Positions 1-64,000 of a stretch of DNA of 64,000 nucleotides are shown piece by piece. The stretch's first letter is position 1. The number at the start of each line of letters is the position of its first letter. The notes beneath the pieces were generated by a model that ran no database searches, was not told the DNA's origin, and saw only the letters and a program-made list of their open reading frames with translations. A program made the position numbers and the translations under genes. The stretch is from Nageia nagi (Eukaryota; Plantae; Pinophyta). Location: NCBI GenBank assembly GCA_050084985.1, contig JBITNC010000001.1, positions 115,072,001-115,136,000 of the forward strand, in the 5' to 3' direction.

Positions 1-560
1 TGTAATACTTAGCCAAACATGCTTGTAATACATTGTAAAAACATGCTAGTAAGTTGGCAAAAAATGTGCTTGTAATACTTAACCAAACACAAAAGAAATA
101 TGTGGTTCCCAAGTGCTTCATTAGATCAAAGTTTAAGGGCATCCTTATTGTATCCATGAATTTCATATCCTCCAATCATAACAATCCATGATACTACCTA
201 TTTGGTGCTTGTAACAGAATGCAAGAATAAGGGAATTTGTGGAAATAATCCTTTTTTAGTTGAATCCTATATATGTTGCAACTTATGTCATACTTTCAAA
301 TATTTATGTTGGAGTAGGCAATTATGTTTCAAATATTTTCTCTTAAAATGGATGTATCTACTTAGTGCTTGTAAATTGAATATTGTGATAGCAATATTAT
401 AGAGTATATTTAAATCATTTAAGCATAATTGAAACTGTAGAGCATATTTGAATCATTTGGAATTTGAGCATAATTGAAATTAGAAAGCATATTTGAATCA
501 TTTGAGCATAATTGAAGCTATAGATCATATTTAAATCATTTGAATATAATAATATAATAA
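1..560. repeat. Subterminal-type repeats, inverted copy of the 7530-8720 repeats
   Basis: TGTAATACTTAGCCAAACA, GTGGTTCCCAAGTG and GAGCATAATTGAAA...CATATTTGAATCATTTG are reverse complements of motifs at ~7900, ~8645 and ~8110-8150. Confidence 0.75.
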
Positions 561-924
561 GATTCATTCATGCTATTAAAGTATTTATAACCATCATCCA
601 CTAGACTTTGCATGGCTACATGCAAGTAGAAGACACACAAAGGTTATGCTATTAGGGTTGGTTCCCAAGTGCTTCATCTATTAAATATTTTAAGGGAATC
701 CTTGATTCAACCTATCATTATGGTCCATGAAACTTTTTTTTGCATAGTCTGCACTACAAATAAGGTCAACAATGCATGCATAATGATTCATCTCAAGAAT
801 GATGCAATAGGACCTTATGTATTCTTCCACATTCTACATACATGTCTATTAGGGCATAGATCAAAATTAAATTTCACCTTGTTTATGATGTGGTTAGGTA
901 TAAGGATATTTTTTTTCAAACATC

Positions 925-3900
925 ATGGCAAAATCTTGGCTACAAACACCTAGAAATAGTGAGGACTATGTATATGGTGTTGAGGAATTCATTGATTTTG
1001 TAAGAAAGAATTCAAGTAACCCTAAAAGAATTAGATGTCCATGTTGTATATGCTAAAATATGGAAATTATTGGTTTTTAAAAGGTTTTTTAGCACCTATT
1101 TTTATATGGAATGGACAAGACATATAAAATATCTATTATTTTTTTGCATGGAGAAAAACTATCTATTATTAACGAATATGCATTAGACACATGCACTACC
1201 ATGGATGAGTGTCCAAATATGGAAGGTGTACAAGATGATATTATTGAAATATTCAATTTCAATTGCTTAAAGAGTGGAAAATAACTATGAGATAATGATG
1301 TCAAGTTCCAATTTTCTCTTGATGAATTCCACTCCTTGGTTGAAGATGCTGACAAACAACCATTATATCCAAGCTATACAAAGTTCACAAAATTATCGAC
1401 ATTAGCTAAATTATATTACCTCAAAGCAAAATATGGTTGGTAATACAAAATATTTGGTGAGTTATTAATGTTGCTAAAAGATATGCTCCTAATTTATAAT
1501 ACATTTCCAAAGTCCCCATATGTGGTGAAGAAATTGTTGAAGCCACTGGGATTAAATTATGTAATGATACATGCATGTAAAAATGACTGTATTTTATAGA
1601 AAGATTATGATAATATTCAAGCTTGCCCAAAATATGTTACTTATCATTGAAAAATTGACCCTTATTAAAAAATCAAACAAGATGTTAAGGTTCTTGTCAA
1701 GGTATTGAGGTATTTACCCATTGACCAGAGGTTGAAGAGAATGTATAGGTAAATATCTTTGTTTATACCACTAGCTTTATTGTATTTATTTCTTTCATCA
1801 ATGTTAGACGTTGCTAAAGTGAGCTTTTTTCTTCTTGTAACTCTGTAATGGTTTTTAAGAATATGAGATGGCATTCCTAGCATAAGAGTTTAGATGCAAA
1901 AATTCAACATCTAGTTGACTATCCAACATGGAAAATGATAGGTGTTAAGTGGTTGAATTTTATTGATGATCCACACAATGTACAATTGGCAATTGCAACC
2001 AATGGGTTCAATCCTTTTGTTGATTTTAGTATTGGTTACATTTTTAGGCCCATTGTGTTGGTCATGTACAACCTTCCACCATGGATGTCAATGAAGAGAA
2101 AATTATTCAATGCTTAGCTTGTTAATAACTAGCCCCAAGAAACTAGGTAAAGATTTTGATATTTTTCTACAATCATTGGTTGATTACTTGCACAAACTAT
2201 GGATTGAAGGAGTACAAACTTATGATGCATTTCAAAATACTACATTCAATATGAGAGCAAATATATTGATATGAGTAATTCATGATTTTCTTTCTTATGG
2301 AAATATGTTAAGTTGTATGATAAAGGGACTAGTAGGATGTCTAATATGTGGTGAAAACACTTGTTCAAAATATCTTAAATGCAGTAAAAGGATCATTTAC
2401 TTGGGCCATTGGAGATTCCTTCCTACATATCATCTATTTCATAGTCAAAAAATATCTTTCAATGGCCAAGAAGAGCATGGTAAACCACCAAAATGTTTAA
2501 CTGGGATTGAAATACAACAAAAAATAGATAGAATCCCATCAAATTAAGGAAAGAGGGAATAAAAGAAAAGAAACGAAGAAGAATGATCATAACGAGTCTC
2601 TTATAGTAGGATGGAAGAAGAAATCTATACTCTTCAATCTGTCATACTAGGAGGTATGAAATGCAATTTTAATTTTTTATTTGTTGTTATATCTATCAAT
2701 ATGAAGTAATTTTAGTTTGATATTTTTATTTTTGAACAAAATCTTGTACTTCGTCACAACTTGGATATGATGCATATGGAGAAGAATGTTTGCGAAATCC
2801 TTTTAGGGAAATTGTTATGTATTGAAGGAAAGTCAAACAATGATAGAAAGTCCCATGAGGATTTATTAAATATGAAGATTAGGAAACCATTGTGGTCATT
2901 AATTGATGAAAAATAAGACATATCTTCCAACAACACCCTACAATTTGTCTAAGAATGAGAAATAAAGTATTTGTCAAATATTTTACAATTTGAAATTACT
3001 TGATGGGTGTATTTTAAATATGAGCAAACACATATCTATGAAAGAACATAAGAACATCGATCTAAAATCACACAATTATCATATTCTCTTGCATCACCTT
3101 CTTTTGATAATACTACAACATGTGATTGAAAAGCCTGTACAACAAACCATTTGTAAGTTATGCATGTTTTATAGAGATATATGCACGAAAGTGGTGGATC
3201 TCATGAAAATGGAGAAATTATAGGAAGAGGTTGTGGATACATTATGTTTACTTGAAAATTACTCCCCCCTTTCATTTTTTGATATCATGGTGCACTTAAC
3301 AGTTCACTTGGTGCAAGATGTACTTCTATATGGACCTATGTAATATCAATATATGTACCATTTTGATAGGTTTGTATGTAATCATCAATTTCATAAACCA
3401 CCATTTTATAATTTTGTATAGTATCTCATTAAAACAAAAATATTTTTCTTTTTCAAAATTATGAAGATTGTTAAGGGTTATGTAAAGAATTGAGCTAGCT
3501 TGAAGGTTGTATTACATAATGATATATCTTTGAGAAATCTATTTCATTCTATACAGATTACATGACATGTTTAGAAGAAATTAATTGTAAAGAGGCAGGG
3601 AGTGATGAAGAAGAAGATACTATAGTCCATGGAAGGCCAACATCCACTAGCGAACTCTTTAATTTGGACCCATTTCTCTCAAGCAAACTTATCAACATGT
3701 TTTCCTTAACATGAATGAAGTTCAACCTTGGGTAGACTAGGTGTCTATTTGTTGTTATTATATAGTAGAATATTATTTAGATCCAACTATACTTGATAAA
3801 CTTTAGGCCAAATCAAGAAGCATGAGATGAGTATCAAGGAATCCAACCCTTGTGCAGTGAGAGATGAAACATGGTTATAAAAAAATCATATTAAAAAAAT

Positions 3901-4666
3901 TATCCCTTGAATACAAGATCAAGTTATTATACTCATATTAATTTTTGACATTCTTATGTATCAGCATGTAATGTTTGGTATTTTTATTCTAACTATTCTT
4001 CTTTGTTTTAGTTTTAGAGATGAAAATCAACATAATGGTGACGACTTTGACACAATAAAATGGGTGGCATGTGGTCCAAATCAAATTGCCACCAAATTTT
4101 AAGGCTATTTGATCAATAATTATAAAATTAATACCAAATATATAGATGAACAAAGAACAAATTAAAACAATGGCATGTGTGTCGATGCATTTTTCAAGTG
4201 CAGAGGAAGTGTAAAAGACACAAATATGGTGCTTGAAATAGTTACATATTATGGTGTTATTAGGAAAATAATTACGTTAAATTAGTATCAGTTTAAACAC
4301 ATTATATTCAAATATGATTTAATTAATGTTGTTGAAAAGGAGAATGTATGTAAAAATGATGAAATGGGCTTCAAAATGGTCAACATGAGCAGATTACAAT
4401 GTGGGGATAGACTAGAAGATGATCCATTTAGTCTAACATTATAATCCAAACAAGTATGTTATATACAATATTTAGAAGAATCCAATTAGTATATGGATCT
4501 CATATAACCTCCAAGAGGGATAAGAGACATTGAAGTGTATGAGGTAGATTATACTAGTATCCCTTGAGAAACAAATTTCATTGAACATAAAATTGCATAA
4601 GATGATAATGCAAATGATGGCAACATTCGATATTTGCATGGGGATATTGAGGGTACATATTTTTGA
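925..4666 (+). pseudogene. CACTA Tnp2/TnpD-like transposase pseudogene (transposase-associated, Transposase_21, DUF4218- and DUF4216-like segments) with introns, stops and frameshifts
   Basis: Fragments DPHNVQLAIATNGFNPF...YNLPPW (1935-2117), GCLICGE...YLGHWRFLP (2305-2547), LRHNLDMMHMEKNVCE (~2748-2795), LKSHNYHILLHHLL (~3060), SFFDIMVHLTVHLV (~3270), YYGVIRKII (~4245). Confidence 0.9.
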
Positions 4667-7453
4667 GCATGATCTTGTAGCTTGATTGGAAGTCTAATAC
4701 ATGTTATATATTTAAATACTAAAATTTAATATCCATATTTTGTAATATGTTTGAATGCATTGGCTATTGGTAATGCTACTATTGATTATATGTTTATTCT
4801 TTATTTTGCAATAAATGAATATGATGAAACTATAAATTTAGCACTTAATTTTAGACCATATGGTTTATTTAGATCATTTCTTGTCTTTATTTAAATAATT
4901 TCATATCACATGGTCTATTTAGATATTTCAGTGGTAGGTATGAATTTGTTGGAGGTTTTAAATAGCAAATTTGATGTTGTTATCGCTTCATGAGGTTTCA
5001 AAGATACTTAAATCATCTCATATCATTTTTTCATATCATATAGTGTACTTAGATCATATTTCTTAGCATGATCTTGTAGCTTGATTGGAAGTCTAATGCA
5101 TGTTATATATTTAAATACTAAAATTTAATATCCATATTTTGTAATATGTTTGAATGCATTGGCTATTGGTAATGCTACTATTGATTATATGTTTATTCTT
5201 TATTTTGCAATAAATGAATATGATGAAACTATAAATTTAGCACTTAATTTTAGACCATATGGTTTATTTAGATCATTTCTTGTCTTTATTTAAATAATTT
5301 TATATCACATGGTCTATTTAGATATTTCAGTGGTAGGTATGAATTTGTTGGAGGTTTTAAATAGCAAATTTGATGTTGTTATCGCTTCATGAGGTTTCAA
5401 AGATACTTAAATCATCTCATATCATTTTTTCATATCATATAGTGTACTTAGATCATATTTTTGAGCATGATCTTGTAGCTTGATTGGAAGTCTAATACAT
5501 GTTATATATTTAAATACTAAAATTTAATATCCATATTTTGTAATATGTTTGAATGCATTGGCTATTGGTAATGCTACTATTGATTATATGTTTATTCTTT
5601 ATTTTGCAATAAATGAATATAATGAAACTATAAATTTAGCACTTAATTTTAGACCATATGGTTTATTTAGATCATTTCTTGTCTTTATTTAAATAATTTC
5701 ATATCACATGGTCTATTTAGATATTTCAGTGGTAGGTATGAATTTGTTGGAGGTTTTAAATAGCAAATTTGATGTTGTTATCGCTTCATGAGGTTTCAAA
5801 GATACTTAAATCATCTCATATCATTTTTTCATATCATATAGTGTACTTAGATCATATTTCTTAGCATGATCTTGTAGCTTGATTGGAAGTCTAATACATG
5901 TTATATATTTAAATACTAAAATTTAATATCCATATTTTGTAATATGTTTGAATGCATTGGCTATTGGTAATGCTACTATTGATTATATGTTTATTCTTTA
6001 TTTTGCAATAAATGAATATGATGAAACTATAAATTTAGCACTTAATTTTAGACCATATGGTTTATTTAGATCATTTCTTGTCTTTATTTAAATAATTTCA
6101 TATCACATGGTCTATTTATATCTTTCAGTGGTAGGTATGAATTTGTTGGAGGTTTTAAATAGCAAATTTGATGTTGTTATCGCTTCATGAGGTTTCAAAG
6201 ATACTTAAATCATCTCATATCATTTTTTCATATCATATAGTGTACTTAGATCATATTTCTTAGCATGATCTTGTAGCTTGATTGGAAGTCTAATGCATGT
6301 TATATATTTAAATACTAAAATTTAATATCCATATTTTGTAATATGTTTGAATGCATTGGCTATTGGTAATGCTACTATTGATTATATGTTTATTCTTTAT
6401 TTTGCAATAAATGAATATGATGAAACTATAAATTTAGCACTTAATTTTAGACCATATGGTTTATTTAGATCATTTCTTGTCTTTATTTAAATAATTTCAT
6501 ATCACATGGTCTATTTAGATATTTCAGTGGTAGGTATGAATTTGTTGGAGGTTTTAAATAGCAAATTTGATGTTGTTATCGCTTCATGAGGTTTCAAAGA
6601 TACTTAAATCATCTCTTATCATTTTTTCATATCATATAGTGTACTTAGATCATATTTCTTAGCATGATCTTGTAGCTTGATTGGAAGTCTAATACATGTT
6701 ATATATTTAAATACTAAAATTTAATATCCATATTTTGTAATATGTTTGAATGCATTGGCTATTGGTAATGCTACTATTGATTATATGTTTATTCTTTATT
6801 TTGCAATAAATGAATATGATGAAACTATAAATTTAGCACTTAATTTTAGACCATATGGTTTATTTAGATCATTTCTTGTCTTTATTTAAATAATTTCATA
6901 TCACATGGTCTATTTAGATATTTCAGTGGTAGGTATGAATTTGTTGGAGGTTTTAAATAGCAAATTTGATGTTGTTATCGCTTCATGAGGTTTCAAAGAT
7001 ACTTAAATCATCTCATATCATTTTTTCATATCATATAGTGTACTTAGATCATATTTCTTAGCATGATCTTGTAGCTTGATTGGAAGTCTAATACATGTTA
7101 TATATTTAAATACTAAAATTTAATATCCATATTTTGTAATATGTTTGAATGCATTGGCTATTGGTAATGCTACTATTGATTATATGTTTATTCTTTATTT
7201 TGCAATAAATGAATATGATGAAACTATAAATTTAGCACTTAATTTTAGACCATATGGTTTATTTAGATCATTTCTTGTCTTTATTTAAATAATTTCATAT
7301 CACATGGTCTATTTAGATATTTCAGTGGTAGGTATGAATTTGTTGGAGGTTTTAAATAGCAAATTTGATGTTGTTATCGCTTCATGAGGTTTCAAAGATA
7401 CTTAAATCATCTCATATCATTTTTTCATATCATATAGTGTACTTAGATCATAT
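4656..7453. repeat. Tandem array of seven near-identical 399-bp units
   Basis: GATCTTGTAG anchor at 4671, 5070, 5469, 5868, 6267, 6666 and 7065 (period 399); only a few substitutions between units. Confidence 0.97.
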
Positions 7454-7529
7454 CATATCATATCATATAATTGAATCATTTTAGAATATAGTTGCATCAT
7501 TTAAGGAAATTCTCTACAATTTTAATTCT

Positions 7530-8720
7530 ACTCAAATGATTCAAATATGATCTACAGTATCAACATAAGATTTAGCACATGGAAATCACATTTTTTTCTA
7601 TGTTTGGTTAATTGTTACAAGCATATTTTTGCCAAATTACCAATTTTGGACTTGTACAGTTGCATCATTTTAGAACATAGGGTGGATGAGGCCAACTTAT
7701 CACTTTGCGTCTAATCGTACAAGCACAAAAAAAGATAATTTATCACTTTTTGACAAGTTTGTTACAAGAGTTCCATCAACTTTTTGATCCCATTTTTGGA
7801 CATGAAGATTATTCTCTATAGTTTTAGTTATGCTCAAAATATTCAAATATGGTCTACAATTTCAACATAAGATGCAACACTTAGGAACCACATTTTTCTA
7901 TGTTTGGCTAAGTATTACAAGCATGTTTTTACCAACTTGCCACTTATGGAATGGTACAATTTCATAATTTCATAACATAGTGTGGACAAGGCTAACTTAT
8001 CATATCTGTTCTAATTATATAAATATAAAAAAGATAGTTTATCACTTTTTGATAGGTTTCTTCCAACAATCACATCAACTTTTGGGTCCTATTTTTGGAC
8101 ATGAAGATTATGCTCTATATTTTCAATTATGCTCAAATGATTCAAATATGGTCTTACAGTTTCAACATAAGATGCAACACTTGGTAACCACATATTTTTT
8201 TGTGTTTTGGTAAGTATTACAAGCATGTTTTTGCCAACTTACTAGTTATGTATGTGTACAGTTGCATCATTTCAAAACATAGGGTGGATGAGACCAACTT
8301 TTGGTTACAGATTTCAACCTTGTTGTTGGACATGAAGATTATGCTTTATAGTTTCAATTATGCTCAAATGATTCAAATATGTTCTATAGTTTCAATATAA
8401 GATGCAAAACTTAGGAACCACATGCTTTTTTGTGTTTGGATAAGTATTATAAGCATGTTTTTACCAACTTACCACTTTTGGACTTGTATAGTTGCATCAT
8501 TTCAAATCATAGGATGGATGAGGCCAACTTATCATTTTTGGTTATGCTTTTGGACCCTGCTTTTGGACATGAAGATTATGCTCCATAGTTTTAATTATGC
8601 TAAAATGATTCAAATATCTATATTTTTAACATAAGATGCAACACTTGGGAACCACATGTTTTTTCCTATTTTTGGATATAAATATTACAAACATGTTTTT
8701 TCCAACTTAGCACTTTGCTT
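7530..8720. repeat. Diverged ~240-300-bp tandem units in the CACTA 3' region
   Basis: Recurrent TTCAACATAAGATGCAACACTTAGGAACCACAT at ~7560, 7860, 8160, 8390 and 8630. Confidence 0.8.
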
Positions 8721-8774
8721 CATTTCCTCTATTTAAAATAACTTCTTATTGCTATTTGCACTTGAACTTACTCA

Positions 8775-8945
8775 ATCATTTCATATTATATGTTGGTGTT
8801 TTTAGATCATTTTATATCATATGTTGGTGCATTTAGATTGTTTCATAGCATATGTTGGTGCATTTAGATAATTTCATAATCATATTTTGGTGCATTTAGA
8901 TCATTTCATATCATATGTTGGTGCATATTTTAGATAATTTCATAT
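8775..8945. repeat. ~31-bp minisatellite (TTTAGATCATTTCATATCATATGTTGGTGCA)
   Basis: About five consecutive copies visible. Confidence 0.8.
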
Positions 8946-9458
8946 CCAAGGATTGAAGCTTTATTAACATGGTGATTAGGCATTCTTTCAAGGGCTACTA
9001 ATTCTTAGACTAGGATGAGGAAGAATTTAATGGTGACTAGCCAGTTCCATCGGGCCATCCTTTTGGAGCCCATGGCCAACACTATGATTGAACATATGTT
9101 AAACCTCGAGTAACCAAAGATGGTGTAGTCTAGAAGAATTCTTCCATAAACTACACCTATTTTTTTAAAACAATAATGATTTGGTGGTGAATTCTAAGGT
9201 GGTAGAAATCACCTGCCTCATTAAACTATAAGGTGGTGGGTGTTTCCCTTCCACTTGAAGTATAAGATGGTGGGTATACACTATCATCCTAAATACCAAA
9301 GTACAATTTAAGAAGCTTTGGTAGCAAGAAAGTCAACTTTACACTAGTAGGTTTATCCTCTCGTCATAGAGTTGAGACTTTTAGTGATACCCTCATTGAT
9401 GGTAGATGGATTCCTGCCACTAAAGTTGTTTGGTGGGTTTTTTTTCCTAACACCCAAA

Positions 9459-9476
9459 GCCTTTTTTGGTTTAGTG
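9459..9476 (-). other. CACTA terminal inverted repeat (right end)
   Basis: Minus strand reads CACTAAACCAAAAAAGGC; preceded by short GGTGG/CCAC subterminal motifs. Confidence 0.65.
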
Positions 9477-10526
9477 AAAACAAATCGTTATATATGCTTA
9501 CAAGTGGAAATATTTTCTATTAAGTATAAGCTAATCAATCAAGTATAAGCTAATTATAACTTATATTTAACAATAAAATAATATTATTAACAAAATTAAG
9601 CATATTTATGGTAGTTATGTTATTGGTATAATCATTATCATAATGCAATGAATTAAACATGCTACTCAAATGCTTTATTAGTTTTAATGAGATATAAACC
9701 ATGAAATTTAGCTCCATCCATCATAATTCAAATTGGATTGATAATATATTGATAATTCTTATTAAGGTCTTTATCCTCATGGTGCTCATACCTTTTTAAA
9801 ACATTAATTTTAAAACTTCATGTTGGAAATACATTTGTCATAAAAGTCTTTTTTTGTTGATAATACTTTCAATATTTATTATATAGGTTGATTTAAATGT
9901 GAATATGAATTGATAAAAGTGGACTTTTAGTTATATGTTTTATTTTTTATGCATGATCTAAAAATGTCCAAATGATTCTTGGGCAACTTAACAATATTTA
10001 TAATTTTTATAAATTTTATTCTAGTTACAACTTTGAATATAAATTTAGATAAAATTTGTTACTTTTATGCTAATAATATATGATTAATAATTTTTTAAAA
10101 ATATTGTAAGTGCCCTTTTTTATACCTTAACTTTCTTACAAATTCTATTTAAGGATACCTTTATGATCTAGGTAACAATAATACACCTTTTATGTTAACA
10201 ATAACTTCACATTCTCATGTTCCAAATGTGTTAAAAGTTAGAGTCACAAAATCCTTTAAACTTTTCTTCAGACATTTTGAGTTTTTTACTCTATATGTTT
10301 CCTTTTTTCTTCATATACTTATGCTTACTTCAATAATTAATTTTTGATGTATATCTAAGTGGATCGTAACTTACATTTATATCCCATAGGCCTAAGACGA
10401 CTAAATCTCAAAGTTTCAACCACCTATCCTCAATAAGAGTAGAGCATCAACACTTTGTAGTACATCATCATGCATCACTCCCACCTTGAATTCTTCAAAC
10501 TCATGTTTATCAGCAAGGTTCCTTGT

Positions 10527-10900
10527 TAAAATGTTAGACTTGTTCTATGATATCACAAAATAAGGAATGCAATAAGTAATGAGGGCTTAAATCCAAAAAT
10601 GATAAGGGTTATTGAATAACACCAAACATAGTTTATATGAAATTTATATAAAAGTTTAAATTATGATTTAAATCATAATCCTTCCTCCCTTTATAGATGG
10701 AGTTCCATTGTTAACCAAGACACCTTAGCTAATACTCCTTGGAGATGTCACCACAAAGGATATAAAGGAGTAAAATGTTATTTATTTAAGAAATATACAT
10801 CATAAACAAAATTTACCTAATTAATTAATTTAGATACATAAAATATAATTTTTAATTAACTAAAAATCAAATTCAGGTGTTAACAGATGCCCCCCTTTGA
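10527..10900 (-). mobile_element. Degenerate LTR retrotransposon remnant (3' LTR plus PPT)
   Basis: Minus strand reads AAAGGGGGGCATC then TGTTAACACC at 10885 (PPT/LTR junction); minus-strand CTATAAAGGG at ~10690. Left boundary uncertain. Confidence 0.4.
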
Positions 10901-13312
10901 ATATGTTTTAAGGGATCAAGACATAATTCAAAGGAAACCTTGAAATTTGAAATAACAAGACTTCCCTATTCATGATGGTGGCTTGGGAATTCTCATTTTT
11001 TCAATACTTAATTTTTCTTCATTGGATTAGTTCATTATTGTATACCACTACTTCATATCTTGCTCCCCATTTTTCTTGGTGGTTGCATTGAAGACCCAAC
11101 TAGAATGGTAGGAACCAAGATAAAGAAGAGAATCTATAATAATATAAAAAAGGACTACACATACACATAAGGCATTATATTGCCCATGGTTAAGTTCATT
11201 AAAATATCATATAAATCATATTTATTAAAGCAAATATAAAATAAATATAATATAATATATCTCATAAATCATCAATAAACTTATTAAATCTCAAAAATTG
11301 GAAAATTAAACTTGCATGTCATCAATATTTTAAAGAATTATCATCTTATTAACTTCTTAAATCTTGATATACCTCCATAAATGAAATGATAGAATTGGTT
11401 ATTTAATGCCTTAAAAACCAAAAGGGGTTACCTCTTAAGAAATACCTTCGTATAAAACTCAACACACCTCAATCATTGAATGTGTTAGAATAGGGCACTA
11501 TTTTACTACTAGTACCAAACATGATGCCTCCAAAGTGAGATATTATAAAAACTTAGTAAACCTATATTATTGGAAGTTTTAGAATTGAGTACTATTTTTC
11601 ACTAAATACTAAATAGGATGTTTGAAAGTGCTAGAACTAGACACTTGATGTCCTAAGTATATAAAGGGATAACTTCAAATTCCAAAAATAAGGTACAAGA
11701 ATATATACTTGCACTTATCTTTGGTAATGAACCTTTGTATACTAAAAATTGTATAGAAATAAAAAATAAATATTGAATTGATGTACATGAAAATTTCAAT
11801 GATAATCCCTTAAAATATAAGCTTAAAAATATCTCTAAAGCAATATGCTAACATACCTCCTTTGAGCTACTTTTCTTTAGAAATTTCAATTGAAGAATAG
11901 ATGAAGCACTTTGCATATTTGGAAGACCTTATCTTGTTCCTTATTATTCTAAACATGCATTAGATGTTAGCTCAAACAAGATCTTAAATATTACACATAA
12001 CTTATGCTTTCCTTAATTTGAATGATGTAAGATTATGGTAAAGGTATGCTTAAAAATTTAAAGTTCATTTCAAAACATGAGAATAATGAAAAGAGACCTA
12101 AATGCAACTAACTAAGATAGGGGGACCTCCAATTTAGGCCCCTTTAGGAACCTAAATGAGCTTGGAGTGAGTTATCTCACTCTCAAAGGCAATGTGAGTC
12201 CCCTAGCCTCCAATCAATGATGACAACGAAATTAGTGATGCCTATTGTGTAAAGTGTGTATGCCTATATATGCTCTTTAAACAATTTGAATAATGTAATT
12301 TAAATAATCTAAGTTGATCTTGTGCAAGTATTTATGAAATCTAAGAACAATTATGTTTCAAACCCTAAGAGTGCTTCAAATCCTAAGAATGTTAAATATC
12401 CTTGGATTTCTAAGATCCAAAGATACCCATAAGGATAAATAGGTGTTTAAACCATAAACTAATGCATGCATGGAAAAACAATTTAAATTCAATGGATTTA
12501 GCATAGAAAATATACTAAATGAACATAATATTTAGTGGATGATACAAGTGTTGAGAATCCAAAGCCTTTCCATGGTGAGAGTGACTTCAAACCTACAAAA
12601 ACTTTGAGCATACAACAATATATACAATATAATATGAAATTCACCATGAGAATATTACCACAATGGCTGCAACATGAAGATTACGAGCTTGGTGTGGTAT
12701 GAAATCATTCAAAAGCTTGGAACCCTTGAGTAATCTTGGAGCAAATTTGAGAGCATAAATCATAGGTGAGCAATAGCAATAATGAATTAGAGAGAGGAAA
12801 TTCTAATTTTGCATAGTGTTATATACCTCTTTTAAAACTTAAGTCTAATATGTCTAGATACCCACTTTTGCACTTTATTTAACTTTTAATTCATTTTAGC
12901 TCCTTTTGAAATATTTTATCTCTTTAGAATATTTGCTTTTTGATCATTATTAAGCATATAAATGCAATTAACTCTCTTTATTCAAAAGTGTTAATTTTTG
13001 GTGTCTAAATTTTGCCCCTGTTGGATTAAGTCTTTTGCTAAAATAGATTTAGTTAAATATATGCAGATAAATATGTGTTTATTATGCAATAATTTTGGAT
13101 ATTTGTAATAATATAAAATTTTAAAAATTTGAACAAATATGAATAGGAATTCGAATGTGCTTTTCGATAATTCGAATCGTAAACAATGTGTTCATGGAGT
13201 AAAAAATTGTAAAATTTGAATACATATGAATAGAAATTTGAATGTACTTTTTGATAATTTGAACCCTAAATAATATGTTCGTAACCATTTTTGAATCTTC
13301 TTAAAAAGAGTA

Positions 13313-13735
13313 AAATTTGAACCAACTTATATAGTATTTGGTAGCCGCCAAACCTATGCAAAGTTATTCGTGACATGTTTCAAAAAAGTGTAAAATTTAA
13401 ACAAACATATATAGTATTTTATGCCCACCAAACCTATACAAAGTTGTTCATGATGTAGAAATTTGAACCACTTATATAGTATTTGATGATTTCTTACATC
13501 AAACCTATGCAAAGCATTTGTGATAGTGAAACTCTGAACCACTTATATAGTATTTGGTAATTGTATACATCAAACCTATGTAAAGCATTCATGAATTTGA
13601 AACTTTTATCTACTTATATAGTATTTGATGATTGTATACATCAAACCTATACAAAGAATTTGTGAATTTGAAACTTTGAACCACTTATATAGTATTTGAT
13701 GATTGTATACATCAAACCTATGCAAGATGTTCATG
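13313..13735. repeat. ~70-bp minisatellite, 6 copies, with internal inverted repeat
   Basis: Unit AAACTTTGAACCACTTATATAGTA-TTTGATG-ATTGTATA-CATCAAA-CCTATGCAAAG. Confidence 0.85.
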
Positions 13736-13899
13736 AAGGAGTAAGCATGTAGACTTACTAGCAAGAATGTAGTCTTGCTAAATAAACTTGAAATTATAAC
13801 TTTTGCATTTTGAAAAATCAAAGTATTGTTGCATTTGAAATTTTTGAAATCTTCCATTTGAACTTTGAAATTTTGAAAAAAATGAAATTTTTTCACTAT

Positions 13900-15130
13900 G
13901 AGTCTAGAAAGAAAGTACCTGTTAGTAAGGATAGTCCATAGATATTCTTACAAAGTATTTCATTCTATTATGCATAAATTTTGAGCTTCCTATGGGATTG
14001 TATGAAAAATTGACCAAATTTATAATAAATTTCTTTGGATTGTAATGGGGAAAAAAATAATGGTATTTGTTAGCTAGAAAAATATTTGCAAGCCAAAGTA
14101 GGATGATGAACCGAGCTTATGAAATATGAAATAATTTAATATTTCTCAAAGAGGAAAATTGGTTTGGATGCTTAGCTGTAATGAAGATAAAATTTGGGTT
14201 AGAATATGTCAAGCAAAATAATTGGAACCTAATACTAATTTCTTAAAAATAGATCAAATCATTAGAGGTTCATCCTTTTGGAAAAGCTTGTTGAAAGTTA
14301 GATCGATGCTTTGGAATAATTCTTCATGGATAGTGGGAGATGAGAAATCGATTCATTTTTCAGATGATGAATGGGTTGGTAATCAACCTCTTTGCAAGGA
14401 AGAGAGAATGAAGGATCTAGCTAGAGAAGGTTTAAATTACATTGCCCTTATCATCCATTGTTATATCCAAGAGATGAATGGGAAAATATCTTGGATAAAG
14501 CTACAACCCTCGAATCATAACATTTCATGAGTAGCATATGTTATAAATGAAAGGATTAAACTTATTGTAATTTGATTGAATGATGGAATAAGAGATTACC
14601 CAATTTGGAAGCTTGGTAAGGATGGGAACTACATAGTCAAATTTGGTTATGAATCTCTTAATGTTCCATATGATGAAACGTTCCCAACAAACTAGAAAAA
14701 TTGGATTAAAGATATAAAACCAAAAATTTTCTACTTTGTATAGTTGGTTTTTAGATGACACTTGATATTTTGATAATGAAAGGTATGGTTTTTCCTAATT
14801 GATGGTGCTTGTACCTAAAGGATGAAGAAACTATGGATCACTTATGTATTCATTGCCCCTATGCCAAGGAAGTACGAAAAGAAATTCTAGGGGGAAAAAT
14901 TCAAGATTTGGGAATCTTGATCTCATAAGCTATTGTCAAGTGGAAACCAACCATGGAAGATAGATCTAAAAAGAAATGGTGATCCCTTGCAGTAACACAT
15001 ATTCTATGGGAAATATGGAAAGAAATAAATCATATAATGTTTTAGGATAAAAGAATGACATTACAAAGATTGGTGAGTAAGATTTTGTAAATGATTGATG
15101 AGAATTGGGGCATTTTTAATAAAAAAAAAT
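13900..15130 (+). mobile_element. 5'-truncated L1-type LINE remnant (ORF2 C-terminus with zf-RVT-like region)
   Basis: GSSFWKSLLKVR...WIVGDEKSIHFSDDEWVG (14222-14530); EETMDHLCIHCPYAKEV (~14824-14875); LWEIWKE (~15004); A-run at 15121. Confidence 0.85.
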
Positions 15131-15429
15131 ACTAATCAAAACCTTAATGGTAGGGAGGGAGGGTTAGCTTTGGTCTCACATAAGTAACACATTGGATTTA
15201 AAATTTGCATAGGGTGGAACATGATGCATAATGATTCACATGGATAACATATGTAACTCATAGATTGATGATATGGGAATCAATGATCATAAGACCAAGT
15301 TGATGAATAAGATTGTAAGTGAAAGGTGGCAAAGGCTAATAATTAAGGTGAAGGTAAATTTCCAAAATCACCTTCTATTTAAAGTTTCACTATGCAAAAT
15401 GATAGGCCATAAGTGGTTAGATCCAAAGA

Positions 15430-15950
15430 AAAGGAATATTTTTAAGGAGGACATGGTTGTTTGGGAAATTCTTTGTAAGGGTGGTATTAGGGGGTTTATG
15501 GAGGTCTTGGATGGTGATAATTAATATTGGCATTCAAAAGTTGTTCAATCATGGGAAGAGGGAAGGGTGGTTGTAAAAGGCACCTAGCTTGTTATTAATA
15601 TTGAACTAATTTAGGCAACTATGAGGATGAGGAACTTTTGGGTGAACCACCATCGAGAGATACAAGCATCTATGAAGGATATGAGAATTTTCTTGGATTC
15701 GAAGAAGAAAATGTTGAGTAGAAAGAAAATTTATTTATCTCATTGAGTTAATTTTTTATCAATGGGATGAATTTGCAAAGATAATAGTCATATTATTCAC
15801 CATGGAAGGATACTATACTAAAACCTACAACTACCACTTAATTTGCCTTAATTTTTATTTTACTCTTCAGATATTTAAATTTAAATAAATAAGGTCAATA
15901 TTCTTATTCACCAGGGCTTGATCAAGATTTTATTCAATTTTATGCATAGA
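15430..15950 (+). pseudogene. Decayed retrotransposon-associated accessory ORF fragment (plant-transposon-protein-like)
   Basis: GGIRGFMEVLDG..SKVVQSWEEGRVVVKGT.LVINIELI, then FTMEGYY..YNYH and HQGLIKIL; similar to the fragment at ~36300 (-). Confidence 0.5.
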
Positions 15951-16445
15951 GGGGCTAGATTTGTAGTCCTTCTAAAATAATTTATCCCTAAATATCCTCT
16001 CTTGGAGAATCATCCATCTTCTCCTATTCAACCTCCACCTCCAACATCACCTTCCCCACCCCTAGCATCCCCTTCTCCCTCAATTACCTCTTCACTTAAT
16101 CTCCACCATAGTCACCCCCTCTTATTATTCTCTTATATTCTTTTATATCCTCCAATCATGGGGGTGGATCAAACTCTCAAAACTCCCTACCCATGGAAGA
16201 GGAGGAGGTGTAATTCAAGGGAAAATGCCATAATAGATGTTGGATTTCTTCTGGTTTGGATGATACTATAAAGATGCAAACTATAGAGAGATTGAAGCTA
16301 GAAGACATCCAAAGTAGGAAGCGACCCTCAAGGAAGAATAATATAGATAGATTATGATTCTTATTCAAAAGGTTGAAGTTTAACAAAATTTGCAAATGGG
16401 AGGAAGTGAAAATTGGAAGAAAATTTACAAGAGCTCACTATGATG

Positions 16446-16973
16446 TGTTAGAACATATAATGTATTATTGTGTAAGATAGTCTTTATATAGTATCTAAGT
16501 ATTAATACTCCTTTTATGTAACTCCTTATTTTATCACTTAATACCTAAAAGAGATTAAATAGTGGAAGAATTTGACTTCACTCAATAATGAAACTTGTCC
16601 ATTCTAACCCACGTAAACCTTGGGTTAAAAGGTGAGTTAACATGAGGTTATCACCTATAAATAGAAGGCTTAGGATTATTGTAAAACACTTGTAGAAAGC
16701 ACTCTCATGCTTGTAGTATGAGGAGAACTTGATCTTGTAGGAAGCTTAAATATGCTTCTAGTTGTAGAGAGAGTTAGAGTTCTTGAGATAATAGAAATTT
16801 AAGATGGTTCAAGTGGATGTACTCCCATAGTTAGAGGAACCACTATCCATATACATCATCTAAACTCTCCCACTTCTTTTTTTTAAGGCTACACAAGTAT
16901 TATACAAAATATGTTCATCCTTAAAAAATATCTATAATTAAGAAAAAATATAGAACTAACCTAAATTTTAACA
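16446..16973 (+). mobile_element. Possible solo LTR (copia-like)
   Basis: TGTTAG...TTAACA ends, CCTATAAATAG at ~16654, GTGGATGTACTCCC...GAACCAC U5-like motif; no matching TSD. Confidence 0.45.
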
Positions 16974-17062
16974 TATATCACCCTCAAAAATATAGATATA
17001 TTCAAATCTGCTCTAGAAGATTCTTCAACTATCCAAATCCTTCAAAACCTGTATGCATATCT

Positions 17063-17064
<2 letters not shown>

Positions 17065-17101
<37 letters not shown>
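17065..17101. repeat. (AT)n microsatellite
   Basis: Direct reading. Confidence 0.95.
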
Positions 17102-17102
<1 letters not shown>

Positions 17103-20100
17103 CCCACATATCTACAAAATCACTCGAATAATATGAGGGAGGACTACCAATGGGTAATCCCCCTCATAGGCATGATTCTACTTACTTTGATACCAGATGA
17201 TGTAACTTAAAAATCCACTCTATTTTTCATTAAGCTTTCAACCTTTAAATAGGCTAAAATACAAGTGATATTACATGGTTTTGAGTTTAACCTTCACTAA
17301 TAATTAACTATCACTTTTACTATTAATAAAAAACCCTTGAATATAGTTAGGATGAGACGTCCATGCTTTATTCACTACATGCAATTATTCTAAAAATAGA
17401 TAATAAACTTAAAAGTAAAATTCGGGTTTTATTACGAATGTTTCAACATTTGAAATTATCTCCCATGGGAGATGTTACAAATTTATAAATTTTTAAATTC
17501 AATGAGATTTGAAAAAAATGACCTCAAAATAATATTCAAATCAAAAGTTACACCCTTTACAAGTTGTAACATTATTCTATTATATAAATAAAGTGTAACT
17601 ATCTATTATAAGTGCATCAATAATTAAAATTAATTTTTAAAAGGGGGGTCATCCCCATATCCCTAGCCCCCTTGCAATGGAAACTGCCCCACCTCTCCTC
17701 CCACAATGCCCATCACACCAACCCTCCTCCCCCTATTCCCCTGACCAACCTCCCATGGTAGATTTGTAACCTACTCTCATCCTCATAGCTTACCCACCCT
17801 CCTTGCACCATGATAACCCCATGGCTTGCAACACCTCATTTGACCCCACCCTACAATTAGTGGGCCCATCCACCTATTACCAATCTATAGCGTACCCACC
17901 CCCAACAAACCTACATCCAACCCCACCCCATCATGAGTGGACCCCCACCTCTACCTACTACTTATATAAGCTCACTTACTGGTCACACCTCCCTTAATTA
18001 ATGACCTACCCACCCCCTTCTCTCCTACACCACCCTTGTAATGCCTATCCACTCTCGCTTATGACCTAGCTTGAGCATCCCTGCATAAGTTTCCCCTAAT
18101 GAACTCAAATTTTAGAGTTTTTTTATGATTTTTTTAGCCTTTTTGCTCACCTCCTTAGTGTATGCTTTGATGAACCAAAAACTTTAAAGTGTATATGGTC
18201 CACTTTATGGCTAAAAAGTGGATGCTTTTTCTTTGATTTTCAATTTGATCATAATTGATCTGAAAAGTTGAAGCATGTAGAAATGAAATCTTGAAAAGGT
18301 CTCTTCAGAAAAAATGTAGTGCTTGAAGTCTAATTTTTAAATATGTAATTTATTCCACTACCCATATGATAGAAATTAAATATTGATAAGCATATATAAA
18401 AACCACTTTTTAAAATTTATTATTTTAGGATCATACCTTTAATTATTGGGCCAACAAATCATTTTAGGAAAAGATAATTAAGACATTGGAGAATGTTGAG
18501 AATATTTTTTCATAATGTTTTGATGATTTTTTTTATTAATTTTTTATTAACCCAAATTATATTTTTTAAAAGTACTTTTGTTGGACCAACATAACTTGAC
18601 CTAAACTTATTCATTTTTGGATTTTTTTATTTAGTAGAGAATTATGTGCAGAATGTTGACACATAATTGTTTTTATAATTCTAAAAAAATAAAAAGTTAT
18701 TAAACAAACAAGATAACCTAATTTTTCAAGTTTATGGATAAGTTTGATTGATAATTAATTAAAAAGTAGAAAATATAATTCAATTGTAAAAAAACTTACA
18801 AATTTGAAATCTACTCTCACTCATCTATAATGGGTTTTAATTTTGTAAAAAAAATTATATTATTTTTTATCAAATACATGTTGCAACTCAAGTGTTTCCG
18901 TTATCAAATGATAAGAACTTGTATGTGCATGTACAAGGCTAAGAATTGCCTTACCATACCTCACCTAAGCCAAAAACTAAGGCAAAATCAAAGGGAAGCA
19001 AATTTGAAATTTAAAATGGGATCTCATTTTGTTTATTATCGAGATTCCATTCTAAAATGGGATCTTGTTATTTCCCAATGTTCACAACACCCTACCATTT
19101 AACTTAGAATGCATCTTTTGAATTCTACTTGAAGGAGGTATGGTACCAAAGCATCGAGGATGAGAGAATAGGTGGCTCTCTTTGTCATCTTGATCTCTTG
19201 ACTGATATTAGTGTCATTCCCCAAGCATAGGGAGTATGTTCTATGATAGTGTTAGGATAATTGTATAATATTATTATGTCAATTTAAGCTTTGGATATTC
19301 TAATTTTGAATACATAATTTGTTTTATCTTCAATTCAAAATGATAAGTATCATTGAGCTTAAGTTGATTATTAATAACAAAATGCTTGCAACCATTCAAA
19401 AGTTTAGGTGTAACATGGGTTAGTCCAATTCTTGCTATGAAGTCCACATACCATTTTCTCCTCAGATACACTAAAAACACTTTTTCTCTTTTATAAGGAA
19501 ATCATCTCTAAATAAAGGAATTGGGAATGTACAACAATCTAATCCAAATAAATAGAGAGAATATAAAGAAGAAAAATCTCAAATACATTTTTCTAAGAAG
19601 TTGATTGTGAGATGAAGTAAGGAAGAGCTATCTTATAAGTTGAGCTGAGCGACCAAATGAAGACTTCCCTATCTTACATGAGAAATAGAGTTCATCTTTC
19701 TCAAATGGCATGGGACCTTTAAAATCATCTATAAACATGCAAACCCATAAAAATTAAATAATGCCCTCTTTAATTTGGCAATCCCAAAGTTAGGAAGTTT
19801 CTTAGAATCAAAACCATTCTCAACCATAAAAAGCTTCATTTCTAATTTAAACATTGTGAGCATTTTTGCTATAGGAGTGAATGGACAAGCTATATCTTAT
19901 TGTTTTTCTTTTACACTACTTTTGAAGATTTGAACAAGAAAATGAATATCTAGAATATGTCTGAAGATACAAATATCTTGAACTTGTATTTAATGATGGG
20001 ATACAAAGTCTTCTCAACCATCTTTTAAATATACAAAATTACTAGAACAACACAACATAACATCCCATAAAACACCACTTGGACTCTCAAGAACTATGTG

Positions 20101-21037
20101 CCTATAGCCCCCTAATGATCTAATCTTCTTTATAGAGTATGAAGAAATCTCCTACAAACTAAAATTGTTAAACCTCACTTTTAACATAAAAAAAGGTTAA
20201 ACTTATGGATTTACTCATCAAAGATATGAAGTTGTTGGACATGAATTTGAAAAATTACACATCTACTAATATTGAATATTTGAGTCATAAAACATTTTCT
20301 CTTAAAGACTTTGCATGCCCTCTCATTACAATCTCTATAGTATGAATGCTTTTCAACTATAATTGTATCAATTACCATGAATGCTCTATGATATTTTAAG
20401 TGATGTGCTGTGAAGTTTAATCCTATAAAAAAATTAAGCCATATAATTTTATTTATGATTTTATCCATTTTCATCAGCATGTAATGGTGTTTGGTGTTAT
20501 TCGTGTCGGTAATGAAAAAGTAGCATTTTGTATGTAATCATAGATAATTATTTCTTAATCTTCTTCTTTAATGACTGGCTTATTTATGGAACCATGTGCT
20601 TGAGGATAACTAGTGCACAAAATAACTTTTAAACCATGACATAAGGGTGACTTTTCTTTTACAATACACACTTCTAAGAATTTTTCATTTACACTTAGTA
20701 CATATATTTAACATTATAACATCTCCAAGTTAAATGAATTGCTTATGTATGAAGTTCTCCTAACCATATGTGAAGTATGCAAATCCATTGAAGTAGTATA
20801 ACATGGCATACCATAGGAACCCACAAGTAGTTTTCTAGAACAACATATCTAGTACCATTCCATTGAATTTTTTTAGCACAATGTTTAAGGATTATTTGCA
20901 TAAAGTAAAAGTAATGTTTGAAATGATAAACAAAGTTTGTACCATTATCATCCAATTTTTATTGCAATCATCCCCCATGAAACCCTTGCTATAACAATTG
21001 CATGACTGTACATTTTGTACTATTTTTTATTGAATGA

Positions 21038-21539
21038 TGAGAGAATTGAACTATAACATGAACAACTCTAAACTTTCAAGATCACATGAAAGCTCACAAT
21101 ACACATCTAACAAACTCACAAAGCAATCTCACAAAGATAACACAAGATGTAAGTGGTTTCTCCAACTAAGAGCACATCCACTAACTAGATCTTTACTTCA
21201 ATCACAAATACAACTCTCTTATAATCCTCTTAATCTCAACTCCTAAACACTATCCTCTAGCACAACTTTACTCCACAAATTGGTGTGTACTCACAAAGAG
21301 GGAGCATTCTATTTATATGCCAAAATTCCTCTTTGGATCACCCTTTTATCCAATGTACAAAAGCATGACATGCACATCCTTTTACCCAAGGGGCATGCTC
21401 ATGACATGGAGTGTAGAAAAAGTGACATTATTAGATTAATTTAAATATTTAAGGTATCAAATGATACCCTTAAGTATTAGTGAACTTACATAGAATATTA
21501 TTACAAAACCTTTACAATAATGCATTATACATTCCAACG
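21038..21539 (-). repeat. Copia 3' LTR
   Basis: About 92% identical to 29106-29607 (about 39 mismatches counted by eye); adjacent PPT. Confidence 0.95.
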
Positions 21540-22249
21540 CTCCCCCTTAATGCAATATTGGGATAGAGTGAATAAGATAGAAGAAGAAGAGAAAGTAAAA
21601 GAGTTCTCCTCCAAATAAATACAATAAATATGAGAACTTTTACATATTTATGAAGTAAGAAAGATCTAATTTAAGACTCACTACTTTGCCAAATATAATC
21701 ATTAACCATAATCAGTTTCAATGTACATGAAGTAGTTAGCCAATTGGAAGTCATGAAGAGTCTCCAAGAGCCTGCATACCTAAGGTAAGTAACCTGCAAT
21801 CTCAAAGGAACATGCAAGTCATAAGTAGCTCAAATAACAAGATCAGTTAGATGCAACATATTCATCTCAACAAGGATAGATGAATCACACAAATACCATC
21901 ATGAACTAATTAATGGTGCACTATAAGTCATCACAAAGATGCCATACCAAAAAACTCATAGTCACCTATTGTATATAAAACATGTGTTGATTATCATTAC
22001 AAAATAGAGCATGCACATATGAATTCCTCACATATGGATAACTGAACAGTGCTAAAAGACACATAAGAGTTCCTCACACATGGATAATTGAATAGTGCTA
22101 GATTGGCCAATCTTTTGGTTTAAAAATTTGTACAAGTTCCTCACATATAGTGAGCTTACCATGAAAGTGTATGATAAAATCAACACTATACAATACAAAA
22201 TCCTCCTAGGGGTGAAGTTGTCATCATAAACATGAATTCAACACAAGAA

Positions 22250-25200
22250 TTCAAACTTCACTCCCCCTTAAGGGCAACTTCACCAACCCGATAGCATCCC
22301 TAAGCTTACAGAACTAAAATTTTGGGAGGGGCTTGGTGAATAAATCAATAGAGTTCAAGGTGGATGGAAAATACTCTAGTTGTTCTTTGATGGAACATAA
22401 GATTCTTAGCCAAAGAAATAACTGAATGATTGTCTAAAGAAATCAAATATGAGCCACCTTTTTCATACCTAATTTCTTACAGAAGATGCCTTAGCCAAAT
22501 GGCTTCCTGGGTTGCAATAGACATGGCATGGTATTTAGTTTCTATGGTGGAATGATAAATAGTAGGTTACTTCTTAAAAGTCTAAGAGATAACAACTGAA
22601 AAAATGCTAAACACATATGCAGAGGTTGATTTCCTATCATCTCTATCTCCTGCAAAGTCAAAATATGAGAATCCAAAGAGAACAAATGAGGGTAACATAG
22701 AATACTTGAGAGCAAGATCTTTAGTCCCTACAACATACCTCAAGATTTGCTTAATAGTATTGAGGTGCTTAACATATGGTTTATGTATGAATCATGCCAT
22801 CAGATTCACTTCAAAGGTAATATCTAGCCTAGATATAGTCAAATACAAAAGACTACCAATTAATTATCTATAAGTTGTAGCATTAGCTAATTGAGAGTTG
22901 GAGCTATGAGAAATAGTGATTCCAAGAGAGACTCGGATCATAGAATATCTACACTCCCCCATTCCTAACTTACATAAGATGTCTAATATATACTTAGATT
23001 ACTTAACGTAAGTACAATCCTTGTATTGATACACTTACATTCCAAGATAGTAGTGCAAGAGATCAAAATCAGTCATTTCAAATGTTACCTTACATTTGGA
23101 TATGCACTCTTGAATGATTTCATTATTGTTCTTAGTAATCAAAAGATCATCCATATAAATGAGAATCAAAACCATATCTTTTCCTTGATTGGACACATAT
23201 AGATCGGAGTTAAAAAAATACTTGAAGAAATCAATGTCTACAAAGTATGTTGAAATCTTCATGTACCAAGCTTTAGGTGCTTGCTTAAGTTCGTATAATG
23301 ACTTCTTTAGTTTACACATAAAGGACTCTTGGCCTTACCTTCTAGTTGATTCATAAATATTTCCACATATAAGTCACCATTAAGAAATGCACTCTTAACA
23401 TCAAGTTGAAACACTTTCCATCCTTGAGCTGCAGAAAGAGCAAGGATAATTCTCATAGTAGACATCTTTGCCATGGGAGCAAAGGTTTACTCATAATCTA
23501 CATTGTATTTTTGAGCAAAACATTTGGCTACTAACCTTGCCTTGTATTTCTCAATATCTCTAATTGAATTGAACTTGACCTTGTAGATCCACTTATTACC
23601 AATTGCATTCTTCTCATTATGATAAGGAACCAAGCCCCAAGTTTTATTTTTCATAATCACCTCATACTCCACTTTCATAGCTTCCATCTAGTACCCATGC
23701 TTAGAAGCTTCTTTAAGGATTGAGGGCTCATGCTTGTTGTCAATCTTGAAAAATAAGGATTTGTTCAAGGTCATGATCCTTGTTACCTTTTGAGTTGGAG
23801 AGTTTTGTTCTTGAGGTGACTTGTCTACATCAATATCTAACTAGCTAGGTGCAACTAAAGAGTCATTTAGATCATCAACATCCTCATTAGAAGCAAATTC
23901 ATCAAAAAGTTCATTGAACTTTACATCTCTTGAAATGAACACTACTTTATAGGATGGAGAGTAGAGCTTGTGGCCTCTATGCTGACTATCATAACCTACA
24001 AAGATGCATTTTTTAGCTCTTTTGTTCTTCTTTATTTTCTTAGAAATAATGTAGGAGAATTCTTCACAACCAAACACCCTAAGGTGAGAAATCTTAGGTT
24101 CTCTTCCTGACCATGTCTCAAAAGGAGTTTTACTAAGAATAGCTTTTGTGGGACACCTATTGAAGTTGTAAATAGCAGTGATCATATCTTCACCCCATAA
24201 TAAATTAAGAAGATTACCCAACATGCATCTAACCATCTCTATAATTATTCTATTTTTCTTTTCAACAACACCATTCTACTAAGGAGTGTAAGAAATGGTA
24301 TACTACCTCTTGATTCCATACTTAGCACAATAGTCATTGAACTCATTGCTGTTATATTCTTCCCCATTATCTGATCTCAACATCTTGATTTTAAGGTTAG
24401 TTTGATTCTCAATAAAGGCCTTAAAAAATTTAAAACTCTCAAAGGTTTGATCCTTATGCTCAAGTAGATATCCAAAGGTCATCCTACTAAAGTCATCAAT
24501 GAAGGTCAAGATATAAGATGCTCCTCCAAATGACTTAGTCTGAAATGAACCCATCAAATCTGAATGCACAGGTTGAAGAGGTTGAGATACTCTTGTTGCC
24601 TTATCTTTTTCAAACTTTTATCTATGCATCTTGCCAGGAATGCACTTCTCGCATAGACCAATTGAAGAAGAAATTGAAAGCAAACCTTCCATAAGTTCTT
24701 GGTCTTTCATGATTTGAATACTCTTATGGTTAAGGTGCCCTAAATGATGGTGCTAAAGATTACCTTTAGAACACACACTAGAAGCAAGATACGTCTTTGA
24801 TAGAACTTGATCCATGATGTAGAGGTTATCTTTCATAGATCCTTTAACCAAAGTGGCAAGTCCTTTCTTAATGCATCAAGATTGAGAGTCAAACTCAAAA
24901 TAGTACCCTTTTCTAATAACTTGGATCATGGAGAGGAGGTTCATCCTTAACTTAAGAACATAGAAAATATTTTCAAGAATCTTTTTCTGAATAAGCACAC
25001 TCCCAATTCCTTGGACTTCAAAGGTAAAGTTATCAACTATCACAACCGCATCTTTTCTATACTTATGAAAGTTTTCAAGCTTTTCCTTTTCAAAGCATAG
25101 GTGATTAGTGCAACCAAAATTAATAATCCAATTAGATGAAAAAGAGCAAGACATGGAGTAGAGCATCGTAGTAAAACTAGCATGAATATTCTTCTTTCAT

Positions 25201-26145
25201 TTGAAGTTCTTTACATTTCTATTGCTTTTGTTCTTTTTCTCTCTTTTCTTTTTGTAGCAATCAACTTCTTTGTGACCTTGGATGCCATAATAGTTACAAT
25301 AACCATCAAACCTTTCCTTAGGATATGGATTATTTGCTTTGCCTTTTCCATCTCTTTTCTTGAAGTAGTTATTGTTGCCATTGTTCCTAATGCTAGGATT
25401 ATTATTTCTATTATTCTTGTTGGTATTGTAGTCATTGCCTCTTTTCTCAAATCTTTTAGAAGAAAAAGATAAGATTTCTTTTTATGGTTGAACTTCTTCT
25501 TGAAAGAAGTTTTGGTTGCTCCAAGAGCAATGTTATTATCTTTAAGAGAAGAAATCAACACCTTATTGTTAAGAGTTTTCTCATGCTTCAATAGGTGCCT
25601 AGAAAGGTTCTTAAGGGAGAAGACTTCTTCATCATCATCAAGCCTTATTTCCATAACTATTGCAAAGTTTTCAAACTTTGAAGAAAGGCTTTAAAGAATG
25701 ATAAATACCATGAACTCATCATTGATCCAATTGCACTCACAAGCAACAAGTTAGGTCCTTAGGTCAATGATTTTGTTCAAGTAGATAGCCACATTTTTAT
25801 CTTCCCTTTAATGAGATTGAAACAACTTTTGAGGATTGGTAAACCTTCTTGAAAAATTTGAACCAAGGTAGATTTTCTTAAGCTTATCCTGAGCTTCCTT
25901 TGTTGAGGTTGAAAAGGAAATCATCAAGAGCACATCATCTGAAATTGCACGGTAAATCATGGAGGTTGCCAACTCATTCTTTGTGTTGTAAGCCTCTAGT
26001 GCATTCTTATTTTTAAGAGGTACAAGGTTCTCATTCACTATTTCCCAAAGCTTCCTTACCTATAATTTAGCTCTCATTCATGGTTCTCAAATCTCAAAGT
26101 TGGAACCATCAAGAATGTGTTTGGGTAAAAAGGAGTCTCTCATTT
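22250..26145 (-). pseudogene. Copia gag-pol pseudogene
   Basis: gag LDGSNF..LWEIV; protease WIINFGCTNH; integrase HSDLMG..YILTFIDDFSR..LRSDNGEEY; RT KYKARLVAK, LKKSLYELKQAPKAWY, LIYMDDLLI; RNase H end FTKPLP. Confidence 0.95.
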
Positions 26146-27019
26146 GCTACACAAGAATGTGAAATAATAAGCATGTGGTTAACAACATTATATGTTAAGT
26201 TTTTACCAAGTAAAAAAAATATGTTAATTTTAACACAAAAGATATGCATGATTTGATTCACAAGCACAAATATTTTAAAAATCAAATAATCCATGTACCC
26301 AAATACATTTCTCATCTCAAGAATCATAGATGTAAAGTGATATTATTGAGGCTTGTTTTCTTATCTAAAATTAGGCCTTCACCTAGATGCCCACACAAGA
26401 GGAGCCCAAGTACTACCAATCCTTAACTAATTCACCTTGGTTAGTTTTATACTCTCACAAGGAGAAGTACCTACTATTTTCTAAGGTTATGATTTTTATT
26501 GTATCGACCAAACTATTAATCTTGATTAGGTTTCAAGTTGTCCTCCTAGGTTATTAGGATTATCCCTGAATGGACGTGCAGACATGTGGTATCACTACAC
26601 ACATGCCTATCCACCTATTGGAGTCATGACTAGACCAATAGAGGACTTAGGGGCAATTGAGAAGTATGGACTTTTCACCACTTGGATCGTCAAACTTAAA
26701 GGCTCCAATTTGCCTGTCCTCACCTCATGGCTCCCTAAACAAGTCATGTTGTAGAATGTATGTGCGGATGTGTTCATTTTAGGGGGTTGCTCATTTCAAT
26801 ATTTGCATTTTTATTTGCGTAAGCAAATAAAGCAAAAGTGTGAAACATATAGTAAAGTGCATAAATAAAACATCATCCATTTGCAATTTGAAACCTAAGA
26901 GTCCAATGGGTTTTATTTACTAACCTCTAAAGGACATTTTTACATAGGTCCATAATTCAACCTTGTAAAATGCATTAATTCTAAAATTTGCATAAGTTAA
27001 CTTTGCACAAGGCATAAAT

Positions 27020-27380
27020 ACTCAACATGCATCTTTTTAAATTAAGGAAATAAGTCCTAAGCATGCAACATTAACTTAAAAAAATTAAGTACTAAGCATG
27101 CATTTATTAACTTTAACAAATAAGTATTAAGCATGCATCATTGACTTAAAAAATTAAGTACTAAGCATAAGCATGCATCTTTTTAACTTAAAGTAAAAAA
27201 AAAAAATTAGTACTAAGCATAAGCATACATCTTTTTAACTTAAAGTAAAAAATTTTGTACTAAGCATAAGCATGCATCTTAAAGTAAAAAATTTAGTACT
27301 AACCATAAGCATGCATCTTAAAGTAAAAAATTTAGTACTAAGCATAATCATGCATCTTAAAGTAAACAATTTAGCATGCA
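27020..27380. repeat. ~39-bp tandem repeat in the copia 5' leader
   Basis: Repeated AGTACTAAGCATAAGCATGCATCTTAAAGTAAAAAATTT. Confidence 0.85.
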
Positions 27381-28507
27381 AACTAGATAAAAATTTAAGT
27401 AGGAAATTTATACAAATTCCCCCCTCCCTTTTTTTTACTTAAAGGTTTATCCCTAAAGGTAGCATACTAAATAATTTATTCTTAAAAGTATTTTGAATAA
27501 GTGCATTTAATAGTAATGATGAATGTTGGACCAAGTCAAAAGTAATGTAAGTATACTCACCATGAAAATACTTTAAGTGATTTATAGGCATCTAAATGCA
27601 TTTAATGATTTGTAAGTTGGAGTATAATTACTTATAAGTCATTTAGGTGCATTTAATATTGCATATAAAGTCCACACTCCTCCTAAGTGCATTTAATTTT
27701 GTCATCAAATTTAGTGATTCTTTAGCATGAAACTCCATGCATAGTGTCATGATGATAAAAAAAGGTTGCTTATAAAAGGAAAAAAATTAAATGCCCCTCA
27801 AGGAAGCCACAAAGAGACATGCAAGAGGGAGATGGCTACAATAAGGAGGCAAGCATGAGCTAGCAAGGGGGGTTGGTCAAATGAAAAAAATACCTTGGTT
27901 GAGCAGAGTAAATTGGCCATAGAGAAACTGTGATGGAGAGTGGCCAAGCAGAGAGAGGATCAGTTGTGCGAAGGAGCAATGCCAGATGGTAAAAGGGGTC
28001 ATGGGCAATGAGCCTTTGGTTGGGGAAGGGGGCTATGAGTTTAATCAGAGGGGTCATGGAGATGCAATCAGAGGGGTCATTGAGACAGTTAAAGGGGCCA
28101 TGCAAGGAGGAGGACTTTGATCCATGTGAGGAAAAAATTTTGGAAGACATGCATCCACACTCACCACACCATAGACACACAATGAGGAGAGGGTAAGAAA
28201 AAAGAAGCAAGTACTAACCAAGAGGATGGTCAAGAGATGGAGTCTACAGTGAAGCTAAGAGAAGATGGAGCACACAAAATAAAGACAAGAGAAGGAGTCC
28301 AACCGGATCATCTCTCCCTAGTATGGGAGGAGATTTGTATGAATTTTTCATTTTACAAATTTTTGTATATATAAAAAAAAACTTTCTTATATATATCTAA
28401 TTTGTAATAAAAAAAATACAACTCCTCTTTTTGTTTGAAAAAAAATTTATATAGCAAAGATCCTCTAATGTTTTGTATTAACATTTTTGTTAAAAGGTGT
28501 AAAATTT

Positions 28508-28524
28508 TATATTATATATATATA

Positions 28525-28564
<40 letters not shown>

Positions 28565-28654
28565 TTTTTTAAATATTCTTCTTCACAAAGATAGTGAAGA
28601 GATAAAAAAAATACAATATTTTTCCTAAGATATTATTTCTTAAAAAATGTATCT

Positions 28655-28746
<92 letters not shown>
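28508..28746. repeat. Two interrupted (AT)n microsatellites
   Basis: Runs at ~28510-28559 and ~28655-28746. Confidence 0.9.
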
Positions 28747-28747
<1 letters not shown>

Positions 28748-29091
28748 CAAACCCTTTGATAAAAAAAAAATCTAAACCAAATATATGCAAAATTAGAGCA
28801 ATGTAACTAGCAATTCTAAACTAATAGGAAGTATTAGTATAAGTAAACAAAATTGCTTCTCAATATATTGCTCTTTAACAAATTTGCCACATATATAAGA
28901 GAGAACTAACATTACACCAAATATGTTAGTAACATTAGTTAAATATGTAAAAAAAAAGACAACAAAAAAGAAGGAGATTGTAAGTAGGAGGTTATACCTT
29001 ATCTTGAATTTTACCTCAACAATGAAATGAAGAGATGAACACCAAGAAGAAGAGTTTCCACACTAAGGATGTGAAGAGGAGCCTTCAAGAT

Positions 29092-29103
29092 GCTCTGATA
29101 CCA
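29092..29103 (-). other. Primer-binding site (tRNA-iMet)
   Basis: Minus strand TGGTATCAGAGC, 2 bp inside the 5' LTR end. Confidence 0.95.
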
Positions 29104-29105
29104 AA

Positions 29106-29607
29106 TGAGAGAATTGAACTATAACATGAACAACTCTAAACTCCCAAGATCACATGAAAGCTCACAATACACATCTAACAAACTCACAAAGCAATCTCAC
29201 AAAGATAACAAAATATGTAAGTGGTTCCTCCAACTAGGAGTAAATCCACTAACTAGATCTTTACTTCAGTCACAAATACAACTCTCTTACAATCCTTCTA
29301 ATCTCAACTCCTAAACACTATCCTCTAGGACAACTTTACTCCACAAATTGGTGTGTAATCACAAAGAGGGAGCCTTCTATTTATAAGCCAAAATCCCTCT
29401 TTGGATCATCCTTTTATCCAATGTATAAAAGCATGACATGCACATACTTTTACCCAATGGGCATGCTTATGACATGGAGTGCAAGACAAGTTACATTATC
29501 ATATTCACTTAAATACTTAAGGTATCAAATGATACCCTTAAGTATTAGTGAACTTATATAGAAGATTATTACAAAATCTTTACAATAATGCATTATGCAT
29601 TTCAATA
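29106..29607 (-). repeat. Copia 5' LTR
   Basis: Pairs with 21038-21539; adjacent PBS. Confidence 0.95.
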
Positions 29608-30671
29608 AATGATGCATCAGATTTAGAGGATGACCTTACTTGCAAGATGACATACCAATACATCAATCCTAAGGAGTTGAGTTTCTTCTAGGCTACAAGG
29701 TGGACCTCAATGGAATTATCAAGTGCGATAACCCCTTAAGATAAGGGCATAAAATATGGGCCTTCTAAGAAAATCTATAACTCCCATCTATGTCTTTTAT
29801 CATTAATTTCTTCTCTATAATTTCCTCATCTCTTAGAGCTTCACCTTTGTTACATTCCATGAAAGCAAAATATTATAATGCAAGCAACTACAAGAAGTAG
29901 TGAATGAAGTTAGCAAAAATTCTAGTTGGGTGAGTAGATAATTTGGAACTTAGGATGAATAAATAGAAGGAAATTGGTTAATTAAATGAATGTAATCATT
30001 ATTAAAAGTTGTATTTAGCTTTATCATCCCATCCATTAGTCTTAACTCAAAATTATAATGTAAGGAAAAAGTGGTGCTTAGGTTGGATGAATTCAGAATT
30101 ATTCTATATATAACTACATGCTCTTATCTCATCCACTTCTGTATATGATATGTTTAAATATCAAATAATGAAATATTATGTATGTAATTCAATAATGATG
30201 AAAAGCATTTGAATTATCATCCCATATGTATAGCAAGCTTCCAAACAAAATTCTACATTTGAAGAAATAATTACAGGCATGCCCATTAATGGTGATGGGT
30301 ATTACTGTAACTACATATCTAGGACTAACCTCTTTAGAAAGAGAAGCTTGATGGTGAAGAATTCTCTTAATTATGTAGGAATGTTGGATCCCTATGCACA
30401 AGAATTCACTCCATTTTTTCACAAGTCCTAAATGTCCATGCCCATTTTCATGCCCATCTATGCATCTCTATCAATTCCTTACCATTCATATTTTTCTCCA
30501 CTATCACCACTCTACAATTTGCATGCTAACATTTTCACAAAATTGAATACAACACCAATTATATATAATATACATATGAACTATATTCCTCTAATATATC
30601 CACCACTTCCACCTCACATTCCTACATTTTATTTAATCAAATGAGTGTTCATATAATATAATTGCCCTCTC

Positions 30672-30782
30672 GTGTTTAGGGTATAGGGTATGGGGTATAG
30701 TATTTAAAGTATAGGGTTTAAGGTTTAGGATTTAGGATTTAAGGTTTAAGGTTTATGGTTTAGTGTTTAGGGTTTAGGATTT
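30672..30782 (+). repeat. Degenerate plant telomere-like (TTTAGGG)n tract
   Basis: GTTTAGGG, TTTAAGG, TTTAGGA and TTTATGG heptamer variants in tandem. Confidence 0.8.
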
Positions 30783-31362
30783 GAGTTATAAGACATTTCC
30801 TTTTGTAGGTTCTGCATGCCCTCCTTCCATTGCAATATGTACAATATGAATGTTCTTCAACTATTTTTATAGATATTAGTTTTTTAAAATGAGATATTAG
30901 TATTATTGATTAATTTGATATTAGTTATTTAAAATGGGATCACATTTTAAACAAATCGAGATCATATTTTAAAAAAAAATGGGATCCCAATTACATAAGG
31001 CTTCTGAACAATTCAGGAACCCAAAGCAAATAAGATCCTGATTTTTATAAAATGAGATACCATTTCTACTGAACTTACCAATGAACCCGCCCATGTCCAC
31101 TTTTAGTGGACCCAACTTTGTGCATATGCCCTAAATTCATATGGAACTATTGCTATGATTTTTTCTCATTTCATGAAACTTGAGGTTGGATAGGTCTAAG
31201 TCCAATGGGACTGATGAGTGAATGTAGGAGCTTTCCCTCTAACATGCAACTTCAAATCCAACTAGATGAGTGACTATTTTTGAAGTTTGTTTATTTTTTA
31301 ATATACAAAATTATCATAGTATTTTTTTTAAGTGGGGAGTTATTTCTTTTTACAAAAAAAAG

Positions 31363-31393
31363 TGTGTGTGTATGTGTGTGTGTGTGTGTGTGT
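31363..31393. repeat. (TG)n microsatellite
   Basis: Direct reading. Confidence 0.9.
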
Positions 31394-32679
31394 AATAAGC
31401 GGGATATTTTTAAACAAAGTTTTTTTTTTTTTTTTAAAGGGTGGGAACTTATTTATTTTGGGAGGATAAAATTTATAAATGGAGTTTATTTTTTATCCTT
31501 TTTTAGAAGAAGAGTTAACTTTTGGAGTTACTTTTTTAAAATATGGGAGTTATTTTATAAAGGGGGAGAACATTTTTAAAGCTTTGTTTTATAAAAATTA
31601 AAAATGATGTCATTTGAGTTATTAATTTTTTTAACTCTACAAATAGGAGAACTAATTTTTTGAAAATCATTTTTTTATGCAATTTCAAAATCAAGGAGTA
31701 ATGTTTTTATCAAAAATTAAGGGGGGAATTTAACATTTAAGAAAGGTATTAATTTTTTAGCAAAGTATGTATTTTTTGAACTAACTTTATCCTTAAAAAA
31801 ATGCAAATAGGATCTTTTATAGTGTATTCTAAGCATAGGAAAATGAGGAATCTTATTGCAAAGATGAAGGCAATCAAGAAGAAGAAAGATCGAATTTGAG
31901 AGAAGGTCAAGAAGAAACAAACAAAATATGCTTTGAAAAAATGATCAATACTTGCAAGACGAAGGAATAGGGCTATGAACCTTGTTGGGTATCATGATAC
32001 AATTCATTCAAATGATTGGATGGATATGGAAATGAGTATTTCTTAAGAAAAATAATGAATGTTACCTTTGTTCTTTGTTAAGAATCTTATGTTAGATCAA
32101 CAAGAGCATGTTCTAAAATTTCTTAGAGATTTATCTTATAACTAACCACTAACCATAAGGAAAACCACTAACCCTTGTGCGGTTGTCCTTCTTCTTAGTG
32201 GTTCAATACAATTGACAACCTCAAACTAAGTCTAAGGTAAAATGTTCACTAATTACAAACACTAACCAACAATTGTAGATTAGGTCTTACTAACCTACAT
32301 TTTTTTTTGTGACAATTAATAACTAAGTGTACTACCATTAAATTTCAAATCTACACTAGCCAAGAAATTTACAAATTACAAAGTTACTAACATAACTTGC
32401 AATTTATAACATACCCACAACTTACAACTTACAACATATCTACAATTTACAACTTGAAATTTGTTATACAAATTTCATTTTTAATTGCAACAATATTGGA
32501 TGATTTGGTTAATAATTGATAATTTAACAATGTTGGTTGGTTTAACAATTCAACTATATTAGTTAGAGTTTGTTATCAATTTGATTAATAATTTGTAATT
32601 TTCTTACAAAGAGTAATGTTGATTTCATGCTCTCTTAACATACTTCTTATGCTTAAAATTGATCTTCTTTTGTGTAGAA

Positions 32680-32770
32680 AATGAGAGATTTCTTTGCACC
32701 AAAGCACATACTTGATGGTTCCAATTATGGTATTTATGAACCAAGGATGAAAGTAGAGCTTCAATACCCA
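32680..32770 (+). pseudogene. Copia gag N-terminal fragment related to the 21-29 kb element
   Basis: HILDGSNYGIYEPRMKVEL; DNA similar to the minus-strand gag start at ~26070-26140. Confidence 0.6.
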
Positions 32771-33399
32771 AGATTCTATTTCTTAGAGTTGTGATGATTA
32801 GTGTAATGAATGTAATTTATCTTATATGGATCCTATATTAAAAATATTAATACATTTTGTAAAAATGAGTTTTGGGCCCCTATAAAAAAACCCCATCAAT
32901 AAATTTAACCTTGCAAAAAAAAGCAATGCAAGATTGAGTGAATCATCAAGTATGCAAGCTTGGATCTTCCTTAGAATTATTGGAATTCTAACATCCTAAT
33001 TTTTGAAGGAATATGATGGTTATAATATGAGGAGAACAAGGAATGTGATAAAGGATTCATAGTGAGAAATGATAAAAAAAAAACATATATATACATATAT
33101 ATTATTGAAATTAGGTGATTCATGCTTGATGGCTTTTGTTGATGTTGCAGATCTATATAATGGAAATTTATTGTTGTTTGAAAGGGATTTAGTGGGTGGA
33201 GTTTGTGGGAATAAGAGGTTGGATTTGGTATGATATAGAAAGGATAATGATATCATCTAGCATAAATATCATATAGTTTAAATAGATTCTGGAAAGGTAA
33301 AATTGTTGAAATTTTGATGATTTCATTAGGTAAGGGAAAATTAAAATCTTTGTAAGATCATGGGTTGAGTAGATTAATACCTATCAAATCAAACATGAT

Positions 33400-33460
33400 A
33401 TTGATTAGAAAGAAAGTTTATTAATGTCCATGAGAGACCAAAAGCGATCTATGGGAAAAT
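33400..33460 (-). mobile_element. 3' fragment of a tRNA-derived SINE
   Basis: TTGATTAGAAAGAAAG...TTAATGTCCATGAGAGACCAA matches 48742-48805. Confidence 0.65.
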
Positions 33461-34339
33461 TAAAAAAACCTTTAATTTAAATTTAAAAAATAACAAAGAT
33501 ATTACAATTTTGCTTGAAAAAGTTAAACATTGATTAAAGTAGGATTTGTATATGATTACCACCATCATAAAACTTATTTTATTGATTTTTTTCATTTTAA
33601 ACATTCAAAATACACAAAATACATATACACTTTTAAGATATATAAGAATACAAAAAAATACAATTTAAACTTATTACAAAAAATATAAATACATTTATAA
33701 AGAATTATAAATAATTAAAAAATATATTAAATTTATTCATTTGATATAAAACTAAACTAATACATTTATCCTTTTTAATTAATTATCATGCTCATTATTA
33801 AATTTCAACATAATTTACACTTTCATGATAAGATACCAACATTTATTGAAATCTAAACCTTATATAAATGTCTAAACACCTTAATAACCTAGATGGCCAA
33901 TGAAACTATCATATACATAAATTTAAATTTTCATATCTCCATCAAATATATTATTTATGAAAGTTACTTAAATACATATATTTATTCTCTTAATAATATA
34001 AACTACCGAATGCTCCATGCACAAGAATATATATAAAATTAAGGTAAATATATTTGTTAGGTATCTATATAGGAAATTATACTTTAGATATCTATTATTC
34101 TTATTTTAAGATCTAATGGCAATTGGCAATGTTGCTTGTGCTTTTTGCTTGTTTTAATATAAAATGGCATGCATGTTTTAAATTCACAAATTTCAAAAAA
34201 TATTACCTTTTTATTATTATTTTTTTAAAGTAATCTATTCAATTTTTTTTAATTAAATTATATATTAAGTTTTTGATGTTGGAAAGTAAATTGGTGTTGA
34301 ATTTTTTTTAATATATTGAAAGTGGAATTTTGAGGATCA

Positions 34340-34462
34340 TGAATTCATTGATGTACCTAATCAATTCCCACCAATTATGACATACATTGTACTTCCCATA
34401 CAATTGTCCCAGAGACCGCTCTTGGTCTCTCATGGACATTAATAAACTTTATTTCTTTCAAT
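34340..34462 (+). mobile_element. tRNA-derived SINE copy (degenerate head)
   Basis: GACCGCTCTTGGTCTCTCATGGACATTAATAA plus T-rich tail; reverse complement of the 48742-48900 copy. Confidence 0.7.
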
Positions 34463-36289
34463 ACCTATAAGCTATATACCAAAACATGTTAATAGTGTTA
34501 ATCGAAAACCTATCATTATTTTGGATTCTCGATCAACTCGTCCGTGAGTGTTACAATTGCTTGGATTTATATTTTTACCCTATCATTGCTTGCACTTTCA
34601 ACTTTTTAGATCATTTTGTGAGTCCAAGAGCTCCAAGCTATAATGCAAATGGCTCCTTTAATGTCCTCTCTTCTTGGTACTCAACCATTTTATCTTTAAC
34701 TCTAAACTTTGTAATTTCATCTCCTCTTAATGTGCCCCATCATCCCCTTATTTTGAGATATCAACATAAGACTTTGTTGTTTTCTTCTTGAGTTTATATA
34801 TTCTCATCCCTTTCTAATCGTGGTCTCTTTTTTACTCATGCTCCTCTTCCTAAACTAGTATGTCTTAAAAGTTTGCATTCATTACTCGAGTATCATCTCC
34901 CTAAACCGATTTATCATAGACATCTGCATCCATGGTATGAGTATCCTTTTTCTCCCTAGAGAGGGTGGTTGAGGTTCTCTTTTATTATTTTTCCATTCTT
35001 TCTCCTAGTTCCTGACATAATTATTCCCTCTTGGGTTCAACTTCTTTGCCACTCTCTACAGCAACACATGCTTGAATATGACTAGGAACAAACCTTAGTG
35101 TGGTGTGTACACCATCTTTCCTTTTCGAACCAACTCCTATACTCCATCCAGATCATACATTAAGGAATTAGGGATTTTTACCTTCTTCCCCCAATGTATA
35201 TCATTAAGGATTACAAATTGGTAGCTACAAACTCATGATAGGTTTGAGTTTGGAGTGAAGTAATTCATCATTATGGTGGCAATTTTCAGCTAAAGTTATT
35301 ATTCAAATAGATCAATTTAGAAGTTTGATGAACCATGAGTAGATATGTATGCACCAGATGTCTCTATTTTTGGGATCATGAATTTTTCATTATTTTGGTG
35401 TGATGGATCCATAAGAACCACAACATGGATGATGTAAAGGCCTAGTTCCAAGGAGTGGACATTGTACCTTCAAATAACTCAAGTGCTAGGAAATTGAATG
35501 ATCAAGTCATTTTAGTTTCCATAATTATTTGGGAAGTTGTTTTGTTGGTTCTAAAAGTTGAGAGATGATCTATGATTGTATATCTACATGTAGAATCCAT
35601 TATTTAAGGGTTGGATACTAAGTTGTTGATACTCTTCATGTTGAAGAATTCATTTGATTCAAGGATATTGAAGGAGTTGTAGAGTTAGGAAGGCTTTTAG
35701 TTGCATATGGCATGCTTATCATATTCTGGTATCTATAAAATCTATTTGAATCCCCATAATGAAGAAAAGGAACTGTTAATATGGATGTACTCCTACACTA
35801 GGGGGAACTAATATAAATATCTTAAATTATTTTATGTGTATGTTTGATTTATATTTTTTATGTATTTTACCAATATTTTTACACATGTATACTTAATTTT
35901 ATAAGTGGATTCAATTAAATGTACATTGCTAATACCCTAAAAATAAACATTTAGGAGTGACCACACCATAGAATTAGTATAATCGGATTCAATAAATTCA
36001 TATAAATGAAAATCTATATGTGATGAACTCTAGAATTGTATAACCGTTCGAGTTTTACAGATTAGGTTGCCACATGGATTATCTTGTAGTCACTTTATTT
36101 TGCCACCTAGGTTCTTACTCTTATTGGAAGAAGATATTAATTTTCACTTGTGGCAATTTTTAGTCAAGGTTGTGATATGGATTCTCTCATAGTCCCTTTC
36201 TTTCCCACTTATGTTCTTCCCCCTATTAGAAGAAGATTTTGACTTCCATTGCTACAAATGCTTCTCTTATTTCATCTTCTCTCATGAGT

Positions 36290-36460
36290 TTGCATGTCAG
36301 TAATATCTTTAAGAAACTTTTATCAATGTCAAATTCAATTCCATAGACCTTGATGCTTCCCCCTCCCAATTAGCCACCATTTGCCTAGAAATTTCGATAT
36401 CAAACCTTTTGAACTTGTTTAAGAAATCCTAATAGCCTACTTTTTAGATCCATTTCCTAA
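36290..36460 (-). pseudogene. Fragment of a retrotransposon-associated accessory ORF
   Basis: GY*DFLNKFKRFDIEISRQMVANWEG / IKVYGIEFDIDKSFLKDITDM; same pattern as 15430-15950. Confidence 0.45.
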
Positions 36461-37060
36461 TCGTATATGCTACATAAAGCTTCAAAAACTTTGGCCTTAA
36501 ATATGTATGATCTAATGATAAACTTATGATTAAGGGCATTGAATCAACTATTCCCTCATTTTTAAATTTGGCCATGTTCATAGCTGTCTAGTTCAATTCT
36601 AGGAGGCTCTAAGCTTTGAGGTGTCTAAGTATGGACTTAGAGACCTCTCATGTCCCATCATCATGCGTTGACTTCAAATCTACCATAAATTTAACATCCT
36701 AAATGAGGTTGATGTTGAAATAATTTTCTCCATGCATGCCTTATGCTCCATCTTGCTCTTAGTCTCGTGACACACTTGTGCCATCATAATCCCTCTTACA
36801 TGGATAGGATTGGGTAAAGTGATTCTTAACAACCTTATTCCCCATAAAAATTTGAGCCATTCCTTATAATCATTCCTAGTGTGATAGTTTGATTTATCAT
36901 GTTGAAATGTATTGATGCAAGGGATTTAATTTAAATTATTTAACCTTTCAAATGCAAAACAAAAATGAAGTTAATATCAAATGCAAATATTAACAATAAA
37001 ATATTTCTAAAATATAAACAAATATGGATAGAGATCAAGTGAGAACATTCCATGGAAGGT

Positions 37061-38216
37061 TGTAATGTTCCTTTCTAGGGTTTATCCATTTAGCATTCAA
37101 TTTCACATTCATTCACAAATTAGGGCATCAATGAACTTGCTCATTAGCTATCCAAATATGCATTCAAAATTGGAATATAATAGCAGTAGCCAAATATAAT
37201 ATAAATCTCTTATAACATGTGAATATGACCAAAACTAGGGCACAAATTAGATATTTTACATAATAAAAATATAGCTCCAAAAGTACTCAATTCGTATACA
37301 TTCCCATGCACAAAGAAGATAGTAGCATAGAAAAAATATATAGGAACATTCATTCACATTCAATATGCAATATGAGAGACAATATCATCAATAATCAACC
37401 AAGAATAAATGCAGGTTTGTAACAAGCTTGTAACAAGTTCTAAGGCAAAGCCCAAGACTCCAAACTACTCAAACTAGACTCCTCAAGGCTACCGTAAGTC
37501 CCAAGAAAGCTTCCAAGCTAGGCACAAGTCTCAAGATGTCTCCCAATGGTTGGTGCAAGCTCCCAAGTAGCAAGGATGATAGACACAAGCTCCCTAAGAG
37601 ATGTAGAAGTACAAATGAGCCGCTTCTAGGCTAGGGAGTAACCCTAAGCCCTAGAAGGTAGAGAAGGGAAGCATCCTTAAGCTCTGAATGATCCAAGATC
37701 AAATGCATAAGATGATATCTTCAAATGAGGTACTCACTTCCCTTTTATAGAAGTCTAATTTTAATTTATGGTTGGTCGACCCAACCTAAAAATATAAATA
37801 ACTCTTAATTGAAAAATGACTCCTCCTAACCTAGACATTTGGCAATTAAGGAATAATATTTTTTTTATTACAAAACATGGTTCACTTTTATTATAAAATA
37901 ACAAAGACTCCTAATCTAAATATAATTCACTTCTAATACCCCTCATAGGGCCTGACTATTAATTATAAGTATCACAAATGACACTAAATACAATATTAAT
38001 AAACTAGATCCTACATACATGATAGTAGAAACTAGCTCTAGGGATGAATTTTCAAATGTCCATATATTTCTCATTTCTTGATAGAACCATGTTGTGTGAC
38101 TTTTCAAAAAGGTTAGCATAAGATTCTCTATCCATTCCAAAAGATAAATTAGCAATCCATGGATTGTGACAAAAGTTATGCCTTCAACAAGGTTTCTCAA
38201 AATTGGGAACATTACA
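37061..38216 (-). repeat. Gypsy 3' LTR
   Basis: Colinear with 46880-48035, roughly 85-90% identical by eye. Confidence 0.93.
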
Positions 38217-40156
38217 TGTCCTCCCTCCTTGAATTGCTTACCCTCAAGCAATTTCAAATTCATCCCAAAGTGATACTTGTCCTCTTGCTTTATCTTCAAG
38301 TGCACCAAATTGTCCAAATGTCCCAAATGGTGCTTGATTCCATGGCTATCCTTTAAGCATACTTGCAAACTATCAAAATACTTCTCAAAATAATCATTGG
38401 TTGATTTCAAAAGAACATGATCAATGAGGAAACTATTCATTAAGTAGAGGTAAAAAAATTTTATTGATGATGCACGTATTTCCAACCTCAAACCTTGTGC
38501 ATTGCTTCCAAGTAGGTCCCAACATCTTGTTGCTCTCAAATTGTGAAGAATTATGATTGATAAAGTGTTGGTATGAGTTATATTATTGATAGATGGGACT
38601 AATTTGGGGATCATAATGTTGAAAAAATACCTTCCAAATGCTTCCCCCCCATTAATACTTGATGCTTGATCTCTTTTATAAATTACACTATACTTTGAAG
38701 GATCGAGTTCAACCAAAACTTTGTATAAATCAATCAATAGTGGACTAATTTTTTTGTCCACAAATTCTATATTTTTATATGCAACAGTCTTCAATCCAAC
38801 TTTTTCAAACTTCTTCCAAACTAAACTCAACTTGATTATGCATAAACCATAGAGAAGTGATGCAAATTTGTTGTCCATAAACTTTAGAGAAAATATTTGA
38901 CAATGCAGACCTTGATTTACAACATCAACAAGATTCATTGGCTAAAGCAACAAGGTGTTTTTGATCATGTTATGAACCCTTCAAATTATCATACTTAGTT
39001 ATTCCAAACTTGAATATATATCAATCATAAACATGTCTCTTGCTATCATGTTGAATACTTCATAGGGAGGAGCTAAGTGGCTAAGTTCCCCCCCCAACAT
39101 GTACTCTTTATCTTCTATAATATTTTCATAAAAATTAGATATGATGCTTAGGATGTACCTTCCTATTTGTAATGATTTTTGATCTTCTCTAGCCTTATAG
39201 ATATTGTTGCCAACTTTATGATTACTGTTGTTCCTTTTATTTGTTGCATGGAATAACCTTGTGGTAAAATTTCATGTGTTTACATCCAAATCTGAGTGGA
39301 GACCAAAAAGATGAAACCATACTCAATAAGTTATTACTAAAACCAATTATGTTACTTCCCCATATAGTGTGGGCATTAGGACTAATTTTTTTCATTAAAG
39401 GTTACCCTTGGATGCCTTCCAAACTCATGTTTATTTCTTTCCTTATTGTTGTATAATGATAGAATTGAGCAAATCCCACAATAATAAAAAAAACATCTAT
39501 GCAAAAGGAATTGATGGAGTGAGATACATCATACACATCACCATGTACAATCTTTTTCTCTAGAACAAACTCAATTATGATCTTCACAAGAAAACAATCT
39601 TTATCATCATGAAAAATATTCTTCCACACTTCTTAAAATGAGTAAATTCAATCCTCATACAATGCTTCCCCAAAATGGGGAATCTATGTGATGTGATAGC
39701 ATGACATAACATATAAAATATAGTGATTACCAAGATATTAAGCATGATATGATGTGCAACCCTTACTATCATATCAACTAGCCCATATGAAGTCAAGATT
39801 TCCTTTCACTTTGTTCCACATGATTTAGTCTCATTTGGGGAACTAGATGAATTGAAATAAAGCCTCAATTCTCTTGACATTTTCACATCTATCATCCCAA
39901 TAACTATGTTTCTATTTATCCTTTCATATATTGTAATAGTAAACTTGAATAGTCCAGTCCAATGTATATCTAGTAACGTGACTATGCTCAATAAGAAAAT
40001 ACCTTTATTTTCATCATGCTTTGATGTAACCAAGGCATGGTTATAAAAATCATACCTCATAAAAACATGACTATGGATGAAACATGATTTTAAATAGTAT
40101 CTAGGTGCTTCTACAAGTATGTTATACCAAAAATGCTCCAAAGCTTCCTTTATAAT

Positions 40157-43100
40157 TGTTGTAACTCAACTATACCCTTTCTTCTAAGTAATTCATCAGG
40201 CTATTTTTTTAGCAAATATTATCATTGAACCCTAATTTTATCTTTCCATTACTCATAATTGATTATCTTAAGAGTATGAAAAGGAAAAATTATCTAAACA
40301 AATATTGTAAATGAAAAATCAAGTTCCATTGGGTAAGGAAAGAGCCTATCGGATAAGAGTGTGTGTCATCAGGTAAGGATACTTATCATCAGATAAGCCT
40401 TGGTTTCATTAGTTTTGGTTGATCAGGTATAAATGTTCCTTATTGAATAAGCTCATTCATCATTGGGTGAGGTTAAAACTTGTCGGGTAATTTATTTAAC
40501 CATCAAACAAGAGTGTTTGTTAATAGATAAAGCTATTTACCATCCAATAAGCTCAATTATCATTGGGTAAGAATTTTTATCATCAAATAACCTCAAAATT
40601 CATTGGATAAGGGGCCAACATCTTGTTATTTAACTTTGCTTCTATTGGATAAGGGGTATAATTATTGTATTACCTTTGTTTTACCAGATAAATTTTAAAT
40701 ACTTAAAGAATGTCTTTAATTGGAAGACCAAATGATTACTTTGTCATATGAGACTTATGTCACATCAACTAAAGTTCTTCACATCAAGTAAGCATTTAAA
40801 ACATTGGGTAAGTTGTAAAGTGATCAAACATAGGAATCTTGAAGAGTGTGAAGGATTACTTATTGCTCCCAATTATTAAGGCCCCATCGAAAATCATAAT
40901 CGAGCCATTTGTTAACCTTAAAATCCAAAGAGCTTACATTTTTATGGTATCAACTATGCTTTTTTGTGCTTAGTTTGAACTAGATGAGGATGGTAGAAAT
41001 TTTAGAGGTAGTAATCTCAAACAATGCATTTGGAGATGAATGGAGGTATAGATTAGTGGGATCTAGAGGAGTTTCCCATAAAGGAATTATCAAAAAGCAG
41101 ACCAAATGTTGACAAAATAAGAAGAATTATCATTCTTCCCAAGATCTAATAGTAGGTATAAAGGCCTCATGGACCCTCTTGAATATGAACTAAGGATGAT
41201 GTGAAATCTATATAATAGGGCACAAGAAGGTGCAGAACTAGGGCCTCCTTAGTTAAATCAATGGAATTCTAATTTGGGAAAGTTAGTATGCCCCTTGGTT
41301 CATTTTTCCAGTGAGCTTATGACTTAGTCAATTCGAAGGTGTGATCTTGTTAGGCATAACTTTATGGATGACAAAGGCAAGATAGTATTCGAATGAAAAG
41401 AGCACAAGATCAAGAAAACTTCTAATCTTCATAAGAATGGTAAGCCTATTGACTTAGCTAATTTTCAAAGATATTGGTTGTTTGTGGGAGATTTCAAAAA
41501 TCATGCTATGATTCAAGATGAAACATCCCTATATGGTTAAGATTCCTTTCCTTTAAGCATATTTTCATTTAAATATTGGACCAAATTTTATGTACAAAAT
41601 ATTAGGTATGTACTAGGTCATAGAAATAATTTCTTTATCCCTAGGGAGATGTTTTTCTTTATAGTTAGAATTGGCTTCACTCTTGATGTGTATAATTGGG
41701 CCAATTATATTTTCAAAAGAATGCATAATGAGTGAGTAAAATTGAAAAATAATTATGAAGAAAAATAGGATTTATACTTTTCTAGGTATTCCATTTTAGT
41801 CCATATCGTTATTTCACAACTGGAGGATAGTTTGGTTAAAGAACTAAGTCTTGATGTTAAATTTGATATTGTGCAAGAAATGCTACTGAATATTTACAAA
41901 GGATACATAATTACCAATGGTTTTGAGATATCTTTTTTCAAAATATCTATAGTAAGTTTACTCTATATATTCCCATAATATTTGGCCATTTCTTGAAATG
42001 TTTAAAAGAATTTGAGGTAGAGGAGGTGATAATTATTGAGGTAGGAATAATAATAAGGATGTTTGGAGGGAAGTTACAACCAAATCTCTTGCCTAAATTT
42101 TGTCCTGATTCCATTTTTTATGAGGAAGCTATCAGATAATTTTGTTGAGGATTTCAAAGTGAGGATTGGTGGAGAATTGTGAAAATATAGATTCTTTAAA
42201 TATCCATGTGAAATAGGCCATAAGATATTTAACAATGCCATTCCTTTATAAGTACTCTGCACATTATGGACAAGTACAAATTTAGATAGGTTCTTTGGAG
42301 GCCATTTGATCCCAATAACAAATTTGCTAAGATTTAGATTAAATCAGCTAGTTTTAAGGTGTCTCATGAAGAAAATGACTTTGAAGATAAGCTAATTAAA
42401 GCATTGAATGAAAAAAACCCTTACATCCTATTTGGAAAAAGTTTGGTTTTGATAGAGGTTGTTGCTAATTATCTTTAATTAGATCTATTTCATATTAGAT
42501 AAGGAAAAATAGAGAAGATACCATTGATATAATGGAGCCTAAAGTTGAAACAATATGCTACAACCAGAAGAATCCTAATTCATTTGAAGTTGTGTTGACT
42601 AAAGAGCCTAAGGATATCTTAATTCGTTATCATCAACCAACTATAGAGATAGCTAAGAAGGTTGAAGAAGAGCAAAGGAACTTAAGAACTTTATCGTTAC
42701 TACCTCCTCGTGAGCTCATTCCCCAATCTATCATATCATTTTAGATAAATCCTATAGTATAAGAAGAAATGTTAAAAAGGTTAAAGATGTGTGAGGCCTT
42801 GCTGACATAAAAATAAATTTTACCCAAAGCTATTATCATTTAGGGTAAAATTGTCCCTATGGATCTTCTTTTCGCTATAAAGTACCAAACATAAGGCTTT
42901 GTTATACCTCCTAGGTATAAAATATATGTACAAAATATTGAAGATGCACTAATAGCTAAGAAATTAAGAATGGAAGAAGCTTAATCATCATATTCTATGG
43001 TCCCTTTGGAAGTTTTCAAAAAGGATTTCACTACTGTAGTTATGTTGGTAAAGGAGTTAGAAGAGGAACCCCCAATGATTGAGGCTCTCCCAATACCTTA

Positions 43101-45081
43101 ACTTGTTGATCCTTTAACAATAATATCTTCATAAGATTTAGTAGAATAAAGCTCTCCTTAGATATTTTTTGACTCCCTCTTCATCCCTTGTTCAACTTCA
43201 AACTGTAAAGAAAGAAAATGTGTATCTTTAGAAAATCCAAAACAATCATCAACTCAATTGGTTGAGGAGGCTAGTGAGGTTCTTTTAGAATTAAAAAAAA
43301 ATAGTTCCTGAAGCAACACTTGATAAAGGAAAGCAAAAATTAGAAAGTGAACAGATAAAGCCTGATATAATGAAATGGTTATTTAAGAAGAATGCTTCAA
43401 ATTGTAAAGGAATGATAACTATGGTCAACTTATTTAAGCCTCTAAAGGATATGACTACAAATGTTGAAGATTAGGCTATTGCAACTTTAGGGGGAAGGAG
43501 CCAAATGAAGTTAGTTTTTGATTTAATCAAATAAAACTACTAAATTCTATTTAATAAATTGGTGTTAGGTACAATGTATACCTTTTGAGAAAAAGTAAAT
43601 CAAATTTATTCAACTAATGTGATGTATGATAAAGATAAATTACTTTTGGGTAAGGTAATTTTGTTGATGGAGTACCTATAGAAGGAATGGGGCAAAATAA
43701 AATTAATAGATGATGTTGATATATTTGAGGAAGAATCTAGGGATGAAATTGAAAAATTAAAATCAATATTGATTGAAATTAGCCCAAGAACAGATGAGAA
43801 ATATGAAACATTTTTGCAAGTTGCAAATCAATTTATGAAGATGGAAAAATTAATAGGTAAGTTTGAATCAATTTTTTGAAGTCATATAAGAGAATTAGTG
43901 GTGTTATATCAAATCTTGTAAGAATTACCGAATTTCACTCAAGAAGAATGGAATTTATAAGGAAAACCTCTACAAGTTCTTTACCAGCTATCAATTGTGA
44001 TAAAAAGAAAATAAAGATTTTGTTTTATCGATTCAATGTGCATGTGTAGTTTTGGGCATAAGATATCTAAGAAACACTTGGCAAATAGGTAGAAAATGCC
44101 TTTTAGGATAGAATATAGTTAGTTTCAGATATTTCAACTAGTACACCATTTGGAATCAAAGTTGACATTTGTGAAGGTCTGCAATATAATCTATAAAAGG
44201 AAGGGAGGAGTAGGGAAAAGGATCTTTTATTGATCAATCAAGCTAGTTGGGTATGAATTGTTGTATTTGTTTAAGGTTTTCACATAGTTTTTTAGCCTTG
44301 TTATATTTTGTGTTCACCATTTCTAAAGCATCTGTTATGTGATTTTCAAGAAATATTCTAGAGAAGCAGGTTATCTTCCATTCATCTTTCACCCAAATTT
44401 CGAGCAGTTTAGGTTAGGTAAACGTGTTTTTGCCAGAGGTTGTCACATTATTTGGTAAATATACTATGATTGTAGTTAAGTAAGACATTGGATATTGTAT
44501 TAAGTTTTTGTGCAATATGATGATGTATGGTTCTAATATTTAAAGGGCATCCCTTTGTTATATTTTTCTGTGATTATGTAATATGTTGTTGTCGATGTTT
44601 CATTTATTATTATAAGTATCAAATAGTGAATGAATGCTTCTTTTATATTATTTAGTACATTACTCTCGTAGTATGTGTTGATTGAGTTATTAAAAATGGG
44701 TTCAATATTCTTCTTCATTCTTTGTTAATGCTTGTTTAACTCTATGATGCAATAGATAAGGCACCCATATGCACTATAGTTTAGGTTGGTTAGAGGTATT
44801 AGGTCATTCTCTCTTTAAGAAATCATCATTTCCCTTTGAGTAGAATAAAAACCAATGATCTCAAAGATTAACATGTTTTATTCAATGGAGATCGAATGGG
44901 GGTTACAATCCTAGGATAATTGATAGATCAATAGGTCTAATTTCATTATCATTTGATCTAAACTACCTAAAAAGGAGTTTGGATCCAAATAATCTCATAT
45001 ACCTATTGATACCTAGGAGGATTAACACTTGGTGACATTTTTTTGAAAGCCTATTTAAAAGGGGTGTTAATATTTCTCACA
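40157..45081 (+). mobile_element. 4.9-kb solo-LTR-like insertion carrying a long decayed ORF (element A)
   Basis: Begins TGTTGT, ends CTCACA; flanks ATAAT/ATAAG; repeated CATC/TGGGTAAG motifs at 40325-40815; ORF homologous to that of element B. Confidence 0.6.
40990..44090 (+). pseudogene. Decayed ~1000-codon ORF of element A (helical N-terminal domain, E/K-rich coiled-coil-like C-terminus)
   Basis: FMDDKGKIVF..KIKK, then VLGHRNNFFIPREMFFFIVRIG..YNWANYIFKRMHNE..YFSRYSILVHIV, which aligns with element B ORF; many stops. Confidence 0.6.
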
Positions 45082-46310
45082 ATAAGAATGGAAAAAACAT
45101 CTAGGACTCCACATATTGCCCCATAAGTGTCTTCTTCTCCCATTCTTGTCATAAAAATGCTAGTGGTCCAAACTTCTCTTCCATTGGCTATCATATCTTC
45201 ATGCATGGAGCTGAAATACTAAATCAAATTAGAATGTAAATTTGAGCCATCATTAAACTCAATGTATGAGATAAATAAGGGTTGATCCATGCACTTCATC
45301 ATCATTATTCCTTGTTGATGTTCATAAACTAAGTGTGGTAATAAGATCAAATTTTTCTTTCTAACCATGCCATCAATTTTGCAAAGTGGGATATGGAGGG
45401 CATCCCTATAAGTGACCTTAACTATAACAAGCAATGTGGGCATGCTAAATCCTAACTTCATCAACCTATTACCCCTCATTATTGCAACCTAAGGAAGGGA
45501 ATGAAACATAGTGTATTATTGTTATAAAAATCAATGATACAACCATATCTTTTTGGAGTTATCACATGTTACTACCTAAAATCTAAATGTAGTAAGGAAG
45601 CCTAATTTATTTATCTAATCATGCTATCATCCCCACCATGGTTATGAGGAATGAGGAATGCTCTTTGGTACCATTGTACAAAATGATCTTTTAACTTGGT
45701 GATTCATTTGTTCACATTCCATCCCTAGTGCATCCTAAGATGAGCTAATTAAACTTGGTATATTGCTATAGAAATAAAAGATGTTGTAGTACCTTTTATG
45801 AGTGGTAATGTGGCTAAATCTTGCCCCAAATGTGTGCCCATGGGATTTCTTTATGCTGAGTGTACTACTACAAAATTATAAGTGTTGTAGTGCCTTTTAT
45901 GAGTGGTAATTTGGTTGGCCCATGAATTTAAAAAGTATCTATATGAATCCATAAGTGATGCATCCCTTTGAAATCTCTTAAAAGTCTTCTCAAGAATTGG
46001 TCCATAATGTTGATGTCATGTTATTCTTTCTTCAGTGTTAACTTCTAAACTTGATGAATCTTCTTTGCTTATCATAGTTCCTACATAAATCTTGTGAACC
46101 AAGTCATATTCATGCGGTAAGATATCATCCTTTCTTTCATCATATTCTTCCTTCAAGGGTGTATTGATGATCTCAATCATGTCATTAATTACAATAACCA
46201 TAGAAATATCACTGGATTGGTATGTTGGAGCCATTGTTTGGTTCTTTTCCTCATGCTGAACATTATCAATAGTAGTTGTATGCATATCCATAAAATCATT
46301 CATAGATCTT

Positions 46311-46571
46311 TTAGCTAAAGTCTTTGAAAGTGATGATGTGTTCAAGGCTCAAATTGGTAAGGCCATTGTACCACCATTCATGTGCAATACCTTCAAGGTG
46401 GAGTGAAGCATACTGAATTACATCCTTCTCATTCATCGGACGAAGGGTGAAGTATGTTCTCATCTTTTGTAGCCATACTTCTATGGTCATGTTGCTTCCA
46501 TTGAATATGGACACTTGCAATTGCTTATAGTACTTGCTTCCTTGGTCCATCTTATTCCCAAAAAACTTCAA
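46311..46571 (-). pseudogene. Ty3/gypsy gag remnant
   Basis: FNGSN..EVWLQKMRTYF..IQYASLHLEGIAHEWW, a retrotransposon gag pattern. Confidence 0.85.
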
Positions 46572-46879
46572 ATATCCCTCAAATGAAATTGATTGTCTAA
46601 ATTCATCACTTTTTGCTTGGTATTATGTGAAATAGTCATCCATATCATCACCTTGTCTTTTATTACTTTCTTGCTCTAGCGAGAATGTAGGTAATAGGTG
46701 GGTGACATTCTCTTGTCCATGTGTGGATGATCCAATCATTCCTTCATGAGGCTTAGAGAGCCCATCAACTTTGTTGACTAACTAAGCTAGCAAATTAACC
46801 ATAGACTTCAACTTTTATTAAGGAATTTTAATCTTTCGAATCCTTCACAGGCAGGTAGGATTCAAAGTTTTGATACTAA

Positions 46880-48035
46880 TGTAATTTTCCTTTCTAGGGT
46901 TTATCCAATTTAACATTCAATTCCACGTTCATTCATAAATTAAAGCATCAATGAACTTGCTCATTAACCATCCAAACATGCACTCAAAATTGGAATATAA
47001 CAACAATACCCAAATCTAATATAAAGCTCTTATAACATGTGAATATGAACAAAACTAGGGCATAAATAAGATCTATCACATAACATAAATATAGCTCCAA
47101 AAGTACTCAATTCATATACATTCCCATGCATAAAGAAGATAGTAGCATAACAAAAATATATAGGAACATTTATTCACATTCAAGATGTAATATGAAAGCT
47201 AATATCATTAATAACCAACCAATAATAAGTGTAGGGTTGTAACAAGTTTGTAACAAGTTCTAAGGCAAAGCCCAAGACTCCAAAATGTTCAAACTAGACT
47301 CCTAAAGGCTAGTGCAAGTCCCAAGAAGGCTTATAAGCTAGGCATAAGTATCAAAATATTCCCAATAGCTGGCGTAAGCTCCCAAGTGGTAAGGATGATA
47401 GGAATAAACTCTCCAAGAGATGTAGAAGCATAAATGAGTCACTTATAGTCTAGGGAGTAGCCCTAAGCTTAAGAAGGTAGATAAGGGAAGCATCCCTAAG
47501 CTTTGAATGATCCAAGATCGAATGTACAATATGATGTCTTTAAATGAGGTGCTCACTTCCCTTTTATAGAAGTCCAATTCTAATTTATGGTTGGTCAACC
47601 CAACCTAGAATACAATAACTCTTAATTGACAAATGACTCCTCCTAAGCTATATATTGGACAATTAAGGAATAATATATTTCTCTATTACAAAACATGACC
47701 TTCTTTTATTATAAAATAACAAAGACTCCTAATCTAAATATAATTCACTCCTAATACCCCTCATAGGACCAAACCATTAATTAAAAGTGTCACAAAAGAC
47801 ACTAAATACAATATTAATAAGTTAGGTTTCACGTGCGTGATAGTAGAATCTGAATTTGGGGATGAATCTTCAAATGTCCATATCTTCCCTGTTTCTTAAC
47901 AGAACCATGTCGTGTGACCTATCAAAATGATTAGCATGAGATTCTCTACCCATATTAGAAGACAAATCGACGATTCCATGTATTGTGACAAAAGTTATGT
48001 CTTTAGCAAAGTTTCTCGAAATTGGGAACATTACA
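46880..48035 (-). repeat. Gypsy 5' LTR
   Basis: Colinear with 37061-38216; PBS adjacent. Confidence 0.93.
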
Positions 48036-48741
48036 AAGGCCAAGGTTTAAATATCTCTACCCTAAGAGTGGAAGATGTAAAAATCAAATACAAATCTTAA
48101 GAAGAGATACCCTATAAAAATGTTGGCGAGATAAAATAAAAAATAAAAAACAACATAATAAAAAAATGGAAAGAATCACAAACAAATTATAAAAAGAAAT
48201 ATATTTGAACACCAATTAAAAAAAACTTCTCAATCAAATGAAATATATTTGAATTCATTAAAATTTTATAATTTAATGCATTAAATTTTCAACATCAACT
48301 CACTAGATTGAAATTCTTCTCCAATTTCTCTTTTTGAAATAATAAAAATTATAGATTAACAATTGAGTGGATTAAAACAAATTATAATGCAAACAACCTC
48401 TTTGATTCCCATTAAAAAATATTATATTGAAATCAACTAAAAAAGGTAAACTTTTAATAAATTAGATTTTCAACATTACCTATTAAATTTAAATTTCCTT
48501 TCAAAAAGAGTTATTGTTTCTTCTAAGTCCACATAAATTAGATTTTCAATAAGTGAACTAGTAAAGAGAAGGCATCTATCAAGAGGAAACCAAGGTTCAA
48601 ATCCTTGAAATCTAGCTTTTATATTTTAAAGCAGGGATAGTAGATCAAACTTGATTTATCAATGCTCATTGATCAAAAGATAACATTTCTCAACCACAAT
48701 TCCTTTATTTTTCTTTATAAAGAAGAGACATATTATAATGA

Positions 48742-48900
48742 TTGATTAGAAAGAAAGAAAGAAAAAAAATTATTAACGTCCTTGAGAGACCAAGAGTGGT
48801 CTATGGAACGACTATAAGGAGTACATTGTATTACTCTTAGTGGGATTTGAACATGGGACACTCTCTGAAACAAGGTCACAACATGACCAACTCAACCAAC
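48742..48900 (-). mobile_element. tRNA-derived SINE (most complete copy)
   Basis: Minus-strand A-box TGGTTGAGTTGG (48887-48898), B-box GTTCAAATCC (48843-48852), (CTTT)n tail; two more copies in the window. Confidence 0.8.
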
Positions 48901-49605
48901 AAAGAGAATAACATTTTCCAACCACAAATTCCTTACTTTCCTCAATGAAGAAGAAACACACTATAATGATGCTACCAAACATTTGAACCTTTAACTCTAA
49001 ATACTAAAGAAAGGAATATTACCAAATCTTTGAATATAGAAAAAAGTCAAAATTAAAAATTAACAAAGAGAAATTGTATTTATCTCAATGAGACAATACC
49101 ATGATTCAAATTGTAACTCTTCTATAAAATAATACAATGATGCAAACTGTGACTCTTTAAATGATTATTTCATTCTATTGTAATTTGGTACACTTTAACT
49201 ATTTTAGATTGTTTTAATGCTTACAATCATGAAGAGATTCCTACACAAAATCTGGGTTCCTGGTTCCTGTAACAGTTGAGCTTAAAAAAAGTTGTCACGA
49301 TGCACAAAAACTGTGTTGGAATTGTTTATTACTTGTCACTAAAAACTAACTAATGATAAGCCAATCACAAACCGTAGGATCTCCGAAGGATCCTTCAATC
49401 GCACGGACCCCGAAACTCCATACTGTTTACCCCGCCTTCATCTGCAATTTCCTCCTCTCCTCCTCCTGTCGTTTCCGCAGGCATCCATTGACCGGAAGAT
49501 TCACCATAAACACAAATACCTATCACCAAACAATAACAATATTTCTGCCCACCATAAACCCAGTTCTCCAATTGAAATGCAGAGGATCTCGGCTCTTTCA
49601 AAGCC

Positions 49606-50049
49606 ATGTCCCTCATATGCGGCGGAATTCCCATTTTGGAATGCGTTTACTGCATAGCCTGTGCGCGCTGGGCATGGAAACGATGCCTCCACACCGCCGA
49701 AGACGACAGTCGCCATTGGGGCCTCGCCTCCCCGGACGAGTTCGAACCCGTGCCACGGATGTGCCGTCTTATACTCTCTGTCTACGAAGATGATATGACC
49801 AAACCCAAATGGGCTCCCCCGGGTGGTTATCTTCTGGATTTGCACGGTTTCCTCAAGCGTGCCACATATTCCCACACGGGCGGTCGTGCCCCTCCTTACG
49901 TAATTTATCTGGACCATGAACACCGTGACATAGTTCTGGCAATCCGAGGCCTTAATATGGTTATGGAGAGTGACTATGCATTGCTATGGGATAATAAGCT
50001 TGGGCAGCAGATGTTCGATGGAGGTTTCGTCCACAATGGCCTGCTCAAG
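49606..50049 (+). CDS. Class-3 lipase with Lipase3 N-terminal domain (alpha/beta hydrolase), exon 1
   Basis: MSLICGGIPILECVYCIACARWAWKRCL..FEPVPR..AIRGLN..FDGGFVHNGLLK; 444 nt ending AAG|GT. Confidence 0.95.
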
Positions 50050-50124
50050 GTAGTTTAATTCACCCATATATATATTTTGTTTGATGGGTGTTTGGATTTG
50101 AAGGTGGTGTTTTTTGTGTTTCAG

Positions 50125-50388
50125 TCCGCGGCTTGGTTGCTTTCTATGGAAGGGGATGTGTTGAAGAAATTGGTGGAGGAGTATCCGGAGTATACGATGA
50201 CTTTTACTGGGCATTCTCTTGGGTCGGGGATAGCGGCTCTCATGGCGTTGATTGTGGCGAAGAATGGTGACCTGCTGGGAGACATTGAGAGGAGGAGGAT
50301 AAGGTGTTATGCGATTGCGCCGGCGAGGTGTATGTCGCTCAATTTGGCGGTGAGATATGGGGATATTATCTATTCGGTTGTGTTGCAG
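50125..50388 (+). CDS. Class-3 lipase exon 2 (catalytic GHSLG)
   Basis: TTCAG|TCC; SAAWLL..FTGHSLGSG..CYAIAPARCMSLNLAVRY..VVLQ|GT; 264 nt, in frame. Confidence 0.95.
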
Positions 50389-51249
50389 GTATGGATTGAA
50401 AGAACTTGAGTTTCGAAAACTTAAAAGCAATTGTTTTAAGGAAGGCTTTTTATGTAAGGAATTGTGGTGGAGTGATTGGAATCTCGTTATCTTGAGCATC
50501 TTACTTGCACGACAGTTTTGATCGGCAATCTCTTTTTCTTGCACACAACTACAAGCAGAAGACTAATGGGCACATACTTGTAGATTAAGTTTGAACTCAC
50601 CTAACTCTTGGTGGTGATAAAAATATTGAAATAGTAAACAATTTGGAATTCACTATCTACTGCATTTTCTTTCTACTTTCTTATATAAGACAACGGCTCC
50701 AGGTGCAAGATAACAAAACTAAAAACTAGTACAGAGCAATACTATAGCCAATTACAGGGACAATTGCATCAAATATTATATAGATGTAAAATCAAAACAG
50801 TCAACTAAAATTGGAAGATTGTATTCTTTGTAATGGGAAGAATTGGGTATAATTTGCACTAGCTAATTTTCCACAGAGGTAAGTAACCTCATGCGGCCTG
50901 CCTCACACATACCAAACAACAAGCCAATGGTAAAGAATTTGAGAAATATTTTTATTCAATAAATTCAAACAGGGTAGTTTGACTCAAATTGGCAATTACT
51001 TGGTAAGCATGTTGACTTGGCAAAAAATTGGACTTATAAAAATTTGGTAAAAAAATGCATAATATGTATATTTTTATATAAAAATTTATTTTTAGCCATC
51101 TCTTAACATTCCATATCAAATAAGTTAATAACATAATGTAATTTGTAGAGTTTTGTATTACATTTCCAAGGTTCAAAACACATTACAAAGTTTCAATTTG
51201 CAAATTTACAAAACAAAATCTGAATCAGTTTCCTATTTTTGCAGCTTTG

Positions 51250-52950
51250 TTTTGTCCTTTGCCTTATCTTGCAAGTTTGGTCCTGGTTGTTGCTGGTTGT
51301 GATCGACCCTCTTCTTGTGCTTGCGAGGCTGCTGTTGCTCATGCCTCTTCCTCTACCATTGCGGCAACTTCTTGTTTCATGGCTTTCAAATCTTCAAAGC
51401 TGACATCAAAATCGACATCCACCTTTGGTTGGTGTTCTAATAAACATTCTGCTTGTGGATTTGTTGGATCGATTGCATCCAACTCTATCGCCTCGTTATT
51501 GGTTCTTTCAATTTTTTTGTGATAAAGACGAAAGTTGTAATGCACAAATACTAGATCATTTAAGCACTCTTGGGTGAGCTTGTTGTGCTTCTTTTAGTGG
51601 ATATGTTTAAAGGTGCTTTAATTTCGCTCACATGTAGAAGCATTGCATGTTTGGATAAGATCCTAGTTGCCAGCTTTTTAAGATTGAGCATTTTACCACC
51701 ATAATCCTCTCACCATAGATTTGAAAGAAAAAAAGAAATAAGATTTCTATTTTGTTATAATAAGTGAGCAATTCACTAAAATAAAATACATTTTGTTATT
51801 TGGAGCCTGAGTGCCCCTTCCATCAAGGCATTGTGGAGATTGGAAGAGGTAGCTTTGTTCCTTCTTATAAATTTGAAGCTCGTGATGTACAATATTATTT
51901 CTCATAGCCACATTAGTCACCATATGCTCAATGCACAATTGGAGGCCTATGGAAACTTCCTCATTCATGCCAAAATACTTTGTATAGAAAAACATAGAGT
52001 TCAGGTAGTTCCCTGCTACATGTAGAGGCCTAGGAAGTTGTTTTAGTCATCCATGGTCAATGATGTCCCAAATGGGATGATATTTCCTCTCCTTATAGCT
52101 ATAAAAGGAAGCGATAGCTTTATAAAGGTAATCCATAGGGGATTTATCTGAGTCAATGAGGCAAAAATCTTCACCAAGGGCTTCAAAAATTGCAATGCAA
52201 ATTATACAATTAGTACATATTCCTATTAAATTAAAAATTGATAGCAAAAAACTTGAAATTGAATTATACCTGAATAATTTCATGTGATGCCTCCCAAAAG
52301 GCATCATCAAAGACCCAATCAACAACATTCATGCCGTCAGTTTCACATGCATATTTAGAGGTTGATCACTTGTTGCTCATGAACATTTGCTTCAAAACAA
52401 CTCTTGATTCGTATAGACAATGCAATGAAATAAATGATGTGGCAAAACACGTAACCCTAGATGTGCAAGTGATAAATATTTTTTTTAAGTCTTTTTATTT
52501 CAAATCTCAATGGAAAATTCGAAAATAAATTAAATGAAAATTAAAATAAGATATCAAATTTATAATACTTGCATGTACAATATGCCCTTCGTGAAATTTA
52601 TCCTCATCAAATTGAGGATCCATGTTTTAGTGTAGATGTATCATGTAATGTTTTTTTGCTCCGTTTATAACCTCTTCACCCAACCAATTTTCCCAATGTC
52701 CTCAAGAAGTAAATCAATACAATGTGTAGCACATGGACTCCAAAAAATAGTTGGGTATCTCTTCTCAGTGAGTGTTTCTTCTGAGATGTATGTAGTGGCA
52801 TTATCTATGATAATCTGCACAACATTCTCAAGGCCCATGGCCATAATGACCTCCTCAAGCAACCCAAATAAATACTTGACAATTTTTACTTTTGCCAATG
52901 CATCCATTGATTTCGAGAACACTAGACCTAAAAAAGAAACCAAAAATTAC
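51250..52950 (-). mobile_element. hAT (DUF659-type) transposase remnant in lipase intron 2
   Basis: ENVVQIIIDNA..IFWSPCATHCIDLLLEDIGK; DSDKSPMDYLY..PIWDIID; C-terminal RLNDLVFVHYN-like motif (~51535-51565). CpG-decayed subterminal-like repeats at ~54250-54415. Confidence 0.88.
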
Positions 52951-53016
52951 AATGTGATGGTATTGTTAACTATTTTAATACGTAAATAATTACAATACTA
53001 AGCTTTCTTTTTGCAA

Positions 53017-54233
53017 TGATCTTTCATCTTGATGCATCACTTTTATTAGTGGTGTTAAAATTTAAATTATAAAATTAATAAAACAATTTTACAATAAAAC
53101 AAGAATAACATCACAATACTCTCAACACAAGTGAAGATATTTTATATTACAATAAGAACAACATTGCAATGCGAAAAAACACTCACCGTTATAATAATAA
53201 TGGATTTGTTTAGCATGTGAAAAACACCAAATCACTTGGTCTCAACTCAACAACCAATCCCACATGCCCACTATCATGTAGCCACACTAATAAAGAGCCA
53301 ACCCTTGTATGGGTAAGGCACGCCTTCTAAGCATAACACTGGCATTGCAATGCACGACCATGTCATTGGGTGGTAGCTACCATAGTTACTCCGACGCGGC
53401 ATATGTCCCAATAAGACATAGTCCCTATGCACCTATTTGTGCATTGAGCATGGTCATGCTACTAAAGGCTTTTCATCGGGTGAGATCCTCGGATATGGGC
53501 TAACGCCCTAGGTACCCAGCACTCGTCCTGAAAGGCAAACGTAATTGGATGAGTGTCCCCGTAGTAAGGGGAGGAATGAAACACGTGGGGCGATAAGCTG
53601 CCATGAAACTCTGGGTGAGGATAAATCGAGGATAAATCTTACAACATAAGCATGAACTCTACTTCGTTCAAACAAGAGAGCATGAACATATTACAACATA
53701 TCAACACTCTCAAAAAATTCTAATTTTACACTCGTACTCAAGAAAAGTATTTGATTATACAACACTCAAGATTTGGATTTTTTGCTTGCTTTTTAACTTG
53801 CTTTCCATGCCCATAGAATAGCCTTATCTATAAACCAAATTTGGTATCTAAATTATTCCAAGTATCTTAAAGGTTTCTTCAATTTTAAATATCTCATTTC
53901 CATCCATTTTTAAAATAATTATAATATTTCAATTTCTACCTAGGATCATGTGCATATCATCTTTTTCTACAATCCCATTTTTAAAAGTCGACATTATCTA
54001 TCATCATTTATTTTTTCTTATGTAATCTCCTTTTGTCACAATCTTTTATATTGTTTAAGAATATTTTTTCTATATATTACCGCTTGATATTTTTTCCATT
54101 TATCATGACTTACTTTTACATTCATTTTTAACATTTACCATTTTTTATTTGGGGTGCTCTATTTATTTGGTACTTTTCATTATTCACTATTCCATATTTA
54201 CTTTTTATTGTCTTTTATCGGATGGTACAAACA
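53017..54233 (-). mobile_element. Probable solo LTR (~1.2 kb) inside the hAT remnant
   Basis: TG...CA ends with flanks TGCAA/TACAA (4/5 match); TATA-like motif at ~53825. Confidence 0.5.
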
Positions 54234-54808
54234 TACAACCCTTACAATACATTTGTAGTAAGTATTGCACAACAATCATTATTATATCGTTATCACAACA
54301 TTCTTGCTACATCATTGTTTTGTTATAGTGAACTTCTATATCAACATTGTCGCTTTTTGGTTGGCATTGTTAACTTGTGCAACATATTGTTGTCTGAGCA
54401 TTATTATCACTATTAGGTATTATGCATACTAGTTACTTAAAGATAATATATATTTACAAGAAAAATTTAATGACGACAGTATTTTGATTTGTTCTTTTAG
54501 CACACAATGAAAATCTCAAACACAATTGTTTGTTTGTGTACATTTCTCTTATGATTTCATTCTATAATCATCATTCCAAGTCTTGGTTTATTTTCTCTTT
54601 GAATAAACAGTATGCAAATGATCAAATCTTCTTGATTTCTGTGGACAGTAATAAATACATTTGTTAACTACTTTCATGCTTGCTAAAAACTCACATTACC
54701 AAATCTTTGTTTATCAGAACATATTTACGGGTAGTTGTGATTTCTTTGCCATTTGAAGTCCATTTACAGCATGAGAATGACACTCATTGCACTTTTTTGC
54801 TTTTCCAG

Positions 54809-54867
54809 GATGATTTCTTGCCAAGGACGAGTACACCTTTGGAAGATATTTTCAAATCTATTTTTTG
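54809..54867 (+). CDS. Class-3 lipase exon 3
   Basis: TTCCAG|DDFLPRTSTPLEDIFKSIF+TG|GT; 59 nt. Confidence 0.93.
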
Positions 54868-55072
54868 GTATTCAAAGATATTTATTTGTTGGTTATAATA
54901 GGCAGTAATGTTGGATTTTTTTTTTCAATTCTGTCAATGAATAGTTCTAGTAACTGTATAAGTTTATACTCATTATTTACAATTTTCACATATTTATTAG
55001 AGTTACTCGTTAATGGAGTATTATGTACTTCCTTTTTGAATGAATATTAGAAGTATGAATGCCTTTGGACAG

Positions 55073-55201
55073 CTTGCCTTGTTTACTCTGTGTTAGATGC
55101 ATGAGAGATACATGCATACCAGAGGAAAGGATGCTTGCAGATCCTCGAAGACTATATGCTCCAGGACGGCTGTACCATATTGTTGAAAGAAAACTTTGCA
55201 G
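55073..55201 (+). CDS. Class-3 lipase exon 4 (gene continues beyond the window)
   Basis: ACAG|C LPCLLCVRCMRDTCIPEERMLADPRRLYAPGRLYHIVERKLC AG|GT; phase consistent with exon 3. Confidence 0.93.
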
Positions 55202-55724
55202 GTATCTGGCAATCCATTTAACAATTTGAGAACAGTTCAAGTTCTATCAGAAATTACCTACATTCTATGTTCTGTTTGTTTGAATGCTTGATAGATTGTG
55301 CCTGTAAATGCCAAGTAGTCTGGTTTAAATGAACACAAGGGAACGCATAGAACAGTGGAGGAGAAGCAACAATTGGTAAACTCTGTTATCTGCCTCAAAG
55401 TAAGATGAATCCTTACCCACGTATGAGAAAGATGAAAACTTGTGTGGAACTGCAAGTGATTGGACGATTAGACAGAGACTGATAATATGGCTATGTACGA
55501 TAATTGATAATCAACATGTGCACTGTCATTAGTGTGAGGATATGACAAGATAAGATGAGCTCCCTACGACTCAACCAACAATTGAAGAGATCTAACAATC
55601 TTTATGCCATGCGAGTATAGACCCAGATTAATTTAACAATAGTAGCGTCATATATGTTACACATTCCATAATTTTAGAACATATACATGACACAAATAAA
55701 ATGTGCCAGAATCGGCATTATTCC

Positions 55725-56786
55725 TCAGTCTACCCCATAATGGCCGTTTGAGTAGACTTGAAGATGTGCTTGTAGTCCTGCCCAATGGATCATGTGCCAA
55801 TGGCTTTTAAAAGTATTTACAAACAGCTTCTCTGTGCTGCAATACACGATCAATTTGACCCTGCTGGACAAAATATTGGGTGAATAATGATGAATATCAA
55901 TTTTCTTGGTCCTGCTGTGGAACATGGATTTTCCGTCATTTATATGGTGGCATGGTACTCTTATCATGGTAAAACACTCACGTTGGATCATATGGTTTCT
56001 GCAATCCTCAACTATTTTGTGAAGTCATGTTGCCTCACAACTGAATGAAGTGTCTGCAATGCACTATGCGCTTGTTGTAGGAAGTGAACTATGGCATAAT
56101 TTATTAGAACACAAAACACACACTATTGAACTATGGCTCTATGCATACCCTGAGGCAGACCTTTTATCTGCATAACAAGCCGAATGAAGATTTTTAAAGA
56201 GAAACTGTCACTCTAAAGGTTTTTAAAATCCTTGTCGTGGAAATCAAATACACCCCAAAGATGATATAAGGTTGACTAGTGGTTAGATATATCAAACTCT
56301 CAATCAATTGTAAATACGACATTTTATTGATTGACTCGGAAACTTGGGTAACTTAAATGCAAGCTCAATCGGAGTTGCAACTGATTTGTGACACACTGTA
56401 AAATATTTGCAATAACCCTGAAGCATGTTTACCCTCTAAGCAAATATACTACCTTCTGACTGTCAAATCTGAAGACTTAAACTAATGAATCTGCCCAAGA
56501 TCTGTCAATTATCTCATTTCCATATCTGAAGCCATCTCTAGTTTGACCATATCAGAAACCTCTCAAGTTGTTGACTGTATAGATGAGATCATCTGCATAG
56601 AGAACCATGATAAGAAAATCGTGTCCAGAACTCTTGACATAATTATGTTCTGAGAAGCCAGTCTTGTAGGTATATATCAATCCTTAAATGCTAAGTTCAG
56701 AGTGCTTGCGTAGGTCAGTTCAAAGCTCCTACAACCCATATACATGGTCTTCCTTTCCTGCATCTCAAATCCCTCCAGTTGTGCTA
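55725..56786 (-). mobile_element. Ty1/copia RT-RNase H fragment in lipase intron 4
   Basis: MVLYADDLI (~56570-56590); FHSRTKKIDIHHY..VKLIVYCSTE (55725-55991); interrupted at 56787 by a gypsy LTR. Confidence 0.85.
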
Positions 56787-58021
56787 TGTGATGTTTCCAA
56801 ATCGGAACTCTAGGAATAGCTCAAACAATTATTGAATTAATTTTCTAAAATTCCATAAATTCCAAAATTACTAAAAATGCCCAAATCATGCTCAATAAGT
56901 TATTCTTATCACTCCAATATTACTCAAAAATTAGGACGACTGGCCTAGAGTATGAAACTTACTCAAATTATCCAATGAAATGGGACGAAAAATATTAGGG
57001 CATGAAATATTTAAAATAACATCTCATTGAGGCAAATGTCTAGCATTTAGGCATTAGATCTCAACCTTACACAACAAATGATGCCACAAAAATAGATCTT
57101 AAATACCATTTAATGTAATGAGCCAAAATAAATGTGTTACAAGCCTAAGAATAGCTAGATTTGTGCCCTAGGGTGAGATGTATCAACCAGGGAGATTGGT
57201 TCTTACTTTAGGAACTCTCAAATGTGCTCAAATTGGCTCTAGGAATTGGATGTGTGGAGTTTGGCTCTTTCGGATGCAGATCTGGCAGAGACATGTGACT
57301 CAAGATTCCTCCAAGGTGTGATGTTTGGGGTAGGAAGCCCTCCTTAGCAAATGGTGAATCTCGTCAATTCTAGTTAGATCCCAGATGGATCTCAACAACA
57401 ACAGTAGTTGGAGCGAATCCCTGATGGACTCTAGGACTCCTCAGCAGTGATGGCAGCCTTAAGGTAACCCTAGGGAATGTTGGACCCTAGGTAGCAGTTG
57501 AATGACTTTTGAGGAATGCTAGGCCTCAAAGTAGTAGACAACTAAGACTCGAGGAATTCTAGACCTCAAGTACCTCCATTGCGTGCACAAGAGGAATGGA
57601 GACAGCTCACGCCCATAATTAAAATCAATAATCAAACATAACCTTCAAATGAGACTCTAATTGCCTTTCATAAGGGGTTGACCGATCCAACCTAGACATT
57701 TTAATTCCTTATTACGGTTACAAAATTATTAATTACTCCCTAATATGAGGCGCCTACCTAAATGAGATTCCTAGCTAACTTAAAATCACTCCTAGATCCC
57801 TAAAAGAGGCATGTCCAACCTTAAGTGCTCAATTAATGCATTTTTACACGCAAGATGAACACTCATCCTCATTGGGAAGCCATAAAATGGCATAATTACA
57901 TCTAATTACATAAAAAAAACTTCAAAAAACAAAGAATGCCTCCTAGAGGAGGTGCATCATGAGGAAGAATAGCTGAGAGTGAAACACTCATGAAAGGGAC
58001 CTTGAAAAATGAAATATTACA
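56787..58021 (-). repeat. 3' LTR of a Ty3/gypsy element nested in the copia fragment
   Basis: TGTGATG...ATTACA, followed by PPT (minus AGGGAGGGCGG) encoding KLLGEKQFREGG, similar to the end of the 37-48 kb element. Confidence 0.8.
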
Positions 58022-58106
58022 ATACCGCCCTCCCTAAATTGCTTTTCCCCAAGCAATTTAGGACCATCTATGCAACAACCAACGTTGGGTCTTCTTGCTC
58101 CTTCCC

Positions 58107-58333
58107 TTATTCATCTTTATCTTCACACGTGGGCGAGACATCAACGAGCTCCTTGTCTTTTGCGGGTGTGCCATCTTTGACATGGATCATTTCCAATCTC
58201 TTAGCCTTGGCACCTTTACTCAGTTGCTCCTTAATTCCGCGTAAGATGATCTCACGTCCATGAACCTTGAACTTCATCTCCAACATCTTGTAGTTGGAAG
58301 TGATCTCTCCTTGTGAGCATAACCATTGCACTT
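58107..58333 (-). pseudogene. Gypsy aspartic-protease C-terminal remnant (continues at 63970-64000)
   Basis: Removing the 58334-63969 insert restores GGLPHLVLGVQWLCSQGEITSNYKMLEMKFKVHGREIILRG. Confidence 0.85.
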
Positions 58334-58632
58334 TGTTGTGCCTTACACAATTTGCCCCCTAAATTTTGCAATTTCGGGGACCCTCGACAATTTGGAGCCT
58401 TGAATGTCAAGTCAAAACCATTTCCCCTCGTCTCAAGTAAATCCAAAATTAAGCCCATAACCTTGAAATTGAAGTGCAATCGCCTATCCAGCCCTAGCCA
58501 TCTCAAACCATATAGTAAAACCCTCGTAAATTGACTAAGTTTGGTCGAGTGTAGATCAGGTCTAGGTGGTACAGGGAAGTCCAAGTCAAGATTCAAGCCA
58601 AAACGGATGGACCCAGGCTCCTCCCAGGCCTA

Positions 58633-59557
58633 GCGCATGCTCCAGGAAGACAAGATTGTGTCTTTCTAGGATGTGCGCCCAGCTTGGAAGGAAGCCTGGC
58701 TTCGAAATTAAGTCCCAAAACGCAAATTGGGCCACTCCTTGACCTAGCACATGCCATGAAAAGACAAAATCTTGTCTTTCTGGGGCATGCGCCAGGACAA
58801 GAAGGATCCCAGGACGAAATCAAGCTTGGAAAAGGACAAGTTAGTGCATGAGAAGACTAGCGTAGGCCTCAAAAAGACAAAATCTTGTCTTTTGGGAGCA
58901 TGCGCCCAAGCCTGAAGGTTACCTGGGAAGACTTGGAGCCCAGAAAGAAGAAATACACTCACGGCGCATGCCTCGAAAAGACACAACCTAGCCCAGGAAG
59001 CCCCTCAGATGGGACAAAACAAAGAATTTGGCTAAGGTACGGAGTTTTGAAGCCTGGAGCACACTCCAACATGGCCAGAGGGGCTGGTGCATGCCTCCAA
59101 AAGACAAAAACATGACTTTTTGGAGCATGCGCCAAGCCCTGGGAAAGCACCAGGGTGGGGCAAGTATGGGAAAATGACTAAGTCCAGGGATCAGGAGGCC
59201 AAAACAAGGCAAATCTGGCCATTTGCAACCTAGTGCATGCCATAGGAAGACAAGATTGTGACTTTTGGGAGCATGCACCTAGACTGGAGAAGCTGGAGGG
59301 AGTTTCAAAAAGACAAGATCCTGTCTTTTGAAACCATTTGCCAGGTTTGGGAGGGACCCTGGGTCAAGTCAGGAGGAGAAAATGAGCAAGTCGAACCACA
59401 GAGAATTAAGCACCAAGCAAAATCAAGCTCAGGATGGCACTCTAGGGTCAAGTTGGACGAGTAGGAACACTAGGAGGACCAATTTTGGGAATGCAACCAC
59501 CCTAGGGGCTGGCGCATGCCTCAAAAAGACAAAACCTTGTCTTTTGGGAGCATGCGA
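58633..59557. repeat. Array of ~45-bp palindromes separated by variable spacers
   Basis: GCATGCCTCAAAAAGACAA-AATC-TTGTCTTTTGGGAGCATGC variants at ~58633, 58747, 58860, 58963 (half), 59087, 59234, 59305 (core) and 59512. Confidence 0.9.
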
Positions 59558-59715
59558 CAGGCCAAAAGAACCTTTAGAATCCCAACGATTGGTCCCAGAC
59601 AGTAAGGAATAGGGTTTCAAGATGACACACATCATGAGGTCGGCCACTTCAATGGTTGAGATGTGTTTTTCTCCAAAACCTAGCCGACTAGGGTTTTCAA
59701 AATGCCCACATCAGC

Positions 59716-59723
59716 TATAAATA
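59716..59723 (+). promoter_or_regulatory. TATA box upstream of the element B ORF
   Basis: CTATAAATA between the palindrome array and the ATG at 59950. Confidence 0.55.
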
Positions 59724-59949
59724 TCAACTTGGGGACCACATTTTTCCAAATTCAAATCGCGCTCCTCTTCTACACTTGTGTTTGAATTGTAGATTTTTGA
59801 GTTTCAAACCCGTCCATTTGCTTGGGGAGGCTTGCGCAAGAGATATAGGATGATAGGAGGAAGACTTGGGGGTCATAGGCTTGCCTAAAAGAAAAAAAAA
59901 GAAAAGCAACACATCACCTCGGAGGGTCCCTGCCATTTATCAGGGCATC

Positions 59950-62862
59950 ATGACTAGTTCCAAAAGTAATTCGGCCAAGGATTATGCACGAGATTTGGAA
60001 TACATCAAGCAAGAATGCCTCATCACCATATGCGAGCGACAAGACCCCTTGCCCCAGGGGGCTAAATTCTCGAAAAACGAGTTGGCCACTATTGGGGAGA
60101 CAGACTGGCAGAAGGTGGATCCGATGTAGATGAGGGAGAAGATCAAGAACAAACCCATCAGCAAGTTGAAACAAGACATCGTCTTCTTCTTGGGGCTCTC
60201 GACTTGTACATTCGTCCCATACACAGCTCCTTTCCCAGAGTTGTGCTTGGAAGTTGGTCATCATTGGAAGATGGGTGAGAGAGTGCTCTGAGACATCAAG
60301 GGCAATGTCATCATGAACTTCAGCCTCGAAGGCATCAAGAAGGCATTCCAATGGATGAAGGAAGGCAACTTTGAATACATAGAAGAGGAGTCGTTGGCAT
60401 GATATCGGGACACCAATAGGGCAGCCAGAGCAATCAAGAGTTGGATGTTCGAGGAGCACCATGGTTTGAAGGGTAATGAACTTATCAATGCCCCTCGCTC
60501 CCACTTCTACCCCTTTGTTCAATTAATGATCCTCATGTTGTCAAGAGTTCTCGGGAAGGAGGATGCATTCAAGTTTCGAAAGGAGTTCTTCGGCTTCATT
60601 ATGGAGATAGCCCGGGGAAAGAAGATCAAGTGGAGCAAAGTGTTAAGCGATAGTATCATGGACCAATTGTCATCAGTAGGAACCACACACAAGTTCTACC
60701 TCAACTCCTACCTGGTATACCTATTATTGCATGGCAAACTGAGGCCCACGACTTTAGGAGAGGCGGACTTGATCACAAGGGGAATACGCAGTGTGGAAAT
60801 GCTATCCTAAGTGGAAGGTCGCCAATCATTATGACCCTGAACATCGGATTAACGATTTTTACATGAAGGAGAGGAAGAGAGCTTACGAGCATAGACCACT
60901 TAGAGATGAAGAGCCATTTCAGAACATCAGTGCCGAACTGGAAGTGAAGAAGATCTATGCCAAGATGCAAGAAGAGGCTCAAAGGCAACAATAGGGGGTA
61001 GAGGTGTCAATTCATAAGAAGCTATCTCAATCTTGGGGAAATAAACCACATGGGTCTACTTCTAGGGTCAGTCAGTTTCCACCAACGATTGGAGAGCCTG
61101 TTGGATAGTATGCCTCCGTGCATGGGAAGGCCCCAGCTGAGCAGGTAGCATAATAGGTTAGGGAGATGGTTGATGAACATGACATGAGGGAGTTGGAGCG
61201 TGTGGCCATCGATATGGTGGTGAGATGTGTGAGGAACCAAATATCGGATCCGACTTCTCCCTAGAGGCCAGCAAGGATAGTAGCAACGTATCCATCCTCG
61301 ACCATTCCACGATCAGGATTAGAATCCTGAGGACCCCAATATGAAGACTATGACACCCTTCATGGAGAACAAGCAGATAGATAGGAAAATGGTGACCGAC
61401 AAAGCATGCTTGAGGAAGGGGAATATGAAAGTATTCCGCAAGACGAGTCAGAGAAAGGGCTAGGAGATGAACATGAAGCCAGTATCGTTCCAGAAAGAGA
61501 TATACAAGATGCATACGGTTAGGAAGAACCATCAGTGGAGATCTTGAACTACGCCCATAATCACACCACCTCAGAGTCGTTAACCTTCGAGAGTAAGGAT
61601 TAAGACCTTGCTTCGGAGTCAATGCCGAGGATAACCCAATTGAAGAGAGGATCCTAGTCCAGGTTGTTGGTAACACCAGGGGAAATTGCAGGGCAAGGTG
61701 AGAGGCCTTTGAAGAAGATTTGGAATGGCGCAGTTGTTGTTTCAAAAGCAGTTGTTGAGACCCATCAGCCTCCATCCAATCCTGAGTGGGGAGTAGATAT
61801 AGATGAGTGTCTCGATGTTTTCAACATGGATGTGGGGGAAGAATTTAGACCCAGAGGGACAGGAGATCAGGTTGGAGAGAGTTCCACTCGCTTGGGGAAG
61901 AGTTAGACCTATGTACATATGACAGAAAACGCAGTGTGCATCAAGACCATAGTGGCAGACAAGGACAACCCCCAGGGTCCCAGAGACTTGAGGAAAATAA
62001 ATCATATCATCAACACAGGCCCAATTGGTGTGACTGGTAGGAAGCATGCTATTATTTTGAATGTCGAGGCAATAGCCAAGGATGGGTTGTTGAAGGAAAA
62101 AAAGATAAAGAGCTTGAAGAAGGAGTTGGCAGCCCAGAGGAGATTGACACGCGAGTTAGAGTTGGCCAAAGTACCCACAGATGAACTTAAGAAGGTAAGA
62201 CCTCTCAAAGAAGGAATGATTGTTGTGAAACAAGAGGTGATAGAAGAGGCCTTAGCAGTGTTGATACGATTCATCGATATCCTCCACCAAATCTCGTTCG
62301 TAGAGGAGTAGCTGAGGTATATTATCACCAAAAGGGTCAGGCTACTCAAGATCTTAGACTCCCAGAAACCCATGATACTAAGATAGAAGGCGATGCATAC
62401 TCAGAGACCCAAGGACACGAAGTTTTGTGAGGACTACTGGTTCTATTTGGGTGTAAATAGCCAGGTACATACCCGTTTCCAGGAGATGAAACAAAGGGTG
62501 ACTGTAATTAATGATAAGGTCCATGCATGTATGGAACGGATGGACTTTCAGTTACAGTTCTTGGAGGAAGATGCCACCATCTAGGAAGCAGATGGGTAGT
62601 GTCCGAGGTCAGACACTTTCTCCTTAGCCTAATGATGATTGAAGATGTGAACTCCTACCAAATAGGGAGTCACTTGAGGCATATACTGCGGGCCCAAACA
62701 TGGAAGGACAAAATGCAAACAATGGTGAATGAGTCCAAGGAGAGCATGACTGCCAGCAGACCAAAGTTCTCAGAGATGCTGAGTGGGGTGGAGCACATGA
62801 CAGAGTTCTTGGCAGCCGGGTTCGAGGACCGAGTTGCGGGCTTGGGCCCACCATTAGCTTAG
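59950..62862 (+). pseudogene. Decayed ~970-codon ORF of element B, function unknown
   Basis: Consecutive + strand ORF pieces (59866-60129, 60445-60810, 60791-60994, 61664-61906, 61919-62311, 62393-62584, 62527-62862) broken by stops and frameshifts; coiled-coil-like KIKSLKKELAAQRRLTRELE. Confidence 0.75.
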
Positions 62863-64000
62863 TCATTTTTATTTTCAGTTTTCTTATTTTACGCATCTTC
62901 CAGTTGGACATTCTAATATTATTTAATTCCCAAACTCGTGAAGGATGAGGATTTGCTCCCACGAGTTTGGAGGAGATTTTGTAATGCCATGTGGCAATTT
63001 TTCATTTGACCGCCTGTTATTTTGTGAATTAGGGTTAGGGCAACACTGTTGGTTGCTCCTAACATTATTTATACCCCATTCTGACTCATTTGTAGGGGAT
63101 TTGACATTTTGACATCTTAATACAACTTTGCTGTGCCAAATTGCTCTAAAGTGTTGAAAGTGGTGTATGTGGATGTTATTGTGATGATATACTTTTTCAT
63201 GTTGCAATAGTGGATGTGAATGAATGCTAGATAGTGTTATCTGTTTTCTTTCTGCCATCACTTGATGTTAGCTCAGTTTACTTGGTGCATTTCATAAACT
63301 TCATTGGAGTGGATGAGAGGTTGCTTGCATATCTTGAGAAGTAATTGACTGATATCTCGTGGGTGGCATTTCATTATTGGTAGTATTGGTTTGATGATCT
63401 TGGGATGTCTCATTGATGTTATTCGTCGCAGGGACTTCACCCAAGCCCTTTAGCCCCACCTTGGTCCCTTCTTATCTCACCGCCCTAGCTTCACGCTCTG
63501 TTCACCCAGCTATTTGTGTTGTTGGCTAGTGGACTGGATAGTGAGTGCTTGGAACCTGCATTGAACCCAAGTGAGTCGACTTCCAAGAGTCTTTATCAAG
63601 CCCATGAATTAGCGTGTCTACTCTTGCATCCCATTCCCACAGTCTTTCCACCATTTTATCTTTCTTTATTTTCTTCTATTTTCACTTTCTTTTCACGGCT
63701 TTCGCATCCCAATTTCCCTTTTAGTTCTCAAGAAGCGGCCTTGGTGAAGCCCAAACACAGAATAATCCGAGTCCCTTGAATCCACACATGATATTCATGT
63801 TGGTGGTAGCTTTAAACATCTTAACTGTCCCCTGGGTTGTTCTTGCATAACCCATGAAGCCGAACCTTTGGGGTAACCAGTCCCCATAGCGGGAGGGAAT
63901 AACATCCTCCACTTGAGATGTTGGCTCTTTTCCTACTACTCTAGGGTAGGAAAGAAAAACCCCCCAACACACTCCAAGCACTAAGTGTGGTAAACCACCC

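Follow-up and report, generated by a model that had tools for sequence, protein, structure and literature searches.

A probable solo LTR in Nageia nagi carrying a decayed copy of a selected conifer transposon gene

The unit, its insertion site and its contents

The window analysed here is a 64,000-nucleotide stretch of the Nageia nagi genome (assembly GCA_050084985.1, contig JBITNC010000001.1, positions 115,072,001 to 115,136,000). Near its right-hand end lies a 5,636-bp unit that begins with TGTTG, ends with CAACA, has a terminal inverted repeat of only 5 bp and interrupts another retroelement (Table 1). The minus-strand flanks form one protease-like frame, GGLPHLVLGV and then QWLCSQG, which we take to be a gypsy-type protease motif. 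Uninterrupted host copies (public run X2, three contigs) join the flanks with a single target copy; the insertion site is therefore exact, and the target-site duplication (TSD) is genuine and has since changed at one position. The ends and the 5-bp duplication had been proposed in an earlier note on this DNA, and both are borne out by the read ends and the empty host site. That note also held that excision of the segment restores a host protease; a single frame does run across the flanks, but a Pfam search of this frame returned no match to support the name.

No gag, pol, integrase or transposase is encoded in the unit, no PBS motif was found within it, and none of its three purine runs of at least 14 nt is followed by TG. 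The first 300, 600, 1,200 and 1,600 nt, each aligned locally with the last stretch of equal length in direct and inverted orientation, never scored above shuffle maxima, so the unit has neither an LTR pair nor a long inverted repeat. End alignments, motif scans and Pfam searches thus agree with the earlier observation that LTR pair, PBS, PPT, gag and pol are lacking, and the diverged terminal direct repeats named beforehand as refuting a solo LTR did not appear in end windows of 300–1,600 nt.

The order previously described, from palindrome array through TATA box and gene region to a 1.1-kb tail, is present. The array consists of six copies of a 70-nt family, one more full unit and one half unit, and its palindromes are 61–77% self-complementary. 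Its depth is high in public sequencing runs, CpG depletion is not lower within it, and the diverged locus L002 also has one palindrome unit upstream of its ORF. The array is a candidate enhancer or may be a target for the protein that the family encodes. The word TATA(A/T)A(A/T) is present just twice in the unit, at 59716 on the plus strand and at 63073 on the minus strand.

The gene itself is broken in the window. From ATG to stop, 971 codons are obtained only on reading through stops and two frameshifts (near 60783 and near 62594), and the longest stop-free stretch on the plus strand is 135 codons. The span holds 18 stops (3 + 15), of which 17 are on the homologous path and one sits just past the second frameshift, off that path. 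The intact ORF of about 970 codons (2.9 kb) that had been reported is therefore not there, and what had been called a complete expression cassette is a pseudogene with an internal deletion. Differences from public contigs are mainly transitions (77–162 places per kind, against 7–27), as expected of old methylated repeats. This copy decayed after insertion and cannot encode the family protein.

Table 1. Features of the unit and its flanks (positions in the window)
Feature	Position	Strand	Basis
Whole unit, likely solo LTR	58334..63969	+ (orientation inferred)	TGTTG...CAACA ends
Left target-site duplication, CACTT	58329..58333	+	flank read; empty host site
Right target-site duplication, CACTC	63970..63974	+	flank read; empty host site
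Interrupted host retroelement, protease-like frame	58107..58328, resumes 63970-64000	-	translation and uninterrupted host copies
Array of ~46-bp imperfect palindromes (7 full, 1 half), likely U3	58630..59578	.	repeat analysis
TATA box ahead of the ORF, probable LTR promoter	59716..59722	+	motif; also present in diverged locus L002
Broken copy of the family gene	59950..62862	+	ATG 59950 to stop 62862; 17-18 stops, 2 frameshifts
Basic N-terminal domain, predicted VANC21/PMD-like fold	60067..60817	+	modelled on relative L002
399-nt in-frame deletion relative to L001	60817..60818	+	DNA comparison with relatives
Predicted coiled-coil C-terminal region	62080..62570	+	crude heptad scan on relative L009
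Conserved non-coding block after stop: hairpin, TTGTAA, TAGGGTTAGGG, TATTTATA	62914..63112	.	copy alignment
Conserved terminal hairpins, likely U5 end	63864..63969	+	GTGTTGG pairs with terminal CCAACA

A multi-copy family with a gene under purifying selection

Parts of the unit are present in 12 of the 21 public runs listed, and alignment at 80% likeness covered 30 of 30 unit bins in all four runs aligned. At 63969 twelve contigs pass from the unit into dissimilar sequence (agreement 0.46), and in three of the four runs contigs exit at 58334 (3, 2 and 4; agreement 0.60–0.62), the less conserved end, with a depth of 5–59 against 273–1,207. A protein scan of metagenome contigs yielded 12 loci out of 193 candidate stretches, all colinear with the unit at 64–79% DNA identity. 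Seven distinct 3' ends, each with its own flank, stop at the identical base, GGTAGGA(A/T)AGA(A/T)AAA..CCAACA; in this count L003/L007 and L006/L008, being the same insertions, are entered once each, while L004, L010 and L012 stop short of the 3' end and none of the 12 loci reaches the 5' end. The copies thus belong to a single repeated family whose ends are fixed.

Named distant protein relatives are hypothetical proteins of Taxus chinensis and one Cryptomeria model, and point to a conifer as the likely host; 3 of 10 clusters bore a name in one protein search and 0 of 10 in each of two others. A homology search with segment 1 against longer proteins gave none among 1,031 candidates, and viral contigs matched neither by protein nor by end motif. 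The sole prokaryote-genome match (L013) proved to be a bacterial insertion sequence without similarity to the unit. In L002 the ORF is preceded by an inverted tail, which was considered as a long terminal inverted repeat and rejected; it is a 100%-identical fold-back at contig ends, and an amplification or assembly artefact, because L003, L005, L007 and L009 have it too.

In L002 the ORF comprises 1,081 codons, with start and stop positioned as in the window copy, and its first 971 codons are in a single frame with three stops. From the copies compared, the family gene is estimated at about 1,080–1,100 codons and the family unit at about 6.0 kb. Across 21 in-frame pairwise comparisons, which have sequences in common and are not independent, third positions differ by 0.41–0.60 and second positions by 0.06–0.31. 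The dN/dS ratio was 0.05–0.33 in the 16 pairs with measurable dS, five pairs being saturated; control values were 0.87–1.45 in a wrong frame (n = 3) and 0.51–0.74 in the tail (n = 3). The selection extends from the N-terminal domain through the acidic middle to the C-terminal part. By the measure of codon substitution, the family gene, which is preceded by a conserved TATA box and followed by a conserved tail of 1.1 kb, is under purifying selection; the gene reported inside the unit is thus upheld for the family, though dead in the window copy.

Within the tail, the block after the stop bears the minus-strand motifs TAGGGTTAGGG and TATTTATA, presumably a telo-box-like repeat and a TATA box, and is likely to be an antisense promoter and/or a polyadenylation region, as judged from its motifs. 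The minus-strand TATA module (63030-63073), which is absent from the earlier note, is invariant in eight of eight copies. An LTR start at the internal TGTTG (63047) was rejected, as this word is missing in five of eight copies whereas the surrounding TAGGGTTAGGG and TATTTATA do not vary. An old LTR end at CAACA 59911 was likewise discarded, since the A-run preceding it is lacking in other copies. In the tail alignment of eight copies no conserved TG start or PPT follows the stop, and the unit is therefore not just an ORF followed by a short 3' LTR. Relatives with the ORF between two LTRs had also been named as a refuting result; no LTR start or PPT was found between ORF and 3' end that would point to them. 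The LTR pair and the internal PBS and PPT of a LARD or TRIM are absent, and by these features the unit is neither. In the last 110 nt, the conserved hairpins show compensatory change in 5 of 26 pairs.

The predicted protein and its known counterparts

The family protein is weakly predicted to fold like the transposon anti-silencing factor VANC21 (PDB 9LNK), with 6% identity and an rmsd of 4.7. A PDB sequence-profile search gave two weak, unrelated matches only, Foldseek against PDB and viral structures gave none at E<=0.001, and a search of the ESM Atlas returned only unnamed or unrelated clusters. The protein may act in the nucleus as an oligomeric, DNA-binding member of the PMD/VANC superfamily, an assignment that is just favoured on balance.

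Similar accessory genes are described for Tat-clade Ty3 elements, namely PMD and PMD-coiled-coil extra ORFs (TatIII, Ogre; PF10536) and the TRP28 ORFs of Retand (PMC4408406, PMC6317226, PMC11963269). Like the unit, these combine a large accessory ORF with an LTR-type element and a 5-bp TSD. The likeness extends to an acidic linker, to purifying selection, and to a very long LTR-sized unit with repeat arrays, and it may include a globular N-terminal domain of predicted PMD/VANC fold and a predicted C-terminal coiled coil. However, the published plant extra ORFs are internal, either ahead of gag or in the interval from pol to the 3' LTR (PMC7264820, PMC6317226, PMC11963269), whereas the ORF here lies between the two att ends of a single unit. 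The PMD (PF10536), TRP28 (PF04195) and ATHILA Pfam profiles did not match the family protein (PMD and TRP28 at E<=0.05 in 86 members and E<=10 in eight long members), no internal region was recovered and no RT was found, so membership of the Tat lineage is at most likely.

VANC21 is borne by VANDAL, a Mutator-like transposon (PMC5735166, PMC13547354), whereas the unit is of retrotransposon type, with a 5-bp TSD, TG...CA ends and no transposase. The motifs of VANC21 are arrayed in one orientation, unlike the palindromes of the unit. As here, the promoter part of Sirevirus LTRs holds an array of palindromes that form hairpins (PMC4728375), although Sireviruses are Ty1/copia elements whose extra ORF follows pol and precedes the 3' LTR.

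In full-text searches of largely open-access papers, no report of a plant LTR that itself holds a large PMD/VANC-type gene was found, and nothing on this point came from PMC11539532, PMC12859917 and PMC13468544. Among retroviruses, MMTV and HIV also have a protein-coding gene within the LTR. These genes, sag and nef, occupy U3 ahead of the main promoter and have a few hundred codons, whereas the approximately 1,100 codons of the family gene follow the likely promoter.

Origin of the unit and its meaning

When a lone unit has both att ends and one TSD, a solo LTR is the simplest reading, and LTR identity is likely here. Plus-strand folding and the position of the palindromes upstream of the plus-strand TATA box favour plus as the genomic sense, with 63969 as the U5 end, which would place the gene in R or U5. 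A full-length element would have integrated into another retroelement, after which LTR-LTR recombination would have taken out gag-pol and left one LTR, composed of U3 (palindromes and TATA) followed by R/U5 with the gene. Transcription from the plus-strand TATA would yield the genomic RNA, in which the gene would be the first cistron, as in Ogre; where it stops in the tail, it would yield an mRNA for the gene alone, and such an mRNA could come from a solo LTR too. Taken together, this insertion, recombination, layout and dual transcription are fairly probable. It is more tentative that the protein might bind the two-fold symmetric U3 palindromes, so that the promoter stays unmethylated, by analogy with VANC on VANDAL.

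The giant gene-encoding LTR proposed earlier is in keeping with the fixed ends, the selected gene and the absence of the results named as refuting, but no pair of units around gag-pol was found among the public-run and metagenome contigs. A PBS (TGG in the next 8 nt) follows none of the seven distinct 3' ends, a result with p = 0.30–0.37 at the solo:intact ratios of 4.3–5.5 given in PMC10006428, and p = 0.014 at a ratio of 0.2; low removal is described for conifers in PMC13477047. No PPT consensus precedes the 58334 end in nine contigs, nor does a PPT or PBS consensus occur among 21 loose-ended contigs.

A solo LTR in the opposite orientation is rather unlikely. The genomic promoter would then be the minus-strand TATA at 63073, with U3 running from 63969 to about 63045, and the gene would be an accessory ORF in antisense that has a promoter of its own and was absorbed into the LTR, comparable to antisense PMD/TRP28 ORFs of TatIII and Retand. 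The invariance of the minus-strand TATA and of the repeat downstream of it in eight of eight copies agrees with this, as do the antisense PMD ORF of gymnosperm Tat lineage III and the antisense accessory ORFs of Retand (PMC4408406, PMC11963269). However, the hairpins near 63969 have the better folding z-score on the plus strand in all eight copies, albeit by small margins, the array is upstream of the plus-strand TATA as in the cis-region of the Sirevirus LTR (PMC4728375), and the 58334 end is the less conserved, as is usual for U3.

The missing PBS and PPT consensus, and a gene that is selected as part of the unit and enclosed by two convergent conserved TATA modules, would also suit a free-standing element with integrase-type ends that never has a second LTR or gag-pol and is mobilised in trans by the integrase of a retrotransposon or by a Ginger-like transposase. 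This is unlikely, since few ends were sampled and an excess of solo copies accounts for the missing PBS, the terminal inverted repeat is merely 5 bp, no integrase or transposase is encoded, and we know of no route by which such a unit is copied without terminal redundancy. Ginger-like and other integrase-type DNA transposons have long terminal inverted repeats and an integrase or transposase ORF, neither of which the unit has.

An internally deleted or recombinant element, in which a 5' LTR piece and an internal env-like ORF are joined to the 3' piece of another LTR, or a LARD or TRIM with diverged LTRs, is quite improbable. The window copy does have one internal deletion, and the first 80 nt of the unit resemble block 63041-63130 in the window, L001 and L003, at a score reached by 0–2 of 500–1,000 shuffles. 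Nevertheless, this likeness covers about 70 nt, was found post hoc and is missing in four of eight copies; the loss of TGTTG 63047 within a retained block indicates no LTR boundary there, the promoter-ORF-tail order is common to subfamilies saturated at synonymous sites, and depth in the middle of the tail resembles that of the conserved ORF. Very unlikely is a conifer class of TG...CA elements of about 6 kb that lack both partner LTR and gag-pol, borrow an integrase and, through a VANC-like gene and a palindromic target array, demethylate themselves and unsilence relatives in trans.

The preferred explanation, held with moderate confidence, is a solo LTR from an old multi-copy conifer family, likely Tat/Ogre-like Ty3, with an LTR of about 6 kb and a selected accessory gene whose product is predicted to combine a DNA-binding PMD/VANC fold with a coiled coil. 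The window copy is dead, and its value is as a pointer to this family. Such units resemble 'unknown' genes or LARDs and are longer than the LTR length limits of common annotation pipelines.

Solo-LTR formation is counted as the main host route by which LTR retrotransposons are disarmed. Where the LTR itself contains an accessory gene, recombination spares both the gene and its promoter, and solo LTRs, which in some gymnosperms are several-fold more numerous than intact elements, would form a large reservoir of a transposon protein. If the protein acts like VANC, it would offer a testable answer to the role of PMD-type extra ORFs in Tat/Ogre elements, and the gene, which may help the family to resist silencing, would be a candidate reason for the persistence of retrotransposons in giant conifer genomes.

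Constraint on the non-coding tail

Between subfamilies, the diverged groups of the unit's family, the non-coding tail that follows the ORF stop (window 62870-63969) displayed 0.13-0.31 differences per position. The third codon positions of the ORF differed more, at 0.41-0.60. Because it diverges less than these positions, the tail is under strong constraint.

Artefacts, chance matches and neighbouring features

Five of the related metagenome-contig loci (L002, L003, L005, L007 and L009) carry 100% inverted self-matches at their contig ends, which are fold-back chimeras. Such chimeras arise as an artefact of amplification or assembly and can pass for terminal inverted repeats. A match to the unit's end motif in a Rhodoferax MAG (L013:3113-3136), a short way upstream of the transposase of a bacterial insertion sequence, was dismissed as chance, not relatedness.

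Several further features were observed in the window (see table). Both direct-repeat pairs look like the LTR pairs of old elements. The DUF659 match is likely a decayed remnant of a hAT-type transposase, DUF659 being a domain associated with hAT elements.

Features of the window
Feature	Position	Strand	Details
Tandem array, young	4656-7453		period 399 bp, ~7 copies, 99% identity
Short AT-rich palindromic repeat blocks	17044-17102 and 28484-28765		mutually matching
Direct-repeat pair	21037-21537 and 29105-29605		501 nt, 93%
Direct-repeat pair	37061-38216 and 46880-48035		1,159 nt, 86%
Lipase3_N domain in host gene exon	49576-50058		E 1e-21; ~8 kb from unit
DUF659 match	~52650-52950	-	
TATA box with telo-box-like repeat downstream	63030-63073	-	invariant in 8/8 copies

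In a Cryptomeria gene model (P0085, XP_057824563.1), the N-terminal ~70 residues resemble the domain of the unit's family and are fused to an ALG12-type mannosyltransferase. This fusion is either an exonised repeat or an annotation error.

The minus-strand TATA block

The first 80 nt of the unit (58334-58413) resemble the minus-strand TATA block (63041-63130) in the window, L001 and L003, with scores of 33-42 that were reached by 0-1 of 500 shuffles; this is a post hoc observation. The likeness was only weak in L006, and the same comparison detected none in L002, L005, L009 or L011. The minus-strand TATA box at 63030-63073 points toward the plus-strand promoter, with the ORF in between. It may drive an antisense RNA, or may itself be the true genomic promoter.
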